This document shows positions 1-64,000 of a DNA stretch of 64,000 nucleotides, piece after piece (position 1 is the first letter of the stretch; each line of letters opens with the position of its first letter). The translations under genes and the position numbers were made by a program. Location: positions 21,329 to 85,328 of the IMG/VR virus record IMGVR_UViG_3300031576_000023; one strand, written 5' to 3'. The notes under the pieces were generated by a model. It was not told the origin of the DNA, did no database searches, and saw nothing but the letters and a program-made list of their open reading frames with translations. The stretch comes from a virus.

Positions 1-2
1 AC

Positions 3-503
3 ATCGCCAACGGGGACGGCACGACCGAGCCGCTTGGAATCTTCGTGGCGGCCAGCACGACCAGCGTGAGCAACGCCAGCCCGTCTCCGTCCGGCTGGGA
101 CGTGGTCGACGTTGAGAACATGGTCAAGGGCCTGGGAAAGCAGTACCGCAACATGGGCAACCCGAGCGTCAGGTGGGTGTCGAACGACACGACCTACTTT
201 CGGGTGCGCGGCATGAAGGTCAGCACGACGGACGAGCGGAGGATTTTCGGCTACACGCACGAGGACTACAAGGTCATGGATCGGGGCTGGTCGATCCAGA
301 ACTCGATCGCCAACGCGAAAGTGGCCTTCGGGGACCTCAAGAAGTACCGCCTGTGGCGCCGGCTCGGCATGGAAATGATTGTGGACGAGAGCGGCCAGGC
401 GCTACGCTTAGAGAACTCGGTATTGATCGTCGTGCGGTCGCGATGGGCAGGACGGCCGGTGCTGCCACAAGCGTTCGCGGTAATGACGAATGCCCAGGCT
501 TAG
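3..503 (+). CDS. Major capsid protein, HK97 fold (C-terminal part, truncated by window edge)
   Basis: Open frame from the window edge: IANGDGTTEPLGIF...VAFGDLKKY...VLIVVRSRWAGRPVLPQAFAVM, typical HK97 capsid C-terminus; lies upstream of head-tail genes. Confidence 0.85.
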   Translation: MANGDGTTEPLGIFVAASTTSVSNASPSPSGWDVVDVENMVKGLGKQYRNMGNPSVRWVSNDTTYFRVRGMKVSTTDERRIFGYTHEDYKVMDRGWSIQNSIANAKVAFGDLKKYRLWRRLGMEMIVDESGQALRLENSVLIVVRSRWAGRPVLPQAFAVMTNAQA

Positions 504-530
504 GTTTGTTCGCCACCTACGCCGGCTCTC

Positions 531-1088
531 TCATTTCACAACGTATCTGGCGCGCACGTGTCCGCGGGCTTTCATCCACTCGGCCAACGACGTTGGCCCC
601 TCCGGCCCGGTCGGGTCTACGGTGAGCACGGCCAGCAGTCGGCCGTAGGTATCGTGTTCCCTCGCGACAGGCGAGGCCGTCACGTTCTCCGCGCTGGCCA
701 GCAGGGCCTGGAGGTCAACGGTCGCCAGCTTGCCCAGGCGGATTTCCTCGTCGGTGACCTCGACGCTGCGCCTGGCGCGCGTCTTCTCCCAGGCGTCGTA
801 GTCGGCGGCCCGGATGGTCCTGCCGCTGAGCGTGACGCCCCACGGCATCAGCACGTCCGCCTTGATCGTGTCGCCGTCGATAACCACCACGTTGGCGAGG
901 CGGAACTGGCCAGAAGGCTCGTCGATTGCCGCTGCTTCAAACGCTTCTTCTGGTTGCCTTTGGGCAATCTTTTGACCGAACGGCCAGCGAAGGTAGAGGA
1001 GGGCGACGCACCCAATGGAGAGCACAGAGATGAGGGTGATACCAAATCGCTTGCTAGTCAGATGGTAGGTTTGACAGCCGTCTCCCAT
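531..1088 (-). CDS. Thermonuclease (SNase) family nuclease with N-terminal TM or signal segment
   Basis: VIDGDTI, IRAADYDAWE and DTYGRLLA motifs; hydrophobic N-terminus. Confidence 0.8.
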   Translation of the reverse strand: MGDGCQTYHLTSKRFGITLISVLSIGCVALLYLRWPFGQKIAQRQPEEAFEAAAIDEPSGQFRLANVVVIDGDTIKADVLMPWGVTLSGRTIRAADYDAWEKTRARRSVEVTDEEIRLGKLATVDLQALLASAENVTASPVAREHDTYGRLLAVLTVDPTGPEGPTSLAEWMKARGHVRARYVVK

Positions 1089-1140
1089 ACGGGGTAGAGT
1101 TTAGCGTCGATTGTCGCGGTGTTCAAATGGAGAGAGCCAA

Positions 1141-1593
1141 ATGGAAGTGATTATCGAAGTCGCCACGCCCCCTGGCGCCGAACGGCCCAACTGTCCGCTG
1201 TACTGCGCGCCGCTGGGCAGCCACCTGATCGGGCGGATCAGGGTCGCAGACAACCCCATTCCAGTCCATGAGGACTTGCAGGCCCTACCGGAGATTCCAG
1301 GCCACCGTGTTTCTCTGGACGTCAAGAAGCGCCGCGTGCGAGTCTACCATCCGCTGGCCGATCCGAAGATGGCCGACCGACTGGAGAAAATACAGGCCCA
1401 CCAGAAGCGCGAGTTCGGCAGCGAGCGCTCGCCACCGCGAGAGATAGTTCTGGAAAATATGACCGACGCTGCCACGAGAGAATGGGCGCAGTGGCTGGAG
1501 GCGTGCGTGGCCGGAAAGCTTGTCACACTGCTCCAGGGCGAGCTTCCTCCGCCAGAGCTGAGGGACGCCGAGAGCAAGCAGCCGGTGGCTTAG
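1141..1593 (+). CDS. Hypothetical phage protein
   Basis: ORF with GGAGAG upstream of ATG 1141. Confidence 0.6.
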   Translation: MEVIIEVATPPGAERPNCPLYCAPLGSHLIGRIRVADNPIPVHEDLQALPEIPGHRVSLDVKKRRVRVYHPLADPKMADRLEKIQAHQKREFGSERSPPREIVLENMTDAATREWAQWLEACVAGKLVTLLQGELPPPELRDAESKQPVA

Positions 1594-1604
1594 CAGGTGG
1601 CCTG

Positions 1605-2546
1605 ATGCGCGTCGCGGTCGTCAGCCCTTTGCCGGCAGCCCTCAAGCACGACAAGTACGCGTGGGTCGCGGAGGGCGTGCTGGACGCCGGCCACGAGTGC
1701 GAAAGGGTCCACGGGCTGCCGGCGCTTCGGCAGGCCGATAAGTCTTGCGAGTTAGTGCTGTTCTGCCAGTACGCGGGCGGCCTCAACCCGCGCGATGTGG
1801 CGGATATCACTGCCACAAAGCGTGCTACCTGGGCGGTCTGGTGGTTCGACCTGCTGGCCGTGGACGCGTCGCGCCAGCTTGCCGAGCAGGACCATGTGCA
1901 GACCTACCTGCCGTTCCTCTCGGCGATGGATGTCGCGTTCGTCAAGGAGCGCGGCATGCTGGGCGAGTATGCGGCCCTCGGGGTTCGGGCGGCCTGGCTC
2001 GACCAGTGCTGCTGGCGCGGCATGCCGATGGCGTCTCTCTCCGAAAATCCCGAATGCGACGTGCTGGTGGCCGGGCGGAGCACGAACGAACGGCGGTGGC
2101 GCGATGTGGCGCTTCTGGTGCACGCGGGGTTCCGCGTTGCGTGGCTCGGACCATCCGGCGGGGGCCGGCTCCCGGACGGGCTAGCGGCCGTGTGGCCGTG
2201 GGTCAAGCCTGAATTGATGCCTGCCTACGCCGGCAGGTGCAAGGTCGCGCTTTCCGTGGACGCAAGGCAGGACGTGGACGGGTACACCAGCGATCGCCTG
2301 CACTTGCTCTGCGGGATGGGCGCTACGACCCTCCACCGACGTGGCTGCTGGGCGCCAGACTGCCGGGCGTTCTTCTACCAGTCCGATGACGAGATGGTCT
2401 CGCTCTGCCGTGCTCTGTGCGACACGACTATTCAGTACCGGCGCGCGAACGCCTCCGGGACAAGGGCAGTCGAGATGGACCGCCACACCTACGGCGACCG
2501 CATCGGCGAGATCGTCGCCTGCTTGAGTGCGAGCTGCGCTACATGA
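1605..2546 (+). CDS. Glycosyltransferase, GT-B CgeB-like
   Basis: WWFDLL motif and GYTSDRLHLLCGMG C-terminal motif; similar to 18076..18990. Confidence 0.7.
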   Translation: MRVAVVSPLPAALKHDKYAWVAEGVLDAGHECERVHGLPALRQADKSCELVLFCQYAGGLNPRDVADITATKRATWAVWWFDLLAVDASRQLAEQDHVQTYLPFLSAMDVAFVKERGMLGEYAALGVRAAWLDQCCWRGMPMASLSENPECDVLVAGRSTNERRWRDVALLVHAGFRVAWLGPSGGGRLPDGLAAVWPWVKPELMPAYAGRCKVALSVDARQDVDGYTSDRLHLLCGMGATTLHRRGCWAPDCRAFFYQSDDEMVSLCRALCDTTIQYRRANASGTRAVEMDRHTYGDRIGEIVACLSASCAT

Positions 2547-2707
2547 TAAAGCCTTCGGATGGAACGCGATGCCTCGGCTGCCACGGCGCAGGGTCGCTGA
2601 AGCTCCTCAACCGCGCCGTGTTCCTGGCGACGGGTAGGAAGAAGTACGCTGTGATGCAGTGCCCGCGCTGCGGCGGGACAGGCAAACACGGCCTCCGTGT
2701 CAAGTGA
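2543..2707 (+). CDS. Small DnaJ-type zinc-finger protein
   Basis: CLGCHGAG and CPRCGGTG motifs; ATGA overlap with upstream gene. Confidence 0.6.
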   Translation: MIKPSDGTRCLGCHGAGSLKLLNRAVFLATGRKKYAVMQCPRCGGTGKHGLRVK

Positions 2708-3095
2708 CGGTAGTGTCCTAGGACTGTGTTGCTGCTGACGTTCGGTGCGCACGGTCCAGGCCATCAAACACCCTAGCCTGTCAGTGCATAAACATCGGAA
2801 TCTCGTACCGGAAGGCACAGGATCACAACCAACGGAGAGAATCTGGTGATCGGCAAGCAACACGGAACAGAGGAAATGCAGAGTTAGAATAAAACGGCTG
2901 GTTGCGGCGCGGGAACGCTGCAACCAGCCCGGAACGATCTAAGCCTCAGAACGTCAATCCGGAGGGATGCGCCCATGTATGGACGCACACAGTCAGGGTC
3001 CGTCTTTAGTTTAGCCAGACCGCCACCATTTGCAAACGGAATCTCACCGTGCCTGCCGACTAGACGTTGGGCCGCCGACGCAGCATACTGGTGGC

Positions 3096-3341
3096 ATGCC
3101 TAAACGCTCAAGCAAGCAGAAAGACACCCAGCAGATGGCCAGAGCCATTCTAGACCAGGTAGTGCCCGATGCCGAGCCGGCCCTGCTCACGAAGCCAGAG
3201 AAGGCCAAGAATCCGGCCGCCGTCGCGCTGGGGCGGCTGGGGGGCCTCAAAGGTGGCAAGGCGCGGGCCAAGAAGTTGAGCAAGGTGAAGAGGGCAGAGA
3301 TCGCGCGTAAAGCTGCTCGCGCACGCTGGAAGCCGGAGTAG
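3096..3341 (+). CDS. Small basic protein (KNPAAVALGRLGGLKGGKARA type), often a passenger of IS1/IS1595-like elements
   Basis: Characteristic motif; lies inside the inverted repeats. Confidence 0.75.
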   Translation: MPKRSSKQKDTQQMARAILDQVVPDAEPALLTKPEKAKNPAAVALGRLGGLKGGKARAKKLSKVKRAEIARKAARARWKPE

Positions 3342-3351
3342 GAACCGCCCC

Positions 3352-3608
3352 CTATTCGTCTTCATCGTCAACATCCGGCAGCGGTCCCGGATCGTACTCT
3401 GTGCCGTGCTCCATTTCAGCCAGGTCCGGCTCGTAGTTGAAACTCAACATGATCTGCGCCCCGTGCGGGTTATTATCGTTATACGAGTCCTGGTCGATCT
3501 TCAACTGGCGATTGGCGCCCAAGATTGCTTTGCGGCGCTGCTGAAATGAACGGTGCATGAGATCGGGAATCGCGGAGCGGTCGAACCAAAGTGTCTTTTG
3601 GACCAGCT
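3352..3608 (-). pseudogene. Probably 5'-truncated conserved hypothetical gene
   Basis: QKTLWFD...SFQQRR...QLKIDQDSYNDNN C-terminal half; its 5' side abuts a 37-nt copy of 45364-45400. Confidence 0.45.
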
Positions 3609-3666
3609 TGCAAAGGCAGATCCGCTGGGGTGGGCGAGGCTTGCTCAATTCTTGAATCGTCGACGC

Positions 3667-3718
3667 CGCAGGGACTTATAAGCCCATGCGTCCGCGTTCA
3701 ACTCCCGGCAGGTCCACC
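3667..3718 (+). other. Degenerate tRNA 3'-half (att-like remnant)
   Basis: GGGACTTATAAGCCC anticodon-like arm, CCGCG-TTCAACT-CCCGG T arm, CAGGTCC-ACC acceptor end; no D arm. Confidence 0.4.
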
Positions 3719-4180
3719 GAACTCACCGCGCCTTGCGGCCACGGTCGTTTCGCACGCTAGTATAGCAACTCGCAGAGCGGCCAGCAACACAGAGCTAGGA
3801 CACTACCCACTACACGGTAGTGTCCTAATTTGAAATCCAGCAAGACGACGAAGGCCGCTGGAAGGTGAAGGAATAGAACGGCTCGGCGACCTACGGGGGT
3901 AAGTCGCTGAGCCGCCAAGGATGAACCCCCGCTGCTGTCGTGTCGGCTGACGCCTAGGAACGCTTCCGACCTGCCAGCCTTACAAGGAGGGCCACGCTAT
4001 GCGCTGGTTTCTGCCGTTCCTGTTGCCGATCATCCGGCAACGGGACGGCTCCGGTTGAAGCCGGAAGACGCTTTGCCGCAGGGCCGAAGACCTGCGGCAC
4101 TTTCCTGCTTCCCCGTGCCCCCATCATAGAATTCGGTCCGATGCAGGTCAAACTGTAAGTGACGGAGGGCGGCCCGCGTC

Positions 4181-4954
4181 TTGCCGGTGCAGCGGCCGTG
4201 GCGGCGTGATAGAATGCACGTAGGAGGCCCTACAGTGGAACTGTGCATCGTGACCCCGACCAGGAACCGCTGGCGCTGGCTACGCAGCCAAGCCGAGGCG
4301 CTGGCACCGCAGCTCGCCGACGGCGACCTGTGGGTCGTAGTGGCGGACTCCTGCCCAGTCGACGTCGAGGTCATGGACCAGGTGGCCGGGTGGCTCGGAG
4401 AGAGGATGGCCGTAGTAGAGCTGAGCTACGCCAGACGCGGTGACCGCGGCTGCGTCAACCGCGCCAGAAACGTCGGAACCCAGTTCGCAAAGAGCAACCA
4501 GTCCATTGTCGAGGTAGACGACCACGACATTGTGACGCCTGGCTGCCTCGACGCGCTCAGGGAAGCTATCGGGTGGGCGGGCTATGTGTACGGAGACTGC
4601 CACCAGGAAGCCGTTCTGCGGAGCCCAGGCGGCGACTTTCAGTTCATCGAACCCTGGCCGGACGTGACCGGAGAATACGGCTGCGGCGGAAGGGATGTCA
4701 TCGGTGTGCGCGCCTTTCGCAAGCAGCTCTGGGACTCTCTAGGAGGCTGGCGAGAGGACGTGTGGCCGGGCGGCGACTGGGACTTTTTCCAGCGCGCGGC
4801 GCACGAGTTGGAAGGGGTTGACCCTGGTATTGTCCACCTAGAACAAGCGCTGTGCACGGTGCTCGTGGACGCCGACAGCATATCGGGGCACAACAGGAGC
4901 GCAGGTGAACAGGCTACTGGTGAACAGGCTACTGGTGAACCATGCCGATCGTAG
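4181..4954 (+). CDS. Glycosyltransferase family 2
   Basis: IVTPTRNR, ARNVG, VDDHD, LGGWRE and DWDFF motifs. Confidence 0.85.
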   Translation: MPVQRPWRRDRMHVGGPTVELCIVTPTRNRWRWLRSQAEALAPQLADGDLWVVVADSCPVDVEVMDQVAGWLGERMAVVELSYARRGDRGCVNRARNVGTQFAKSNQSIVEVDDHDIVTPGCLDALREAIGWAGYVYGDCHQEAVLRSPGGDFQFIEPWPDVTGEYGCGGRDVIGVRAFRKQLWDSLGGWREDVWPGGDWDFFQRAAHELEGVDPGIVHLEQALCTVLVDADSISGHNRSAGEQATGEQATGEPCRS

Positions 4955-5688
4955 ACATCGCCGAGGCGAAGGCCGTAGTCGGCCGGGCTACCACGATCAC
5001 TGACAGGGACAGCGAGCTGATCGGCTTGCTGCTGCCGGTCGCCGAAGCGAACCTTGAGGACCACCTGGGAATTTCTGTGGCCCAGCAAAATATCACCGAG
5101 TATTACCCGCACGATGAGGAGCATGCGATCGTCTACGACTACCAGGAAACGTTCGTGGTCCAAGGCGACAAGGTTTACATCGAGCGCGGCGAGGTGCGCG
5201 GAAGTCTGCTGCACCTGCGAAAAACTCCGGTGCGCTCCATCACCACGTTGCACGAGGACCGCGAGGGGTACTTCGGTCAAGTGGCCGGATCGTTCGCTGC
5301 GGCGACCCTGCTGGTTTCCGGGACGGACTACTACTTGGCGCTTGACGAGCCCGGCATCTCGTTCGCGGGAAACCTGTGGCGGAGATATGCGAACTGGCCA
5401 ACGCAGCTCGGCTCGATCAAGGTCGTGTACGTGGCCGGGTTCACGGCGGCAGAGCTGGCGAACAGGTACAGCGCGTTCAAGTGGGGCGCTTTGAGAACTT
5501 TCGCCGACTTGTGGAGCCGCAGCAAGGCCATGCACGGCGGGCAGCGCAGCGACCAGATGTCGAGTGAGAGCATCGGCGGCGGGGTGTCGGCCGGGTACGT
5601 GAACGAGCACCTGCGCGGCCTGCCTGTGCCGGACGACGTGGCGGACAAGCTGGCGCGGTACGAGTCATACGACGAGCTGGGAATCTGA
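4942..5688 (+). CDS. Head-tail connector (adaptor) protein
   Basis: DIAEAKA, LRKTPVRSIT and IKVVYVAGF, gp6/gp15-like pattern; gene position. Confidence 0.75.
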   Translation: MPIVDIAEAKAVVGRATTITDRDSELIGLLLPVAEANLEDHLGISVAQQNITEYYPHDEEHAIVYDYQETFVVQGDKVYIERGEVRGSLLHLRKTPVRSITTLHEDREGYFGQVAGSFAAATLLVSGTDYYLALDEPGISFAGNLWRRYANWPTQLGSIKVVYVAGFTAAELANRYSAFKWGALRTFADLWSRSKAMHGGQRSDQMSSESIGGGVSAGYVNEHLRGLPVPDDVADKLARYESYDELGI

Positions 5689-5692
5689 GCAT

Positions 5693-6046
5693 ATGCCGCT
5701 TGGCCAGGCAATGACGGCGGAGCTGAAGGTTGGAACCCGCACGAGCGCGCAGGGCGCGACGGGCGAGGTCACCTGGAGCTACTCGTACACCAACGTGGAC
5801 GGGATTCCGTGCCGCTTCCACGACAGCGGTGCGATGGTTCGACAGGCCAGCTTCGGGCAGAACCAGCAGGTGGACGCCGTGGCGATCATCGACGCGAACG
5901 AGACTGTGGGGCCGGTGATTTTGACGACGGATACCGGCGAGCGCCGGCAGGTCCAGATCGACGGCGTAGCCTGGGAGGTCACGAAGGTGGCCGACCTTGG
6001 AAACATCGGCAGGCTGAAGCTCGTCTCGCTGCGGAAATGGAAGTGA
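5693..6046 (+). CDS. Head closure (stopper) protein
   Basis: Size, synteny, IDGVAWEV beta-rich C-terminus. Confidence 0.6.
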   Translation: MPLGQAMTAELKVGTRTSAQGATGEVTWSYSYTNVDGIPCRFHDSGAMVRQASFGQNQQVDAVAIIDANETVGPVILTTDTGERRQVQIDGVAWEVTKVADLGNIGRLKLVSLRKWK

Positions 6047-6049
6047 CGC

Positions 6050-6706
6050 ATGGCAGTTCAGTTCAGCGCCCAGGCCGGAGTCGGTGCTAAGCTGCAGATC
6101 AACCAGCAGGCGTTTCAGGCCCTCGGCAACGCCGTAAAAGAGGGCGGCGAGCAGGCGCTGAAGGACGCCGTGAAGGTCATGCGGATCGGCGCCCAGGAGC
6201 TGCGCAGGCGCGTGCAGAGGGTGTCCCCGGTCAAGGAGGGCCACATGCGCCAGAGCTGGCAGGTACACGAGAGAGCCGAGCCAGGCAAACACATCATCGA
6301 CATGGGCACAAGCGTCAAGAGCAAAGAGAATTACCCGTACCCTCTGTATCTCGAGCTCGGAACTCACCTGATCGCCGGCGGGGCCGTGATGGCCTGGCAG
6401 CCCGGCGACCCTCCGATCACGGAGTGGAAGGCCAAGCTCCAGGACATCCCCTCGTTCAAGCTCGCGGGCGACGTGCGCGGCCGCACGGGAAAAGTCAAGG
6501 AGTTCGGCGCCGGCAAGCCAGGCAGTCCGAAGTTCGAGCGGTCCGTCAAGATCGCCACGGGGGCGTTTACCGGCGGCCAGGGCGAGCAGATGCCGATGAT
6601 CCGGCCGGTGGCGTGGGAGCTGATGCCCGTGGTCCTCCAGGGGATGATAGAGGCCGCACAGAAGGGGCTTAAGACGTGGATGGAAGGCAAGAAGTTCGGT
6701 AAGTAA
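6050..6706 (+). CDS. Neck protein, HK97 gp10-like
   Basis: SPVKEGHMRQSW, YLELGT and PMIRP motifs. Confidence 0.75.
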   Translation: MAVQFSAQAGVGAKLQINQQAFQALGNAVKEGGEQALKDAVKVMRIGAQELRRRVQRVSPVKEGHMRQSWQVHERAEPGKHIIDMGTSVKSKENYPYPLYLELGTHLIAGGAVMAWQPGDPPITEWKAKLQDIPSFKLAGDVRGRTGKVKEFGAGKPGSPKFERSVKIATGAFTGGQGEQMPMIRPVAWELMPVVLQGMIEAAQKGLKTWMEGKKFGK

Positions 6707-6726
6707 GAATTAAGAGGACTGGCGGC

Positions 6727-7221
6727 ATGGCGGCGAACGACTACGGCGGTGTACTCAGTATCGTCGTAACCGGCTTGAAGGCCAGGACTGCGCTGACTAC
6801 GCTACTCGCCACCCGCAATATCGCCGGCACATCCAGCAAGGCCAACTCGATCTTCTACGCGACCCACGCCCCACTGCCGCCCTTGTTTCCGTGCATCGCC
6901 ATGCGGGACTTCGGGCCGTTCGCGGCCGACCCGACCAAGCATGAGCTGCCCATGTTGCTCTGTCGCGTGGCCGTCGAATTGTCTATATTCGGTAGGAGCC
7001 AGGACATCAGGGCGATCCAGTCGGAGATCGACCTGTACCTGGAGAGCGCGGAGTACAGCGGAGCGCTTGACACGGCGTCCTGGGCCATCAAGGATATCGA
7101 CACGAGCGGAGGCTGGGTGAACGTACAAGTCCCCAAGGAGCTGACGGCCGACGGGAGCACGACGAACCTGGAGCAGCGAGCGAAGACGTTTGACGTGGTC
7201 GCGGCCAACAAGCTCGACTAA
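6727..7221 (+). CDS. Tail terminator protein
   Basis: Synteny between neck and tail tube genes; size. Confidence 0.6.
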   Translation: MAANDYGGVLSIVVTGLKARTALTTLLATRNIAGTSSKANSIFYATHAPLPPLFPCIAMRDFGPFAADPTKHELPMLLCRVAVELSIFGRSQDIRAIQSEIDLYLESAEYSGALDTASWAIKDIDTSGGWVNVQVPKELTADGSTTNLEQRAKTFDVVAANKLD

Positions 7222-7232
7222 GGAGAATATCA

Positions 7233-7778
7233 ATGCCTACTAGTCCCGGCCAAGTCGGAGAGGTCACCAACGTGCGCGTTGGCGCCCATAAGATCACAAT
7301 TGATCCGACTGGCGTCTCGAAGATCGCCGGTTTCACGACAGGGTCCGTTGCGCTCTCGTGGGGCGTCCAGAGCAGGTTCGTATTGGCCAATGAGTTCGGC
7401 GGCACGCCAATCGACGAGGAGATATTCGGCCTCCAGCTCGGCATCTCGTTCTCGATGCTAGAGCGCGCCCTGCGCGTATTCGACATTGCGCTGAACGGGC
7501 TATACCCAAGCGTCGCGGTGGCCAACGCCAGGACTCTGATACGCGGCGGCATCGTCACTGCCCAGGATCGCGGCAAGGCAATCCTGCTGCACCCGATCAA
7601 GGAGGGCGCCAGCACGCAGCGCGACATCACGCTTCGCAAGATACTCCTGCGGCCGACAGGCAACTACGAGCTGTCCGACCAAGGCAACCAGATCATGCAG
7701 GTGACCGGGACGTGCGTCGTCGACATGGCGCAGTCCGACGGCCAGTTCCTGGCGCAGTTCAGCGAGCCGACGGCATGA
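7233..7778 (+). CDS. Major tail tube protein
   Basis: Strong AAGGAG RBS, GFTTGSV motif, synteny. Confidence 0.7.
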   Translation: MPTSPGQVGEVTNVRVGAHKITIDPTGVSKIAGFTTGSVALSWGVQSRFVLANEFGGTPIDEEIFGLQLGISFSMLERALRVFDIALNGLYPSVAVANARTLIRGGIVTAQDRGKAILLHPIKEGASTQRDITLRKILLRPTGNYELSDQGNQIMQVTGTCVVDMAQSDGQFLAQFSEPTA

Positions 7779-8296
7779 CCATGAGCGCGCCTGCGAGCGC
7801 AGTGACCATGTCGGACGGAAAGACCGTCGCCGTCAACCCGCCAAGGTTCGACGGGTTCCTGCGGTTCATGGAGGCACTCGGCGACGAGAACCTGCCCATG
7901 CCGGACCTGGCGAAGTCGGGGGTGAACGAGTGGCTCGACCAACTGAAGCAGGACGTGTCGCGCGCGGCTGGACAGGACGAGATTCGCGCCATGGCCATCC
8001 GGCAGCAGGTGATCCTGGTGGGCCTTCTGGCGGACGTCGTGTCTCACAACCTGGAGACGCTCTGGCGGTGGTTGCTGCGGTCGCCGTCGCTGCTTGCCAT
8101 CCTCGTCACGTCTTGCACCGGTAAGACCCAGGCCGAGCTGGACCAGCACTCGGCAGGGGAGTTCATGCGGCTCGCAACCGCCTCGTGGCTCGCGATGCGC
8201 CAAGACGGCGTGCTGGAGGGCTTCGGCAGTTTTTTCGGCGCGTTGCTTCCGCGCCTGTCAAGCCGCCCTGGGAGCACGACGCAGCAGGCCGCGTGA
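7775..8296 (+). CDS. Tail assembly chaperone (gpG-like)
   Basis: Follows tail tube gene; in-frame slippery T TTT TTC at 8230-8236. Confidence 0.65.
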   Translation: MTMSAPASAVTMSDGKTVAVNPPRFDGFLRFMEALGDENLPMPDLAKSGVNEWLDQLKQDVSRAAGQDEIRAMAIRQQVILVGLLADVVSHNLETLWRWLLRSPSLLAILVTSCTGKTQAELDQHSAGEFMRLATASWLAMRQDGVLEGFGSFFGALLPRLSSRPGSTTQQAA

Positions 8297-8763
8297 CCGA
8301 AACCGTGTACACGGGCAGCTACGGCGTCGCGGCCAGGAGAATCCTCGTCACGCTCGCGAGCGTCACGGGGTGGGGGCTGGCCGAGCTGGAGGGACTCATG
8401 GCAAGCCGCGCACTTAGACTTTCTCTGTCGTGCCTTGAGCACCTGGCGGACGAGCTGGAGGCGCAGCTCACGGCCGCGGCGATGCCGGTCGCGCTGTTGG
8501 CTGGCAAGAGCGAGGCGTTCGACCACGCTTGGCACCGTATACTCAGGATGCGCGGCGGCGAGGTCGTCTGGGACCCGCAGGAGGCCGCCGGGATCAAGGA
8601 GATCGAGCGCGAGATGTGCGAGGCGTATCCGTGGTACGAGGACTCGCTGCGGCTCGACAGAGTGTGGCGCGAGTACGGCTCGTCCGGACCGAAGCGGAAC
8701 CCGGACCAGCACAGCCGTATGGTGACGCCGCCGGGGTTCCCGAACTTGATAACGGGGATGTGA
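8236..8763 (+). CDS. Tail assembly chaperone gpT-like extension (-1 frame)
   Basis: Overlapping open -1 frame (8185..8763) reachable from the slippery site. Confidence 0.6.
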   Translation, partial: RRVASAPVKPPWEHDAAGRVTETVYTGSYGVAARRILVTLASVTGWGLAELEGLMASRALRLSLSCLEHLADELEAQLTAAAMPVALLAGKSEAFDHAWHRILRMRGGEVVWDPQEAAGIKEIEREMCEAYPWYEDSLRLDRVWREYGSSGPKRNPDQHSRMVTPPGFPNLITGM

Positions 8764-8764
8764 C

Positions 8765-9142
8765 GTGCCCCTGGCCATCACAGTGACACTGGTGAGCGGC
8801 GCCGACACTGCGACGTTCCGCGCGCTGCCGCCGAGTACCGAGGCGCCGGTCAGCGTGCCGGGCGTCATCCACAGGTCGGCCGGCGGCGCCCTCGTGCACT
8901 ACAAGGTCGGCGCGGCATACCACGAGGTCGTCCTTCAGGTGCAGCACATGACCAACGCGCAAAAGGACACTCTGGAGAGCTTCTTCCGCACGCACTGGAG
9001 AGACGCAATCACTTACACGGACGAGAACGGAAACGCCTTCGCCGCGTGCAAGATCATGGAGGGCTCGCTCGCGCTGCGCAAGGACTACAAGAACAGTTGG
9101 CACTGCTCGCTCAGGATGCAGCTCCCGAGCGTGCTGAAGTAA
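8765..9142 (+). CDS. Putative distal tail-like protein
   Basis: 125 aa beta-rich ORF in the tail module. Confidence 0.4.
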   Translation: MPLAITVTLVSGADTATFRALPPSTEAPVSVPGVIHRSAGGALVHYKVGAAYHEVVLQVQHMTNAQKDTLESFFRTHWRDAITYTDENGNAFAACKIMEGSLALRKDYKNSWHCSLRMQLPSVLK

Positions 9143-9158
9143 CAGACACCAGGTCTTT

Positions 9159-11936
9159 ATGGCAGCGACGATCTTCGAGGTCCTGGCAGGCAGGCTGAGC
9201 TTGGAGACTGGCCCGTTCGAGCAGTCCCTCCAAAAAGCCAGGGGCGCGATGTCGTCGTTCACCGCCGGCCTAGCCAGCGCCGCCGGGATCATCACCGGCT
9301 TCGGCGCTGCGCTGGCCGGGCTGGCCGGCATCGCGACCGGTATCGGCCTGATCAAGGAGGCCATTTCGTCTGCTGCCGAGGCGGAGGTAGTCCAGGTGCG
9401 CCTCGGCATCGCCGTGCGCAACATGGGCCAGGCGGCCGGCGTCACGAGCGAATTCCTGAACGACCTCGCCAACCAGCTACAGCGCACGACAGTCGCCACG
9501 GACGACGCGATTATCGAGATGGGCACGATGCTCTTGAAGATGGAGAACATCAAGGGCACGGACATGTTCGAGCGGGCCATCCGCGGCGCGCTCGACCTCT
9601 CGGCCGCGACCGGTCAGGACGCGACCGGCGCGATGAACATGCTGGCCAGGGCGATGGAGGACCCGGCCCACGGAATGATGATGCTCAGAAGGTCGGGCAT
9701 CATGTTCTCCGAGGAGATCAAGGAGGCGATGCAGGTCCTGGTGCTGGAGGGCCGGCACGCAGAGGCGCAGTTGATCCTGCTTGGCGAGGTGAACAAGCGA
9801 TTCGTCGGTGCCGCCGAGGAATACGCCAAGACCTTCCAGGGCGAGTTCATGAACTTTCGCAAGATGGTCGGCGAGGCCCTGGAGGCGCTCGGCAAGCCAC
9901 TCATCGAAGTGCTCACGCCCTACATGGCGCGGTTCAAGGAGTGGGCTACGTTCGCCGCCGACTGGATCACCGAGAATCAGCCAATTATCAAACGGTGGAT
10001 CGCAACCACGATTCGAGACATCGAAGACGGCTTGCGCTCGATCATACATTTCTTCGACAGACTGATTGTGAGCGCCAGGACCTTCCGTCTTCTGATGGGG
10101 GGAGTGGTGGGATGGGCCGCGCTAGCTTACGGCGAACCTGTTGTTGCCCAGATTAGAGGCGCCGCGCCGGACGGTACGCCGGACGGTACGCCGATGGCAC
10201 CGCCTCCTCCACCCGCGCAGCCCGGAAAAGAACCAGGGGATGTTGAATGGACGGCAGCTATTCGCGCTTTAGCCGCCGGCCGCCCTGCCGAGGCTCCAGG
10301 CGGCGTGGATATCAAGGGCCTGCCCAGCCTGGAAACGGCCAAGGCCCGCAAAGCCCTGATAGACGTCGAGAAGGAAATCGCCGAGCACCCAGAGGCAGCC
10401 GCCCTCATCGGCCTCGGGCTGCCGACGCAGGACGCCGTGCAGAAACTGAAGCAGCGGCAGCAGGCTCTGCAGGAGATCAAGCAGCGCGCCGTCCAGAGCG
10501 AGGGGCAGGCCGGCATATTCGGGGCCGAGGGCCTGTTCGGCGCCAGCCCAGACAAGAACAAAGCCGTGGCCGGAAAGCTCCTCAACCAGCTCGGAGATGC
10601 GCTCAAGCAGCAACTCAGCGGCGAGACGTTCGACCCGGTGTTCACGGAGGGCCTGCTGCTGGCGTACCGCGGCGCTCTTGAGAAGATGCCGGGCGTCACC
10701 GAGGACCAGCTAGACGACATCGAAAGGTCTGTCCGCAAGACCATCGACAAGCTGATGGAGATGCCGCCGGCCCTCAGAGGCGCGTTCAGCGACGCCTTCA
10801 GCGGGATCGCGCAGGACGCAGCCACGCTCGGGAAACAGATCGACCAGCAGACATCGATCTTCGTCAAGGATGAAGACCCAGTCATGGGCATGCTCGGCCT
10901 GGTCGGGAGATCAGGAGGAGAGGTGACCAGGCAGGGCCGGCGCGGCGCTGCCGGCGAGATGCGCCGCATGATCAAGGAATCTGGCGGCTCGGGGGCCACC
11001 AACGAGCAGTTGGACCAGCTCCGCATGATGCGCCAAGGCGTCCTGGAAGCCATGCAGGCCATCAACGTCGCAGAGGGGGCTGCCAGGGAGGTCGCCGTCA
11101 AAAACGCGATGGGCATGCAACAGGCGTTCCTGGGGGCGTTCCAGAACATCGCGCAGGGCGGCACAGGACTGTTCCAGGGGCTCGTGGATGACGCGCAGAA
11201 GGCGGCTGCGGGCGTGCAGGGGGCCGCGAACCGCATGGGCGGGGCCTTCGACGACGCGCGCGCCAGGAGGTCGCAGCGCGCGGCCATGCGTGGGCCTGGC
11301 GTCGGCGCCGCCGGGTTCGGGCTTGTCAGCGGCATAGGCAGTATGTTGCAGCGCGCCTTCAACAGCAGCCTTGGGAATGCGTTCGGCGGGCTGGGCATGC
11401 TGGAGCACATCCAGGCCCTGATGTCCATTGATCCGGCTGCCGGCCTCGACCTGGCCATCTCGAACACGAACGCGCAGCTCCAAGCCTTGTACGGAAACCT
11501 GGTTCGCACTGGCGAGTCCGGCGGCTTCGGAGCCGGGTTTCCAGGCTCCAGTAACCTTCCCTACCTGCTGACGCTTCCAACGCAGGCTTCGCAGACGGCT
11601 GCCTGGCTCAAAGACCTGCTGGATACGCTCTTGCAGCAGCGGTCCATGCTGGGTTCGGCGCATGGCATGGCTGGCGGAGGAGTAGTCACGCGGCCCACGT
11701 TCGCCATGCTGGGCGAGTCTGGGCCGGAGGCGGTGATACCGCTCAGCGGTCCTCGCACCTACATGGGCGGCGTCAACGTGACCGTGAACCTCCCGAATGC
11801 CAGGGTCACTCCGCAGTTGGCCGGCGACATAGCCGACGCCCTTGAAAGAGAGCTGGCGCGCCGCGGGACCGATGGCCTTGGACGAAGCCCGCTCAGGTCT
11901 CCCAGGAACACGAGCAGCAGATTCGTCAACAGGTAA
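9159..11936 (+). CDS. Tape measure protein
   Basis: 925 aa, Ala/Gly-rich helical; C-terminal MAGGGVVTRPTFAMLGESGPEAVIPL motif. Confidence 0.9.
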   Translation: MAATIFEVLAGRLSLETGPFEQSLQKARGAMSSFTAGLASAAGIITGFGAALAGLAGIATGIGLIKEAISSAAEAEVVQVRLGIAVRNMGQAAGVTSEFLNDLANQLQRTTVATDDAIIEMGTMLLKMENIKGTDMFERAIRGALDLSAATGQDATGAMNMLARAMEDPAHGMMMLRRSGIMFSEEIKEAMQVLVLEGRHAEAQLILLGEVNKRFVGAAEEYAKTFQGEFMNFRKMVGEALEALGKPLIEVLTPYMARFKEWATFAADWITENQPIIKRWIATTIRDIEDGLRSIIHFFDRLIVSARTFRLLMGGVVGWAALAYGEPVVAQIRGAAPDGTPDGTPMAPPPPPAQPGKEPGDVEWTAAIRALAAGRPAEAPGGVDIKGLPSLETAKARKALIDVEKEIAEHPEAAALIGLGLPTQDAVQKLKQRQQALQEIKQRAVQSEGQAGIFGAEGLFGASPDKNKAVAGKLLNQLGDALKQQLSGETFDPVFTEGLLLAYRGALEKMPGVTEDQLDDIERSVRKTIDKLMEMPPALRGAFSDAFSGIAQDAATLGKQIDQQTSIFVKDEDPVMGMLGLVGRSGGEVTRQGRRGAAGEMRRMIKESGGSGATNEQLDQLRMMRQGVLEAMQAINVAEGAAREVAVKNAMGMQQAFLGAFQNIAQGGTGLFQGLVDDAQKAAAGVQGAANRMGGAFDDARARRSQRAAMRGPGVGAAGFGLVSGIGSMLQRAFNSSLGNAFGGLGMLEHIQALMSIDPAAGLDLAISNTNAQLQALYGNLVRTGESGGFGAGFPGSSNLPYLLTLPTQASQTAAWLKDLLDTLLQQRSMLGSAHGMAGGGVVTRPTFAMLGESGPEAVIPLSGPRTYMGGVNVTVNLPNARVTPQLAGDIADALERELARRGTDGLGRSPLRSPRNTSSRFVNR

Positions 11937-11954
11937 GGTGAAACGGAGAACCAC

Positions 11955-12164
11955 ATGGACGAGGCGCACCACAAGCAGTTCGTGGAGGCCATGAGCAGGG
12001 CGACGGCGCGCGACGGGCAGATGGCTGCGTACACGGGGATCGTGCGGTCGATAGTCAACCCTGACGTCTGGATGCTGATTACCAGGCGGGCCGTCGAGCT
12101 GGCGGTGATCGGCGACGCCAATGCGCGGGACTGGCTCACTGAGATACTTTTCCATGGAGAGTAG
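11955..12164 (+). CDS. Hypothetical protein
   Basis: GGAG RBS; fits operon. Confidence 0.55.
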   Translation: MDEAHHKQFVEAMSRATARDGQMAAYTGIVRSIVNPDVWMLITRRAVELAVIGDANARDWLTEILFHGE

Positions 12165-12184
12165 GGGAGACTAAGGAGACGACG

Positions 12185-12679
12185 ATGGCAACCAAGGTCG
12201 AGTACGCCGCCAAGGTCACGGTGCTGGAGACGCTCTCGACAGCCGTTCCGGGCGCGGCCGACCCTACCCTCACCCAGGCGGGCTACAACACCGAGGGCTC
12301 TTTCAGCTCGACGAGTACGCCCCCGACTACCAAAAGCGTCGTGAACACTGTCGCCCTGGTCGCCGGCGCCAAGACGATCGACCTGACGGCGCTGACCGGC
12401 ATCAACGGCGCGACCGTGGACTTCACTGGCCTCAAGGTGCAGTTCGTGAAGTGCCGCAACCCGTCGGCCAATACCGGCGCGATCACGGTCCAGGCCGGCG
12501 CAGCCAACGCCTACAACCTGCTGGGCGCCTCGTGGAAGGTGATCCTCCAGACCGGCGACGAGTTCACATGGAAGGGCAGCGATGACTCTGGCGTGCCGGA
12601 CGTGGCTTCCGGCGTCAAGAACATCGACTTGGCGGGGACCGGTACGGAGAGCCTTGAGGTCGTCCTCGTAGCCGGCTGA
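12185..12679 (+). CDS. Putative virion structural protein
   Basis: AAGGAG RBS; Thr/Gly-rich beta protein in the tail region. Confidence 0.55.
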   Translation: MATKVEYAAKVTVLETLSTAVPGAADPTLTQAGYNTEGSFSSTSTPPTTKSVVNTVALVAGAKTIDLTALTGINGATVDFTGLKVQFVKCRNPSANTGAITVQAGAANAYNLLGASWKVILQTGDEFTWKGSDDSGVPDVASGVKNIDLAGTGTESLEVVLVAG

Positions 12680-12710
12680 CGAAAAGGCAACTGAAAGGCT
12701 AGCGATAACG

Positions 12711-13172
12711 ATGGCACTTTTGCAGTTCACCGTGATCGAAAAGTTCGTGATCCAGGCTGGGGTGCCTGTTACGGTGCTTCTCTGGCGAGACAACCAAGTG
12801 TCAGCCGCAGGGTTGGCTGCGCCAACCGTATTGCCGCGAAAGCAGTACGCCGACATCGTGCAATCGGTGAACCACGAGTTCCAAACGCTGATCAAACAGG
12901 GGAACCCCGGCCTCACCGCAGTTCCGATCACCGACAAAATACACTTCCGCCACGAGGTCGAGGCCGACGGCCGATGGCACTTGCACGCGAAGTGCGGCCA
13001 GGGACAGCTAGCCTTAACGTATGACGTCTACTGGAATCCGGCGGACGACACGATCCGCCAGGAGCGTCCCAAGGCGTTCCAGGTCGAGTATGCGACGTAC
13101 CTGCTCTCGATTCAGCAGTTGACCGGATTCCTGAATGGGATCGCGCACATAGCCGGAACTGCTACTCTATAG
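12711..13172 (+). CDS. Hypothetical protein
   Basis: ORF in tail operon. Confidence 0.55.
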   Translation: MALLQFTVIEKFVIQAGVPVTVLLWRDNQVSAAGLAAPTVLPRKQYADIVQSVNHEFQTLIKQGNPGLTAVPITDKIHFRHEVEADGRWHLHAKCGQGQLALTYDVYWNPADDTIRQERPKAFQVEYATYLLSIQQLTGFLNGIAHIAGTATL

Positions 13173-13174
13173 CC

Positions 13175-15439
13175 ATGGCGCGCACTTTTCCGGCAGACTT
13201 CACGGCGGTCATGGATGACAAATCATCGGCGCCGTACATGATTCTGGAAATTCAGTGGGCGGGGGTAACTTTAACAAAGTACTACCTGGACCGCGGGAGC
13301 ACGGACTTCACGGCCAGCGGGACCAGAGTGCCTACCAGCGGTATCGGAACGTCGAAGGTCATGGAGTGGGGGGGTATCGGCCTGTCGCTCAAGGAGGGCC
13401 AGGTCGGGGCCGTGGATCAGACGGCCATCAAGCTCGACGACGCGGCTGGCGAGCTGACGGCGATCCTGAACCTGGAGTGCAAGCAGCGCAAAACCATCAA
13501 GGTCTGGCGCATGTTCGACGACGCTACGGTCACTTGGCCAGCAGATGCCGCGCTGATGCTCCAGGGGACACTGCGGCCGTTCGACTGGTCAGGCGCTGAC
13601 AACCAGCTCACCTTGAACATCCGTGACGGGTCGGACCTGCTGACGCACGACGTGAGCTGCATCGCCAAGCAAGCTGTGTTCACGACGATCCCCAAGGAAA
13701 GCCGCGACCGAAACATCCCGCTGGCCTGGGGGAACGCCAAGCGCGTCGAGGCTCTGCTCGTAGGCCGGCCGTGGGAGACAAGAATACTCCAGGGGATCGA
13801 CGGCAGCTACGACCAGGACGTGGCGATCTCGGACCACCCGACCGACCTCGGCGTGACGCCGGAAGTCAGCATGCAGGCGTGGCTGAACGGCGATCCGGTG
13901 ACGGTGACTTTTCACCAGTCGGCCGACCCGGACAACGTCTACTCGACGGTCACGGTTAAGTCCACGGCCAACCAGGTCGTCGCCACGGCCGTCGCCGTCT
14001 ACACGTTCGACACGGCCACGAATAGGTTTATGGTCATCCCCACGGCGGCCGTGACGCCCTACGAGCGCCGCGACGTGCTGACCAGCCTGATCCGCGCGGG
14101 CGATCCGGTCCTGGTGTTCTTGTCCGACACGACTCTCAGCTCGACCACGACGCCGCCCTACGGCTGGAACCAGACGACGGTCAACCAGCTCACGGCTCAC
14201 ACTCCCTGGCCGGACCACTACAAGCTGACCGTGACTGATGCCAACGTGAACCTGAAGGCCCTGCCTGGCGCGCACGTCAAGTTTCAGATGGGCACGACCA
14301 ACAGGCCGCCGGCGCCGGCCGGCTCGCTGCTGACGGCCTACGATGGCAAGTACATCTACGCCGCCAGCGCGCTGCCCAGCAAGGCGGTGGACATCGTCGA
14401 GGGGTACGGGCAGTTGCCGGACCAGTTCGGCGAGCGGCGCAAGGACTTCATCGTCATCGGAAACTTCATCGGGGACGAGCTGCAATCCGGGACGTGCTTC
14501 GAGAACCAGCTCAACCCGGACGGGTATTTCACGATCAACCTGGACGACGACACCTGGGCTTCGGCGCCGGGCGGCGGCCTCGGTCGAAACATCACGACGA
14601 TCACGTTTCCTCTGGCGCCGCGGTTCATGTGCCCGCAGCTCGACGACAACAGAATCTGGGTGACGCTCAAGGGAGTCGAGGACGTCGGGGACTCGTTCGG
14701 AAACTTGATTACGAATCCGGCGCGCGTGATCCAGAAGTATCTGGAGCACGCCAAGCTGATGAACGTCGGCGCGGCGAACGTGAACCAGGCCAGCTTCAAC
14801 ACGGCCGCGACTACCCTGACGGCTTTCAAGGTCGGCTGGGCGCAGACAGAGCCGATGGAGGGTCTGGCCCTATTGCAGGAGCTGGCGCGGCAGTGCCATT
14901 CCGTCGTGTTCTTCGACCAGGGCCAGGTATACATAACAGTCTTGCGCAACACGGCCGGCACGAGCGCCAAGACGTTCGACACGGTCGCCAACGACAACAT
15001 CCTGCTGGGGGCCGTGTCCCTGGAGGAGAGCCCGGTCGAGGACGTGGTCAACGAGCTGACGTTTAAGTGGCGGCAGGCGTGGGACGACATCACCGGGCAC
15101 AAGCCGATGGACGTGAAGGGCAGCAACGCGGCCAGCGTCACGGCATTCGGCAAGATGGCCAGGGAGATGGGGTTCGACCTGTACTGGCGGCGCGCGGACG
15201 TCGAGAGCGAGGTCGCGTTCTGGCTGGCGCGGTGGACGACGATCTACCGGCACGTCAAGCTGAGCGTGTTCCACGACGGGTTGAGCCTCCAGCCGGGCGA
15301 CTGGATAACCGTCAGCTACATCGACGGCGAGGCCCGCACGATCCTCTCGGCGCAGGTGATGGAGGTCAGGTCTGTGCGTGACACCGGCTTGCAGGGGCTC
15401 GTCGAGATCGAAGGCAGATTCGCGAAGTACACGTACTAA
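13175..15439 (+). CDS. Tail tip / baseplate hub protein
   Basis: 754 aa after tape measure; IPLAWG motif and C-terminal LSLQPGDWITV motif. Confidence 0.7.
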   Translation: MARTFPADFTAVMDDKSSAPYMILEIQWAGVTLTKYYLDRGSTDFTASGTRVPTSGIGTSKVMEWGGIGLSLKEGQVGAVDQTAIKLDDAAGELTAILNLECKQRKTIKVWRMFDDATVTWPADAALMLQGTLRPFDWSGADNQLTLNIRDGSDLLTHDVSCIAKQAVFTTIPKESRDRNIPLAWGNAKRVEALLVGRPWETRILQGIDGSYDQDVAISDHPTDLGVTPEVSMQAWLNGDPVTVTFHQSADPDNVYSTVTVKSTANQVVATAVAVYTFDTATNRFMVIPTAAVTPYERRDVLTSLIRAGDPVLVFLSDTTLSSTTTPPYGWNQTTVNQLTAHTPWPDHYKLTVTDANVNLKALPGAHVKFQMGTTNRPPAPAGSLLTAYDGKYIYAASALPSKAVDIVEGYGQLPDQFGERRKDFIVIGNFIGDELQSGTCFENQLNPDGYFTINLDDDTWASAPGGGLGRNITTITFPLAPRFMCPQLDDNRIWVTLKGVEDVGDSFGNLITNPARVIQKYLEHAKLMNVGAANVNQASFNTAATTLTAFKVGWAQTEPMEGLALLQELARQCHSVVFFDQGQVYITVLRNTAGTSAKTFDTVANDNILLGAVSLEESPVEDVVNELTFKWRQAWDDITGHKPMDVKGSNAASVTAFGKMAREMGFDLYWRRADVESEVAFWLARWTTIYRHVKLSVFHDGLSLQPGDWITVSYIDGEARTILSAQVMEVRSVRDTGLQGLVEIEGRFAKYTY

Positions 15440-15448
15440 GTTGGCAAC

Positions 15449-16123
15449 ATGGCCTGCCTCCCGCTGATCCCTGACGCGACGCCTTGGCACGGGCCGCTAC
15501 AAGGCGGAGGCAGTGTTTCTACGCCGGAGTTGGACTTCGGATTCATGGTATTCGGCCAGGCTGCTGGCCAAGCGATCTCTGGGACTTCTGATGTCAAGAT
15601 TCTTTTCCTGGGCGTGATGGGGCGAAATATAAGCTTCGTCACAAACGGAATACAGGTTACGAACGCTGGGTACTGGCTCGTCATGGCGCGCGCGGATGTA
15701 TTTGGAACTGATGTGACTTCATGCACGATGTGGATTTACAAGAACGGATTCAGGTTTGCCGCTAACGGCTACACAACCATCCAGTTTAATGCTACGTCGC
15801 CGGGATACGCCACGATCTGCGTCATGCAGGTGATGAACCTAGCCGCCAACGACAAGGTACACATCTATCTGCAATACAGCACCAACAACGTCAATCACGC
15901 GATGCGAGAAGGTGCAACGTTCGCCATCGCGCGACTGGCGACCAATGCAACGGTGTTCGGTAGCGGCGGCAGTGGTGGCGGCTCGAACCCTCCGTCAACC
16001 GGCGGCTCTGGAACCGGCGGCCCGACTCCGTCAGCGCCGTCGCCGACCGGCAGCCCGGATGTCGCACGGTTCGGCAGCGGCACGAGCGGCGCCGGCGGCG
16101 GGCCAGGACACGCCAGGGGCTAG
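15449..16123 (+). CDS. Putative receptor-binding protein with C1q/TNF-like domain and Gly/Ser/Pro tail
   Basis: AGYWLV...WIYKNG...MNLAANDKVHIY pattern; visibly lower GC than neighbours. Confidence 0.5.
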   Translation: MACLPLIPDATPWHGPLQGGGSVSTPELDFGFMVFGQAAGQAISGTSDVKILFLGVMGRNISFVTNGIQVTNAGYWLVMARADVFGTDVTSCTMWIYKNGFRFAANGYTTIQFNATSPGYATICVMQVMNLAANDKVHIYLQYSTNNVNHAMREGATFAIARLATNATVFGSGGSGGGSNPPSTGGSGTGGPTPSAPSPTGSPDVARFGSGTSGAGGGPGHARG

Positions 16124-16170
16124 GCAAGCATGAGACTTTTCGAGTAACCTTCCACACGGAGATAGCTCAC

Positions 16171-16623
16171 ATGGCTGGAATCTTTTGGTCCGCGCAGACC
16201 GCCGAGATCACGACCGGCACAACAGTCAAGACGCTCTTGCAGGTAGCGTCAGGAGCGGCCGTCAACCTGATGGTCAAGGAGATTATCTGCTCGTTCAAGG
16301 GCACGGTGAACACCGACGCGCCAATCCTCGTCGAGGTTCTCAAGCAGACGGGCGCCGGAACCATGTCTGCCCTGACAGTGCGCAAGATCAACAATAACGC
16401 GGCGTCGCTCTCCATGACGGCGCTGCACACTGCAACCATTGAACCAGTCGACGGCGGCGTTGTCCTGGACAGACAAGAGGTCCATCCGCAAGGCGGCAGG
16501 TACTACTGGGTGCCTCCCAACAACTGCCCTGGCCTGGAGGTCGAAGCCGGTGCCAGGCTTGGCCTGCGCGTGACGGCCGCAGTCTCCGTCTCCGCGCTCG
16601 CCTCCATGAAGGGCGAGGAGTAA
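16171..16623 (+). CDS. Putative virion structural protein
   Basis: GGAG RBS; beta-rich ORF. Confidence 0.5.
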   Translation: MAGIFWSAQTAEITTGTTVKTLLQVASGAAVNLMVKEIICSFKGTVNTDAPILVEVLKQTGAGTMSALTVRKINNNAASLSMTALHTATIEPVDGGVVLDRQEVHPQGGRYYWVPPNNCPGLEVEAGARLGLRVTAAVSVSALASMKGEE

Positions 16624-16631
16624 CAGCAACA

Positions 16632-16826
16632 ATGACGACATGGCAAGCGCTCTCCGACCGCCTGGACTCCGGCGATACCCAAGCTGCCGCGCTCGTGACC
16701 GAGACGGTCCTGAAAGCCCTGGCCGAGCTGTTCGTCGCGGACTTCTCCTCCTGGCAGGAGTTCAGCCGCCTCGTCAACAAGTCCTGGAGTCTCGGTCGCG
16801 TCTGCACGGAGTGCGACGAGGAGTGA
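16632..16826 (+). CDS. Hypothetical protein
   Basis: Short ORF in operon. Confidence 0.45.
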   Translation: MTTWQALSDRLDSGDTQAAALVTETVLKALAELFVADFSSWQEFSRLVNKSWSLGRVCTECDEE

Positions 16827-16837
16827 GGGCCGGCTGA

Positions 16838-18075
16838 GTCAAGTACCGCCGGCTGAAGCCGGCGGCTTGTAAGTAGTCTCAGCCGCAATCCCGGAGTAGT
16901 CCAGTTTTGGCTTCATCGACCCCTACCATTGGTGCCTTGACAGACGCCTTGGCCCGGATGTTCCGGGCCGCGTTAAAATCGGCGTTCGTGGAGTAACCAC
17001 AGTGCTTGCAGACAAACTCGGACTGAGATTTTCGATTGGCCTTCTCGCAATGCCCGCACTTCGAACAGGTGCGAGACGTATTGCGGGGGTCAACCGTCGG
17101 GACCTGGATGCCGGCCAGTGCTGCCTTGTACTCCACGAACGCACGAAGTTGAAAGAATGCCCAACTACCGAGGCGATTCCGCTGCCGGCGTTTAACCGTA
17201 ACCCGATCCTTGATGCCTTTGAGGTTTTCAAGGGCGATCGCGGAATCGGTTGCCTTGGCCTTCACAACGAGTCGCTTGCTGATGCGGTGGTTGGTGTCGC
17301 GGCGGAAGTTAGCTTCTCGCTTTCGAATCTTGCAGAGTCTTCGCCGGGCACTCTTGGTCCCGGTGCGATTGAGCTCTGCCCGGCGCCGAGCATAGCGCTT
17401 TCTGAGCTTCTCAACCCCTTCCCCGGAGAATACTTCCCCGGTCGAATCGGTAGCGAGATTCACGACGCCCAGGTCAATGCCAAGCACGTTAGTCGGTTCG
17501 ATCATGGCGCCCTCGGGCATCTCGATTGTGCAGAGCAGGTAGAACTTGCCCTGGCGGAAGACAAGATCCGCTTGCCCTTTGATCCGCCCTTGGCGCTCTT
17601 TCTGGTATGCACCGCAGACGAATGGGATCAGGAGTCGGCCGGACAAAGCCCACAGGCTGACGGTGGTCAACCCTTTGAAGCTCAAGACCCGTTGGTCATA
17701 GCAGATAGCCGCGCGCGCCTTGAAGACGGGGCACTTCGTCTTGTCCCTCTGGAAGCACTCGACTGCCTTGGCGATTGCTCTGACCGCCATCTGGCTCGAC
17801 AACCGAAACTGCTCACGGATCTTCCGATAACAGAGACGATGGAGCGTCACCTGCCCGAAGATTTTGGCCTCGAATCCGACCTTGGCTGCGTAAGTGGAAG
17901 CGGCATTGAACCGCTCTATCGTGGCCAGGAGATCGGCTTTCTGCCCAGTAGTTGGAAGCAGTTGGAGCTGAAGAGTCAGTTTCATACGTGTACTGTAACC
18001 GGATTTAATCTCACAAGCAAGAGGAGCGGCAATTCCTCCATCGCCTGAAGGCGATGGTCTCCTTGCCGAAACTCC
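16838..18075 (-). mobile_element. IS200/IS605-family TnpB-only element (IS1341-like)
   Basis: Left-end hairpin CCATCGCC-TTCA-GGCGATGG downstream of TTCAT; right-end hairpin CCGCCGGC-TTCA-GCCGGCGG ending in TTGAC; no tnpA. Confidence 0.85.
16879..17985 (-). CDS. tnpB: RNA-guided endonuclease TnpB
   Basis: RuvC motifs GIDLG, IALENL, NADFNAARNI; zinc ribbon CSKC/CKHC. Confidence 0.95.
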   Translation of the reverse strand: MKLTLQLQLLPTTGQKADLLATIERFNAASTYAAKVGFEAKIFGQVTLHRLCYRKIREQFRLSSQMAVRAIAKAVECFQRDKTKCPVFKARAAICYDQRVLSFKGLTTVSLWALSGRLLIPFVCGAYQKERQGRIKGQADLVFRQGKFYLLCTIEMPEGAMIEPTNVLGIDLGVVNLATDSTGEVFSGEGVEKLRKRYARRRAELNRTGTKSARRRLCKIRKREANFRRDTNHRISKRLVVKAKATDSAIALENLKGIKDRVTVKRRQRNRLGSWAFFQLRAFVEYKAALAGIQVPTVDPRNTSRTCSKCGHCEKANRKSQSEFVCKHCGYSTNADFNAARNIRAKASVKAPMVGVDEAKTGLLRDCG

Positions 18076-18990
18076 ATGAAGGTCCTGTACCTGGGCAGCT
18101 TCGACTTCGACTGGAACACCGAGTCGTATGTCGCCAGGGCCTTCGAGCGGCTTGGCCACGAAGTCCGCAGGCTCAACGAGGCGGACACGAACGAGCACCA
18201 GCTCGGCATGGCCATACGCGAGACCCAGCCGGCCTTGTTTCTATTTGCGAAGGGCCGGCTGAACGGAAACTTCGATCCGGCCGTATCCGGTGTCAGGCAG
18301 GCCCTGCACGACGTGCGCGGCCTGTGCAGGAACGTCTGCTGCTGGGTGTTCGACCTGCTGGCGCACGAGTACAGCCGGCAGCGCTGGACCTGGGCCAGGT
18401 CGGTGAACGAGCTGGTAGACACGTTCTTTGTGACCGACGGCTACTCGGCCACGAAGCTAAGCCGGGCCGTGGTGCTGAGGCAGGGCGTGCCTGACGACTA
18501 CAGGACCGGGATGCGGCGCCCGGAGTGGATAGCCCCTGTAGCGTTCCTGGGCGGCGCGTACGGCGAGAGAAAGCCGCTCTTGGACTTGGTTGCCACGGAG
18601 GTCAAAAACCGCCTAGGAACGCCGCTATTGCACGTACAGACCGTCCGTGGGGCCGACCTGTCCGACATGATGGCCTCTGTCGGGTGCGTTTTTGGCCCGC
18701 ACTGGCCAGCTTACCCATCTTACGGCTCGAACCGTGCCTATGTCGTGGCAGGGTACGGCGGCTGTTTTGTCTGCCCAGTAGCCGACTGGATGACCGAGGA
18801 GGGCTGGGTGGCAGGCGAGCACTACAGGCCGTACGACCCTGGCAACCGGTGGGACGCCGTCGAGCAAGTCCTCGTAGCCGTAGGGGACCGTGAGGGCTCC
18901 GCGGCGATCGCGGCCCGTGCCGCCAAGTTCGCGCGCAGCTCGTTCTCATACGACCGGCGCGTCCAGCAGCTTGTGGACAACCTCAAATGA
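18076..18990 (+). CDS. Glycosyltransferase, CgeB-like
   Basis: RAFERLGHEV, WVFDLL and YGSNRAYVVAGYGG motifs. Confidence 0.75.
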   Translation: MKVLYLGSFDFDWNTESYVARAFERLGHEVRRLNEADTNEHQLGMAIRETQPALFLFAKGRLNGNFDPAVSGVRQALHDVRGLCRNVCCWVFDLLAHEYSRQRWTWARSVNELVDTFFVTDGYSATKLSRAVVLRQGVPDDYRTGMRRPEWIAPVAFLGGAYGERKPLLDLVATEVKNRLGTPLLHVQTVRGADLSDMMASVGCVFGPHWPAYPSYGSNRAYVVAGYGGCFVCPVADWMTEEGWVAGEHYRPYDPGNRWDAVEQVLVAVGDREGSAAIAARAAKFARSSFSYDRRVQQLVDNLK

Positions 18991-19334
18991 CTCAAAGTCT
19001 CGAAACGGAAAACTGGTTTATCGAGCATTCAATCTCCATCGAGCACGGAAGGCTTCTCTACAGGCTCGCGCCTGGCGGAACGGCCGAGATCGTGGACATC
19101 ATGGTCACTGGCGAGCACCGCCGAGAGGGGTTCGGCAGGGCCATGTTCGAGCGCCTGCTGCGCGAGCTGCCGGACTCCGTGCGGACGGTGTATGCCTTTG
19201 TGCGCTGCGGCAACGGGATCGCCTGCGACTGGTACTGGGCGCTGGGGTTCGCGGACTGGCCGGTCCCTGGGTTCTACGGAGACGACGATGGGCTCGTCAT
19301 GGTGTATAAGAGGCTGCCGGAGGACGGGCCATGA
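18987..19334 (+). CDS. GNAT acetyltransferase
   Basis: EHRREGFGRAM acetyl-CoA motif A; N..A..WY..LGF. Confidence 0.85.
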   Translation: MTQSLETENWFIEHSISIEHGRLLYRLAPGGTAEIVDIMVTGEHRREGFGRAMFERLLRELPDSVRTVYAFVRCGNGIACDWYWALGFADWPVPGFYGDDDGLVMVYKRLPEDGP

Positions 19335-20035
19335 ACGTCTGCGCCTTCACTAGCGTCTGTGAGGAGGACGCCTGCTGGTTGCCGCAGTACCTCGCGGAGG
19401 CCGAGCGGATCGGCATTCAGTTCGTCATGCACCTTGACCGCTGCTCGCGCGAGACAGCGCGTATCGTCGAGTCCCACCGCCTCTTGGCGGGAATCACGCG
19501 GCAGGACAATCACGCCAAGCAGTTCTCCGAGACGGACAAGCAAGCTGCCCTCGATGTCGTCGTGTCATCTGGCTGCCGCTGGGCGCTCGCGTGGGACGTG
19601 GACGAGACGTACGCGCAAGACGCGCGCCGGCACCTGGAGAATCTTGGGAACTACTTCGCAGACCTCTTGCAGGTCCGCATGGTCAATCTCTGGGGCGATG
19701 ACCTGCACGCCAGGGTTGACGGCCCGTTCTCATCCGCGTGGCGGTGCAAGCTTTACCGGATCGGCGCCGGTAACTCGTGGGCGTTCAGGCATCCGCTCGT
19801 CAACGGCGCCGTGGACCTCAGCGGCCGACACGCCAACGGTACGGAGCAGAGAACCGGCCTCGTCTGCCTGCACCACGGGTTTAAGACGCAGACGCTGAGG
19901 CTGGCGCATCGCGAGCGGTGGAACAGTATTTATGGCGCGGCCTTCGGCTATAATCCGTACGGAACGTGGGACTGGGTCTGCGACGAGACAATCGCGCCCA
20001 CCGTCAGGGAACTAGTCGAGGAACTTGCGTGCTGA
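19331..20035 (+). CDS. Glycosyltransferase family 2-like
   Basis: WALAWDVDE DxD motif; LHHG. Confidence 0.7.
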   Translation: MNVCAFTSVCEEDACWLPQYLAEAERIGIQFVMHLDRCSRETARIVESHRLLAGITRQDNHAKQFSETDKQAALDVVVSSGCRWALAWDVDETYAQDARRHLENLGNYFADLLQVRMVNLWGDDLHARVDGPFSSAWRCKLYRIGAGNSWAFRHPLVNGAVDLSGRHANGTEQRTGLVCLHHGFKTQTLRLAHRERWNSIYGAAFGYNPYGTWDWVCDETIAPTVRELVEELAC

Positions 20036-20553
20036 GCGACCCCGCAACACTGGAATACTGGGATGCGCGCACCAAGGCGCACGGCGGCGGCGCTCCGCGC
20101 GAGCTGTACTTCAAGAGCGAGGCGTGGGCCAGGTACGACCGAAACGTGCTGGCGTTCATCGCCCGCTTCGTGCGCCGCGGGGTCCGCGTGCTCGATCTCG
20201 GGTGCGGTTTCGGGCTGTACGGGCCACACGTCGAGGCAGCGCGAGGCTCGTGGACCGGAGTTGACTTCTGCGCCGGCATGCGGGACTTATGGCGCACAAG
20301 GGGCGGCATGGTCGGCCGGTTCGTGCAAGCTGACGTGCGGGACGTGGCGGAGCTGCTGAATCTCACCTGGAAGCATGACGTGGTAATGCTCGGCTGCATT
20401 CGCAGAATCCTCGGGCTGAGCCCGGAGGATATGCGCGACAAGTACCTGCCGCTAGTGGCGAACGGGGGCGTGCTGGCCAACGTCGAGGCCAGCGAGTGCC
20501 ACGTGTGGGACCAGGACGGTGCGCCGGTCCAATGGAGCATACCAGGAGCCTGA
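20029..20553 (+). CDS. Class I SAM-dependent methyltransferase
   Basis: VLDLGCGFG, GVDF and QADV motifs. Confidence 0.85.
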   Translation: MLSDPATLEYWDARTKAHGGGAPRELYFKSEAWARYDRNVLAFIARFVRRGVRVLDLGCGFGLYGPHVEAARGSWTGVDFCAGMRDLWRTRGGMVGRFVQADVRDVAELLNLTWKHDVVMLGCIRRILGLSPEDMRDKYLPLVANGGVLANVEASECHVWDQDGAPVQWSIPGA

Positions 20554-20556
20554 CCA

Positions 20557-21606
20557 ATGAACGCGATGCTGCAAGTAGCTGACTGCGGGCCACTGGAAAG
20601 CCTGGCGACGATGTTCCGCGCGATCGGATGGGATTGCTTCGTGCCAGACGCGGGCTTGCGGGCGCGGCTCGTGGCGGCCGGCTGCGACACAGTCCTGGAC
20701 CCGGAGTTTCTGTTCAGAGAGATGGGCTACGACCGTCCGCGCGGCGTCCAGCAAAGCGGAGACCTCGACAGCATGGACCTGTACGTTGATGTCAAGGCGC
20801 AGCGCAACGCGGAAAAAGCCTGGAAGCTTCACCGGCGCTTCGAGGGTCGCACAATCTGGTATCGCATCAACGGCGGTCTGCCTGAAATAACTCCTCAAGG
20901 CGGGGACGAGCTGAACTTCAACTTTCCGATTATCACGCCGAACAGGTACTATCTCGACAGTCCCACGGCATACAAGAACCACGTCGGCTCTCGGCGGGAT
21001 GCGAACTGGGGTGGACTGGCCTACGTCATGTGGCCCCCTTTCGCGCGCGCCTCTGATTATTCTGTGCGCGCCCCGAATTACGACGGGTACTGCAATCCAG
21101 TCTGCTTGATCCACAACGTCACTGGCTGGGGGTACTCCGACCTCGTCGAGCCGCTTCGCCGAGAGGCCAGGCTGCTGTGCTTCGGGTCGCACGGCAGCCC
21201 GGACGGGCTTATCCCGCACAGCGGCGTCCCCGGACTTCTGGCCGCGGCGCTGTGCATGGTCCACCTCAAGAGCAACGACTGCCCAGGATACGCCCTCTAC
21301 GAGGCCCTGCATGCCGGCTGCCCGCTGATCGTTCCGCGCAGACTGATAAAGCGCATGCGGATGGCAGACCTGCTGGTGGAAGGCGCGACGTGCCTCTGCT
21401 TCGACATCGAGGGAGATGAGCGCGGGTGCGGCGCCCTCGACGTCGCGGCCTGCGTCGCCGAGGTCCGCGCTGCCACCAAGCAACTCATGGACTCGGCAGA
21501 GAACGAGCGAATCGGGAATGCCGGGAAGCGCGCGCTGGCCGAGCTGATATGGAATCCAGAGCGCGACGCAGAGTCGTTCAAGGCGTTTTTGCGCAGATAC
21601 GGTTGA
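20557..21606 (+). CDS. GT-B glycosyltransferase
   Basis: DCPGYALYEALHAGCPLI motif; ERIGNAGK. Confidence 0.7.
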   Translation: MNAMLQVADCGPLESLATMFRAIGWDCFVPDAGLRARLVAAGCDTVLDPEFLFREMGYDRPRGVQQSGDLDSMDLYVDVKAQRNAEKAWKLHRRFEGRTIWYRINGGLPEITPQGGDELNFNFPIITPNRYYLDSPTAYKNHVGSRRDANWGGLAYVMWPPFARASDYSVRAPNYDGYCNPVCLIHNVTGWGYSDLVEPLRREARLLCFGSHGSPDGLIPHSGVPGLLAAALCMVHLKSNDCPGYALYEALHAGCPLIVPRRLIKRMRMADLLVEGATCLCFDIEGDERGCGALDVAACVAEVRAATKQLMDSAENERIGNAGKRALAELIWNPERDAESFKAFLRRYG

Positions 21607-21621
21607 TCCGGTGTACCGCTC

Positions 21622-22182
21622 ATGACCAGTTTCGAGGAAACCTGGAGCCTCCTGCCTGGGAACGGCTGGCTCGACCGCGACGAGGCCGAACTGCTATGGA
21701 ACGCCGTCAAGCTCGAAGATGACGTGCTTGAGGCCGGGGTGTACTGGGGCAGGTCGGCCGTGCTGCTGGCGCACCGGCTCGCGGAGGGTTCCGGCAAGTT
21801 CTGGCTCTGCGACCCGTTCATCGACGGCCACCACTTCGACACGCTGGCCGAGGGAGCGGTGGCGTGGCAGTGCGTCCTGGCAACTGTCGAGGACATCCTG
21901 CCGGCGGAGCGGCTCTGCCTCGTGCCGTGCTCCGAGAGCGATCTGCACGTCTTGGCTGCCGGGACCCTGCGGCCGGGCCTGGTTTACCTTGACGCAGACC
22001 ACTCCTACGAGGCGACGAGCGCCGCGCTGGCTAGGTGGTCGCCGCTCGCTGGGGCCGTGGCGGCGCACGACTACGCCGGGACCGGTGGCGGGGCCGAGGT
22101 CAAGCGCGCCGTTGACGAACTGCCTGGCTGGAGGATCAAACAGCGAGCGTCGCGGATGGTCGTGCTTGAAAGACACGCATGA
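21622..22182 (+). CDS. SAM-dependent methyltransferase (Methyltransf_24-like)
   Basis: LEAGVYWGRS, YLDADHSYE and HDY motifs. Confidence 0.85.
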   Translation: MTSFEETWSLLPGNGWLDRDEAELLWNAVKLEDDVLEAGVYWGRSAVLLAHRLAEGSGKFWLCDPFIDGHHFDTLAEGAVAWQCVLATVEDILPAERLCLVPCSESDLHVLAAGTLRPGLVYLDADHSYEATSAALARWSPLAGAVAAHDYAGTGGGAEVKRAVDELPGWRIKQRASRMVVLERHA

Positions 22183-23129
22183 GCAAGCGCGCGCTGATCA
22201 CCGGCGTCTCCGGCCAGGACGGCTCGTACCTCGCCGAGTACCTGCTGGGGCTTGAGTACGAGGTCTACGGGCTCGTGCGGCCGCGCGCGTGCGCGACCAA
22301 CCACAACCTCGCGGAATGCCGCAAGCACACGGGCTTCTGCGAGCTGGAAGGAGACCTACTCGACCAGCCGTCTCTGGACGCGGCAGTCCAGGGCGCGCGA
22401 CCGCACGAAGTGTACAACCTCGCCGGCCACACCTTCGTGGGCAGTAGCTGGGACAGCCCGGAGCACGTTTTCCAGGTCAACGCCCTCGGCACGCTGCGAA
22501 TGCTGCAGGCGGTCCAGCGGCACGCGCCGTCCGCGCGGTTCTACCAGGCCAGCACCTCCGAGATGTTTGGAAACCAGCCGGCGCCGCAGAGCGAGGCCAC
22601 GCCGTTCGTGCCGTGCAGCCCCTATGGAATCGCCAAGCTGGCAGCACACTGGTTCACGGTAGAGTTTCGCTCCCGAGGTCTGTGGGCCTGCTGCGGAATC
22701 GCGTTCAACCACGAGTCTGCGCGGCGCGGCGGCCAGTTTGTGACCGGCAAGCTAGCCAGCCACGCGGCGTTCAAGCAGGCCACCAACAGCAGCCAGAAGC
22801 TCCAGGTCGGCAACCTGCACGCCAGGCGGGACTGGGGCCACGCGCGCGACTATGTGCGAGCCATGCACGCGATGATGCAGGCCAATGCGCCCACCGACTA
22901 CGTCATCGGTACGGGAAGGTCGCTCTCCGTCTTGGAGTTCGCGGAACTCGTTGGCCTCGGTACTGACGACCTTGAAGTCACTAGCAAGCACATGCGCCCG
23001 ACCGACATCGCCGAGCTCCGAGCCGACGCCAGCAAGATCAAGGCGGCGGTCGGCTGGTCGCCCAGCGTCGCCGTGGAGCAGCTCGCCGCCGAGATGCTTC
23101 GGCATCACGCCGACTGCTGGAAGCGATGA
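22179..23129 (+). CDS. gmd: GDP-mannose 4,6-dehydratase
   Basis: ITGVSGQDGSYL, YQASTSEMFG, SPYGIAK, FNHES and RDWGHA motifs. Confidence 0.95.
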   Translation: MSKRALITGVSGQDGSYLAEYLLGLEYEVYGLVRPRACATNHNLAECRKHTGFCELEGDLLDQPSLDAAVQGARPHEVYNLAGHTFVGSSWDSPEHVFQVNALGTLRMLQAVQRHAPSARFYQASTSEMFGNQPAPQSEATPFVPCSPYGIAKLAAHWFTVEFRSRGLWACCGIAFNHESARRGGQFVTGKLASHAAFKQATNSSQKLQVGNLHARRDWGHARDYVRAMHAMMQANAPTDYVIGTGRSLSVLEFAELVGLGTDDLEVTSKHMRPTDIAELRADASKIKAAVGWSPSVAVEQLAAEMLRHHADCWKR

Positions 23130-24112
23130 AACTGGCCGTGCTCGGACGCGCCGACCCGACCGGCCTGGGCGCTATGACCGACGACTTCTGCCGCGCCATG
23201 GACCCCGATCTCGCCCTCGTCGTGGACTACTCCACCAGAGGCAAGACTGATCCAGGGCTGGTCCCCGGCAGCATTGTACTGCCCCAGACTGAGCTTCGGT
23301 TCAGCGACTTCTGGGCCGAGATGCTGGCCGGCTACGACGCTCTCGTGGGCTTTGAGACGTTCTACGACGAGGCCGTCCTGCGCGGCGCCAAGCTGGCGGG
23401 ATGCAAGACGATCCTGTTTCCGATGTGGGAGTGTACGCAGCCGTGGTGCGACGCCGCAGATGTGATGGTCTGCCTGAGCCCAGCCGACGAGGCGAGGTAT
23501 CCGCGCGGGATCCCGATGCGGTGGGCCGTGGACCCCAGGCGGTTCCAGCCTCGCACTGACATATGTTGGCCGCCGAAACTGATCCAGCACAATGCCGGCA
23601 CGCTCGGCCTGAACGGGAGGAACGGGACGGAGGAGTTCTTGCAGGCGGCCAGGTATCTCTCTGGAACTGGCGTCGCGGTGCTCGTGCGCGCACAGGAGCA
23701 GATTCCAACGGAGTGGCGGACGCCCGACGCCTACTATGCGGGCATGGTGGACCAGCGGGAGGACTTGTGGAGGGAGATGGACCTGTTCGTCTTTCCTCTG
23801 AAGATTCCTGGCCTTGCGTTGCCGCTAATCGAGGCCGCTGCCGTCGGCATCCCGACTCTGATCGTCGATATCGCTGAGCGACGCGACTACCACGCGGACT
23901 TTCGAGTCCCAATCGGCCGGACGTACCGCTGTCGGATCGGCGGTAACGAGGTCGAGTACCGCGCCGCGGACGTAGAGGCCCTGGGTAGGCGGATGCGGTC
24001 CATGGCGCTCGGGAACGTCCGCGTGCGAGTCCCGCCACATCCTCCGACGTGGCACAAGTTCAAGACACGGTGGCAGAACACCGTCACGCCACTGATCGGA
24101 AGAACGCCGTGA
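23126..24112 (+). CDS. GT-B glycosyltransferase
   Basis: DLFVFP...GLALPLIEAAAVGIP motif. Confidence 0.75.
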   Translation: MKLAVLGRADPTGLGAMTDDFCRAMDPDLALVVDYSTRGKTDPGLVPGSIVLPQTELRFSDFWAEMLAGYDALVGFETFYDEAVLRGAKLAGCKTILFPMWECTQPWCDAADVMVCLSPADEARYPRGIPMRWAVDPRRFQPRTDICWPPKLIQHNAGTLGLNGRNGTEEFLQAARYLSGTGVAVLVRAQEQIPTEWRTPDAYYAGMVDQREDLWREMDLFVFPLKIPGLALPLIEAAAVGIPTLIVDIAERRDYHADFRVPIGRTYRCRIGGNEVEYRAADVEALGRRMRSMALGNVRVRVPPHPPTWHKFKTRWQNTVTPLIGRTP

Positions 24113-25217
24113 TGACCTCGCACACGTAGTCAACCGCCCCATCCTCTAGCATCCCCTGGTACAGCGGCAGGTATAAGCCGCGCGCAGATAGGTCGTCGGC
24201 GACGGGATAGTCGCACTCGCATGCGTAATGACGCAGGTGGTTCTGCCTGTGCATCGGCACGAAGTAGGTCCGTGTCTCAATCCCGTGGTGCGCCAGCTCG
24301 CTCCGCAGGTCGTCGCGCCAGAACGGCGCGTCGCGAGTCACCAGTAGCGGGAAGACCCACCAGACGCTTCCAGCAGGACGCGAGGGGAACTCGATCCAGC
24401 GCGTATGGCGTAGGTTGTCTCGATACGCGGCGGCGATCATCTCGCGCTCACTCAAGATCGCGCTAAGGCGCTTCGTCTGTGAGTAGCCGAGCGCAGCCTG
24501 CATGGCCGTCATGCGGTAGCCGTAGGCCAACTCAGTATGTCGAAAATGCTCGTCATTGCTGAAGGCGTGCGCTTGCAGTTTTCGCAGCCATATGGCACTT
24601 TCCAGGTCGCGACACACCACCATTCCGCCTTCGCCAGTGGTGATGATTTTGTTCCCGTAGAAACTGTACGTTGCCAGGCTGCATGTTGCCAGGTCGCGAA
24701 GCCCTGCCGTTGCGCCGTGCGCCTCGGAGTTGTCCAGGATCAACGGGCATCCTTGCGCATTCGCCACGACAGTAGCCTCGTCTGCCGGAACACCGTATAG
24801 CGCTACCGGCATGACGGCCGCTGGCCTATGCTCGCGAATCAGTTTGTCGAGCACCTTCGGGTCCATGTTGCCCGTTGCCGGCTCGCTGTCGCAAAATACA
24901 GGGATCGCCCCGCAGTAAAGCACGGCGTTGGCGCAGGCCACCATCGTTAGCACTGGCAGTATTACCCTGTCGCCAGGCCGGACCAACGCCGCTCGCAAGG
25001 CCAGATGCAGTGCTGTGGTTCCGCTGTTGCAGGCTACGCCGTGGGCATAACCGCTGGCCGCGGCGAACGCTCGCTCGAACTGTTCGACGTATGGACCGCC
25101 GCTGACCCAACCGTCCTTTAGGCACGCGGCAACGGCCTGCCTATCGTTAGCCGTGATCTTCGGCCTGGCGACTGGTACGTACTTCTCAGCGCTAATGTTG
25201 ACGATCGGGTCAGGCAT
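24084..25217 (-). CDS. DegT/DnrJ/EryC1/StrS aminotransferase, perosamine synthase-like
   Basis: NSGTTALHLAL and SFYGNKIITTGEGGM motifs. Confidence 0.92.
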   Translation of the reverse strand: MPDPIVNISAEKYVPVARPKITANDRQAVAACLKDGWVSGGPYVEQFERAFAAASGYAHGVACNSGTTALHLALRAALVRPGDRVILPVLTMVACANAVLYCGAIPVFCDSEPATGNMDPKVLDKLIREHRPAAVMPVALYGVPADEATVVANAQGCPLILDNSEAHGATAGLRDLATCSLATYSFYGNKIITTGEGGMVVCRDLESAIWLRKLQAHAFSNDEHFRHTELAYGYRMTAMQAALGYSQTKRLSAILSEREMIAAAYRDNLRHTRWIEFPSRPAGSVWWVFPLLVTRDAPFWRDDLRSELAHHGIETRTYFVPMHRQNHLRHYACECDYPVADDLSARGLYLPLYQGMLEDGAVDYVCEVITAFFRSVA

Positions 25218-25528
25218 GTTTCAATCTGCCTCGCCGCAGAGAGGAATATGCCGTTCTCTCAGGCGTCGCAACCGATAGCGATGCGCCGCAAGCTTCGGAG
25301 ATTTGGCGGCCTTGGTAAGCAGATTGACAAATGTAGTCATGGAATCTCCTTGTGTTACAAAACTGATGCTAACTGCCGGTCGCCGCACCACGGGTCGAGC
25401 CGGCACAACTCTGGTTCATGTCGTGCACGACATTCTTCATGCAGGAATAACAGTACCGGCCGTCTCGTGTTACTGCGATTTTCTCTCCGCATGCGCCGCA
25501 TATTCCGTCTTTGCGAGCCTCCGGTAAC

Positions 25529-26176
25529 TCACACATGGTAGTCAACCGCCACCAACATGGTATCGGGTGCCAGGGGTCGAATGAACCTTGCGTAGTACAG
25601 CTCCTGCCAGCGATCGTTTCTATCCTCGTCGAAGCTGACGATCTTTGCGTCGGTCTCCTTGCAGGTCACGAGGCACCGACCGGCGTACTCCATCCCCTTG
25701 TTCTCAGCCGTGATCTCGCACTCAGTCGCTGCTGTCATGCCGAAGAACCCGAGTCGTGCTTTCTCGTGCCATACTCGGTTTCTGAGAAACGCATAAGCTA
25801 TGATAGGAGATTCGCGCGCTGTCCGATCCAGCAGCGATTCCAGGCTGTCAACGCCATCGAGACCATATAGGAAATGTTGCGTAACCTCATCCTTATGTAG
25901 CTCGCGCTCCCATGCTTTCCACAGTTTACGGGATCGTTCCAAGCTCGCCTCGTGGCACGCTTCCTCCGTCAGCTCTACGCGGCGCGCAGCGTTCTTGCCG
26001 AGCAGCGCCCCCTCGTACCTGCCACCAATCGTCCAATAGTCCCAGCGAGAGCCGTCCTTGAACCACTTGTCCTCTTCATCGAACGGGTCCATCTGATACC
26101 CAACGGCTTTCGCCAACTCGTCTGCTGACAGCGACACCGCTTGTTCCAGCGCGACAATAACAAGCCCGTGTGACAT
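25529..26176 (-). CDS. Conserved hypothetical phage protein
   Basis: RWDYWTIGGRY and terminal AVDYH motifs; AAGGAG RBS. Confidence 0.65.
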   Translation of the reverse strand: MSHGLVIVALEQAVSLSADELAKAVGYQMDPFDEEDKWFKDGSRWDYWTIGGRYEGALLGKNAARRVELTEEACHEASLERSRKLWKAWERELHKDEVTQHFLYGLDGVDSLESLLDRTARESPIIAYAFLRNRVWHEKARLGFFGMTAATECEITAENKGMEYAGRCLVTCKETDAKIVSFDEDRNDRWQELYYARFIRPLAPDTMLVAVDYHV

Positions 26177-26197
26177 CGCGACTCTCCTTGTTTTATT

Positions 26198-26644
26198 CTA
26201 ACAACTGGCTGATAGCTGCTGTACCGTTACTTCCACGCCTGCCGTCTCGCCGCCGGCCGCGACGAACTTGCTGCATACGAGTTTCGCTACGTGCGAGTCG
26301 TTGCTCCAGGCTAATCCGGTCAGCGCGTCGCAGGTGGACTTTGCAAGGTTGTCCAAGTCCTTCCCGCCTGCCAGCCATGCGCGCGGCGTCGCGCGTCTCT
26401 TCCAGCACATCGCTTGCGGTCGCGGGAACACGAACTCCAGAGTCACCGCGACCGGACCGGAGAACAGCCCCGCGCCGGATTGTTTCCAGGATAGCTGGAC
26501 GGCAGCCTTGTAGGCGTTGACGGGGTGCTTCACTGGCGTGTAGTTCCTCGTGTACGCCTGGTTGCCGGTCGTGACGACGCGATATCGCTGGCGCGGCTGA
26601 GCCACCGGGACGCAGGGGACGCGGAAATTGACCGCTTGAACCAT
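26198..26644 (-). CDS. rusA: RusA-family Holliday junction resolvase
   Basis: DLDNLAKSTCDAL...NDSHV motif. Confidence 0.88.
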   Translation of the reverse strand: MVQAVNFRVPCVPVAQPRQRYRVVTTGNQAYTRNYTPVKHPVNAYKAAVQLSWKQSGAGLFSGPVAVTLEFVFPRPQAMCWKRRATPRAWLAGGKDLDNLAKSTCDALTGLAWSNDSHVAKLVCSKFVAAGGETAGVEVTVQQLSASC

Positions 26645-26665
26645 CGCGCCACTCCGCCCTAGCCC

Positions 26666-27019
26666 TCACTTGTTACCGTCATAAGTAGCGCTCGCGGCTT
26701 TCTCGTCGTCGTGCACCGCCGATTCTTCGTCCTCGGCGGCCCGCGCGTACGCCTCATTGATCAACTCGCTGCCGACCACGTAGTACCCGCTGGCTGCCAG
26801 GGCCACGTCGAGCGCCGGCCACTTGCGCAGCTCAAGAATCTCGTCGCCCTCATGGGCCACGACGTTTCCGTCCGCGCTCGCCTTCAGGCCACGCGAAGTG
26901 CGGGCCACGCGGCGAAACCAGCCGGGCTGGCCCTCCACGACGTACAGCCGCTTGCCGGTAAATCCGTCGCTGTCGCACGCTGTTACCAACCCGATCATCG
27001 TCGCCTCTGGGATCATCAT
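26666..27019 (-). CDS. Hypothetical protein
   Basis: AAGGAG RBS; overlaps upstream stop. Confidence 0.55.
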   Translation of the reverse strand: MMIPEATMIGLVTACDSDGFTGKRLYVVEGQPGWFRRVARTSRGLKASADGNVVAHEGDEILELRKWPALDVALAASGYYVVGSELINEAYARAAEDEESAVHDDEKAASATYDGNK

Positions 27020-27492
27020 GCAGTCTCCTTGCGTCTTTGTGACTTGCCCGCTTTTAGGCGTGTCAATCGCGTGCCTTTAATCACCTGGAAAATGCGCTGC
27101 CTGGTAACGCCAGTCGCGTCCGCTATCGCCTGGTAGGTGGCGCCGCCACGGCGCATTTGTTCGGCGACGCCGCGCCATGCGGCAGTCCGTCTGACGGTCG
27201 CGGCGCTCATGACGCCAAGCCGCTTAATGTTGCACAGCCAGCACGTCTTCTTCGCCGCACTAGTCTTTGTTCGTTCGCATGCGTACCGCCTGGCGGCTTT
27301 CACGCAGGCGGCGCACAGCCAGCGCTTGCGTAGCTTGCGAACGCCTGCCCTGCGCGCCGCCCGAACTACCTTGCTAAGAACTACATTGTTAACCTGCACC
27401 GCCTTGTCGCTGAACTCCTCATGGTGCCCGCACGCCTGGCAGATGACGGTTAGAGTAATCAGTCGCGGCGGTAGACGATGGTTTGTATCCAT
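27016..27492 (-). CDS. Zinc-finger plus HTH protein (possible regulator)
   Basis: Three CxxC motifs and TYQAIADATGVTRQRIFQ helix-turn-helix. Confidence 0.6.
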   Translation of the reverse strand: MDTNHRLPPRLITLTVICQACGHHEEFSDKAVQVNNVVLSKVVRAARRAGVRKLRKRWLCAACVKAARRYACERTKTSAAKKTCWLCNIKRLGVMSAATVRRTAAWRGVAEQMRRGGATYQAIADATGVTRQRIFQVIKGTRLTRLKAGKSQRRKETA

Positions 27493-27536
27493 GCCCGGTA
27501 TTTTACCGGTTGGGCGCAAGGCTGTTGGGCGAAACT

Positions 27537-28916
27537 TCAAGGCCGAAAGCAAGCAAACCGCAGGCGTTCCGCAGCCCTGGTAGCGGCTGTGTAAGACCAG
27601 CGAACCTGGTCCCAGAGGATGTTCTTCTGCTCCAGGACGGCAACCTTGTCCCACTCGCTGCCCTGCGCCTTGTGACACGTAATGCAGTAGGCGTACTCGA
27701 CTGGAATTTCATTCCGGCTCTTGATAGCAAACGTCTCGTCCGTCGTGATTCCGTTCGAGCGCCCGAGGCAGGTCGTGTTCAGCTTGCACAGCCCCATGTC
27801 TCGCCCGTCGTCTCCGACGCAGCGCGCCTCAACGACGTCCCTTTCCTCCTTGACGATTTCTACGACTTCGAGCTGCATCCCGTTGAACACGCCAAGGCGC
27901 GTGTCGTTCGCCAATACCATGAGGCGCTCACCTGGCTCTAGTAGCCCGCGCCGGCCCTTGAGGGACCGGACCGCCTCGTTGGTTCTCACGCGCGTCGCGT
28001 TCCGCCCGCAGATCAACTGGTCGGCCCAGCCGTAGGACTCCTCGAATGACTCCGGCGGTACGACGTCGACTTCGCCCTTCGTGCCGTATTTGTATGGCCT
28101 GCGCTGACGGAGCACCGTCGCGAACTCAATGATGGCGGACTGCTCTTCCTGCCTGTGAATTTCCTGGAGCACGATATCGGGGTCTTTCATCAGGCGCGGA
28201 TCGTCCCCGATAGGTTCGAGCTGGCCGCAGTCCCCGCACACTACGACCGGCAAGCGGAACGAGCGCAGGTCCTTCCACAGCTCGGTGGAAACCATCGAGC
28301 CTTCGTCCAGCAACACCCAGTCGCATTCCAGGCTGCGGCGCCTCGTGAATGCGCCGTCGTTCCAGGTATAGATCAGGCTGTGCATGGTGCTGACGGCGCC
28401 GCTGATGCCCTTGCGCCGCAGGACGTGTACGGCCTTGCCGGTAAAGGCGCAGGCAGCTCCGCCGGGCACGGCAGCGAAGATCGCCCTGGCGACCGACGTC
28501 TTACCGGTCCCGGCGTAGCCGCCGATCCGAAAAAGCTGCTGGCCTTTGCGCACGCTGGCGACCGCCATCTCGATCGCCCGCTCCTGCTCGTCTGTATAGC
28601 AAAGTCCAGGAGCCGCTGGCCGCTTGGCTGGCACGCCCTTCGGGAGCGGGATGCCTCTGGCCGCCAGGAGCTGCCTGGCGGCCAAGATCAAGCTGTTCAG
28701 CTCTCGCTCTTTCGTCGTGGGGGCCAGACCGGCGTCCGCGATTTCCTGTACAGTCCGCTTTGCCGCGAACTTGAGGAGCGTCTTGGGCCTCAACTCACCG
28801 AGGCGCCGGCTGCCGGCCAGCCCGGCCGGAAAACTCTCCAGCATGGCAAGGTGTCCGCCCTTACCTCCCCGCTTGGAGTGGCAGACGCCCTGCCGACCTT
28901 CTTTTCTCCTTCGCAT
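27537..28916 (-). CDS. Dda/RecD-like SF1B helicase
   Basis: GYAGTGKT, DEGSMV, GDCGQL, HKAQGSEW and YTAATRA motifs. Confidence 0.9.
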   Translation of the reverse strand: MRRRKEGRQGVCHSKRGGKGGHLAMLESFPAGLAGSRRLGELRPKTLLKFAAKRTVQEIADAGLAPTTKERELNSLILAARQLLAARGIPLPKGVPAKRPAAPGLCYTDEQERAIEMAVASVRKGQQLFRIGGYAGTGKTSVARAIFAAVPGGAACAFTGKAVHVLRRKGISGAVSTMHSLIYTWNDGAFTRRRSLECDWVLLDEGSMVSTELWKDLRSFRLPVVVCGDCGQLEPIGDDPRLMKDPDIVLQEIHRQEEQSAIIEFATVLRQRRPYKYGTKGEVDVVPPESFEESYGWADQLICGRNATRVRTNEAVRSLKGRRGLLEPGERLMVLANDTRLGVFNGMQLEVVEIVKEERDVVEARCVGDDGRDMGLCKLNTTCLGRSNGITTDETFAIKSRNEIPVEYAYCITCHKAQGSEWDKVAVLEQKNILWDQVRWSYTAATRAAERLRFACFRP

Positions 28917-29701
28917 TGCCTTAATTTACCGCGCGAGGACCGGCCTGTTGGGCAAACTGCCGTCTTTTACGCCTGTTTTTAGCTGATTGCCAGGCCGGCT
29001 GCCCTATGCCCAGGATTGCGGTTTACTTTCGGCCGCCAACACGGTAACGTTTACCCGCCGGCCGCGAACGGCGGCCGGGGCTGAGATGGGTTGATATGCA
29101 AAAGCGATCAACAAAACGAGCCGGCGCAACAGCTACGCCGGCTCTCATGTCTTTGACGCTGGTTTGGCCGCCGCCGTCAAAACACGTGCATCTCAATTTA
29201 GTCTAACAGCCCCTGTTTGGCAAGGCCACGGTTATCAGGTTCCGCCGAGATCGCGCCTTTTTTCGGCCAGCTCCAAGGGAACCCGCGGCAAAGACCTGAA
29301 GCCCCCGGTCGCCTAAAGCACGTGGGCGGGCACAGAAGTATCAACTATTCTGTCGCTGCGCGGCGTTCCAGCCGCGCGGCGAACGTCGTAGGGAAAACGG
29401 TACGCGACGGCAAAAACAAAGCGGGTGGCTTGCACGGCGGGATTGCGCGCGCAAACGACTTTTTGCCAGTGTTCTTCGCGCTTTACGCTCGTTTTTCCCT
29501 TTACAGAAGTAGCGCGCCGCACGTTTTTCATTGCAGCACGTTTTCTCGCTTTCCTTGTCCCCCTTCTTCGTCTTTCTTGGCGCGCAGCGTGACCTAAGCG
29601 CGCATAGCGCCAGCGCGAGAAAAGTCGCCCAACAGCCGGGCCGGCTAGGGTAGAATCTCCCGCAGTTTGTTGACACGTTCCAGTCACGGAATGGCCTGGA
29701 G

Positions 29702-30535
29702 ATGCCGCGAGAGTTAACGATCGACGCCGAGTTCAAGGGCCAGTGCCCTGCGCACTCCGAGGAAGAACTAAAGCTGCTGCGCGAGCAGATCGAGGAGGAG
29801 GGGTGCATCGCGCCATTGGTCGTGTGGGCTGGGGAGGGGATCATCCTCGACGGGCACACGAGGTACGCGATGTGCCTGGACCTCGGTATCGAGTTCAAGG
29901 TTCACGAGAAGCAGTTCGCCAAGCGAGAGGCGGCAATGGCGTGGATACTTCGGCATCAGCTCGGAAGGCGGAACTTGCTGCCGGAGCAGCGCGCTGTCTT
30001 GTTGGGGAATTATTACAACCTACTGAAGTCGTCTCGCGGGAAGCGCACCGGAAGAGGGTTGACGGCCGAGCTGATCGCGGTCGAGCAGGGCGTGTCCGTC
30101 CCCACGATCCTGCGGCACGCGCGGTACGCCGACGCGATGCAGGAGCTGAAGCGCCGCGGCAGCGGGGACATCGTCAAGGCGATCCTGGACGGCGACGTGC
30201 GGGCTAACGTGGACGCCCTGAAGCTTCTGTCACGGCGACCGAAGGCCGATCTTGAGCGTGCCAGCGTTCTCTTGAAGCGCGGAGATCTACACGACGTGGC
30301 GGACTTGCTGCCGGACGGCGGGCGCCGAAACAAGCAGGTGGCTGGGCAGGGGATGGCGGGTGGCATGCTGGGCGTGAGCTTCGGCGCCGTCGAGACGGTG
30401 CTAGCGAAGTGCGCGCGGCTCGTGGAGGAGCTGGCGCACAAGATGGGCGGCCCTTCGGTGCGATCGCGCGGGATCGTGGGCAAGCTTCGAGAGGTCACCG
30501 GCGACGTGCTGGCATGGAAACGCAGCTTTCGGTAG
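29702..30535 (+). CDS. ParB-N domain protein
   Basis: ILDGHTRY and QLGRRNL motifs. Confidence 0.75.
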   Translation: MPRELTIDAEFKGQCPAHSEEELKLLREQIEEEGCIAPLVVWAGEGIILDGHTRYAMCLDLGIEFKVHEKQFAKREAAMAWILRHQLGRRNLLPEQRAVLLGNYYNLLKSSRGKRTGRGLTAELIAVEQGVSVPTILRHARYADAMQELKRRGSGDIVKAILDGDVRANVDALKLLSRRPKADLERASVLLKRGDLHDVADLLPDGGRRNKQVAGQGMAGGMLGVSFGAVETVLAKCARLVEELAHKMGGPSVRSRGIVGKLREVTGDVLAWKRSFR

Positions 30536-30620
30536 GCGGTATTTCGGCCCAATAGCTATTGAGCTAGCCGGTAAAATTACCGCCGGACGACCATTTGACC
30601 GTTTTCATAGGAGCGAGCGC

Positions 30621-31520
30621 ATGGCGAAAGCCAAAGAATTCGAGCTGCATCCAGCGGCGGAGATCTTCCCTTTGTTGAAGCACTGCGACCCTGAAGTCTG
30701 GAAAGAATTTCTCGACGACATGCGCGAGAACGGCCAGCAGGAGCCGATCGCGCTCTGTGAGGGGAAGGTGCTGGACGGACGCAACCGCCTGCTTGGCTGT
30801 CAGGCGCTGGGCTTGGAGCCAAAGACAATCAACGTCCGGCCTGCTAGCCCTGTCAAATACGTGATTTCGCGCAACTTGCACCGCCGGCACTTGACCATCG
30901 GGCAATACTCGGGGTGCGCTGCGCGATCTATATCGATGTTCGAGGCGGAAGCGGCGGAGCGCAAAGCGAAAGGCCAGAAAAAAGGCGGGGCAGCCACGGC
31001 GAAAAAGGCTCTAGGCAAACATTTGCCTCAAGCCATTGAGGCTGACGGGACTGTGGCAGACGAAGCTAACGCGAAGCTTGCGGAGGCAGCGACCGGCAAG
31101 GCCGTAGACATGGCTGGCAAAGCGTTTGGCGTGAGCGGCGAGAATGTCCGCAAGGCTGCTGCGGTGATTGGACAAGCGTCTCCGGAAGTCACAAGACTCA
31201 TGGATCATGGCGAAATTACGGTGAACGTTGCTACCAAGCTTGCCGACTTACCGAAGGCCAAACAGGCGGAGGCGGTCGCCCAGATCAAGCGCGGCGAGAA
31301 ACCAAAGGCCCTGAAGATCAAGCGCGCGAAGTCCGGCGGCGTAGCTGTGACGCACAAGGACTTGAGGGAGCAGCTTGGCAAGCTGGCCCGGCTGGTTGAC
31401 GCGCTGGAGAAAAAACACCCTGGCGGGAAGTTCAGTCGCGGGATTCACGACAGGCTCAAGGCGTGCCATGGGCTGGTCGCCGACTGGCAGCGGTCGCCGA
31501 ACTCAGCGCAGAAAGATTGA
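30621..31520 (+). CDS. ParB-N domain protein
   Basis: HPAAEIFP, VLDGRNRL and NLHRRHL motifs. Confidence 0.78.
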   Translation: MAKAKEFELHPAAEIFPLLKHCDPEVWKEFLDDMRENGQQEPIALCEGKVLDGRNRLLGCQALGLEPKTINVRPASPVKYVISRNLHRRHLTIGQYSGCAARSISMFEAEAAERKAKGQKKGGAATAKKALGKHLPQAIEADGTVADEANAKLAEAATGKAVDMAGKAFGVSGENVRKAAAVIGQASPEVTRLMDHGEITVNVATKLADLPKAKQAEAVAQIKRGEKPKALKIKRAKSGGVAVTHKDLREQLGKLARLVDALEKKHPGGKFSRGIHDRLKACHGLVADWQRSPNSAQKD

Positions 31521-31529
31521 CGGGCAGGC

Positions 31530-33047
31530 ATGGCTGAGCGCTGGCATCATCAAACGCGCGCCCTCACTGAAACCGTCGCGGCCTTGGACGAGGGCGTCAA
31601 GCGCATCTGTGTGACTGCTCCTGCTGGTGCCGGGAAGAGCGCTATCGCCTGCGATCTTATGACGGAGATCGCGAAGCCGCGCGGCTGGAACGTAGCGGCC
31701 TACACGAATCGCAAGATGCTCCTGGAACAATGGTGCCGAGTGCTCGACGCGGCAAATATACCATTCGGCATTCGGGCAAGCGGACATCCTCCAGCATACC
31801 TGCGGCAAGTACAGCTTTGCATGGTCCAATCAGAAAGCGCAGCAGTCTACGAGTCCGAGAGGCGCGATTTGCACGAGGCGCGGCTCGTCATTATCGACGA
31901 GGTGCATTTGAACAAGGCAGCCACTATGCAGCAGCTTGTCGCTGACCACGAGAAGCTTGGCGCGCAGACAGTTGGGTTTACCGCGACGCCCATGGACCTG
32001 GGGCCAATGGCGATCAGGCTGATTATCGGCGCCAAGACAAGCGAGTGCCGGGCGTGCGGCGCAATCGTACCATGCACGACATACGCCCCAGACGAACCGA
32101 GCGCCAAAGGGTTGCACCGCGAGGCGACGGGGGAATACTCCGAGGCCGACGTGCGCAGACGGATCATGACCCCGACAATCTTCGGGCGGGTGCACGATCA
32201 CCTGCTACGACTCAACCCGGACTTGCTGCCGACGTTGCTGTTCGCGCCTGGCGTAGCCGAGTCCATCTGGTTCTGCGAGCAGTTCGCAGCGAAGGGCCTG
32301 CGCGCGGCGCATTTAGGCGGCGAGGAAATCTGGATAGATGGCGAACGGCACGCGGGGACGCCGGAGCTGCGAGCACAGATCATCAAGGAGCACCGCGACG
32401 GGGAGATAGCCGTCCTGTCCAACCGATTCGTTCTTCGCGAGGGGCTCGACCTGCCATACGTCCGGCATGTCGTATTCGCGACGATTTTCGGGGGCCTTCA
32501 GAGTTTTTTGCAAGCCGGAGGCAGAGGGATGCGCGCATATCTTGGAAAAGCCCGCTGTTGCGTGCAGGACCACGGTGGAAACTGGCACCGCCACGGGAGC
32601 CTTAATGCCGACCGGGACTGGCAGCTGGGCGACTCGAACTACGTGCTGTCGGAGATGCGCGATGATGCCCTGCGCGAGCATACGATTCCCGATCCAATCC
32701 GCTGCCCGAAATGCGGCCTGGTACGGGTGCGCGGGCCGGTATGTTTCGGGTGCGGCTACCGCCACGCCAGGGGCAGCCGTATGGTTGTTGAGCTGGATGG
32801 CCGGCTGCAAAAGGTTGAGGGCTATATCTTGCGCAAGAAGTCCCGGCAGAAGCGGCACGACACGGAGCACATCTGGAAGCAGTGCTACTACCGGTGCCGC
32901 AAGGCGGAGAAGACGTTTCGTCAGGCGGAGGGTTTATTTGTGCATGAGAATGGATACTGGCCGCCCAGGACTCTGCCGCTGATGCCGCGCGACGCCTACG
33001 ACTGGTTTCGAGAAATTCAGGCCGTACCCGCGGAGGCTTTGCTGTGA
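31530..33047 (+). CDS. SF2 DExH helicase with C-terminal zinc finger
   Basis: PAGAGKS, DEVH, TATP, EGLDLP and QAGGRGMR motifs. Confidence 0.9.
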   Translation: MAERWHHQTRALTETVAALDEGVKRICVTAPAGAGKSAIACDLMTEIAKPRGWNVAAYTNRKMLLEQWCRVLDAANIPFGIRASGHPPAYLRQVQLCMVQSESAAVYESERRDLHEARLVIIDEVHLNKAATMQQLVADHEKLGAQTVGFTATPMDLGPMAIRLIIGAKTSECRACGAIVPCTTYAPDEPSAKGLHREATGEYSEADVRRRIMTPTIFGRVHDHLLRLNPDLLPTLLFAPGVAESIWFCEQFAAKGLRAAHLGGEEIWIDGERHAGTPELRAQIIKEHRDGEIAVLSNRFVLREGLDLPYVRHVVFATIFGGLQSFLQAGGRGMRAYLGKARCCVQDHGGNWHRHGSLNADRDWQLGDSNYVLSEMRDDALREHTIPDPIRCPKCGLVRVRGPVCFGCGYRHARGSRMVVELDGRLQKVEGYILRKKSRQKRHDTEHIWKQCYYRCRKAEKTFRQAEGLFVHENGYWPPRTLPLMPRDAYDWFREIQAVPAEALL

Positions 33048-33847
33048 ACGATATCAAGCCGCACCTGAGCCACAGCCAGATGATGACCTTTCTGCGGTGC
33101 CCGGAGGCGTGGCGCCGCAGGTACGTCGAGGGCCACAAGGTCCCTCCCGGCATCGTCGCGTTCATTGGCTCCGGCGTGCACGCGGCCGACAGCATGAACT
33201 TCGTGCAGAAGATCGAATCGCATGTTGATCTTAAGCCGAGCGAGTTCCGCGACGCGGCCGTGGCGGAGCTCGACGCGCGGATTGAGGACGAGGGCGTGTC
33301 TTTGCAGGAGGAAGACGGCAGCCTGGAGAGCGTCGTCGGCAAGGCGCGCGACCAGACGGCGGCCTTGGCGTTCCTGCACGCGACCCAGGTTGCGCCTGAC
33401 TACCAACCGGCGCACGTCGAGCGCGAGTTTCGCATCGATCTTCCGAAGAACAGTTTCGATCTGGTGGGATTTATCGACCTGGAGGACGACAAGGGCCGCG
33501 TGGTGGATTTCAAGACGACCGGCCGGCGAAAACAGCAGGCTGAGGCCGACCGTTCATTGCAGTTGTCCGTGTACGCGGCGGCGCACGCGGTGCAGACTGG
33601 CAAGCTGCCTGGTTCCCTGGTCTTGGACGTGACGATGCGGACGGACAATCCGAGCCGGTACACGCTGGAGACGCACCGCGACAAGGCTGACTTGCAGGTG
33701 CTGGCGAACACGGTCGCGGTGGTGTCGCGCGGCATCGAGAGCGGGGTGTTTCCGCCGGCGCCAGAGGGTAGTTGGTGGTGTTCTAAGAAATTCTGCGGCT
33801 ACTGGAGTACGTGCGCGTTCGTGAACGCGAAGAAACTAAAGCCGTGA
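33044..33847 (+). CDS. PD-(D/E)XK exonuclease (Cas4/RecB-like)
   Basis: GFIDL, VDFKT, QLSVY and terminal Cys cluster. Confidence 0.85.
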   Translation: MNDIKPHLSHSQMMTFLRCPEAWRRRYVEGHKVPPGIVAFIGSGVHAADSMNFVQKIESHVDLKPSEFRDAAVAELDARIEDEGVSLQEEDGSLESVVGKARDQTAALAFLHATQVAPDYQPAHVEREFRIDLPKNSFDLVGFIDLEDDKGRVVDFKTTGRRKQQAEADRSLQLSVYAAAHAVQTGKLPGSLVLDVTMRTDNPSRYTLETHRDKADLQVLANTVAVVSRGIESGVFPPAPEGSWWCSKKFCGYWSTCAFVNAKKLKP

Positions 33848-34049
33848 TATTTTGGGCCTGACTATGCCGAAGATGGGCGTCAGAACCGCTGTTATTGCCA
33901 GCGTGGAGGCTGGGCAATTCGTGTGGTCGCTCGTGGGATGGCGCAAAGGGGCAAGTCGGCTGGCAAGTCCGGTCCACCGAGCTAAAGAGCTTGGCGCGCT
34001 GCTGCGTTACGCGATGGCCGGGCACGGCAGTACGAAACGGAGGACGCTA

Positions 34050-34547
34050 GTGAAGGTTGAAGAGCTGGTTGAATCGTGGATCGAGGCCGTTGTCGGAATG
34101 TGCCTGGCGCATACGAAGGACGACTACGACGCGCACGACGCGAAGGCTGACGAGCTGCTCGGGCCGCTATTGGCGGCGCCGATTCGGCAGGTGCGAGAGT
34201 TCTACCATCGGCTGCTGGAGCGGATGAAGACCGACAAGCGAGTTCCCATGCTCGTGTGGATGGGGTTTGAGGCGTGGGGCGAGATCATGGTAAAGAATGC
34301 GCCGGACGAGGGCATCAAGCGGCTCAAGAACAAGCTTGCCGGCGAGATTGCTGACTTGGTCGAGGAGCCGTTGCGGGACCAAATTCCAGGCGCGGTAGCC
34401 CGTGCCTTGCGCTGGCGCGATCCAGAGACGCTAGAAGCGGTGAAGAAAGCTTTGGTGGCCGGAGTCAAACCGAAGCTTCGCGGTCGGCAGAGCTGCTTGT
34501 TCATGGAGATGGGGCGCGGCAAGCGGCAGGTCAGCGTGATGCTGTGA
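34050..34547 (+). CDS. Hypothetical protein
   Basis: GGAGG RBS before GTG 34050. Confidence 0.55.
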   Translation: MKVEELVESWIEAVVGMCLAHTKDDYDAHDAKADELLGPLLAAPIRQVREFYHRLLERMKTDKRVPMLVWMGFEAWGEIMVKNAPDEGIKRLKNKLAGEIADLVEEPLRDQIPGAVARALRWRDPETLEAVKKALVAGVKPKLRGRQSCLFMEMGRGKRQVSVML

Positions 34548-34602
34548 GGCGTGAGGAAACTCAAGCCATAACGTCGAGTGGGCACAGAAAGCGGGAGTAC
34601 AA

Positions 34603-35055
34603 ATGACGGCCAGGACCAAAACTAAGATTACAAAGCGTGTGAGCCTGCCGAGCGTCCCACACAAGTTGCTGGACGTGGCAATCCGCGACCTGAGGGCGGC
34701 AAGTCGGAAGAGTGGCGTGGTGGTTGATCCGGCTGTGTGGCTTCGGCAATGTGTTAAAGATTGCGTGTACTGCTTGGCCGGAGCGGTGATGCTGTGCACA
34801 TTGCGCGGGCGAACTATGCAGGCTTGGCGGTCTAACAAAAATGTGTACCCATGCAACTTTTCTCTGCGAATAGCGAAAAAACTCCATGCGCTAAACTCTT
34901 TTTCCAGGGGGTATTGTAACGACGCATTCCGTTACCTGCGACTGAACGACGCGATCGGGCGTAACTTCAATCGTGACATGCCTGACATGCGAACGTCGAA
35001 ATTCCTGCCGTCCCTGGAGAAACTGCGCGACGATTTGAAGGCTGAGGGGTACTAA
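34603..35055 (+). CDS. Hypothetical protein
   Basis: GGGAG RBS; CVYCLAG motif. Confidence 0.55.
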   Translation: MTARTKTKITKRVSLPSVPHKLLDVAIRDLRAASRKSGVVVDPAVWLRQCVKDCVYCLAGAVMLCTLRGRTMQAWRSNKNVYPCNFSLRIAKKLHALNSFSRGYCNDAFRYLRLNDAIGRNFNRDMPDMRTSKFLPSLEKLRDDLKAEGY

Positions 35056-35132
35056 GTTATTGGCCGCCATCGAACGGGCGGCAACCTGGAGCGATGGGCG
35101 TAACGAGCCTGCCATGATGCTTCGCTCCTCGG

Positions 35133-35160
35133 GCCGCGTGGGTGAAGCGCGGCTACTTTT
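35133..35160 (+). terminator. Putative intrinsic terminator
   Basis: GCCGCG...CGCGGC hairpin followed by TACTTTT. Confidence 0.4.
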
Positions 35161-35297
35161 GCCCAACAGACGTTCTGGAGTAGAGTAGAATAATCGGCGA
35201 TCGGTGTAGCGAGCGCTGAAACAGAGTCCTGTGATGGGAGCCCGGCGCGGCTCGTAACTACACTGCGGCCCGCCGGGCTTCTTTTTAGGAGATACAA

Positions 35298-36290
35298 ATG
35301 GCATTGCTTGACTTGGTACGGCCTCGCGTTACAGAACTCGGCAAGATCAAAATTGGTGGGAAGGACGAGAAGGTTCGCCAGTCGAAGGGCGGCGGAACGT
35401 GGCGCGCCCCGAAGAAGCTGGATCACTTCCTGATTACTGGCATGGCGCGTACTGAGGCTGGCGACCTCGTGCAGGATATCGAGCTGATGGATCGGCTGGC
35501 GCAGAAACACGCTGACGCCGACGGAAAACTGCGGAAGTTGCCGATTATCTTGTGCTCTAACGACATTGAGGACATCATGCAGGCCAGGTATGTTTGGTAC
35601 GGCGGGAAGCGAGTAGCTGGTCGCAGTGACGGTAAGACTGTCGTGTGGTACGGTAATCCGAAGACGATGAAGTTCAGAAACGAAGGGCCTATCGAGGAGC
35701 CATGGAAGGACGAGTACCTTGACCTGGCTGGTCCGAACGGCTCAAAGCTTTTCAAATTGCACTCCGTATTCAACTGCATGATCGCATCGGACGTGGCCAG
35801 GTGGGGAGGGCTATACAAATTCCGCACGACGAGCCGGATTACCGCGAGCCAGTTGCTTGGGAGCATGATGCACATTCATCAGTTGACCGGCGGTGTCCTG
35901 CGAGGTCTGCCGATGCAGCTTGTGATCCGGCCGATGATGGTCGAGCCGGACGGCAAGCCGACCAAAGTTTTCGTCGTGCACTGTGAGCTGACTGGCGCCG
36001 ACCTGCTGGCGATCCGCGGGTGCGCCCTGGAGCTGGCGAAGTCGGAAGCCGAGAACTCCCGGCAGCTTCGGACCGCGCAGATAGAGTACCGCAGGTTGCT
36101 CTCCGCGCCGGGCGAGGACGAGACCTACGAGGAGTCCACGGACGTGGCCGAGGAATTTCATCCCGAGACGATTGACCAGGAGGGAGTTGACCAGCCGGCG
36201 CCGGAGGAGGAGTCGCAGGTTGGCCTGGACGATTTCCTTGGCCAGGAAAACGGCTCGCCGGATCAGAAGGAAGCAGCCGCAGACGTATGA
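35298..36290 (+). CDS. Gp3-like recombination (annealase/RDF-like) protein with acidic tail
   Basis: LGKIKIG, KLDHF, YKFRTTS and TGGVLRGLP motifs; near the exonuclease. Confidence 0.6.
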   Translation: MALLDLVRPRVTELGKIKIGGKDEKVRQSKGGGTWRAPKKLDHFLITGMARTEAGDLVQDIELMDRLAQKHADADGKLRKLPIILCSNDIEDIMQARYVWYGGKRVAGRSDGKTVVWYGNPKTMKFRNEGPIEEPWKDEYLDLAGPNGSKLFKLHSVFNCMIASDVARWGGLYKFRTTSRITASQLLGSMMHIHQLTGGVLRGLPMQLVIRPMMVEPDGKPTKVFVVHCELTGADLLAIRGCALELAKSEAENSRQLRTAQIEYRRLLSAPGEDETYEESTDVAEEFHPETIDQEGVDQPAPEEESQVGLDDFLGQENGSPDQKEAAADV

Positions 36291-36988
36291 TGGACTTCTC
36301 GGAACCGTCCCAGCAGTATGTCGTGATGGAGTACCGCAGCGGCATCGTCGTCTATAGCGGCCCTTCGGAATTCCGCGCTGCCGTTGCCTTGGACCCAGGC
36401 ACTCAGTACGCGAAGCACGGGCTGCTCGACACTGCGCGGGCACTGTGCGAGGCGGCGTGCGCGAGGGCGCGGGAGAGCCAGGGCTGTTACGGTGCTATTA
36501 TCACGCGAAAGGTGGAAGTATGAGCGAATCCCATAAGCAGCGCACGGCAGCCCTGCGGCATGCTGCCGTAGCCCTAGAAAGCCTAGCTGGCACGATCCTG
36601 GAATGGAAAGACGACCTGGAGATGCATGCAGATGACGACGACCGCGACGTGTTGACGGACGTGCAGGGCGTGATGGACGCCTACACTTTTTGCCGTGAGG
36701 TCGAGGAAGCGTGGTGCGGTATTGCCGCGCCTTGCACGGACCTGTCTGGCGCCTGGGGTGAGGCGATGGCGGACTTGCAGGCGATGTTGGACGACTTGCA
36801 ATCTATGAGGATGCCGCAATGAAGCTCTACGACGACACTGAGAAGTGCGTGGGCAAAGTTCTTAAGACCCCGGACGGATATGCAGCGTATCAATTCCGCA
36901 CGTTCTCTTTCCGACGCTGGTCTGTGTTTTTGGGTTATTTCTCCACGCTGAAATGCGCCCGTGAGCAAGTTCTGAGGGACATAGGAAC

Positions 36989-37489
36989 ATGCTGACATCC
37001 ATAAAGAGCCAGGCGGTGCGGCGCAAGTTCGCGGGCGAGTTCTGGCATTGCTGGGCTTGTGGGATATGCATGTCCATGCGCACGCCGGACATAGACTACC
37101 CGCGCTGGCTGGAGACGCACCATATCGTGAAGCGCGGCCGGTCGGACTCGCGCGCCAATCTGTCTCGCCTCTGCAAATTGTGCCACGACGTGGTGGAGGG
37201 CTTGCAGGTGCGACTCGCAAACGGAGAGCGCATGCCGCCGCTGCCGTTGTCAGCCGTGCTCTGGCTGAAGTCGCGGTGGGACGCCGAGCACTACGACAGG
37301 CCGCTGCTGGCAGCCTTGGCTGGCAGGGCTGTTCCGCGCGCGACGCGCCCGAGTGAGTGGTACATGCGCCAGCTTCGGGACCGGGCGAAATCTGCTTCGA
37401 CCGGTGGTTGGCGCAGCCGTGAAGTCTTGCTAGACTGCCCTGCGGCGGCAGGCCAATATCACGGAGCGAACAATGAGTGCCACGGCTAG
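36989..37489 (+). CDS. HNH-like nuclease
   Basis: CWAC...ETHHI...NLSRLCKLCH. Confidence 0.7.
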   Translation: MLTSIKSQAVRRKFAGEFWHCWACGICMSMRTPDIDYPRWLETHHIVKRGRSDSRANLSRLCKLCHDVVEGLQVRLANGERMPPLPLSAVLWLKSRWDAEHYDRPLLAALAGRAVPRATRPSEWYMRQLRDRAKSASTGGWRSREVLLDCPAAAGQYHGANNECHG

Positions 37490-37799
37490 CGCGTTTACGT
37501 CAATGGAGCAGGCCGCCGCGATCGGCGACCGCCTGCGGCTTATCAAGGGCCTGATCGACTTTCTGCGGTCGCTTGGCCTCGACAAGGGGGAGCTGCTCGC
37601 GATCGTGAAGGACGCCATCGGGCTGTTCACCGACTTCTCGATAGACAAGCTGCTGGCGTTCATTGAACGGCTGCTGGGGGCCATCGGCCAGCCAGGCACG
37701 TCCGCTGTCGGCGCGGTGGACGCAGCCGCGATCGACTGGCAGAAGATTCTTCAGTTCATTTTGATGCTGATCGAGATGCTCACGAAGTCCCCCGCGTGA
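37473..37799 (+). CDS. Hypothetical amphipathic protein
   Basis: ORF in operon upstream of the peptidase. Confidence 0.55.
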   Translation: MSATASAFTSMEQAAAIGDRLRLIKGLIDFLRSLGLDKGELLAIVKDAIGLFTDFSIDKLLAFIERLLGAIGQPGTSAVGAVDAAAIDWQKILQFILMLIEMLTKSPA

Positions 37800-37812
37800 C
37801 CGGAGCGCAGGC

Positions 37813-38859
37813 ATGCCGCTGCACAGGTTACCTCCATACATCGTGCACTCGATGATCGAGGCGGACGAGCTGGCCCAGGTGATCGACTGGGGGCTAGCGT
37901 TCGGCGGCGTCCCGGATGCCTGGAAGGTGACGCGCGGCGAGGGGATCGTCGTCGGCGTCGTTGACACCGGCTGCCAGAGCGACCACCCGGACCTTGCCGG
38001 CCAGCTCGCCATCCCGCCGGTCGATTTTACTGGCAGCGCAGTTGGCGGAGAAGACCTGAGCGGGCATGGAACGCACGTCGCAGGAACCGTGGCTGGCAGC
38101 GACAACCAGACTGGCGTTGTGGGCGTCGCACCGGCCTGCAAGCTGGTGATCGCTAAGGGCCTGGGGGACGACGGCAGCGGCCTCGGCGAGTGGATCGCGG
38201 CGGGGGTGGACCACTGCGTCGCCAACGGCGCGCACATCGTGAGCATGAGTCTCGGCAGTCCGGTGCCAGACCCCTTCATTCACGCGGCGATCAAGCGCGC
38301 CGTGGCGGCCGGCCGAATCGTGATTTGCGCGGCTGGAAATTCTGGCCCTAGCAATCCGACAGATATCGAGTACCCAGGTAGGTTTGAGGAGGTCATCGCG
38401 ATTGCAGCGAGCAACAAAGACGGCAAGATCAGCCGGTTCTCCTCGCGCGGGCCGAGCGTGGCGTTCGCGTTTCCGGGTGAGAACATCCTGAGTTGCTACC
38501 CGACGAACAGGTACGCCAGATTATCGGGTACGAGCATGGCCTGCCCTTTTGCGGCCGGCGCGATCGCCCTGCTGCTGGCGAAGCACAGGACGCACGGCGG
38601 GTCTACCCCGGTGACCACTCGGGAGCACGTGATCGAGCACTATCGCCGGTTCGCCAAGGACGTGGGGGAACCAGGGCGGGACTTCGAGAGCGGGTGGGGT
38701 ATCGGCCTGGTCGGGGAAGTGATTGGCGAGCAGGAGCCTCAACCTATCCAGCCGGTACCAGGAGACGCAGCGAAGGAGTATACCTATCACATCGGGGGAG
38801 CGACTTTTGTCGTGCACGTGCCGTCTGTCCTGCTGGACAGGGCGTCAGTTACCTGGTAG
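37813..38859 (+). CDS. S8 subtilisin-like serine peptidase
   Basis: Catalytic triad motifs VVDTG, HGTHVAG, GTSMACP; AAGN oxyanion motif. Confidence 0.95.
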   Translation: MPLHRLPPYIVHSMIEADELAQVIDWGLAFGGVPDAWKVTRGEGIVVGVVDTGCQSDHPDLAGQLAIPPVDFTGSAVGGEDLSGHGTHVAGTVAGSDNQTGVVGVAPACKLVIAKGLGDDGSGLGEWIAAGVDHCVANGAHIVSMSLGSPVPDPFIHAAIKRAVAAGRIVICAAGNSGPSNPTDIEYPGRFEEVIAIAASNKDGKISRFSSRGPSVAFAFPGENILSCYPTNRYARLSGTSMACPFAAGAIALLLAKHRTHGGSTPVTTREHVIEHYRRFAKDVGEPGRDFESGWGIGLVGEVIGEQEPQPIQPVPGDAAKEYTYHIGGATFVVHVPSVLLDRASVTW

Positions 38860-38869
38860 GAGCGCTGGG

Positions 38870-39802
38870 ATGCTGGTCTTGCTGCTCGCGCTGTGTGCCG
38901 ACCCGATGATGCCGATACCGTCTGACAACCCGCTGACGCCGGCCAAGGCGGCCCTGGGGCGCAAGCTGTTCTTCGACGGCCGGCTGTCGGCGGACGGGAC
39001 GGTAAGCTGCGCCACCTGCCACCAGCCCGCTAGGGGATGGGCTGACGGCCTTCCCGTCTCAAAGGGCTCCCAGGGGCGCCAGGGAACGCGCAACGCCCCC
39101 ACGATCGCCAACGCGGCCTGGGAGCGCCTGATGTTCCGGGACGGCAGGGCGGCCCTCCTGGAGGGCCAGGCGCTGCTCCCGCTGACGAGCGCGTCCGAGA
39201 TGGGCAATCGGAGTCTGGGCCAGGTAGTCTCCAGGCTGAACGCGACCGGCTACCGCGAGGAGTTCCGGGAGGCGTTCGGGACCGAGGTCACTGCCGACGG
39301 GATCGCCAAGGCGATAGCCTCCTTCGAGCGGACGGTGGTTGCCAGGGACGCCCCGGTAGACGAGTTTCTGGCCGGGCGGACCTGGGCGCTGACGAGGGCG
39401 CAGAAGCACGGCATGCGGGTATTTGAGCGGTCTGGTTGTCGGTCATGCCACGCCGGGCCGGATTTTCGGGACGGGCAGTTTCACAACACGGGGACTTCGG
39501 TCGGCGAGCGGGACCAGGGCAGGTTTACGATCACCGGCAACCGTACCGACTTCGACGCCTTCAAGACTCCGACTTTGCGGGAGGTTGGCAGGACGGCGCC
39601 GTACTTTCACTCCGGGCGCGCGGCGACGCTGCGGGACGTCGTGGAGCACTACGACGCGGGAGGCGTAGCAACAACAGGGCTTGATCCGAGGGTAAGGCCG
39701 CTCGGGCTTCCAGAAAATGACAAGCAGGCGCTGGTAGAGTTTCTGACCGGTGCGTTCCTGTCTGGATCACTGGTCATAGAGAAGCCGGAGCTACCGCAAT
39801 GA
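38870..39802 (+). CDS. Di-heme cytochrome c peroxidase (CCP/MauG family)
   Basis: LFFDGRLS, CATCH, RNAPT, CRSCH and FKTPTLR..TAPYFHSG motifs. Confidence 0.92.
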   Translation: MLVLLLALCADPMMPIPSDNPLTPAKAALGRKLFFDGRLSADGTVSCATCHQPARGWADGLPVSKGSQGRQGTRNAPTIANAAWERLMFRDGRAALLEGQALLPLTSASEMGNRSLGQVVSRLNATGYREEFREAFGTEVTADGIAKAIASFERTVVARDAPVDEFLAGRTWALTRAQKHGMRVFERSGCRSCHAGPDFRDGQFHNTGTSVGERDQGRFTITGNRTDFDAFKTPTLREVGRTAPYFHSGRAATLRDVVEHYDAGGVATTGLDPRVRPLGLPENDKQALVEFLTGAFLSGSLVIEKPELPQ

Positions 39803-40449
39803 ATGTGATTCTTCTGCTGGTGCTGTCTGCCGCGCCGGTCGCAAAAATTGAAGGCCCGGAGTCTGCAAGGATCGGCGACCTGGTTGTGGTGGCGTCAGCC
39901 GGGGAGGCGCACTCGTACAAGTGGGCCGTGCTCCCGAAAGGCACGCAGGGCTGGCGCGAAATAGACGGCGGGCGCCGGCTGGTGTTCAGCAGCCACGAGC
40001 CGCGGACTTACACGTTCGTGCTAGCGATCGGATCGTCCGACGGCGCGGTAGACGTGAGCACGCACGAGGTAGTGCTTGGCGAGGCGCACCTGCCGCTGGT
40101 TTCCAGAGCCAAGTCGAGCACGGTACAGGCCATGACACCCCGCCCGCCTTCGTGGACCAGACTCGTGCAGGGCGCCGGCACGGAGGAGGCTGGCAAGCTG
40201 GCCGGTGCTTTTCGGATGGCGGCGAGCATGATCGACACGGAGCACGTCGGGGACGCCGCCGAGTTGTTCGCGGCGACCGGTGAGCTGTCGCGCGGCGCTG
40301 TCGGGGACAGGATCGAGGCGTGGCAGCCTTGGCTGGACGCAGTGGATGAGTGGGTGGAAGGGTTGGAAGAATCCGGCGACCTCGATACAATTGCCGAGTA
40401 TGCTGAACGCTGGCGCGAGCTGGCAAAAACCCTGGGAGCGAAACGATGA
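39799..40449 (+). CDS. Secreted hypothetical protein
   Basis: Signal-peptide-like N-terminus. Confidence 0.6.
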   Translation: MNVILLLVLSAAPVAKIEGPESARIGDLVVVASAGEAHSYKWAVLPKGTQGWREIDGGRRLVFSSHEPRTYTFVLAIGSSDGAVDVSTHEVVLGEAHLPLVSRAKSSTVQAMTPRPPSWTRLVQGAGTEEAGKLAGAFRMAASMIDTEHVGDAAELFAATGELSRGAVGDRIEAWQPWLDAVDEWVEGLEESGDLDTIAEYAERWRELAKTLGAKR

Positions 40450-40658
40450 ACGCGCTGATTCTCGCGGTTGGGTTGCTGTCTGGCGGGCAGGTAAGCACGT
40501 CTGCCGCCGTTGCGGCACCCTCGACGGCTGAGGTGATCCGGTCGAGCCAGGTTGGCCAGCGCAGGTACGATAACTGGCTGAGCGGGCGTAGCCGCGGGTA
40601 CTATAGCGCGCGGCGCGTCGGGCCGCTGCGGAGACTGCTGTTCGGACGATTGAACTGA
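40446..40658 (+). CDS. Small secreted protein
   Basis: Signal-like N-terminus; GPLRRLLFGR tail. Confidence 0.5.
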   Translation: MNALILAVGLLSGGQVSTSAAVAAPSTAEVIRSSQVGQRRYDNWLSGRSRGYYSARRVGPLRRLLFGRLN

Positions 40659-40669
40659 AATACAAACAC

Positions 40670-41098
40670 ATGAAGGAGAGCGATCCCATGATGCGAATCA
40701 TTTTGTTCTTGACTGCCAGCGCGTTCTGCTCTGAGGTCATGGCCGGCAACCGATTTCAGGCTGCTGCATCAAGCGTTTCCGGCGCCGCGTCTGCAAGCGC
40801 CGCGGCGGCACCAGCCGTGGTCATCCACGACGCCAGCGCAGCCGTGGCGGCGGTGCAGCAGGCTGAGGCGCAGCTAGCCGGCGCGCGTGCTCAACTCGCG
40901 GCCGTCCAGTTTGCCGCTGTGCAACAGGCCGCTTCGACGAGTGCGTCGGCCGCTGCGTCGGCGCCCCAGGTAGCGGTAGCACCGCTGGCCGTGAGAGCGT
41001 GCCCAGCTTGCGCCGCGAGCCGTCCCGGTTTGCTTGCGCGGCTTTTCGGCCGACGGACGGTCAGTCGCAGTCGCGCGGTAGTTGTGCAGTTCCCTTGA
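40670..41098 (+). CDS. Ala-rich secreted protein
   Basis: Signal-like segment; RPGLLARLFGRR tail. Confidence 0.55.
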   Translation: MKESDPMMRIILFLTASAFCSEVMAGNRFQAAASSVSGAASASAAAAPAVVIHDASAAVAAVQQAEAQLAGARAQLAAVQFAAVQQAASTSASAAASAPQVAVAPLAVRACPACAASRPGLLARLFGRRTVSRSRAVVVQFP

Positions 41099-41177
41099 AA
41101 GTGTGCGACGCTTCCCGGCGTCCGTGTGCCCTGCGCCGGCAGAATAGGTCGGCGCAGGGCGTTTATTTGCGCTTGAG

Positions 41178-41828
41178 GTGTCTATGCCAGCCGCTGATAT
41201 TACTGGACCGCTCAAGATTGTGATGCGGAAGCTTGCCGACTTGCGGCCTGCGGACTACAACCCGCGGCAGTTGACGGAGAAGCAGTTCGCCGATATTCGC
41301 GCTAGCCTGGTGCGGTTTGGGTTCGTTGACCCGCTCGTAGTTAATGTGCACCCGGAGCGAGCCAACGTAATCATCGGTGGACACCAGCGCTGGCGCATTG
41401 CGGCCGACCTCGGGATCACGGACGTGCCGTGCGTGGAGGTGCGCCTCGAGCCTTCTCTGGAGCGCGAGCTGAACGTGCGCTTGAACAAGAACTCAGGAGA
41501 GTGGGACTGGGACGCGCTGGCTAATCAGTTTGACTTCGCCGAGTTAATGGACTGGGGGTTCACGGAACGCGAACTGGCCGGCTCATTTCCGCTGCCGAAT
41601 CTTGGAGGTGATCAAGCCGCGCGGGCCGTCGGCAGTGAACTCGGAGAATCGCACGTGCGGATGTTTCAGTTGTTTTTTGACGTTGCTGGGTATGAGGAGT
41701 TTACGCTGCTGGTGGAGCAGTGTTGCCGTGAGCGTGGGCACTCGAACCCGAGTGACGCCGTGTTGGTTTGTTTGCGAGAGGCGGCTGCTGGTCATGAAAT
41801 GCCATCTTGTGCAGAAGGCGCTGTCTGA
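41178..41828 (+). CDS. ParB/Srx-N domain protein associated with TET
   Basis: PADYNPR, IIGGHQR and LNKNSGEWD motifs. Confidence 0.85.
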   Translation: MSMPAADITGPLKIVMRKLADLRPADYNPRQLTEKQFADIRASLVRFGFVDPLVVNVHPERANVIIGGHQRWRIAADLGITDVPCVEVRLEPSLERELNVRLNKNSGEWDWDALANQFDFAELMDWGFTERELAGSFPLPNLGGDQAARAVGSELGESHVRMFQLFFDVAGYEEFTLLVEQCCRERGHSNPSDAVLVCLREAAAGHEMPSCAEGAV

Positions 41829-42717
41829 CAAGGCAGCCAGTGAGCTGGCCGGCACGTTGTTGGGCGCGAGTGCTTACGATGTGCTGGTGCAAGAGTCCGC
41901 CGCGGTCCGGGATGTTGATGGGCAGCTCATGCTCAAATACATCCAGGGGGCCATCACTGAGGACTTGTGCTTGGCGGCTTATAGTGGTTTGCGCAACGCG
42001 GCAGTGCTGACAGAAAACCGAGGCATGGCGGCCGGCGTGATTCCAAGCGCGATAGGCGCGATCGCGGACGTCGGACGTATTGGCAGCCGCTCTAGGACGC
42101 GGTTCCGCGTAGCGAAAAAGGATGGTACTCTTTCCAACACGACCCGTGCGATTGTAGTGCACAGCGGCATCGTGGGTTATTTTGACAGGTCGGCTCGGGC
42201 ACCGTATTGCCGTCAGACGGCGTATACGGCACAGCAAGCCGCCAAGTACGAGCGAGCCCTACCGTTCTTCCAGGCTGCGAGTCGGCTGTTTGCTGAGCAT
42301 GTACCTGAGCGCTACGCCGTGCAGGCTGAAGTTGTGTCTGTGACGAGTCCCGCATTCGTGATACCGGGGACTGTGTTTACGACGGTCACGGTGAACCGTA
42401 ACTGGCAGACGGCGGTGCACAGGGATGCTGGCGATCTCGAAAGCGGTTATGGAGTGATGGCGGTGCTTGATGTAGGCCAGTACGGAGGCTGCTACTTGTG
42501 CTTTCCGCAGTACCGGTTTGCCGTGGACATGAGACGCGGAGGAGTGTGTTTAGCTGACGTGCATCAGTGGCATGGCAACACGCCCTTCGTGCGCAAGAGG
42601 GGTCGCTACGAACGCTTGTCCCTGGTGCTTTACTACCGGGAGCGCATGATGGAGTGCGGGAGCCCGGCGGAGGAGTTGCAGCGAGCCAAACATAGAAAAC
42701 GCGGCGATCGACTTTGA
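41794..42717 (+). CDS. TET/JBP family 2OG-Fe(II) dioxygenase
   Basis: FTTVTVNRNWQTAVHRDAGD (HxD), DVHQWHGNT and RLSLVLYYRERM motifs. Confidence 0.88.
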   Translation: MKCHLVQKALSDKAASELAGTLLGASAYDVLVQESAAVRDVDGQLMLKYIQGAITEDLCLAAYSGLRNAAVLTENRGMAAGVIPSAIGAIADVGRIGSRSRTRFRVAKKDGTLSNTTRAIVVHSGIVGYFDRSARAPYCRQTAYTAQQAAKYERALPFFQAASRLFAEHVPERYAVQAEVVSVTSPAFVIPGTVFTTVTVNRNWQTAVHRDAGDLESGYGVMAVLDVGQYGGCYLCFPQYRFAVDMRRGGVCLADVHQWHGNTPFVRKRGRYERLSLVLYYRERMMECGSPAEELQRAKHRKRGDRL

Positions 42718-43859
42718 TGAGGAAGCTGGCCGTCCTAGTGTTCATTGACTATCAGCTAGGCGGCATCGGCACACAAGCGGTCGATTTCACGAGGCTGGCA
42801 CGCGAGCATGGGTTCGCCGCTGATTTGATAACCTTTACCGCGTCGAAGAAGCCGCGCGAAGCACGTGAGCCAGGTCTCGCGGTGGCGCGAGACGGAAAGG
42901 GCCTTGAGCTTCAGGCGTGCATGCTCTCCGTCCATCCGGAGCGGCAGGGGGCGTCACTCAGCCGGCTGGCCGAATACGACCTAAGGCTCTGGGTCGGAGT
43001 TGCGCCGCATTGCAAGCCTGGAGACCAGGTATACGGCTTCTTCGAGGCCACCCTGCGGCAGTTACCAGGTCGGAACGTCGCTTTCGCTACAGATCGTTTT
43101 GTTAATGACCTGTATTCGTGGGTGATACCGCACCTGCATCGCTTTACTTGCGTGACGGCTTTCGCCGATGCGTACGCCGCAACATTGCGGGCGCACGGAA
43201 TCCCGGTGGACGTGGTGCCGCTCGCGCCGCTCGACGCTTGGGACCAGCGGCGTCTGGTGCTGCCAAGTCGCAAACCGCGGCAGCTGTTTTGGCCGCATCA
43301 GTGGCGCGGCTGGAAGAACATCAGTATGTTCCTGGAGAGCGCCGGAAAACTCGAAGTGCCGGAGATAAACGTGTACGCGAGTGGCGCGGGGTTCGAGTAT
43401 TCGGCTTTCCGACGTAGCGATGCGTACAGTGATCTCGTGCGCAGCGATCGCCATAACCCCTCTCACTTCAATCCCCGTGGCAGGCTCAACCTCTTGGGAT
43501 TTGTGCCACATGCCACGGTGTTACAGGCTTACCGCGATCATGCGGCGACGCCAGACTTGACGGGGATCAGCAGTAAAAGGCACACGGCAAACAGTTACGT
43601 CGGGAATTACCAGTGCGCCACGCTGGAAGCCATGTGCTTCGGCTGCGCGGTGCTGAAGATGGAGACGACCGTAGCGCCCTATAGTGCCATCCCACGCGAA
43701 GCGGTTGCGGTGTTGCGGGCTGGTGCTGCTGACTATGCTGCCGAGATGAACGTCGCATTGCGCGGAGGTCTTGATAGTGCCGCGGAGCAAGCCTTCGCGT
43801 GGATTGAAAGGTCGTGCGACCCCTATCAGCTATTCGGCAGTATCGTTGGAGAAAGCTGA
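42714..43859 (+). CDS. GT-B glycosyltransferase, probably DNA base glycosylating
   Basis: WKNI and ATLEAMCFG motifs; overlaps the TET stop codon. Confidence 0.65.
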   Translation: MMRKLAVLVFIDYQLGGIGTQAVDFTRLAREHGFAADLITFTASKKPREAREPGLAVARDGKGLELQACMLSVHPERQGASLSRLAEYDLRLWVGVAPHCKPGDQVYGFFEATLRQLPGRNVAFATDRFVNDLYSWVIPHLHRFTCVTAFADAYAATLRAHGIPVDVVPLAPLDAWDQRRLVLPSRKPRQLFWPHQWRGWKNISMFLESAGKLEVPEINVYASGAGFEYSAFRRSDAYSDLVRSDRHNPSHFNPRGRLNLLGFVPHATVLQAYRDHAATPDLTGISSKRHTANSYVGNYQCATLEAMCFGCAVLKMETTVAPYSAIPREAVAVLRAGAADYAAEMNVALRGGLDSAAEQAFAWIERSCDPYQLFGSIVGES

Positions 43860-44878
43860 TGAAGATCGGGATTACAGGAGGCTGTGGATTTGTCGGCGGT
43901 CATTTGTCGCGGCGGTTTCGTGAGCGCGGCGACGCGGTTGTGGTTGTTGACTCGCTGATCCGTCGCGGTTCTGAGATTACCGCGGCAAGCTTGTCGCGCA
44001 TGGGAGTGGAGGTCGTACGCGGTGATACCCGGTTGCCAGGCGATCTACATGCCCTGCACGGCTGCGACGTCATTTTGGATTGTTCTGCACAGCCCTCGGC
44101 TGTGGCTGGGTTCACGAAGCCGCTTGCAGACTTCGAGCACAATACGTTAGGCGTGATGAACGTCCTGGAGTTGTGCCGGCGCGAGCAATGTGCGCTGATT
44201 TTCTGGAGCACTAATAAGGTCTACAGCGGTTCTCTGGTGAACGCTATACCGCGCGTTGAGCTGGCTACGCGGTTCGCATGGTCTCACGCTGGGATCGGTG
44301 AGGACTTCCCACTCGATGGCGCAGACAAGAGCATCTACGGCGCCACCAAGGCCGCAGCGGACCTGCTGTGCCAGGAGTGGGGGGTGGCATTTGATTTCCC
44401 GGTCTGCGTGAATCGGTGTAGCTGTCTTGCTGGGCCGATGCAGTGGGGCAAATCTGAGCAGGGCTGGGTGGCGTGGTTTTGCATCGCGGCCGAGCTTGGC
44501 CTGCCGGTCGAGCTGATTGGCTGGGGCGGTAAGCAGGTGCGCGACGTCTTGTTCGCGCCCGATCTTTGCGACTTGATCGAGCACCAGGTCGACGCCAGGG
44601 CGACTGGCGTGTTCGCAATCGGTGGCGGTGCGTCTTGCACGCTTTCCCCGCGTGAGTTGGTGTCTTGGCTGAGCGCTGAGCGCGGCTTTGATCTGCCGCA
44701 TACGCTGGTCACTGAGGCGCGGCGCTCCGATCATGCGATTTACGTCAGCGATATTAGGCGCGTGCGTCACGCCTTTTCTTGGCGACCGCGCGTTTCGCTG
44801 GCTGCTGGTCTAACAGCCATCGTGCGCTGGGCACGCGAGTGCCACGGCGAGCTGGCAGGCCTGTACGCGGCCGGCTGA
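43859..44878 (+). CDS. NAD-dependent NDP-sugar epimerase (CDP-paratose 2-epimerase-like)
   Basis: ITGGCGFVG, STNKVY, YGATK and GKQVRD motifs. Confidence 0.88.
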   Translation: MKIGITGGCGFVGGHLSRRFRERGDAVVVVDSLIRRGSEITAASLSRMGVEVVRGDTRLPGDLHALHGCDVILDCSAQPSAVAGFTKPLADFEHNTLGVMNVLELCRREQCALIFWSTNKVYSGSLVNAIPRVELATRFAWSHAGIGEDFPLDGADKSIYGATKAAADLLCQEWGVAFDFPVCVNRCSCLAGPMQWGKSEQGWVAWFCIAAELGLPVELIGWGGKQVRDVLFAPDLCDLIEHQVDARATGVFAIGGGASCTLSPRELVSWLSAERGFDLPHTLVTEARRSDHAIYVSDIRRVRHAFSWRPRVSLAAGLTAIVRWARECHGELAGLYAAG

Positions 44879-44963
44879 GCCGTTTTCTAGGCACTGTTTT
44901 AAGATTGCGCCGTAAGCTGTTGGTGCCATTGGTGTTACAGCGCGTGAAATTTTCGGAATCTTC

Positions 44964-44992
44964 TTGTTTTAGGCGGTGTTAAACACTATATT
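44964..44992 (+). promoter_or_regulatory. Sigma70-like promoter of the early/accessory region
   Basis: TTGTTT-N17-TATATT in an AT-rich gap; palindrome GTGTTAAACAC in the spacer. Confidence 0.5.
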
Positions 44993-45205
44993 ATATGCAG
45001 TCGATTGGCAATTCAAACGTCCCGGCCTGGGGGGCCTCCCCCGAGGCGGACCGGTACATGGCCCGGCGGGCGAGAGAGGAAGACTGAGGGTGGACGCGAA
45101 TCCCGGCACGGCAACGGCGACGGCCGCACGCTGCGGGATAGAGGCCCTTGGGACGCCGAAAAAAAGAAGGCGGCAAGCCGGGTGTGAGCCGGCAAAAAAA
45201 CAAAA

Positions 45206-45275
45206 GTCGAAACCGGCGGACGCGAGTTCGCTGGTCCGCGCGGGATGGCCGCCCGCGCGCTGAAGAGACAGGCCA
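45206..45275 (+). ncRNA. Hammerhead ribozyme, type II
   Basis: GTC-GAAA-stem III-GTC(cut after 45236)-stem I CGCGCGGG/CCCGCGCG-CTGAAGA-GAC; loop TGGCC can pair with downstream GGCCA. Confidence 0.9.
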
Positions 45276-45315
45276 CATCAGCCCCGATTGGTGGGACAAC
45301 ACAGGAGTAACGACC

Positions 45316-45555
45316 GTGAACCGCAACGAGCGAAGAATGTGGGAGTCGACCATTCGCGCAGGCAGCAAGCCTCGCCCACCCCAGCGGATCTGCCTTTGCA
45401 CACTGTCGGCGGAGGGCATGGAAACGGAGTCGGGGCGGCAAGATTGGGACGGGATGGTCAACGATCCGCAGATTCAGCTCATGGCGAATGAACTGCGAAA
45501 GCCGATCACCATGACCGGCGAATTCGGCGTCCACGTTTGGACCCCAGTGAAATAA
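45316..45555 (+). CDS. Hypothetical protein
   Basis: ACAGGAG RBS; GTG start. Confidence 0.6.
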   Translation: MNRNERRMWESTIRAGSKPRPPQRICLCTLSAEGMETESGRQDWDGMVNDPQIQLMANELRKPITMTGEFGVHVWTPVK

Positions 45556-45629
45556 CCCAGCGGAGCGGGGCAGGCTCCGCGCGACACTAGGGGCAGGTCG
45601 CGCGGGGCGAACATCACAGGAGACGGAGG

Positions 45630-46496
45630 ATGAACGCTAGCGAGCTAACGTTCGGGATCGAGGTGGAGTGCTACATCTCGCGGGAGAATCTTCAGGCCGC
45701 CGGCTGGGAGGTCGGCGGCTACCACAACGGCCGCGAGATTCCTGATTTTGTGGGGTGGAACGCTCAGCGCGACAGCAGCCTGAACAGCCCCCCCAGCTAC
45801 GAGCTGGCAGGGGTCGAAGTAGTATCTGGGGTTCTGACGGGGGCGGAAGGGCTAGCGGAAGTGCGGCGGATGCTCGCGACCCTCCAGAGGATGGGGGCGA
45901 AAGTGAACCGCACGTGCGGGTTTCACGTGCATGTGGGGTTCGCGGGCCGCTCAGTCCAGGAGCTGCGGCGCTTGGTCTGCTTGGTCGCGAGCCATGAAGA
46001 GGCGTTGTACGCGGTTACCGGGAGTCGCGCCAGGCGCGATTCCTGCTACTGCAAATCGGTGAAGGACGGGGCGATGAATGGTTTTGCTCGCCCCGTGCGC
46101 AGTCACAGAGAGGCGTCTGGATGGTGCGACAGGTTCCGCGTGCTGAACCTCACGAATCTGCTCGGAGACTCGGCCCGCAAGCCGACCGTGGAGTTCCGGG
46201 TGTTCGCGGGGACCACGAACGAGGTCAAGATATTGGGCTATATCCAGCTCTGCCTTGGACTGGTCTCGAAGGCTGTGGCGATGCGGTCGGCGGCGCCGTG
46301 GCATAGTAGACCGGTGCACAATAAGTCGCTTGCCGGTTACGGGCCGGGCCGCACTGCGGTGTCTAAATTGCTGTGGCAACTCGGCTGGCGAGGCGATGCG
46401 GCACACCATGGGGTGCTGGACTTGGCAGGCGTGGCGAAGACGAAGACGGAGTTGTATCGGCTCGCAAAGAAGTACGACAGCGGCAGCGAGGAGTAG
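45630..46496 (+). CDS. Amidoligase (COOH-NH2 ligase type 2)
   Basis: TFGIEVE, EVVS, CGFHVHVG and TVEFRVF motifs. Confidence 0.9.
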   Translation: MNASELTFGIEVECYISRENLQAAGWEVGGYHNGREIPDFVGWNAQRDSSLNSPPSYELAGVEVVSGVLTGAEGLAEVRRMLATLQRMGAKVNRTCGFHVHVGFAGRSVQELRRLVCLVASHEEALYAVTGSRARRDSCYCKSVKDGAMNGFARPVRSHREASGWCDRFRVLNLTNLLGDSARKPTVEFRVFAGTTNEVKILGYIQLCLGLVSKAVAMRSAAPWHSRPVHNKSLAGYGPGRTAVSKLLWQLGWRGDAAHHGVLDLAGVAKTKTELYRLAKKYDSGSEE

Positions 46497-46560
46497 CCGA
46501 AACGCCCGGCAACGGGCGTCGCCGTCCGGGTGGTCCCCGGCGGCCTGAAGAGGCAAACCA
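46496..46560 (+). ncRNA. Hammerhead ribozyme, type II
   Basis: GCC-GAAA-CGCCCG GCAA CGGGCG-TC(cut after 46520)-stem I-CTGAAGA-GGC; loop TGGT can pair with downstream ACCA. Confidence 0.9.
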
Positions 46561-46576
46561 ATCACAGGAGAAGCAT

Positions 46577-47254
46577 ATGTGTGGATTGTTCGGGTTCGTC
46601 GGGCTGGCGCCCGACGTTGGGAAACTCATTCAGATCGCGGAGGCGACCGCGAACGCGCGCGGCCGCGACGCCTGGGGAGTGGCGTGGGTGGACTGGCGGG
46701 GCCGGCTGCGGCACCACAAGGCCGCCGGCCAGCTTGACCGCCGCGCGCTGGCGGACGCGGCAGATGCCGTCGCGCTTATTGGGCACTGCCGATTGGCCAC
46801 GCATGGCGACCCGCGCGCCAACGAGAATAACCACCCGCATGCTTGCGACGGCGGCTGGCTGGTCCACAACGGCATGCTCCGACAGCATTGGAGCACGGCG
46901 ATAGAGCACGGTCTGCGGCTCACGACGGAGTGCGACAGCGAGCTACTGGCTCGGCTGATCGAGGTAGCCGAGGCCGACGACCGCTGCGAGCAGGTGTCCT
47001 GGGCGATCGAGACGGCCCTCGGCGACAGCGGCATGCCGTGCGCGGTGATGGCCCTCTGGCGGGACCAGCTCGTGATCGCGCGGGCAGGGAACCCGCTGGC
47101 GCGGAGCAAGCAGCGCGAGGGGACGTACATCGCCAGCCTGGCGGAGTACCTGCCAGGCTGCGGCGAGTCGTACCCTGACTGGGAGGTGGATACGATTCCG
47201 GTGCCCCAGCCGACAGCCAAGAATGGCAGGAGTCGTAGCCGTGCCGCATCCTGA
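46577..47254 (+). CDS. Class II (Ntn) glutamine amidotransferase
   Basis: N-terminal MCGLFG; GHCRLAT, HNG and CDSE motifs. Confidence 0.9.
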   Translation: MCGLFGFVGLAPDVGKLIQIAEATANARGRDAWGVAWVDWRGRLRHHKAAGQLDRRALADAADAVALIGHCRLATHGDPRANENNHPHACDGGWLVHNGMLRQHWSTAIEHGLRLTTECDSELLARLIEVAEADDRCEQVSWAIETALGDSGMPCAVMALWRDQLVIARAGNPLARSKQREGTYIASLAEYLPGCGESYPDWEVDTIPVPQPTAKNGRSRSRAAS

Positions 47255-47654
47255 CAGCTACCCCAGAACAGTTGCCGAAGTCCTCGACGCCCGCGCGACG
47301 TACACTGCCGGGTGCCTGCGTGTAATGAGGAGGTTCAGGATGTCGCGGCCGTGGCATGGCAGCCAGGCCGCGAGGAGGCGGAAGTTCCGCCGGCTGCACG
47401 AGGCCCTCTGTCGGGTGTACGGGGTACGGGCACAGCTTGTATTCGGCGGATGGTATTCGCGCTACTGGATCGCGGAGCGCGCTATCCACCTGGCCGAGCT
47501 GTCCGTCGTGACCTACCTGCACGAGTTTGCGCACGCTCGCGGATGGCGCGAGCGGCAGGCGTGCAGGTGGTCGATCAACCTGTTCCGCCGTGTGTTTCCG
47601 CGCGAGTTCGCGCGGTGTAGGCGCGACGGACATGTGTTGCGCAAGAGGCGATGA
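47223..47654 (+). CDS. HExxH zincin-like protein
   Basis: VVTYLHEFAH motif. Confidence 0.55.
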   Translation: MAGVVAVPHPDSYPRTVAEVLDARATYTAGCLRVMRRFRMSRPWHGSQAARRRKFRRLHEALCRVYGVRAQLVFGGWYSRYWIAERAIHLAELSVVTYLHEFAHARGWRERQACRWSINLFRRVFPREFARCRRDGHVLRKRR

Positions 47655-47736
47655 ATCGATTACGCCCGCTCATGCGGGGCAGGCTCCGCGCGGTAGGGAC
47701 AGCTGCGCGGGGCGGATCAACATAGGAGAAACCGAA

Positions 47737-48081
47737 ATGACCACCCAAGAAACGCTGGAGCGCAGCTTTCGGCATCTGAATAGATCGCAAATCGAGAACC
47801 TCGTGTGGCACGTCCATGCGGGAACTCCGATATGTTGCGGGGATGACGCACATCTTTTCTCGTCTGCGGAGGGTGGTGGATGACCAGCCCTGTTGGCGTG
47901 CACCCGTGTGGTGCCCAGGATTCAAATTGGTGCAGATGAACCAGTCCAGCGCGAGTGGAACGACGCCTTAAAAACCTTGGCGGGCGCGGACAAATATGAA
48001 TACATGGCTAGCCTGTACCGGGCCGACCAAGATACAGTCCGGCAAGCAATTGGTGCCGTCGCCTCTACGCTGACCACCTAG
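47737..48081 (+). CDS. Candidate selenoprotein paralog 1 (UGA at codon 49)
   Basis: In-frame TGA 47881-47883 in GGG*P; homology with paralogs continues past it; hairpin 47900-47914. Confidence 0.75.
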
Positions 48082-48290
48082 CAGCCGTGTTCGCGCCGCG
48101 CGCGGCGGCTGATGCGGCTCGCAACACTGTCTTCGTGGCGGCGTGTGGAGTCTGGCGTGACGCACTGGACGCAGCAAAACCAGTCAAACAAGCGACGTAG
48201 CGGGACTCACTTTTCCGCCGCGAGCGGAGCGGGCAGGCTCCGCGCGACACGAGGCAGGGTGCGCTGGGCAAAATCTAAAGGGAGAAAAAC

Positions 48291-48497
48291 ATGCAAGATT
48301 CTCGATACGACGCGCGATGCGATGGGCTGCACGAATCGTGCGGCCACTCGCATAGAACAATTGCGCCGGCGCAACGGTGCGCCCGCAAAATGTTTCGGAA
48401 GCACGTCGCAGCCAACAATGGCACCGGATCATTCGTCGTGCGGGTTGTTCGGTATGTGCGGACATCATCAGACGATTGGGAGAGGTCAAGTTACTAG
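48291..48497 (+). CDS. Hypothetical protein
   Basis: GGGAG RBS. Confidence 0.5.
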   Translation: MQDSRYDARCDGLHESCGHSHRTIAPAQRCARKMFRKHVAANNGTGSFVVRVVRYVRTSSDDWERSSY

Positions 48498-48559
48498 CGG
48501 GGTACACCACAGGGGCAGACTCCGCGCGCCACGGGGCATTAAAGAAAAGAGGGTACAAA

Positions 48560-48763
48560 ATGCAATTCGTAAGGCGAACAGAGGCTCGGCGGCGCAAGCT
48601 ACTTGGCATCAACTTGACGGAGCAGGAGTGCGCAGCGGTGGACAGCGAAGCCAAGCATCTCGGTGTTACGCGGTCGGATTTCGTTCGCACGCTCCTGGAG
48701 GAATATTTCCAGGACGCGAAGGCGGGGCGCGCGGCCTCGAAGGCGGTGCTCGATGCGCGCTAG
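48560..48763 (+). CDS. Ribbon-helix-helix (CopG-like) regulator
   Basis: GINLTEQE...AKHLGVTRSDFVRTLL pattern. Confidence 0.65.
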   Translation: MQFVRRTEARRRKLLGINLTEQECAAVDSEAKHLGVTRSDFVRTLLEEYFQDAKAGRAASKAVLDAR

Positions 48764-49055
48764 CAGTGCGATCGAATATGTCTACGACTGCGACGACGGA
48801 CGAGAGGTCCGATGCGTCGTCCACTATCGCTGGTCGCCGCCGGAGCAGCGCACCTGGCACTACCCAGGTTCGCCAGCGGAAGTGTCGGTGGTGTCTGTGC
48901 GGGCGGTGGCAGTTCGTGAGAATGGCGCGGTGCGCGAGCCTGACCTGGAGGAGCAAGAGGAGATCGAGGCCAAGGTCGCCATCCGGGCCGCCGACTACGA
49001 CTCGGAGCTGTATCGGGACATCGTGGGGCAGGCGACGGCCGTGTACGAGGACTAA
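48753..49055 (+). CDS. Hypothetical phage protein
   Basis: TWHYPGSPAE motif; acidic C-terminus. Confidence 0.5.
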   Translation: MRASSAIEYVYDCDDGREVRCVVHYRWSPPEQRTWHYPGSPAEVSVVSVRAVAVRENGAVREPDLEEQEEIEAKVAIRAADYDSELYRDIVGQATAVYED

Positions 49056-49094
49056 TCACAGGAGACTTACCATGCGCGGAAAGGCGGTGCGCTT

Positions 49095-49403
49095 ATGACC
49101 GCTATGGACATCGCACAGTACCTGGACGAGGTCGAGCGCCGCTGGCGCAGCAGGACGCCCGCGCGGACGGTCAACGACGTGGACGCCGGTAGCCGCGTGA
49201 CGCGCGGCGAGATGCGCACGTGGTGCAGAGTCAACGGCATCGCGTTCGTGGAGATGGACGAGGAGGACTCCCAAGTCCCGCTGACGCGCTTGATGATGCG
49301 GCTGCGGCGGGAGTTTCCCGGCGAGCGCTGGGGGTATTTGAACTGCGCCACGGTTGACATGTGCCGCCGGCACAAGATCGTGGTCCCCAAAACCAGGGGG
49401 TAA
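49095..49403 (+). CDS. Hypothetical protein
   Basis: ORF in operon. Confidence 0.5.
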   Translation: MTAMDIAQYLDEVERRWRSRTPARTVNDVDAGSRVTRGEMRTWCRVNGIAFVEMDEEDSQVPLTRLMMRLRREFPGERWGYLNCATVDMCRRHKIVVPKTRG

Positions 49404-49419
49404 AATTTGCCCAACAGGC

Positions 49420-49448
49420 GTTGCGTGCCACGCAACACACGGTAAAAT
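49420..49448 (+). promoter_or_regulatory. Promoter with overlapping palindromic operator
   Basis: TTGCGT-N16-TAAAAT; palindrome GTTGCGTG-C-CACGCAAC at 49420-49436. Confidence 0.5.
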
Positions 49449-49652
49449 AGAGCTTGTCATCCGACAGGCTGGCCGAACCGGTCGCGGCCTTTCGATCGAC
49501 CGGATCACAGGAGACAAGACGGTGGATCACAGAACGAGAACGACGCAGGCGGTAGAGAAGCGCCTCGCCGCACGGCAGAGGCGGGAGCAGCGTGACTGGC
49601 GGGTATTCTTCCGGGCATGGCGCGCGTACCTCCGGGCGAATGGCGGTGTCGA

Positions 49653-50138
49653 ATGACTGGGACAGCTACACTCACGCCACTGGAGTGCGCGGCTATTCGT
49701 TTGGCGTCGCGGCAGATCGAACAGGCCGCGAAGGGTTTGCAGCCAGGCCGTGGTCAGCGGATAGACCTGGTACTGCGACTAGAGGGCATGCTCAATCGCG
49801 GCGAAGACGGAGTGTCGCAGCGGAAGACCCCTCCAGCTTGCCAGGACATGCTGGCCTGGCTGCTGTCCAGGATGAGCGTGCCGGCGCGCGACAAGCTCAT
49901 GGACGACTACGTCGCGCACTGCCAGAAGCACGGCGCGCCGAGCACCGAGGACGCGGACGCGACGGCGCGTGCCCGCCAGATGGCAGATGTTGGCTCGACG
50001 ACCCAGACATTCCCCAGGGCCGGCGCGCTGACCGGCAGTATCACGCTGGCGGTGATCGACACCACCAGCCTCAAGCCCCAGGCAATCAGGCAGCTCGCTG
50101 AGTGCTCCCGGATGATTAGCCTGGAGGAGGGCGAGTGA
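49653..50138 (+). CDS. Hypothetical protein
   Basis: ORF with coupled start/stop overlaps. Confidence 0.5.
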   Translation: MTGTATLTPLECAAIRLASRQIEQAAKGLQPGRGQRIDLVLRLEGMLNRGEDGVSQRKTPPACQDMLAWLLSRMSVPARDKLMDDYVAHCQKHGAPSTEDADATARARQMADVGSTTQTFPRAGALTGSITLAVIDTTSLKPQAIRQLAECSRMISLEEGE

Positions 50139-50544
50139 TGGAAAAGCTCATCCTGCTGTGGCCTAAGCGCCCACGAGTTATCCAGCGCGGGGGGAGCGTG
50201 CACCGTGAGTGGCGGACCAAGTGCGGCCGGTACTGCGTGAGCCGGCACTACTGCGAGCTGGCGAGTCTGCCGACGCGGTACATGCCGATGATGCGCACAG
50301 TTCACGGGTTGGTGCCGTTGCGGCGCAATAAATCGCCGCGCGCGATAATCCGCCGCAGGACGTGGCGACTGGCGATGCTGGACTGTGTCCGGCACGTCAG
50401 AAAGCAAGCCCGCTCGGAGCGGGCTGAGGCACGGATGCGTAAGGACGGCGCGGCGCGCGGTAGGCGCGTCTGCTTTTCCACGTCGCGAGTGCGGCGGAGT
50501 GGATTGACAGGTCGCGCGGGGCGGACAACACAGGAGACAGGATA

Positions 50545-50919
50545 ATGACTACCCAAGAAACGCTGGAGTGCTGCTTTTCTCGCCTGAGCGACTTGCAAAT
50601 CGAGAACCTACTGTGGCACGTTAACGCAGCGACTCCAATCTGCTGTGGGCAAGACGCACATCTTTTCGCCTCTGCGGACGGTGGTGGATGACCAGCACTG
50701 TTGGCCAGCACCCGTGAGGTGCCCCGCGTCCGCCTGGATTCACACTCACATGGACGAATCATGGATAAATGGCGAAACGCCCTGACAATCTTGATGGCGT
50801 CTGGAAATTACATGCGCAGCTTGTGCTTAGCCGACGAGCAAACCGTCCGCCAAGCAATTTCGGCCGCCGCGAGCGCGGCTGGGCGGATTGAAACTAGTCC
50901 AGCAGCGAAACAAAAATGA
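50545..50919 (+). CDS. Candidate selenoprotein paralog 2 (UGA at codon 49)
   Basis: In-frame TGA 50689-50691; hairpin 50708-50722; absent as a full ORF from the supplied track. Confidence 0.75.
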
Positions 50920-50931
50920 AGGGAAAGGAAA

Positions 50932-51288
50932 ATGACCACCCAAGAAACACTGGAGTATTGTTTTTCCTGCCTGAGCGATCAGAAAAGCGAGAACCTACTG
51001 TGGCACGTCGAAGCAGGGACTCCAATATGCTGCGGCGACGACTCATATCTTTACACCGATGGGGCGGGTGGAGGCTGACCGACTGTACTCGCCTGCACCC
51101 GTGCGGTGCCCCGCAAACGAAGCCTGTCGGACGGCCCAGTCCTGGACTCGTGGAACGACACAATAGAAAGCCTAAAGCCATCTACGTGCCCATCTGTGTA
51201 CATGGAAGCCTTGTACCGCGCCGACGAGGAGACAGTCCGGCGAGCAATTGTGGCCGCCGTCAAAGCAAAGCGCGACGGGACGGATTGA
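50932..51288 (+). CDS. Candidate selenoprotein paralog 3 (UGA at codon 49)
   Basis: In-frame TGA 51076-51078; hairpin 51095-51109. Confidence 0.75.
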
Positions 51289-51389
51289 AACATGGAGCGG
51301 CTAGGAGCCGTGTTTGACGGATCGAAGCGTGGTCGGCGCCTGGTCGAACCGGGCGCCGGCCTTTTCAAACCCATCACAGGGAGACGAAC

Positions 51390-52883
51390 ATGCTTACCGA
51401 GGTTTTCACGCGGGCCAAGAAACGGTCTGTCCCGCTAGTGCTGGTTGTAACCCCGGACCCGGCCGCCACGGTCCGAGAGCTGTGCACGACCCTGAACGGG
51501 GACGCCCAGGCTGTCTGCTGGGACCTGGTGCGCGGCCTGCACGAGCCGCCGATCACCTACGGGCTGGCGGACAAGCTGCGCGGCGGCGCGGAGGACGAGA
51601 CGTTGTTTGCGCCGGTAGCATTCGCGCAGGTGATCCGCAAAATGCCTGCGCACGGCGTGGCGTTCGGGTTGCAATTCGACCGCTACCTGCACGGACAGGA
51701 CGCGGCCGGCGTCACTCAAGCAGTTTGGAACCTGCGGGATCAGTTCAAGCAGGACGAGCGGATGCTGGTCATGCTGTGCTCTGACGGGAAGCTGCCGGTC
51801 GAACTCAAAAACGACGTGCTCGTGCTGGACGAACCATTGCCGAACGAAGCGCAGCTCAAAGCGGTCGTGACAAGCTTGTGCAAGGCCGCGAAAAAGGCCA
51901 GCACTACGTTCGCGGCGACGCCTGACGACATTGCCAGGGCTGCCGTGCGCGTCACCGGGCTGTCGCAGTTCGCGGCCGAGCAGGCGGTGGCCATGAGCCT
52001 GCGCGCCGGCGGTATCGACCAGGACGATCTGTGGGCGAGGAAACGGAAGCTCATCGAGGCAACGCCCGGCCTGGCGGTCTACGGCGGCGAGGAGCACTTT
52101 GGCGACCTGCGCGGCGTCGATAACGTCACGGGCTACCTGCGGCGCGTGATCGACGGGAAGCGCAGCCCAAATGTTATCGTCATGGTGGACGAGATCGAGA
52201 AGGCCCTGGCCGGCGCGCACGGCGACACGTCCGGCGTTTCCCAGGGTCAGTTGCAGTGCCTGCTGACGGAGATGCAGGATCAGAGCTATCCAGGCTGTAT
52301 ATTCATCGGGCCGCCTGGCAGCGGCAAGTCGATGGTCTCGAAGGCTGCCGGCAACGAGGCCGGCGTTCCGACGATCCTGTTCGACCTGAACGGGATGAAG
52401 GACTCGCTGGTTGGAGCCAGCGAGCGGAACATGCGCGACGCGCTGAAGGTCGTGCGCGCCGTCGGGGACGGCAAGGCGCTTTGGCTGGCGACGTGCAATG
52501 AGATCACCCAGTTGCCGAGCGCGCTGCGCCGGCGGTACACGCTCGGCACGTTCTTTTTCGACCTGCCGACGGGGGCGGAGCGCAAGGCGATCTGGGAGCT
52601 GTACCTCGGCCGGTACGATCTTGCGAAGGACCAGAGGGCCAAGCGGCCGGATGACGAGGGCTGGACCGGTGCCGAGATCAAGCAGTGCTGCGACAACGCC
52701 TGGGCGCTCGGTGTGACGCTTAAAGAGTCGGCCGGGTACGTGGTGCCGATCGTCAAGAGCGCGGCTACGGAGATCAGGCGCCTGCGGCAGGAGGCCAGCG
52801 GCCGTTTTCTCTCGGCGAGCCAGCCTGGCGTCTATCAGTTCCGCGAGAACGAGCAGGACGGGCAACGTGGCATTACGATGTAG
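51390..52883 (+). CDS. Ycf46-like AAA+ ATPase with Walker B block placed before Walker A block
   Basis: VIVMVDEIEK precedes GPPGSGKS; ATCN sensor 1, FFFDLP and GWTGAEIK follow. Confidence 0.85.
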   Translation: MLTEVFTRAKKRSVPLVLVVTPDPAATVRELCTTLNGDAQAVCWDLVRGLHEPPITYGLADKLRGGAEDETLFAPVAFAQVIRKMPAHGVAFGLQFDRYLHGQDAAGVTQAVWNLRDQFKQDERMLVMLCSDGKLPVELKNDVLVLDEPLPNEAQLKAVVTSLCKAAKKASTTFAATPDDIARAAVRVTGLSQFAAEQAVAMSLRAGGIDQDDLWARKRKLIEATPGLAVYGGEEHFGDLRGVDNVTGYLRRVIDGKRSPNVIVMVDEIEKALAGAHGDTSGVSQGQLQCLLTEMQDQSYPGCIFIGPPGSGKSMVSKAAGNEAGVPTILFDLNGMKDSLVGASERNMRDALKVVRAVGDGKALWLATCNEITQLPSALRRRYTLGTFFFDLPTGAERKAIWELYLGRYDLAKDQRAKRPDDEGWTGAEIKQCCDNAWALGVTLKESAGYVVPIVKSAATEIRRLRQEASGRFLSASQPGVYQFRENEQDGQRGITM

Positions 52884-53202
52884 GAGAAATAGCGTGTACT
52901 ACCAGTATCCAGACGCGAAGCTCTGCCCCGCACATCTTGTGGAAAGCCTCACTCGCTACGCCGAGCACGGCGTTCCGGTCGGCGGATTCTTGACTGCGTG
53001 CCTGGAAAACAACTTGCTAGAGGCTATCGCGCGCGCGGACGGCGAGAACTTGCCGCTGCTGCCGCACATTGTTGCGTGGCTGTACGAATACATGCCTTTT
53101 GGTGCATGGAGAAGCAGGGAGAACGTGGAAGCGTGGCTCGCGACCAAGCGTGCAGCGAGGGAGAGATCACACGGGGCGCCAATCACAGGAGAAAACGTAT
53201 GA
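52867..53202 (+). CDS. Hypothetical phage protein
   Basis: GGFLTACLENNL...AD..N motif. Confidence 0.6.
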   Translation: MALRCRRNSVYYQYPDAKLCPAHLVESLTRYAEHGVPVGGFLTACLENNLLEAIARADGENLPLLPHIVAWLYEYMPFGAWRSRENVEAWLATKRAARERSHGAPITGENV

Positions 53203-54092
53203 AACTGGAGCTGTTCAAAGACGCTGTCCTCATCAGCGTCGTCAAGCGAATCCCAGGCAACCGCCGCAAGGTGGACCTGGAGGATGTCGAGCTAGAAGTC
53301 GGGGGGCAGGCCTACAACGGCGAGAAGTCGGAGCTGCATCTTGGCAAGGACCTTCTGGAGAGCGTAGAGATCAAGGACATCCGGCACGAGTTTAACAAGT
53401 TCGGCCTGTACTTAGCGCGCAGGCGAGTGCCTGGCAATTTCTTTCGCGCTGGCTGCTACGTGGTGAAAAAAACGCGGCTGCCAGAAATCTACGCCGAGTA
53501 CCAGGCGCGGCGCGCCGGCGTGAAGCTCGGGGTAGACGCCTTCTGCGGCGCCTACGACGAGCGCAGGGCGCAGGCCAAGGTGCGGCTTGGAAATCTGTAC
53601 CGCGAGGATGAGTATCCGACCGAGGACAAGTTCCGCGGCGCTGTAGACCTGAAGATGTTGGTGGTCGAGCTGGCCGAGCCGGAGGGCATTGACCCCGCGA
53701 TCAAAGCGCAGCAGGCGGCCGAGGCGGAGGCGGAGTGGAAGGATGCTGTGAACGACGTGCGTCTTGCGTTGCGGACTGCGATGCAGGGCTTCGTGGCGCA
53801 CTTCGCCGAGCGGCTGCGCCCAGGCGAGGACGGCGCGAAGAAGGTCATCACCGAGAAGAAGGTGGCGCGGTTCAGGGAGTTCCTGGAGTTCTTCTCTGAC
53901 CGCGACATCACGGACGACGCTAAGCTGGCCGAGCTTGTCGGGCAGGCCAAGGGTTTATTGGACCATGCTGATGTTGGCCTGATGCGGCAGGATGGCATGT
54001 TCCGGGCGCAGCTCAATGATGCTTTCGGTCAGATGGAGCAGGCGGTAGGCGCGCTGGTTGAGGAGCAGCAGTCGCGGATGATTTCGTTCTGA
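53199..54092 (+). CDS. DUF3150-like coiled-coil protein
   Basis: LGNLYREDEYP motif; context next to the Ycf46-like ATPase. Confidence 0.55.
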   Translation: MKLELFKDAVLISVVKRIPGNRRKVDLEDVELEVGGQAYNGEKSELHLGKDLLESVEIKDIRHEFNKFGLYLARRRVPGNFFRAGCYVVKKTRLPEIYAEYQARRAGVKLGVDAFCGAYDERRAQAKVRLGNLYREDEYPTEDKFRGAVDLKMLVVELAEPEGIDPAIKAQQAAEAEAEWKDAVNDVRLALRTAMQGFVAHFAERLRPGEDGAKKVITEKKVARFREFLEFFSDRDITDDAKLAELVGQAKGLLDHADVGLMRQDGMFRAQLNDAFGQMEQAVGALVEEQQSRMISF

Positions 54093-54096
54093 ACCT

Positions 54097-54486
54097 GTGA
54101 TGCGGCTGGCGGAATGGAGTCCGCCGGCCGGTTTTGGAGGACCAAGTATGCGCCCACCTATTTGCGTAGCGTGCGAAATCGAATACTGGCCCCACGAGAA
54201 TGGCGCGACGCTAGTTCTCATGGCGATTGACAGGCCATTAGCGGCCTACCAGTGCGACGTCTGGAAGTGCCCCGGCTGCCGACACGAGATCGTGTTCGGT
54301 GTTGCCACAGAACCGTATTCCGCTGAGTGGCTGCCCGGGCGCGGCATCAACGACGCCATGCTTGCGGCAGATGCGCAGCAGCATCGGCAGATACGCGCCT
54401 GGCTGAACCACAAAGAACGAACGGCCTACAAATGCAAGGAGCTAAGTGATGTCACACGTGACGGCAGTATCCCTGGAGGTCAGTGA
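54097..54486 (+). CDS. Zinc-ribbon hypothetical protein
   Basis: CVAC and DVWKCPGC motifs. Confidence 0.5.
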   Translation: MMRLAEWSPPAGFGGPSMRPPICVACEIEYWPHENGATLVLMAIDRPLAAYQCDVWKCPGCRHEIVFGVATEPYSAEWLPGRGINDAMLAADAQQHRQIRAWLNHKERTAYKCKELSDVTRDGSIPGGQ

Positions 54487-54901
54487 TTTGAAAGTGCTGA
54501 AGGCGGCCTGCGATCAGCTCGGTCTTGAATTCTGCGAGGGCCAGAAAACATGGAAGTGGGTAGGTCGATGGTACAACGACTACGGCACGGCCGACGCGGC
54601 GTACAACATGGGCGTGCCAGTGAAGGACTACGGGAAGTCCGCCCATGCGATCAAGCTGGCCGGCTGCGCGTTCGAGATCGGCGTAGTAGCGAACGAGGCG
54701 AAGCCAGGGACGTACCTGCTGGCCTACGACTTCGTCGGACCAGGCCGCGCGATCATGGACAAGCTCGGAAAGGGGCTGGAAAAGCTGAAACAGGCGTATG
54801 GCGAGCAGGCTACGCTGGCGTTCGCTCGCCGGAAGGGATACGCGGTTGCCAGGTCTGTCTCAGGCGGTAAGGTCACGCTCAAGCTTAGCGTCAGACGGTA
54901 G
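54449..54901 (+). CDS. DUF1257-like protein
   Basis: MSHVT...LKAACDQLG...LKQAY pattern. Confidence 0.65.
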   Translation: MSHVTAVSLEVSDLKVLKAACDQLGLEFCEGQKTWKWVGRWYNDYGTADAAYNMGVPVKDYGKSAHAIKLAGCAFEIGVVANEAKPGTYLLAYDFVGPGRAIMDKLGKGLEKLKQAYGEQATLAFARRKGYAVARSVSGGKVTLKLSVRR

Positions 54902-54946
54902 TTACGATCGAAACGTATCACTGTGATAGGTTTCACTGGAGGAAGT

Positions 54947-55144
54947 ATGGGTAAAGAGACAATTACGGTCACGATTGATGAGCAGGGGGCCGTTGTGGTG
55001 GTCGTCGCCGGGCACAAGGGCGCCGGCTGCAAGGCGTTGACGGAAGCCCTAGAGAAGATGCTCGGCGCGCCAGGTTCGAAAGTCATGACGCCAGAGTACG
55101 CGCAGCGGCCGGAGAAGGCAGTCAAGCAGGAGGCCAAGCGATGA
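54947..55144 (+). CDS. DUF2997-like protein
   Basis: ITVTIDEQG...G..GAGC...LEKMLG...TPEY pattern. Confidence 0.65.
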   Translation: MGKETITVTIDEQGAVVVVVAGHKGAGCKALTEALEKMLGAPGSKVMTPEYAQRPEKAVKQEAKR

Positions 55145-55386
55145 ACGATCTGACGGTGCTCATCGATGAGGCTGGCCGGCTGCACTTCGTGTACGACGAC
55201 GCGCTGGCTGGTTTGCTGTCGCTCGGGAAGTCCGAGACCGTGCGTGTCAGTCACGTCGAGCCGGCACCTGGCGGCTGGGTGGCGTCGATGGCACCAGTCG
55301 GCGGCGCAGACTTGGGACCGTACCGGCTGCGTTCCGAGGCCCTGGCTGCGGAACGACGGTGGCTCAGGGAGCATCTGGAGCTGTAG
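55141..55386 (+). CDS. Conserved hypothetical protein of the DUF1257/DUF2997 cluster
   Basis: RVSHVEP...LGPY..RSEALAAERRWL pattern. Confidence 0.6.
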   Translation: MNDLTVLIDEAGRLHFVYDDALAGLLSLGKSETVRVSHVEPAPGGWVASMAPVGGADLGPYRLRSEALAAERRWLREHLEL

Positions 55387-55388
55387 CA

Positions 55389-55871
55389 ATGGACGACGCG
55401 ACAATAGCGCCGGTTTCGACTCAGCGACCACGGACTGCGGCCGTGCGTCCGAGCCTCTCGCCTTGGAGCTGTTGGACCGGGCTCGTGATGCCGTGCGACA
55501 CGGAGAAAGAGGTGGCCATCCTCGGGCACATGATCTGCGGGCCGTCGCAGGCCGACGAGGCAGCGGCGGTTCTCAAGCCGGCTGACTTCTACGGCGAGCG
55601 GCAGCGCGAGCTTTTCACGACGCTGGCTGGCCTGCGCGCGAAGCCGGACCCGGCGGCTCGCGAGCGCGCGAAGGCGCTAGCAGGTGAGCTGCTGTTGAAG
55701 CGCGGCAAGCTCGACGACTGGCGCGAGGTCTCTGCTGCGCTGCGGCGGCTACGGTGCGAGCGGGCCGTGGAAGCTTCCAAGGCCCTGTTGTGCGCGCATA
55801 TAGGGGGATGGGAGGAGTGGATCGAGTTGGCCAGGGCAGAGTTGCAGTTTCTTGCGGAGGCGACTGCATGA
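55389..55871 (+). CDS. Stand-alone DnaB N-terminal-domain-like protein
   Basis: EVAILGHMI...LKPADFYGERQRELF pattern. Confidence 0.5.
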   Translation: MDDATIAPVSTQRPRTAAVRPSLSPWSCWTGLVMPCDTEKEVAILGHMICGPSQADEAAAVLKPADFYGERQRELFTTLAGLRAKPDPAARERAKALAGELLLKRGKLDDWREVSAALRRLRCERAVEASKALLCAHIGGWEEWIELARAELQFLAEATA

Positions 55872-56083
55872 GCAGGACTCGCGGCAACCTCGGCAGCCGG
55901 CTCAGAGGCGCCAGGCTGAAAGCTGGACTGAGCTTGAGGCAACTTGCAGCGATGGTCGGCGTTTGCGCGTCAACGCAGTTCCGCCGCGAGGAGGGGGCAA
56001 TGTTTCCGTTTGCCGACGTGGCGAAGTACGCGCGGCGCCTTGGCGTGACTGTCGAGTGGCTCGTGCGCGATGACGAGTTGTAG
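55868..56083 (+). CDS. XRE-family HTH regulator
   Basis: RLRGARLKAGLSLRQLA...LGVTVEWL. Confidence 0.8.
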   Translation: MSRTRGNLGSRLRGARLKAGLSLRQLAAMVGVCASTQFRREEGAMFPFADVAKYARRLGVTVEWLVRDDEL

Positions 56084-56110
56084 CGTGTCACAATCACAGG
56101 AGACTGGAAA

Positions 56111-56452
56111 ATGGATAGGTATCACAAATACTGGAACGAGCAGGAGGAGGCGGTAGCGATGGAAATGTTCATCGGTGGCAAATCGCTGGACGAGATCGGG
56201 CGCGCGCTTGCGCGGAATGTGAACGCCGTCCGCAAGAAGCTGGACCAGCTTCTCAGGCTGGAGGCGGTCGGCGAACATAACAACGCGGACTGCGGGGCCG
56301 CGTATATCCCGACCGAGCAGCAGATCGCGGATGGCTGCCGAAGCATTCAGGCTCGGTGGAGCGAGGCGGATCGACTGCGCAGGCAGTGCGCTGCGTACCG
56401 AAACGCAACGCCGGACTTTACGCGAAGCGAGCGCGTGGGAGGCAGGCCATGA
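56111..56452 (+). CDS. Hypothetical HTH-like protein
   Basis: ATCACAGGAGA RBS; SLDEIGRALAR. Confidence 0.55.
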   Translation: MDRYHKYWNEQEEAVAMEMFIGGKSLDEIGRALARNVNAVRKKLDQLLRLEAVGEHNNADCGAAYIPTEQQIADGCRSIQARWSEADRLRRQCAAYRNATPDFTRSERVGGRP

Positions 56453-57243
56453 TCTTCATCAGCATCGATTGGGACTTTTTTATAAAGCTGCCGCGACCGA
56501 ACGCCATGCTCAAGTTACCGAACGGTGCTCGGCTCCCTGCGGCGCTCCTGATGGATTGGGGCGCGAACGACCGGATGCCACACGGTCTGTGCGACGCACT
56601 TTGGCTGGCTCGTAGCGCGGATATACTGGCCAACGGTTTCGACTTGCGGGAGTTCATGCCTCGCCAGGTGGTCCTGGGCGACTTCTACTGCGCGCTTCGA
56701 CGGCGCTACGACTGGGGGCGGTGCTTGCACGCCTCGGATAGCCATGCGCAGGCTAGTCGGCTGTGCCAGGATGCCGACGAGATAGTCCACTTCGACGCGC
56801 ACCACGACATGGGGTATAGCCACGCGCAGCTCGTCGGCGAGGTTCATTCCGGTAACTGGCTGCATCGGGAGTGGCGCCGCGGCGCCGACGTGACCCTGGT
56901 CTACCCAGACTGGCGCGGTCTCGGCGAGTGGCGCGAACGGAAGATGCCTATGAGCACGCGCGGCGCGCGGCGCGCAAAGGCAACGACGTGGAGCAAGTGG
57001 TCGGCAAGCGCTACCACTGGCCAAACGCGAGCCGTGGCGTTTCTGTGCAGGTCGCCGGCGTGGACGCACCCGCAGTGGGACGTGGAGTTTAGACGGCTAG
57101 AATCGATGCTAGGGCAGAACCACGTAGAGTGCATGGACTGCGCTGACGGCGTTTGCCGCGGCCGATGCGTCATGCGGCGATGGGACCCAAAAGCGGCCGA
57201 GACATTGGTCGAGGCGCGAAGTGGGCTTGTATGTCGCGCTTGA
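56449..57243 (+). CDS. Arginase-fold (UPF0489-like) metallohydrolase
   Basis: ISIDWDFF and HFDAHHD motifs. Confidence 0.55.
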   Translation: MIFISIDWDFFIKLPRPNAMLKLPNGARLPAALLMDWGANDRMPHGLCDALWLARSADILANGFDLREFMPRQVVLGDFYCALRRRYDWGRCLHASDSHAQASRLCQDADEIVHFDAHHDMGYSHAQLVGEVHSGNWLHREWRRGADVTLVYPDWRGLGEWRERKMPMSTRGARRAKATTWSKWSASATTGQTRAVAFLCRSPAWTHPQWDVEFRRLESMLGQNHVECMDCADGVCRGRCVMRRWDPKAAETLVEARSGLVCRA

Positions 57244-57836
57244 CAGACGACGAAAAGCAGGCCATGTGCCGCTTCGTGATGCGCGCGAGCGGAGAGGTAA
57301 CCGGGCTCCCGCCTGAAGGGCTGTGCGTCCCTGCGGCTGGGCTGCTGGTGCGCCTGCTGCGCGGTGGCGGGGAGCTAGCCTTGCTCCAGGCCGGCAGCGC
57401 AAGCTGGCGGTGCGTGAACGCGGATGACGACGGTGTAGGCTTCACGCATTTCTCATACGTGTGGGAGCCGGCTAGCGCTGTGACGAGGGCTAAGATCGCG
57501 GCAGGCGAGCTGCCGGAGCTGCACGCCTGGGTGGGAGTGCTGAACCAGGACGGCAGCGGAAAGTGGTTGATCGACCCCACGACTGGCGCCTGGCCGGACC
57601 AGCTTGAACGAACGCTCGGCCTCTCGTGGCGCGGCGCGAGACCGCCGAAGTACCTGTGGCACGATGTGGCTATACCGCAAATCTATGACTGCGAATACTG
57701 GCCGGAGCGTGAGGCGTGCCTGCTGGCAGAGCGCAAGTGGCTCGCGTGGTGGCGCGACTTCGAAGGAGCGTTCAGCGAATGGAGTTGTCGGGCCGGTCGG
57801 ACGCGCGATAGAATCAGCCGATCAACAACCTGGTAA
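57231..57836 (+). CDS. Hypothetical protein, possible papain-like Cys-His-Asp fold
   Basis: GLC...LHAWVG...LIDPT pattern. Confidence 0.45.
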   Translation: MSRLTDDEKQAMCRFVMRASGEVTGLPPEGLCVPAAGLLVRLLRGGGELALLQAGSASWRCVNADDDGVGFTHFSYVWEPASAVTRAKIAAGELPELHAWVGVLNQDGSGKWLIDPTTGAWPDQLERTLGLSWRGARPPKYLWHDVAIPQIYDCEYWPEREACLLAERKWLAWWRDFEGAFSEWSCRAGRTRDRISRSTTW

Positions 57837-58206
57837 TCCAAACATAGAAGCACGTGAGCTGCGCCGAACAGCCCGCCTATCCGCCATGCTAAAACAGATT
57901 GACACGACCAACACGTTTTTCGTTTCGATTCAAGGCGATCATATAGTCGTGTTGAGGCCCAGCAACCGTTTTGATCGGGAGCAGGCTCGAAACTTCGCTG
58001 CATGGCTCCTGGTCATGTCGGAGTGCCTGCCCCCGTCTGACGCAGACGCGTCTTTCGAGGAGCTGTGCGAAGCAATAAGGAACACCTGAAACTGAAATAC
58101 CAAAAGGGGAAAGGCGCGACACCTGCGAAGCGATCCCCGCCAAACGTAAGGAAAGTGGCGTGACAGCCGGGAGAGACCGGCACTTTTGAACGCATGAGGA
58201 CTAGAC

Positions 58207-60165
58207 ATGCCCACCGTCCCACCGCAGCTTGTCACACAGCATGAGACGATTCCAGTGTTCGGGCACGATTATACGATCTACGCCGTAACAGACGGCCTTT
58301 GGAATGTCCCGGCCGTGTGGGATCAGGTGCGGGCACCGACTGCGCAAGACTCCGTGTTGATCCCGGCGGGCGTGACAGTGCAGGTCGATGGCGCTGCCAT
58401 GACCAGGCATGTAGTGATTGAGGGCACGCTCGAACTACTGGATAGTGCGCATCTGACATGCGTGAGCATTTTTGGCCTGCCCGGCAGCATGTTCTTGGGT
58501 GGACAGGACGGCGCGCCGATCTCGGCCACCGTAACATTCCTGGACACACCACTGGACCCGGCCGACACGCTGCAATTCGGCAACGGATTGATTACAGCGG
58601 GCGAGTGGCGGATGTGCGGGCATCCGCGGACGCCCTTCGTGCGGCTGGATCGGGAGTACGTTAGCGGCGAAGTGTTGCAAAATCTTCCGGCGGACTGGCA
58701 GCCGGCGGACGCGCTTATGATCCCCGACAGTCGGCAATGGGTGTTCAGCGGGCCACGGCCGGTGAATTCCTATAAGATCGAACGAAGCTGGTCAATGGTG
58801 CCGTTGGTCCATGATCACCCAGGCGCGTGCGACGCTGTCGGCGCGCTGCGCTACTTGCCGCACGTGGCCAATCTCACACGTTCCATCGTGTTTCGTTCGG
58901 AGAATCCCAACGGTGTGCGCGGTCACGTCATGGTTACGGATAGTGGCATGGCGGAGTTGTGCCATGTCGGATTCATTGGTCTGGGCCGCACGACTGTTGC
59001 ACAGGTCGGTCCCGGCAACCAGATCGGGCGGTACTCGCTGCACTTTCACCACAGCCATATGGCCAGCGAGGTTGACGGCTGCGTGGTTGCCGACGGGAAA
59101 AAGTGGGGCTTGGTGCTGCACGACACCGATGAGTGCGTGATAACGGGCAACGTGCTGGCCGACATCGACGGCGCCGGGCTAGTTACGGAGGCCGGGACCG
59201 AGCGCGACAACGTGATAGATGGAAACTTCGCCGGCGTCATCACGGGCGGAGGGATTAAGGTGGTTCCGCGCGGAGGCGTGCGCAAGACATTCAACACGGA
59301 CGGCACGGTTGCTTCCAATGCCGGTGACATCGCTTTCGAGGGTAGCGGTTTCTGGTTGCGGCGGGCTGGACGAAACGTCTTCCGAAACAACGTCGCGGCC
59401 AACTGCCGCTTCGCTGGCTTTAACGACAATGGATACTACCTTCCAAAAGTCCCGGACATGGAATCACTGGAGTGGTCGAACAACGAGGCTTACGCTTGCG
59501 AGATGGGGCAGTGGAGCACGTACTGGGGCGGTGGCGGACCGCTGCACACGTATCAACACACGATCTTCTACGATCGATTGAGAGTGTGGCACTGTCACAA
59601 GCGCGGTTGGGAGCACTATCACGTCATCAATGTGGACGTGGTTGATCCAGTTGTACTGTTCGATCCGGCGGCCGTGGCGGCAAAACCAAACAAGGTGAAG
59701 GGCTACATTGTTCATGGTGCGAACCTGGGCGAGAAGGCCAACTATGAGACCGAAAACTACCGCGTGTTTCGCGCGGAGATATTCGGGGCTGACGTTGGAA
59801 TCGTGCTACCGCCGACCAGGATGCACAGAGGCATTCCGAAGGGCTGCATGATTCTGGACGGCCGGATCGGGTGCCACGTCGCCTTTCAGCAGGCTCCTCC
59901 TACGATTAAATTTTCCGCGCCTGGCAGGGTGTGCACGCTTCACGGCGTGGAGGTTATCCCGCTGACGCTGCCGAAGATGGGCGGCTTGCCGGCTGTGTCT
60001 TGCACGCTGTTCATGGACGCCTCGGGGATTCCGGCTGGTTATCCGTGGGCGAGCCTACAGTACACGACGTTGCTGGACGGTGTGCGGGTGTGGTTCAGTG
60101 TCGACCAGATCAAGCCATGCAACACGACGAGGCCCGACATTGTGGGCGGAGTAGTGTGCCCGTGA
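58207..60165 (+). CDS. G8 domain plus parallel beta-helix protein
   Basis: VANLTRSIVFRSEN...RGHVM...LGRT...GRYSLHFH motifs; PbH-like repeats. Confidence 0.75.
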   Translation: MPTVPPQLVTQHETIPVFGHDYTIYAVTDGLWNVPAVWDQVRAPTAQDSVLIPAGVTVQVDGAAMTRHVVIEGTLELLDSAHLTCVSIFGLPGSMFLGGQDGAPISATVTFLDTPLDPADTLQFGNGLITAGEWRMCGHPRTPFVRLDREYVSGEVLQNLPADWQPADALMIPDSRQWVFSGPRPVNSYKIERSWSMVPLVHDHPGACDAVGALRYLPHVANLTRSIVFRSENPNGVRGHVMVTDSGMAELCHVGFIGLGRTTVAQVGPGNQIGRYSLHFHHSHMASEVDGCVVADGKKWGLVLHDTDECVITGNVLADIDGAGLVTEAGTERDNVIDGNFAGVITGGGIKVVPRGGVRKTFNTDGTVASNAGDIAFEGSGFWLRRAGRNVFRNNVAANCRFAGFNDNGYYLPKVPDMESLEWSNNEAYACEMGQWSTYWGGGGPLHTYQHTIFYDRLRVWHCHKRGWEHYHVINVDVVDPVVLFDPAAVAAKPNKVKGYIVHGANLGEKANYETENYRVFRAEIFGADVGIVLPPTRMHRGIPKGCMILDGRIGCHVAFQQAPPTIKFSAPGRVCTLHGVEVIPLTLPKMGGLPAVSCTLFMDASGIPAGYPWASLQYTTLLDGVRVWFSVDQIKPCNTTRPDIVGGVVCP

Positions 60166-60205
60166 GATTTCCGATAGATGATGGGCGACAGGGGAGGATG
60201 CAGGC

Positions 60206-60430
60206 ATGACGCTTAACGATCCGCGACATCCGGCCTGGGCCTTTGCCAGGTGGTTCAGCACCTTGGTATTTGTGCTTGTAATCCTGGCCCTCAACGCCAG
60301 CAAGTTCGACGCCACCGAGGTACGCGCGTGGATTGAGATTGCCTTGGGTTACCTGGCCATCCAGGGTGGGCACCGCGTTTTGAAAAAGCGGGCGTGGAAA
60401 AACGGTCTGGGAACCAGTAATGGGGGCTGA
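60206..60430 (+). CDS. Small two-TM membrane protein (holin-like)
   Basis: Two hydrophobic segments and basic tail; GGAGG RBS. Confidence 0.45.
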   Translation: MTLNDPRHPAWAFARWFSTLVFVLVILALNASKFDATEVRAWIEIALGYLAIQGGHRVLKKRAWKNGLGTSNGG

Positions 60431-61052
60431 TATGCCTGAACCGAGACAGCTTGAACCGCGGGTTGCATCCCTGGAAACTTCCTTGGATGCCGTCCTCGGG
60501 CGGGTTCACCAGCTCGACCAGCACATCGGGGCGGTGCGCACTGAGCTGTCTGCGCAACTAACGGCGTTGGCTACTGACATGCGGCATCAGATTTCTGGAA
60601 TCGTTGCCGCCCGGCAGACTAACTGGGCGGTTATTCTGGGCGCGATGGCGGTCCTGCTGACGGTGATTGGCGCAGTCGGAAATTCCTGGATCACTCCCAT
60701 CAAGGAAAGTGTCGCGTTTTCTCGTGAACTGACGGATGGCCGTTTCGGAGTTATCGAGCGCGATGTAGCGGCGACTGTTGCGCGCTTGGCTGCGAATATG
60801 GAATCTATCGCCGCCATTCGCGGCAATGTACAAGTGATGCGCGAGCGATTTACTGAAATCGAGACGCAGTTTCGGTGGGGAAACGACGTCCACAACATGC
60901 GCGAACGAAACTCGGATCGGTTGCTTAGAATGCTGTGGGCCAAAGCGTTTGGGGATGATCTTCCGATGATGGGGATGCCGGAGGTCGGACCTGGGCATAA
61001 CAATAGGGCTGCGGTGGGTCCACCGTCGGAGACTCGGTCGGTAGGAGATTGA
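60420..61052 (+). CDS. Coiled-coil membrane protein
   Basis: Heptad pattern with a central TM segment. Confidence 0.5.
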   Translation: MGADMPEPRQLEPRVASLETSLDAVLGRVHQLDQHIGAVRTELSAQLTALATDMRHQISGIVAARQTNWAVILGAMAVLLTVIGAVGNSWITPIKESVAFSRELTDGRFGVIERDVAATVARLAANMESIAAIRGNVQVMRERFTEIETQFRWGNDVHNMRERNSDRLLRMLWAKAFGDDLPMMGMPEVGPGHNNRAAVGPPSETRSVGD

Positions 61053-61687
61053 GCCATGAACTACCAGGCGCGCGCACATTGATACGAATGTGCATGGCGT
61101 GGCCGTGGAGTCCGTGGGGCGCCTGACCAAGCCCGAGCCGTAAGCTTGCAGAAAAGCAAGAATGCCTTACACGTTCCAACAATGGGACCGCCAAGTTGAC
61201 CGCGCAAGACGAAAGCGCGAGCGGCGGTTGTTCTTTTCCAAAGCCTGGAAAGTCTTGCTGCTTGCACTGATCGCCGGATTGATCGTATTCATCTTTGTGA
61301 AGTCGATTGGTTGGTTCGTACCAGGTCCGGGGCCGTGAAGGAGCACGAACATGAAACGACGCACGGGGCGCTTTAACATTCCCGCCCCAATCAGCGAATC
61401 AGCGGCGCGCGACCTTGAATTCGTGCGCTGCTTGTGGGCGCTCGGCATCGAAGATAAAGCATTGGATCGGATGGCCCAGCGCGCCAGGTTGCAGCTGCAC
61501 TCTCTTATCCTAGTCGAGCGACGCCGGCGGAAGCGCGACGATAAACGGAGCGCGGGTGACTAACGTGCGAAAACTCCAGGCGCTGGAGGCCGAAACGGTC
61601 CCGGTGGAGCCATCGTATGGAAACACGTGATTTAAGAAAAGGAGGCACGGGAACGGCACGGATATTATCTGCGCCGTTCCCGTAGCA

Positions 61688-62719
61688 ATGTACTTCGGTG
61701 GTAAATCCCGCTGCGCTAATTTGATATGGCGAGCCTTGGGCGACGTGCGCAATTACGTCGAACCATTCTTCGGCAGCGGCGCGGTGCTATTGGCGCGTCC
61801 ACGGCCGTTTCGCGGAACGGAAACGGTCAACGATGCCTGCCAGTTCGTCGAGAACTTTTGGCGCGCTGTGCAAGCCGAGCCTGACACCGTGGCCAAGTGG
61901 TTGGATTGGCCTGTAAATGAGACTCGTCTTGAGGCGGTCCATAAATGGCTGGTTACCGCCGCGCGCAAGGAGGAGCACGCGCGGCGGATGAAGGATGAGA
62001 TGGGTTATTACGACCCGAAAATCGCCGGTCTCTGGTGCTGGGGTCTGTGCGCGTGGATAGGTAAGGGCTGGTGCGCCGGCGCGTGGTATGGGCCTGACGA
62101 TGAGCGCAACGCAGGCACGGGCGTCAATGTTCGGGACAAGCAACGAGGCGGCAAGCGCCCGCATTTGAACAGGGGGCAGGGCATCCACAAGCAGCGCCCG
62201 CACCTGGGCGACGCTGGGCAGGGCGTTCACAAGCAGCTCCAGCACCTAGGCGACGCTGGACAGGGTGAGTGTGTTCGCCGATTGGAAGTGCTTGTGAACT
62301 GGATGCGGCAGTTGCGCGACCGCTTGCGCAATGTGCGAGTGTGCTGCGGGGATTGGTCGCGGGTCTGCACGCACACGCCGACCAGCAACCTGGGGCTTAC
62401 GGGAATTTTCTTGGATCCGCCGTATTCCGATGCCGCCGGTCGAGATGAGAACATTTACGCTCGTGAGAGCCTGACAGTAGCTCACGACGTGCGAGCATGG
62501 TGTCTCCAGCGAGGGTGCGATAAAGACATGCGCATAGTGCTCGCGGGTTACGAAGGCGAGCACGAAGAGCTGGAAGTTAACGGTTGGCGTGTCGAATCTT
62601 GGACGGCGAACGGTGGATATGGCGTGCAATCCGGCAATGGCGAGTACACTAACAAATACAAAGAACGGCTGTGGATGAGTCCGGCCTGCGTGGATGTTGA
62701 GCGGAGATTATTCGTATGA
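61688..62719 (+). CDS. DNA adenine methyltransferase (D12/Dam-like)
   Basis: YFGGKS, YVEPFFGSGAV, ETVND and FLDPPY motifs. Confidence 0.88.
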   Translation: MYFGGKSRCANLIWRALGDVRNYVEPFFGSGAVLLARPRPFRGTETVNDACQFVENFWRAVQAEPDTVAKWLDWPVNETRLEAVHKWLVTAARKEEHARRMKDEMGYYDPKIAGLWCWGLCAWIGKGWCAGAWYGPDDERNAGTGVNVRDKQRGGKRPHLNRGQGIHKQRPHLGDAGQGVHKQLQHLGDAGQGECVRRLEVLVNWMRQLRDRLRNVRVCCGDWSRVCTHTPTSNLGLTGIFLDPPYSDAAGRDENIYARESLTVAHDVRAWCLQRGCDKDMRIVLAGYEGEHEELEVNGWRVESWTANGGYGVQSGNGEYTNKYKERLWMSPACVDVERRLFV

Positions 62720-63960
62720 ACCTCGGCGTCAATCTCGATCCGATCTACCCCCGTAGCCGCTTGTGGGTCTTTGGCGACGCCATGCGCCAGGGTATTTTGC
62801 AGCCGGACGGCGCCGTACGATGTTTGACCGAGCAGGGTGGGCACTGCCGGGTCGATTTGTGGGTTGGGCCTCTCGCCGCGCCTGGACGCATAGCCACGCT
62901 TCACCCTGACGACCGTGGCGTCCTCGTTCACGACGGGTCATCGCGCCTGTTTCCGCAGGCCAATCCACGGCGGTATTTTTGGCACCCGCGATTCTTGGAG
63001 TTGCTGAAAGTCCCGACTAGCTCGGGGCTGAAGCCGTTCAAGGTGCTGCGGTTCATGGACTGGCAACAGACGAACAATTCCGTGCAAACCTCATGGTCCA
63101 CTCGCGCGAAGCCAGCCGATCCACACCAGACAGGCCCGGCCGGCGTGGCCCTGGAGCACATGATAAACCTGTGCAACCTGCTGGATGCCGAGCCGTGGTT
63201 CTGCATTCCGCACTTGGCCGACGCTGACTACTGCCGGCAGTTTGGCGCGCTCGTTTCGGCCACGCTCAAACCGTCGCTGCGGTGTTGGTTGGAATACTCA
63301 AATGAACTCTGGAATGCGAGGTTTGCGCAGGCGCAGCATATTGCGATGGTGGCTGCATCGACTGGGCAAACGCGCCAGGGGGTCGTCGCCGAAATGGGTT
63401 TCCCGGCATGGGACCAGTTCATGGTCGGCTGGAGCGCCAGTCTAACTCGTGTCGTCCGCGTTGTCGGCGGTCAGAACACCCGCCCGGCCTGGGCCAAAGA
63501 AATTTGCCTTGCACTCGGTGGGAACTTCGACGCCGTTTCCTGCGGGGCGTACTTCAAGCCGCCCGCGCTTGTGGAAGCGACCTACGACGCCGCGACGACG
63601 GTAGAGGCGATCCTGGCCGACTGCCAGACCGACCTCCAGACCAAGACCTTGCTCGGTGTCGCCAGACACGCGGACGTTGCCGCAAAGCACGGCACACCAC
63701 TTGTCATCTATGAAGGGGGCCAGCACCTGGTAGGCCGTGGCAGGCCCTATCAGCCCGCCTACCTGGCGGCGCAGAATCACCCACTGATGGGGAACCTGTA
63801 TCGCGAGCTGGTTGCCGGGCTTGAGGCGGCTGGCGTTGAGCTGTTCTGCCATTACTCGCTGGTGGATGGGCCTGGCGCAAGCGGCTCGTGGGGCCTGTTG
63901 GATCACATGTACGCGGACGAGGGCGCCAGCGTGAAGTGGAAGGCGTTAATCGGGGTTTGA
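62716..63960 (+). CDS. Glycoside hydrolase-like TIM-barrel protein
   Basis: LRFMDW, GVALEHMI, EYSNELWN and YEGGQHL motifs. Confidence 0.7.
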   Translation: MNLGVNLDPIYPRSRLWVFGDAMRQGILQPDGAVRCLTEQGGHCRVDLWVGPLAAPGRIATLHPDDRGVLVHDGSSRLFPQANPRRYFWHPRFLELLKVPTSSGLKPFKVLRFMDWQQTNNSVQTSWSTRAKPADPHQTGPAGVALEHMINLCNLLDAEPWFCIPHLADADYCRQFGALVSATLKPSLRCWLEYSNELWNARFAQAQHIAMVAASTGQTRQGVVAEMGFPAWDQFMVGWSASLTRVVRVVGGQNTRPAWAKEICLALGGNFDAVSCGAYFKPPALVEATYDAATTVEAILADCQTDLQTKTLLGVARHADVAAKHGTPLVIYEGGQHLVGRGRPYQPAYLAAQNHPLMGNLYRELVAGLEAAGVELFCHYSLVDGPGASGSWGLLDHMYADEGASVKWKALIGV

Positions 63961-64000
63961 GGCTGGAGGTACGGAAGGATGGCGCAACAGACGTACAAGG

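Follow-up and report, generated by a model that had tools for sequence, protein, structure and literature searches.

The window analysed here is a stretch of 64,000 nucleotides that runs from base 21329 to base 85328 of a virus record of 85,328 bp, which is classed as complete and has direct terminal repeats. It holds the same 37 nucleotides twice, in opposite orientations. Copy 1 lies in an IS1-like cassette, near the beginning of ORF A', a truncated gene that converges on a gene for a basic protein, B. Copy 2 lies 41.7 kb away in the early gene E, shortly after a hammerhead motif. The features of the two loci are collected in Table 1.

Table 1. Features at the two copies of the 37-nt repeat and at a second, shorter inverted pair, in window coordinates
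Feature	Position	Strand	Remarks
Nuclease gene, SNase-like	531-1088	-	Host of one copy of the 23-nt pair
IS1-like cassette, left terminal inverted repeat	2709-2734	+	
Gene B	3096-3341	+	Basic protein with motif KNPAAVALGRLGG...ARKAARARW; convergent with A'
ORF A'	3352-3648	-	5'-truncated remnant of the ~175-aa Planctomycetota family A
E-derived patch, whole	3604-3667	-	64 nt, 84% to 45342-45405
Exact 37-mer, copy 1 (derived)	3609-3645	-	ORF A' codons 2-13 and one further nt; reads SKPRPPQRICLC
IS1-like cassette, right terminal inverted repeat	3782-3807	-	24/26 vs left repeat
Third, partial IS end	3816-3829	+	8 nt past right repeat; forms 12-8-12 hairpin 3796-3827
Hammerhead_II (hammerhead 1)	45205-45277	+	Rfam; upstream of E
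Gene E	45316-45555	+	First ORF downstream of hammerhead 1; 79 aa from a GTG start
Exact 37-mer, copy 2 (parent)	45364-45400	+	Codons 17-28 plus 1 nt of gene E
Early ORF	48663-49055	+	Host of the other copy of the 23-nt pair

Direct reading and a repeat search agree with the preliminary description of this DNA that 3609-3645 (+) is the exact reverse complement of 45364-45400. The pair is the longest inverted repeat that the repeat search found in the window, and with up to three mismatches allowed the 37-mer still occurs at these two sites alone; none of 100 dinucleotide shuffles contained two matches to it. Of the exact repeats in the complete genome of 85,328 bp, only the 127-nt terminal repeat is longer, and the next-longest measure 23, 22, 21, 21 and 20 nt. 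Simulated Markov genomes never reached an exact repeat of 37 nt (0/120; 60 of order 3 and 60 of order 5), their longest being 21 nt at order 3 and 23 nt at order 5. The repeat is real and beyond chance. It is not a common dispersed sequence either, with no exact match in the viral contigs, none in the metagenome contigs, and two places in its own genome. The repeat search found no direct repeats beside the 37-mer, in line with the earlier statement that CRISPR repeats are absent around 3609-3645, and no dyad symmetry is evident within it. The remark that mismatches stand immediately on both sides of the match is literally true, but similarity runs on past them to 64 nt at 84% (repeat search; blastn E 3.4e-12), a tract that we refer to as the patch.

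A second exact inverted pair, 23 nt in length, joins 795-817 to 48979-49001; that length was reached in one of the 120 simulated genomes. The sequence encodes IRAADYD in frame in both of its host genes and has no flanking similarity. Its geometry, late minus strand against early plus strand, is like that of the 37-mer, and it lies outside the 37-mer pair on both sides.

Gene E and the native copy of the repeat

Copy 2 had been placed inside the first ORF after a hammerhead, and this is where it lies: the Hammerhead_II match is followed by gene E, which is P0008 in the genome's own gene calls. The GC content of E by codon position (0.57/0.47/0.74) is coding-like, the neighbouring amidoligase gene having values of 0.62/0.48/0.79. 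Two plus-strand Hammerhead_II motifs (45205-45277 and 46495-46562) flank E and the amidoligase gene, with a glutamine amidotransferase gene next in line; self-cleavage at both hammerheads would free an RNA of ~1.2 kb with defined ends. Searching with the amidoligase retrieved eight distant viral loci at 29-46% identity, none of them with a hammerhead near the amidoligase homologue and none with E-like or patch-like sequence.

A word-index protein search with E returned E itself alone. The full HMMER scan of 1.84 billion representatives gave five proteins at E<=0.001, E included. Two of these are small relatives, P0011 (86 aa, residues 1-77 aligned) and P0010 (90 aa); the long, repetitive proteins P0009 and P0012, which also matched, were left out of the family. 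A profile search added P0013, bringing the distant homologues to three, and all three align with E over both edges of the repeat. At the position of the repeat-encoded SKPRPPQRICLC of E, P0011 has SK-EPPRRIGAC. When the four family members are aligned with the translated patch, the sole invariant column is Cys28, the last full codon of the repeat, and the conserved core of the family, (T/I)(L/V)SA.G.E(T/S)E(S/T)G, begins directly outside the repeat. Since homology to E is continuous over both edges of copy 2, these alignments show that copy 2 is native and that E is the parent of the repeat.

E has no match in Pfam or PHROG and none among the PADLOC defence families. Neither E as a query nor the E-family alignment found relatives in the viral contigs, and searches of the same contigs with E, A' and a connector-like ORF (4942-5688) turned up no near relatives of the phage.

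The IS1-like cassette and the truncated gene A'

The surroundings of copy 1, first described as an IS-like relic, prove to be a transposase-less cassette with genuine IS ends and two passengers, A' and B. Positions 3779-3807 match, at 100% identity, the end of an IS that carries a transposase in two metagenome contigs, L030 and L033, and a degenerate terminal-repeat pattern located the IS end in six metagenome contigs. In L030 and L033 the IS end terminates an open frame of 379 aa, cut by the contig start, with Zn-ribbon, HTH and DDE domains; its scores against DDE_Tnp_IS1 (22.4 bits, cut-off 24.1) and Zn_ribbon_InsA (16.2 bits, cut-off 26.1) fall below the respective cut-offs. The phage genome itself has no transposase remnant, the best tblastn match to the L030 transposase having an E value of 1.1. 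In contigs L029-L034, IS ends also adjoin an ORF with an NYN domain or one with a SocA/Panacea domain; the make-up of these contigs suggests that this IS family often carries passengers.

The term mobile insertion cassette (MIC) is in print (for example PMC3913671). Judged by its sequence, the cassette is an element of the MIC type. Like MICs and MITE-like non-autonomous IS derivatives, it combines 26-bp terminal repeats (24/26) with passengers and has no transposase, and its ends, exact over 26-29 nt, terminate a 379-aa transposase gene in metagenome contigs. Its ends are IS1-like. It differs from them in lying inside a phage late operon, in its third abutted end and in the sub-threshold IS1 Pfam scores of the related transposase.

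The 8-bp flanks of 2709-3807 differ from each other. A direct repeat, AAGTGACGG, is present at 2702-2710 and 4157-4165, its right copy not being beside a recognisable IS end, and the two copies enclose a 1.45-kb low-GC block that extends from the stop codon of a Zn-finger gene to a GGAGGG before a GT2 gene. The first 14 nt of the IS end (2709-2722) are the reverse complement of positions 1984-1997 of L023, part of a tRNA-Glu(UUC) gene in a Betaproteobacteria MAG, where by our own reading they cover the D-arm and anticodon-stem region. This match may be due to chance, or the IS ends may be tRNA-derived or tRNA-targeting. Promoter-like sites in 2500-4400, identified as consensus matches only, occur on the minus strand only; the better one, a sigma-70-like site at 4151-4123 (TTGACC, 17 nt, TATGAT; 10/12), aims leftward at the hairpin 3828-3795 and at A'.

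A tRNA-like remnant had been proposed beside copy 1, at 3668-3720, and finds no support. ARAGORN reports no tRNAs and the Rfam search no tRNA match at E<=5; with the ARAGORN threshold lowered to 70% and introns allowed, a "tRNA-Ile" does appear over 3668-3720, as one of eight evidently spurious calls. Comparison of this interval with five Planctomycetota genomes gave no match better than E 0.11. Reading the site as an attP or tRNA fragment was rejected, there being no recognisable tRNA 3' part and no integrase.

ORF A' encodes 98 aa from a TTG at 3648, with the minus-strand translation MSKPRPPQRICLC-KLVQKTLWFDRS..., and the genome's own gene call gives a 68-aa form that starts at an ATG at 3558. 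Its relatives comprise seven proteins as well as 17 genome loci and one viral locus; by their record titles they are mostly from Planctomycetota, with some Verrucomicrobiae and Proteobacteria MAGs. In 16 of the 18 loci the stop-to-stop frame is 147-289 aa long (~147-205 aa save for one of 289 aa) and includes a conserved N-terminal domain, the short exceptions being L015 (124 aa) and L025 (75 aa). DSYNDNN and MH..QQRR are invariant motifs of the family. Homology of A' to this family starts at codon 14 (3609-3607, KLVQKTLWF), where P0003 and P0005 carry GKLVQKTLWF. Between the window and the related loci it sets in at 3609 against L012 (the best match for an intact A allele, at 72% nt identity, none being near-identical), and at 3603 against L013 and L014, which corresponds to A' codons 14-16.

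The description of A' as a truncated gene is thus borne out, in that it keeps the C-terminal half of a ~175-aa family. Five full-length homologues used as tblastn queries found the N-terminal half nowhere else in the phage genome at E<0.1, and A is therefore truncated rather than split; a division of A by inversion is ruled out by the same absence. Family A has no match in Pfam, PHROG or PADLOC, and B matches one PHROG of unknown function, with no Pfam or PADLOC match. The convergent A/B pair recurs in 7 of the 18 related loci (L015-L019, L025 and L028), in Planctomycetota and other phyla. Immediately upstream of A in L012 lies an HTH-domain gene (Pfam HTH_3). E-like sequence was found beside none of the A homologues in the 18 loci.

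The patch and the joint in A'

The patch covers E codons 9-30. The ribosome-binding site and start codon of E lie outside it, and it is therefore not a duplicated expression signal. Translated in frame it reads ASTIQELSKPRPPQRICLCKL, against ESTIRAGSKPRPPQRICLCTL in E. Taken in the sense of E, the 64 nt match in four successive blocks of 12/14, 2/8, 37/37 and 4/5. The first block reads GG.GTCGAC.ATTC, and the second, with its two matches in 8 nt, contains the TTG start of A'; an in-frame TAA stands 10 codons upstream of that TTG. Within the patch, ASTIQE(L)SKPRPPQRICLC corresponds in frame to ESTIRAGSKPRPPQRICLC of E, with one synonymous difference (ACG vs ACC). E and A' have A..CTG in common at the patch edge; the outer boundary of the patch lies at 3667/3668.

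Divergence is unevenly spread over the patch, with mismatches at 0/37 positions in the core and 10/27 outside it (Fisher p = 5.6e-5); if the 8-nt cluster is counted as one event, the chance of four events all sparing the core is ~0.03 by our own arithmetic. The patch is the only significant match of 2400-4400 to the genome, all others having E>=0.07 save the cassette's own inverted repeats, and the further phage-derived fragments that the preliminary description had proposed to look for in the cassette do not appear at significance when this block is compared with the rest of the genome.

The E-derived sequence stops where the A-family sequence starts, within a few bases (3609 vs 3609-3603). 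We consider it probable (roughly 0.6) that the E fragment was copied in at the joint where illegitimate recombination or a template switch truncated A. The late-region cassette, IS1-like and lacking a transposase, would have acquired an inverted copy of E codons 9-30 through one event of illegitimate recombination, template switching or templated insertion during phage DNA replication or repair. The same event would have deleted ~90 codons of A and left the E-derived filler at the joint, in frame with the A' remnant by chance or otherwise. Among the three options that the preliminary description had offered, a repair-junction filler fits best, because the copy ends within a codon of the loss of A homology and the donor E is intact and native; a guide RNA and a dedicated inversion switch are not supported. 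Also in favour of the filler are the mosaic setting, with IS ends that have no transposase plus a third abutted end, and the absence of flanking repeats, of Resolvase or Phage_integrase matches, of structured RNA and of any defence match for A, B and E.

Filler or templated-insertion DNA is known at illegitimate-recombination junctions of the template-switch and microhomology-mediated kinds. The joint in A' resembles such cases as a short inverted ectopic copy at a deletion breakpoint with the donor locus left intact, and its patchy match pattern recalls multi-step switching. It differs in the distance to the donor, 41.7 kb, and in its perfect core amid degenerate flanks, which is unusual. We infer that the mechanism was of this kind and that the patch has no selected function; two by-products are possible, namely inverted homology that is perfect over 37 bp and complementarity between a late plus-strand transcript and the E mRNA.

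The uneven divergence is not predicted by a single neutral copy and is poorly explained by the neutral reading; the perfect core could have been kept by selection or by later conversion. The fusion is open and in frame, and a TTG borders the core on its outer side; a functional chimera would be expected to share these features. The 23-nt pair hints at something recurrent and counts against a single neutral event. Together, the perfect core, the kept frame and the 23-nt pair keep functional readings alive.

Alternative readings and biological meaning

The patch may have been exapted as a trans-acting antisense sequence, a reading that we regard as unlikely. A late plus-strand transcript over the cassette would pair with E codons 17-28, and cleavage by a double-strand RNase would help to shut off E late, perhaps along with the amidoligase and amidotransferase genes transcribed together with it. 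To get to the connector and tail genes, late plus-strand transcription has to run through the cassette, and the reading gains from the plus-strand orientation of the genes on either side and from the lack of a plus-strand terminator-like site in 2500-4400. The complementarity is perfect over 37 nt and 84% over 64 nt, its perfect core sits inside degenerate flanks, and the 23-nt pair has an equal late-antisense-to-early geometry. However, the region 3590-3740 folds no better than shuffles on either strand (z 0.02, 0.66), the target is within the coding region and away from the start site, and there is one chance in two of this orientation. That the patch coincides with the breakpoint in A would go unexplained, and with no copy of the 37-mer in the viral or metagenome contigs, conservation is not demonstrable. 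Signs of a discrete transcript are missing, as 2500-4400 has neither promoter-like nor terminator-like sites on the plus strand. What is left of the antisense or guide RNA suggested in the preliminary description is the complementarity, with no repeats, no structured RNA and no plus-strand terminator to go with it.

A related idea, to which we give a little less credence, is that of a domesticated antisense timer, in which late read-through RNA would pair with the E mRNA and silence the hammerhead-processed early transcript. The 23-nt pair may act likewise, and selection for the duplex would then have left its mark in a core that is perfect while the flanks are degenerate. Among phage antisense RNAs, lambda OOP and P22 sar are cis-encoded at the target locus and have their own promoters and terminators. 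Antisense transcripts during infection by phage PAK_P3 are in print (PMC4933390). With OOP, sar and PAK_P3 the arrangement shares a transcript of one temporal class that is complementary to an mRNA of another; it differs from them in being an ectopic fragment of 37-64 nt that bears no sign of a discrete RNA.

We also consider it unlikely that the fusion is a functional chimera, in which the leader of E (residues 10-28) would be joined in frame to the C-terminal domain of A in a 98-aa protein started at TTG 3648, the common peptide playing one role in both proteins, for instance as a tag for partner binding or targeting. The reading frame is preserved without a stop, and similarity in that frame continues upstream (STI...SKPRPPQRICLC), with a single synonymous difference. 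A GC3 of 0.73 in the 5' extension is coding-like, and the minus-strand promoter-like site at 4151-4123 would suit expression of such a protein. Yet no Shine-Dalgarno-like sequence precedes the TTG, the 68-aa form called in the genome begins at the internal ATG, and the in-frame TAA leaves only 10 codons upstream. Moreover, the N-terminal domain of A is conserved in 16 of the 18 loci, so that its loss is probably inactivating, and it is in the leader that the E family varies.

Among sequencing runs, one DNA run, X1, was listed with this stretch and no RNA run; X1 may be the source sample. In the Logan k=31 contigs of X1, the 37-nt node has a depth of 41.6 and its neighbours 23.6 and 17.8, and a contig of 41,778 nt has the repeat at both ends. 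By contig, depths are 23.6 for the 19,613 nt left of the repeat, 17.8 for the 41,778 nt and 17.5 for a further 18,575 nt. The inflow of 23.6+17.5 exceeds twice 17.8, an excess that could stem from a gradient of packaging or coverage, or from a variant that co-occurs and shares the head region.

Invertible segments serve as switches in phages and plasmids, as with Gin and the G segment of Mu, Cin of P1 and the R64 shufflon. By analogy, the 37-mer could be the site of a 41.7-kb inversion through which, downstream of the early promoter and hammerhead, E and A' would exchange their 3' portions, either as a switch like the Mu G segment or a shufflon or through mere RecA-type recombination between 37-bp inverted homologies. 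The likeness lies in short inverted repeats within coding sequences and in frame, such that inversion swaps C-termini behind a constant N-terminus; both isomers would be open, and the X1 contig graph fits either orientation. The differences are that no gene of the recombinase families searched for (Resolvase, Phage_integrase, RecT and ERF) was found, that the segment spans 41.7 kb vs a few kb, that one partner is a broken passenger gene and that the repeat has no evident dyad symmetry. In the complete genome PF00239 (Resolvase) and PF00589 (Phage_integrase) gave no matches at E<=1, the control genomes being positive in 13/14 and 14/14 cases, and no match was found to RecT or ERF, the single-strand annealing recombinases. 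A dedicated invertase system was rejected for want of a Resolvase match. The segment is half of the genome, and its inversion would split the plus-strand head-to-tail gene run and disrupt E, whose full-length match to its family exists only in the assembled orientation. GC skew is positive across both sites, and no recombinant joints are reported in the X1 contigs, though contigs cannot show rare forms. The preliminary suggestion of a ~42 kb inversion substrate stands in that 37 identical bp make inversion physically possible, but the lack of Resolvase and Phage_integrase matches and the assembled orientation, which keeps E whole, speak against it, and we consider this reading improbable.

Still less probable is an assembly artefact, in which the contig would have been misjoined or flipped at the common 37-mer. 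De Bruijn contigs at k=31 do break at the repeat, and the depths of the flanking contigs differ (23.6 vs 17.5-17.8). Against this, the node is as deep as two copies added together, neither GC skew nor gene order is interrupted, and the 37-nt repeat is shorter than ordinary reads. The homology of E to P0011 over residues 1-77 ties the flanks of copy 2 together, which leaves only the assembled pairing for copy 1.

A CRISPR-type spacer, a mini-array or another guide RNA (omega-RNA- or bridge-RNA-like) against E is very improbable indeed: the length is spacer-like, the early-gene match perfect and the site within a mobile-element relic, but the repeat search found no direct repeats around the 37-mer, the window has no Rfam family besides the two hammerheads, there is no defence-family match, and neither viral nor metagenome contigs contain the 37-mer. 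Similarity to E overruns the 37-mer on both sides, unlike that of a spacer, which argues against spacer-type capture; the missing repeats and the overrun to 64 nt largely refute a CRISPR-type guide.

Should reads show the 41.7-kb segment flipping, the finding would matter more. The same holds if the core is under selection, with late read-through RNA giving antisense control of an early gene. Under the preferred reading, that of a filler at the joint in A', a perfect self-match of spacer length in a phage is not in itself a sign of a guide RNA, and the locus would be a case of ordinary phage mosaicism, in which a host-type IS cassette lands in the late operon, its passenger is broken and a fragment of a distant gene is left behind.

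Follow-up and report, generated by a model that had tools for sequence, protein, structure and literature searches.

The prototype of bacterial selenoprotein genes is E. coli fdhF, which carries within its open reading frame a SECIS element read by SelB. The bacterial element has been modelled, as far as the available portion of PMC13188914 (Fig 2 legend) describes it, as a stem of at least 4 bp with a loop of 3-9 nt, a G as the first or second base of the loop (the next base being mostly G or U) and a spacing of 16-37 nt; an energy cut-off of -7.5 kcal/mol is given in the same available text. Regarding viruses, the accessible part of the recoding review PMC8310308 names a single kind of selenoprotein, the poxvirus glutathione peroxidase (GPx), present in molluscum contagiosum and fowlpox, with the fowlpox SECIS lying in the coding region. 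The hypothetical selenoprotein families GOS_A, GOS_B and GOS_C were derived from ocean metagenomes, according to the excerpt at hand of PMC2398784. From the portion of PMC1794560 available, Cys homologs can retain remnant SECIS-like structures (section 9), and an excess of UGA forms over Cys forms is unusual for selenoprotein families. Our literature search, which left the supplementary alignments of selenoproteome studies outside its scope, found no report of a phage-encoded selenoprotein, and the words phage and virus are absent from the available text of PMC13188914, PMC13326102, PMC12013277 and PMC2398784, one of which has a single generic 'viral'.

We have examined a 64,000-nucleotide stretch of an uncultured virus (the window; positions 21,329 to 85,328 of IMG/VR record IMGVR_UViG_3300031576_000023), and we consider it likely that three of its genes belong to a previously unnamed Sec/Cys family of about 110-125 aa from uncultured phages, in which UGA is read as selenocysteine (Sec) via a bacterial-type SECIS. 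There are no selenium data, and the host is unidentified. The features, numbered along the window, are given below; paralog lengths are those of the ORF translation with TGA read as U, and E-values come from a six-frame scan with the family HMM.

47737..48081, + strand: paralog 1, read-through product of 114 aa with U49; stop TAG; E 5.5e-35
47881..47883, + strand: in-frame TGA of paralog 1, codon 49, candidate Sec codon
47900..47914, + strand: hairpin of paralog 1, GCACC-CGUGU-GGUGC; stem of 5 bp, loop of 5 nt starting 21 nt after UGA, -6.1 kcal/mol
50545..50919, + strand: paralog 2, read-through product of 124 aa with U49; stop TGA; E 3.9e-33
50689..50691, + strand: in-frame TGA of paralog 2, codon 49
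50708..50722, + strand: hairpin of paralog 2, GCACC-CGUGA-GGUGC; -6.3 kcal/mol
50932..51288, + strand: paralog 3, read-through product of 118 aa with U49; stop TGA; E 6.2e-36
51076..51078, + strand: in-frame TGA of paralog 3, codon 49
51095..51109, + strand: hairpin of paralog 3, GCACC-CGUGC-GGUGC; -6.4 kcal/mol

The original prediction described this locus accurately: the three paralogs start MTTQETLE, TGA falls at exactly codon 49 of each, homology continues in frame past it, an identical hairpin (GCACC-CGTGN-GGTGC) follows 16 nt after each TGA, and the products have the foreseen sizes of 114-124 aa. The other two copies are 58% and 53% identical to paralog 1, and the alignment of the three contains 50 invariant columns spanning both halves, including E20-N-L, W24-H-V, T30-P-I-C-C-G, G46-G-G-U-P, T56-R, V59-P-R, Y89-M and T100-V-R; the context of U49 is GGG-U-P in 3/3. 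A ribosome-binding site, AGGAG-like or AGGAAA, is present for each paralog. A motif search of both strands of the whole 85,328-bp genome located GCACCCGTGNGGTGC only three times, at window positions 47900, 50708 and 51095, and in each paralog it begins 16 nt past the last base of the TGA.

To place these genes in a family, a protein profile search was used; it returned 176 cluster representatives at E<=1e-3, and residues were counted in the best 150 of the 176. Short representatives (limit 75 aa, actual range 46-73 aa) accounted for 81 of those 150 (one of them the window's own fragment), and 71 of the 81 stop exactly one column before U49, in keeping with the expectation that gene callers split or miss such genes, although for the 80 non-window short forms a TGA is presumed from position alone. 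The original prediction had proposed a search for homologs with Cys at position 49, and Cys occupies that column in 36 of 60 non-window mid- or full-length representatives, with no verified TGG-encoded Trp. A 'Trp' was called in six, all from contigs of 755-1630 bp, and about 18 have Ser, Ala, Thr, Val, another residue or a gap; therefore, the residue at position 49 is not indispensable. As regards the 'Trp' calls, the 90%-identity cluster of one such form, P0126, includes an N-terminal piece of 50 aa that breaks off immediately ahead of the 'W' as well as 61-aa C-terminal pieces, these split pieces coming from 6-7 kb contigs. Since close copies of P0126 are divided at this codon, its 'W' most likely reflects translation of a TGA under code 4. 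TGA-type forms outnumber Cys-forms approximately 2 to 1, an excess that would require the Sec trait in many hosts. His25 is the sole residue kept in all members, with T30, G35, G46, C/U49 and P60 close to invariant, and the description of the products as 'Cys-rich' was in this respect overstated.

The family was also predicted to be an unrecognised one, and this proved correct: four family proteins gave nothing below E 0.1 against Pfam and PHROGs, and no fold match was obtained. A near-length word-index search returned the Cys-form P0006 as its sole match, and tblastn of one 'W' form and one Cys-form against 50,697 cultured-phage records gave no match. Pattern searches for related loci yielded 57 matches with none confirmed for the three paralogs, and 38 matches with none confirmed for five Cys-forms; the latter result leaves L015 as the only Cys-form DNA obtained. 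Several candidates were discarded. Three stretches matched in a pattern scan of a genome collection were all due to chance, and a profile search of those three genomes found no family member; when the profile was run on 401 genomes from a single phylum, two weak, incomplete matches emerged (E 2e-4 and 9e-4), whose translation looks like off-frame GC-rich sequence and is unconvincing; and nine long proteins from the profile search (802-4807 aa, several short stretches each), with one weak domain by the family HMM, were treated as unrelated Gly/Cys-rich repeats. Window phage and relatives' contigs share no conserved neighbour genes. A marine origin is possible for the contigs of type L001 and L002, as presumed from the accession prefix of L005.

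We then turned to the codon itself in the relatives' DNA. Patterns that left the position-49 codon unspecified made eight distinct non-window genes readable: the codon is TGA in seven of them (L001, L002, L003, L006, L008, L047 and L074) and TGT in one (L015), while TGG, TAA or TAG occurred in none of the eight. Four further genes (L120, L121, L154 and L170) were added by a TGA-biased pattern, so that the set of 14 distinct TGA-form genes comprises three from the window, seven from the unbiased and four from the TGA-biased search. In all 14, which come from independent samples, the aligned codon is TGA, the downstream frame is intact and in-frame homology reaches the C-terminus, although this evidence is comparative only and no protein data support it. 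The GC content of the relatives' contigs ranges from 38% to 66%. The P, A, L and A codons right after the TGA vary synonymously with the protein conserved, and the base following UGA is C in 14/14 (CCN, Pro).

A hairpin is present in all 14 TGA-form genes, its loop beginning 16-24 nt after the UGA. G is the first or second loop base in 14/14, and the next base is U in 13 genes and G in one, a loop motif of (N)G[U/G] carried on at least eight different stems. With the stems written as 5 bp, 67 of 70 cells are paired, and pairs 2-5 each appear as three or four standard pair types. As far as alignment can establish it, the hairpin is demonstrably conserved and covarying, with a conserved loop G-U. 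The prediction that it fits bacterial SECIS geometry was confirmed in 14/14 genes, all within the loop, stem, loop-G and spacing limits in the available part of PMC13188914, and the stems covary.

Could coding constraint alone account for the hairpin? In 1000 synonymous-codon resamples, a hairpin with dG <= -3 appeared in a mean of 1.37 of the 14 genes (maximum 5), compared with 11/14 observed; the summed hairpin dG was -98.7 observed versus -9.7 +/- 7.1 resampled, and the observed pattern was reproduced in 0/1000. Seven family genes (32-63% amino acid identity) carry a CACC/GGUG stem. In 15 columns all seven agree on an amino acid that has four to six codons; the codon is invariant in three of these columns only, the hairpin codons ACC, CGT and GTG, and the remaining 12 columns use 2-4 codons each. 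The hairpin alone is weak evidence, because one compatible with a simplified model of the bacterial SECIS follows 13.3% of the TGA triplets in the genome (n=2067; 3.3% at spacing 19-23).

The energies are modest. The hairpin alone reaches -7.5 kcal/mol or below in 5/14 genes; the 5-bp window copies lie at -6.1 to -6.4 kcal/mol and those of L001, L002 and L047, of 4 bp, at -2.9 kcal/mol; folding the entire 48 nt gives -9.5 to -12.7 kcal/mol for the window copies. Over the 36 nt after the UGA, the generic folding energy did not surpass that of synonymous resamples (p = 0.30). No Rfam family matched window positions 47000-52000 at E<=10; sequence-based models represent bacterial SECIS elements poorly. 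A strong hairpin also occurs in the Cys-form L015: 18 nt past its TGT codon, 10 bp enclose the loop GGUC (p = 0.009 versus resamples). This is either the vestige of a SECIS or an indication that the hairpin serves another purpose.

Sec insertion by host SelB is in our opinion the best reading of these data, and the original interpretation is supported in that every refuting condition open to sequence comparison came out in its favour; it has not been demonstrated, and both decoding by SelB/tRNA(Sec) and the host machinery are inferred. A ribosome on each paralog mRNA would reach UGA-49, and the stem-loop 16 nt downstream, within the coding sequence and with loop motif N-G-U, would act as a bacterial-type SECIS recruiting the host SelB-GTP-Sec-tRNA(Sec). 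UGA-49 would be decoded as selenocysteine and translation would go on in frame to a product predicted to form one compact, mostly helical domain; by inference, a share of ribosomes probably terminates and releases a 48-aa peptide. No phage-encoded Sec machinery was detected, as searches of the phage found neither a tRNA gene nor a SelB winged-helix match. The only host hint is a neighbouring ATPase with a 36.7% match to a Tunturiibacter (Acidobacteriota) phage; comparison of a 754-aa window protein with cultured phages gave no match and no second host hint. A look at sequencing runs yielded two DNA entries of one cave-metagenome study, of which one is possibly the source, and no RNA entry.

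The alternative that survives best, although we regard it as unlikely, is a programmed read-through independent of any SECIS, in which termination is delayed by the hairpin together with the UGA-C context, the UGA is decoded by tRNA-Trp or tRNA-Cys as a near-cognate codon, and the ratio of 48-aa peptide to full-length protein is set without selenium. Phage UGA read-through giving a longer product is known from the Q-beta A1 protein, and the C after UGA in every TGA-form gene, the short and weak hairpins, the persistence of a hairpin in L015 and the unverified Sec machinery of the host are all compatible with it. Reading by tRNA-Trp, however, predicts homologs with TGG-encoded Trp, of which none was verified, the six 'W' forms looking like code-4 gene calls. 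Reading by tRNA-Cys might be favoured by the tRNA-Cys(GCA) gene found on each of the TGA-form contigs L003 and L074, but its anticodon is the ordinary GCA. Moreover, the 36 Cys representatives form a classical Sec/Cys signature, and a loop G-U conserved at a fixed distance on covarying stems is unneeded for a simple roadblock; that arrangement is a recognition requirement of SelB.

Less probable still is that UGA is a true stop and that a 48-aa N-terminal peptide and a re-initiated C-terminal half are made separately and then assemble. Gene callers do yield such pieces (P0156 with P0157/P0158, for example), TTG or GTG codons follow the TGA in the window copies, and the G-rich Gly codons before it resemble a Shine-Dalgarno sequence. 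Yet there is no conserved start: the first in-frame ATG/GTG/TTG of copy 3 is placed differently from that of copies 1 and 2, and it differs again in L003, L006 and L074, the last having none within the first 19 codons. The P-A-x-L-A upstream of any such start is maintained at the protein level while its codons vary synonymously, Cys-forms are single ORFs, and the AlphaFold2 model of P0006 is one domain. Separately initiated downstream halves would have refuted the original prediction; the conserved P-A-x-L-A after TGA and the lack of a conserved start codon speak against them.

A phage-wide reassignment of TGA to Trp or Gly, decaying pseudogenes or assembly errors can hardly be sustained. GGG-TGA-P would read GGGGP under code 25 and six database entries have W at position 49, but TGA is the phage's main stop codon (32 of 48 plus-strand ORFs >=200 aa, and two of the three paralogs), and therefore, as had been anticipated, its genetic code is not reassigned. 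In the 38%-GC relative L008, TGG is used for Trp; of nine other ORFs examined there, six contain just one in-frame TGA, placed where the protein would naturally end, and in one it lies at a two-gene boundary. Moreover, 14 distinct genes, drawn from independent samples, share this TGA and keep an intact frame beyond it.

Returning to Sec insertion, the AlphaFold2 model of the Cys-form P0006 shows one confident domain over both halves (pLDDT 93.5, pTM 0.87). Foldseek against the PDB found no match at E<=1e-3, a wide structure comparison with VIA-align reached a best Z of 3.4, and Protein Atlas gave no usable feature match, its structure rows being hypothetical proteins with TM about 0.55. As to function, our best guess, inferred and of low confidence, is that Sec49 combines with the invariant His25 and with Cys34 close by in a site for selenol/thiol redox chemistry or for metal binding. 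With less assurance than for the family assignment, although still on balance in favour, we propose that phages carry a selenoprotein family whose fold resembles no solved structure, in which Sec rather than Cys is predominant and possibly ancestral and of which this phage retains three copies in its early region. An infecting phage would consequently both use and need the host SelB/tRNA(Sec) system, and the UGA-hairpin could switch between 48-aa peptide and full protein according to selenium supply.

If true, these findings extend selenocysteine decoding to bacteriophages, and a phage Sec gene would mark its host as a selenocysteine user. They also bear on annotation, since gene callers split or lose the genes of this family: more than half of its database entries are stubs of 46-73 aa and some carry a false Trp. 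In addition, the family offers a clean test case for minimal SECIS hairpins, with 4-8 bp and a conserved loop G-U.

Compared with known systems, the family resembles bacterial selenoprotein genes in its in-frame UGA aligned to Cys in homologs and in its in-ORF stem-loop just 3' of the UGA, and its UGA-to-loop spacing of 16-24 nt falls within the 16-37 nt of the model in the available part of PMC13188914. It differs from them in being carried by a phage with no Sec machinery of its own detected, in lacking a Pfam, PHROG, PDB-fold or Atlas relative, in the predominance of UGA over Cys forms and in its hairpins, many of which are shorter, and weaker than the energy cut-off, where the accessible text of PMC13188914 is the measure. 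The 10-bp hairpin of the Cys-form L015/P0006, a single example, is reminiscent of the remnant structures of Cys homologs in the portion of PMC1794560 at hand. Like GOS_A, GOS_B and GOS_C, as far as the excerpt of PMC2398784 presents them, this is an orphan Sec/Cys family found only in metagenomes, sequence identity between them being uncompared. With the poxvirus GPx, in the available text of PMC8310308, it shares being virus-encoded and, as we propose, relying on the Sec machinery of the host. Those poxviruses, on that partial account, infect eukaryotes, have acquired their GPx gene from a cell and use a SECIS of eukaryotic type, whereas here an orphan family with a bacterial-type hairpin is carried by a virus of bacteria.

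The phage record, an 85,328-bp genome with 127-bp direct terminal repeats and 62.4% GC whose final 64 kb form the window, carries three paralogous genes in which TGA occupies codon 49 (U49 when read as selenocysteine, Sec):

47737-48081, plus strand: paralog 1, ribosome-binding site upstream, TGA at codon 49, 114 aa when read through
50545-50919, plus strand: paralog 2, ribosome-binding site upstream, TGA at codon 49, 124 aa when read through
50932-51288, plus strand: paralog 3, ribosome-binding site upstream, TGA at codon 49, 118 aa when read through

Pairwise identity among the read-through proteins was 53-58%; 50 columns, spread before and after the TGA, were invariant. Genome-wide, the 15-mer GCACCCGTGNGGTGC has three copies, each located 16 nt after the TGA of a paralog. 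The original prediction, which described three ORFs with TGA at codon 49, homology past the TGA and a hairpin 16 nt further on, proved accurate in every detail checked. Paralogs 1 and 2 have similar 5′ leaders (window 47700-47736 and 50508-50544), reading GCGCGGGGCGGA..AACA.AGGAGA, and therefore the ribosome-binding region was part of the duplication; paralog 3 begins 12 nt after paralog 2 and has a different, weaker site.

A near-length search returned a single relative, the cluster representative P0006 (111 aa, E 6e-15), an uninterrupted protein whose GGA-C-P aligned to the GGG-U-P of the window. A profile built from the three paralogs and P0006 was scored against 1.84 billion representatives, giving 176 matches at E<=1e-3, 26 of them at E<=1e-10. 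Among the best 150 of the 176 matches, 81 were no longer than 75 aa (actual lengths 46-73 aa, the window's own fragment included). As many as 71 of these ended exactly at the column before U49, and the remaining ten ended within three columns of that border, bar one outlier. Another 60 measured 76-260 aa and presented Cys (36), Trp (6) or, in about 18 cases, Ser, Ala, Thr, Val, another residue or a gap in the U column. Nine long proteins giving weak repeated matches were regarded as unrelated. Over 32 aligned members, His25 was invariant and L14, L22, T30, G35, G46, C/U49, P60 and L93 nearly so, while the second Cys of the 'CC' motif was common, yet not universal.

DNA loci of relatives (L-handles) were fetched with patterns that rest on the N-terminal motif alone (WH-x4-TPICCG) or that allow any TGN at the codon, and chance matches were removed by the family HMM. 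Counting the same gene once (L001 = L010 = L011; L002 = L004 = L005) and leaving out L016, whose sequence ends before the site, these patterns yielded eight distinct readable genes: L001, L002, L003, L006, L008, L047 and L074 with TGA, and L015, the DNA of P0006, with TGT. A pattern demanding TGA added L120, L121, L154 and L170. The contigs ranged from 38% to 72% GC and, in every case, the frame after the TGA was open and homologous to the family C-terminal motif Y..AL...(D/E)..VR.AI.

All 14 TGA-form genes (the three window copies and 11 relatives) presented a stem-loop whose loop begins 16-24 nt past the UGA, built from at least eight different stems.

Stems of the hairpins after the UGA
GCACC: window copies, L008, L154
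CACC: L001, L002, L047
GCCGC: L003
CUGUC: L006
CGGCC: L074
CCGCC: L120
UGCCG: L121
CCGAC: L170

The loops were CGUGN, GGUC, AGUUAA, CGGCG, UGUAA, UGUGA and UGUCA; all 14 have G at position 1 or 2, and the next base is U in 13 genes and G in one. In a 5-bp stem layout 67 of 70 cells pair, and pairs 2-5 each use 3-4 standard pair types. In loop, stem, loop-G and spacing, these hairpins stay within the limits published for bacterial SECIS elements (PMC13188914, Fig 2 legend). At L170:6613-6940 (plus strand), a divergent member keeps the TGA, with an 8-bp hairpin and loop CGUGU, and reads TPIIHD where others have 'TPICCG'; that motif has no Cys, so Sec there would lack a nearby Cys partner.

The mere presence of a hairpin says little, since in this GC-rich genome a model-like one follows 13.3% of TGA triplets overall. 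Generic folding energy after the UGA showed no advantage over synonymous-codon resamples (p = 0.30). We defined a specific element (loop (N)G[G/U], spacing 16-24, dG <= -3) by criteria chosen post hoc, though narrower versions of published ones. This element was found in 11/14 genes, the other three scoring -2.9, and stands out against synonymous resamples (mean 1.37/14, maximum 5 in 1000). Independently of this count, the CACC/GGUG stem is common to seven divergent genes, whose only invariant codons are the stem-building ACC, CGT and GTG; each of the remaining 12 columns that can be compared has 2-4 codons. In the Cys-form locus, L015:13703-13760 (metagenome contig Ga0196964_10001146), a 10-bp hairpin with loop GGUC lies 18 nt after the TGT codon and is significantly stronger than synonymous resamples (p = 0.009; beats 99%). 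Former selenoproteins can keep remnant SECIS-like structures after their Cys codons (PMC1794560), and by analogy this hairpin may be a remnant SECIS; L015 being the lone Cys-form example, a hairpin serving something else cannot be excluded.

The proposal that these are selenoproteins is supported by the Cys homologs, the use of TGA as a usual stop and the fit to SECIS constraints, and we consider it likely that the UGAs encode Sec via the host SelB/SECIS mechanism. Against this count the members with neither Cys nor UGA at the site, the absence of any detected tRNA gene or encoded SelB-wing domain in the phage genome, the weakness of the window hairpins taken alone, and the hairpin of the Cys-form L015. 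Also, UGA-type forms outnumber Cys-forms in the family, the reverse of most selenoprotein families according to PMC1794560. Read-through of the UGA without selenium remains conceivable, although we judge it improbable. The small remainder is shared by a split gene, code reassignment and decay; reassignment is opposed by TGA ending 32 of the 48 plus-strand ORFs >=200 aa in the window's genome and by the 38%-GC L008 phage, which is not recoded, because Trp is encoded by TGG and a single in-frame TGA marks the natural C-terminal end in 6/9 other ORFs examined and a boundary of two genes in 1/9. As for the host, the sole hint is the neighbouring AAA ATPase, a 36.7% match to a Tunturiibacter (Acidobacteriota) phage; one Sec-using Acidobacteriota species appears in a table of PMC12013277, so that such a host is possible, no more.

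Gene callers tend to pick code 4 for short contigs. The contigs behind the six Trp-form entries (P0017, P0018, P0038, P0041, P0053 and P0126) are all 755-1630 bp long. P0126 shares its 90%-identity cluster with a 50-aa protein that is identical to residues 1-50 of P0126 and stops just before the W, and with 61-aa proteins identical to its C-terminus, both derived from 6-7 kb contigs; a TGA called as Trp on a short contig would produce this picture. Where public protein sets show Trp at the Sec position, it is probably TGA translated under code 4, an annotation artefact able to hide Sec/Cys pairs.

Pfam, PHROGs, Foldseek/PDB, VIA-align and the protein Atlas gave no relative of the family. The AlphaFold2 model of P0006 is one confident domain (pLDDT 93.5) with helices from both halves; as to function, we can only guess at a selenol/thiol redox or metal site. 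The window genes lie among small early-region ORFs, with a GATase_6-domain protein upstream and an AAA ATPase downstream. The former (46373-47254, plus strand; class-II glutamine amidotransferase domain, E 4.5e-8) is an uncommon gene for a phage early region. The 15-mer GGCAG(G/A)CTCCGCGCG has four exact or near-exact copies in the window:

45569-45583, plus strand: GGCAG(G/A)CTCCGCGCG copy
47678-47692, plus strand: GGCAG(G/A)CTCCGCGCG copy
48232-48246, plus strand: GGCAG(G/A)CTCCGCGCG copy
48514-48528, plus strand: GGCAG(G/A)CTCCGCGCG copy

Small early genes, paralog 1 among them, start 47-61 nt downstream of each copy; with up to 2 mismatches allowed, 5 matches occur where chance alone would give 1.9, and a role as phage promoter or operator is possible. 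Relatives' contigs encode a PD-(D/E)XK nuclease, AAA_24 ATPase, trypsin-like peptidase and DUF1064, which are phage replication or early modules; the window phage and these contigs have only the family gene in common. On TGA-form contigs, tRNA-Cys(GCA) genes at L003:698-769 and L074:2432-2505 (both minus strand) follow the family gene 2.6-3.4 kb further downstream and, given their ordinary anticodon and 72-74 nt length, are not tRNA-Sec. In the L002-type contigs the family gene is directly preceded by a tRNA-Leu(TAA) gene (L002:8937-9008, minus strand; also in L004 and L005).

A literature search that did not cover supplements and figures found no phage selenoprotein; we cannot exclude that some marine members are already listed in the 'hypothetical' metagenomic families of PMC2398784. 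Compared with an ordinary bacterial selenoprotein gene, the genes described here look mechanistically alike; they differ, and are new, in being carried by phages, in forming an orphan family without a known fold, in occurring as three copies in one genome and in the predominance of UGA forms.
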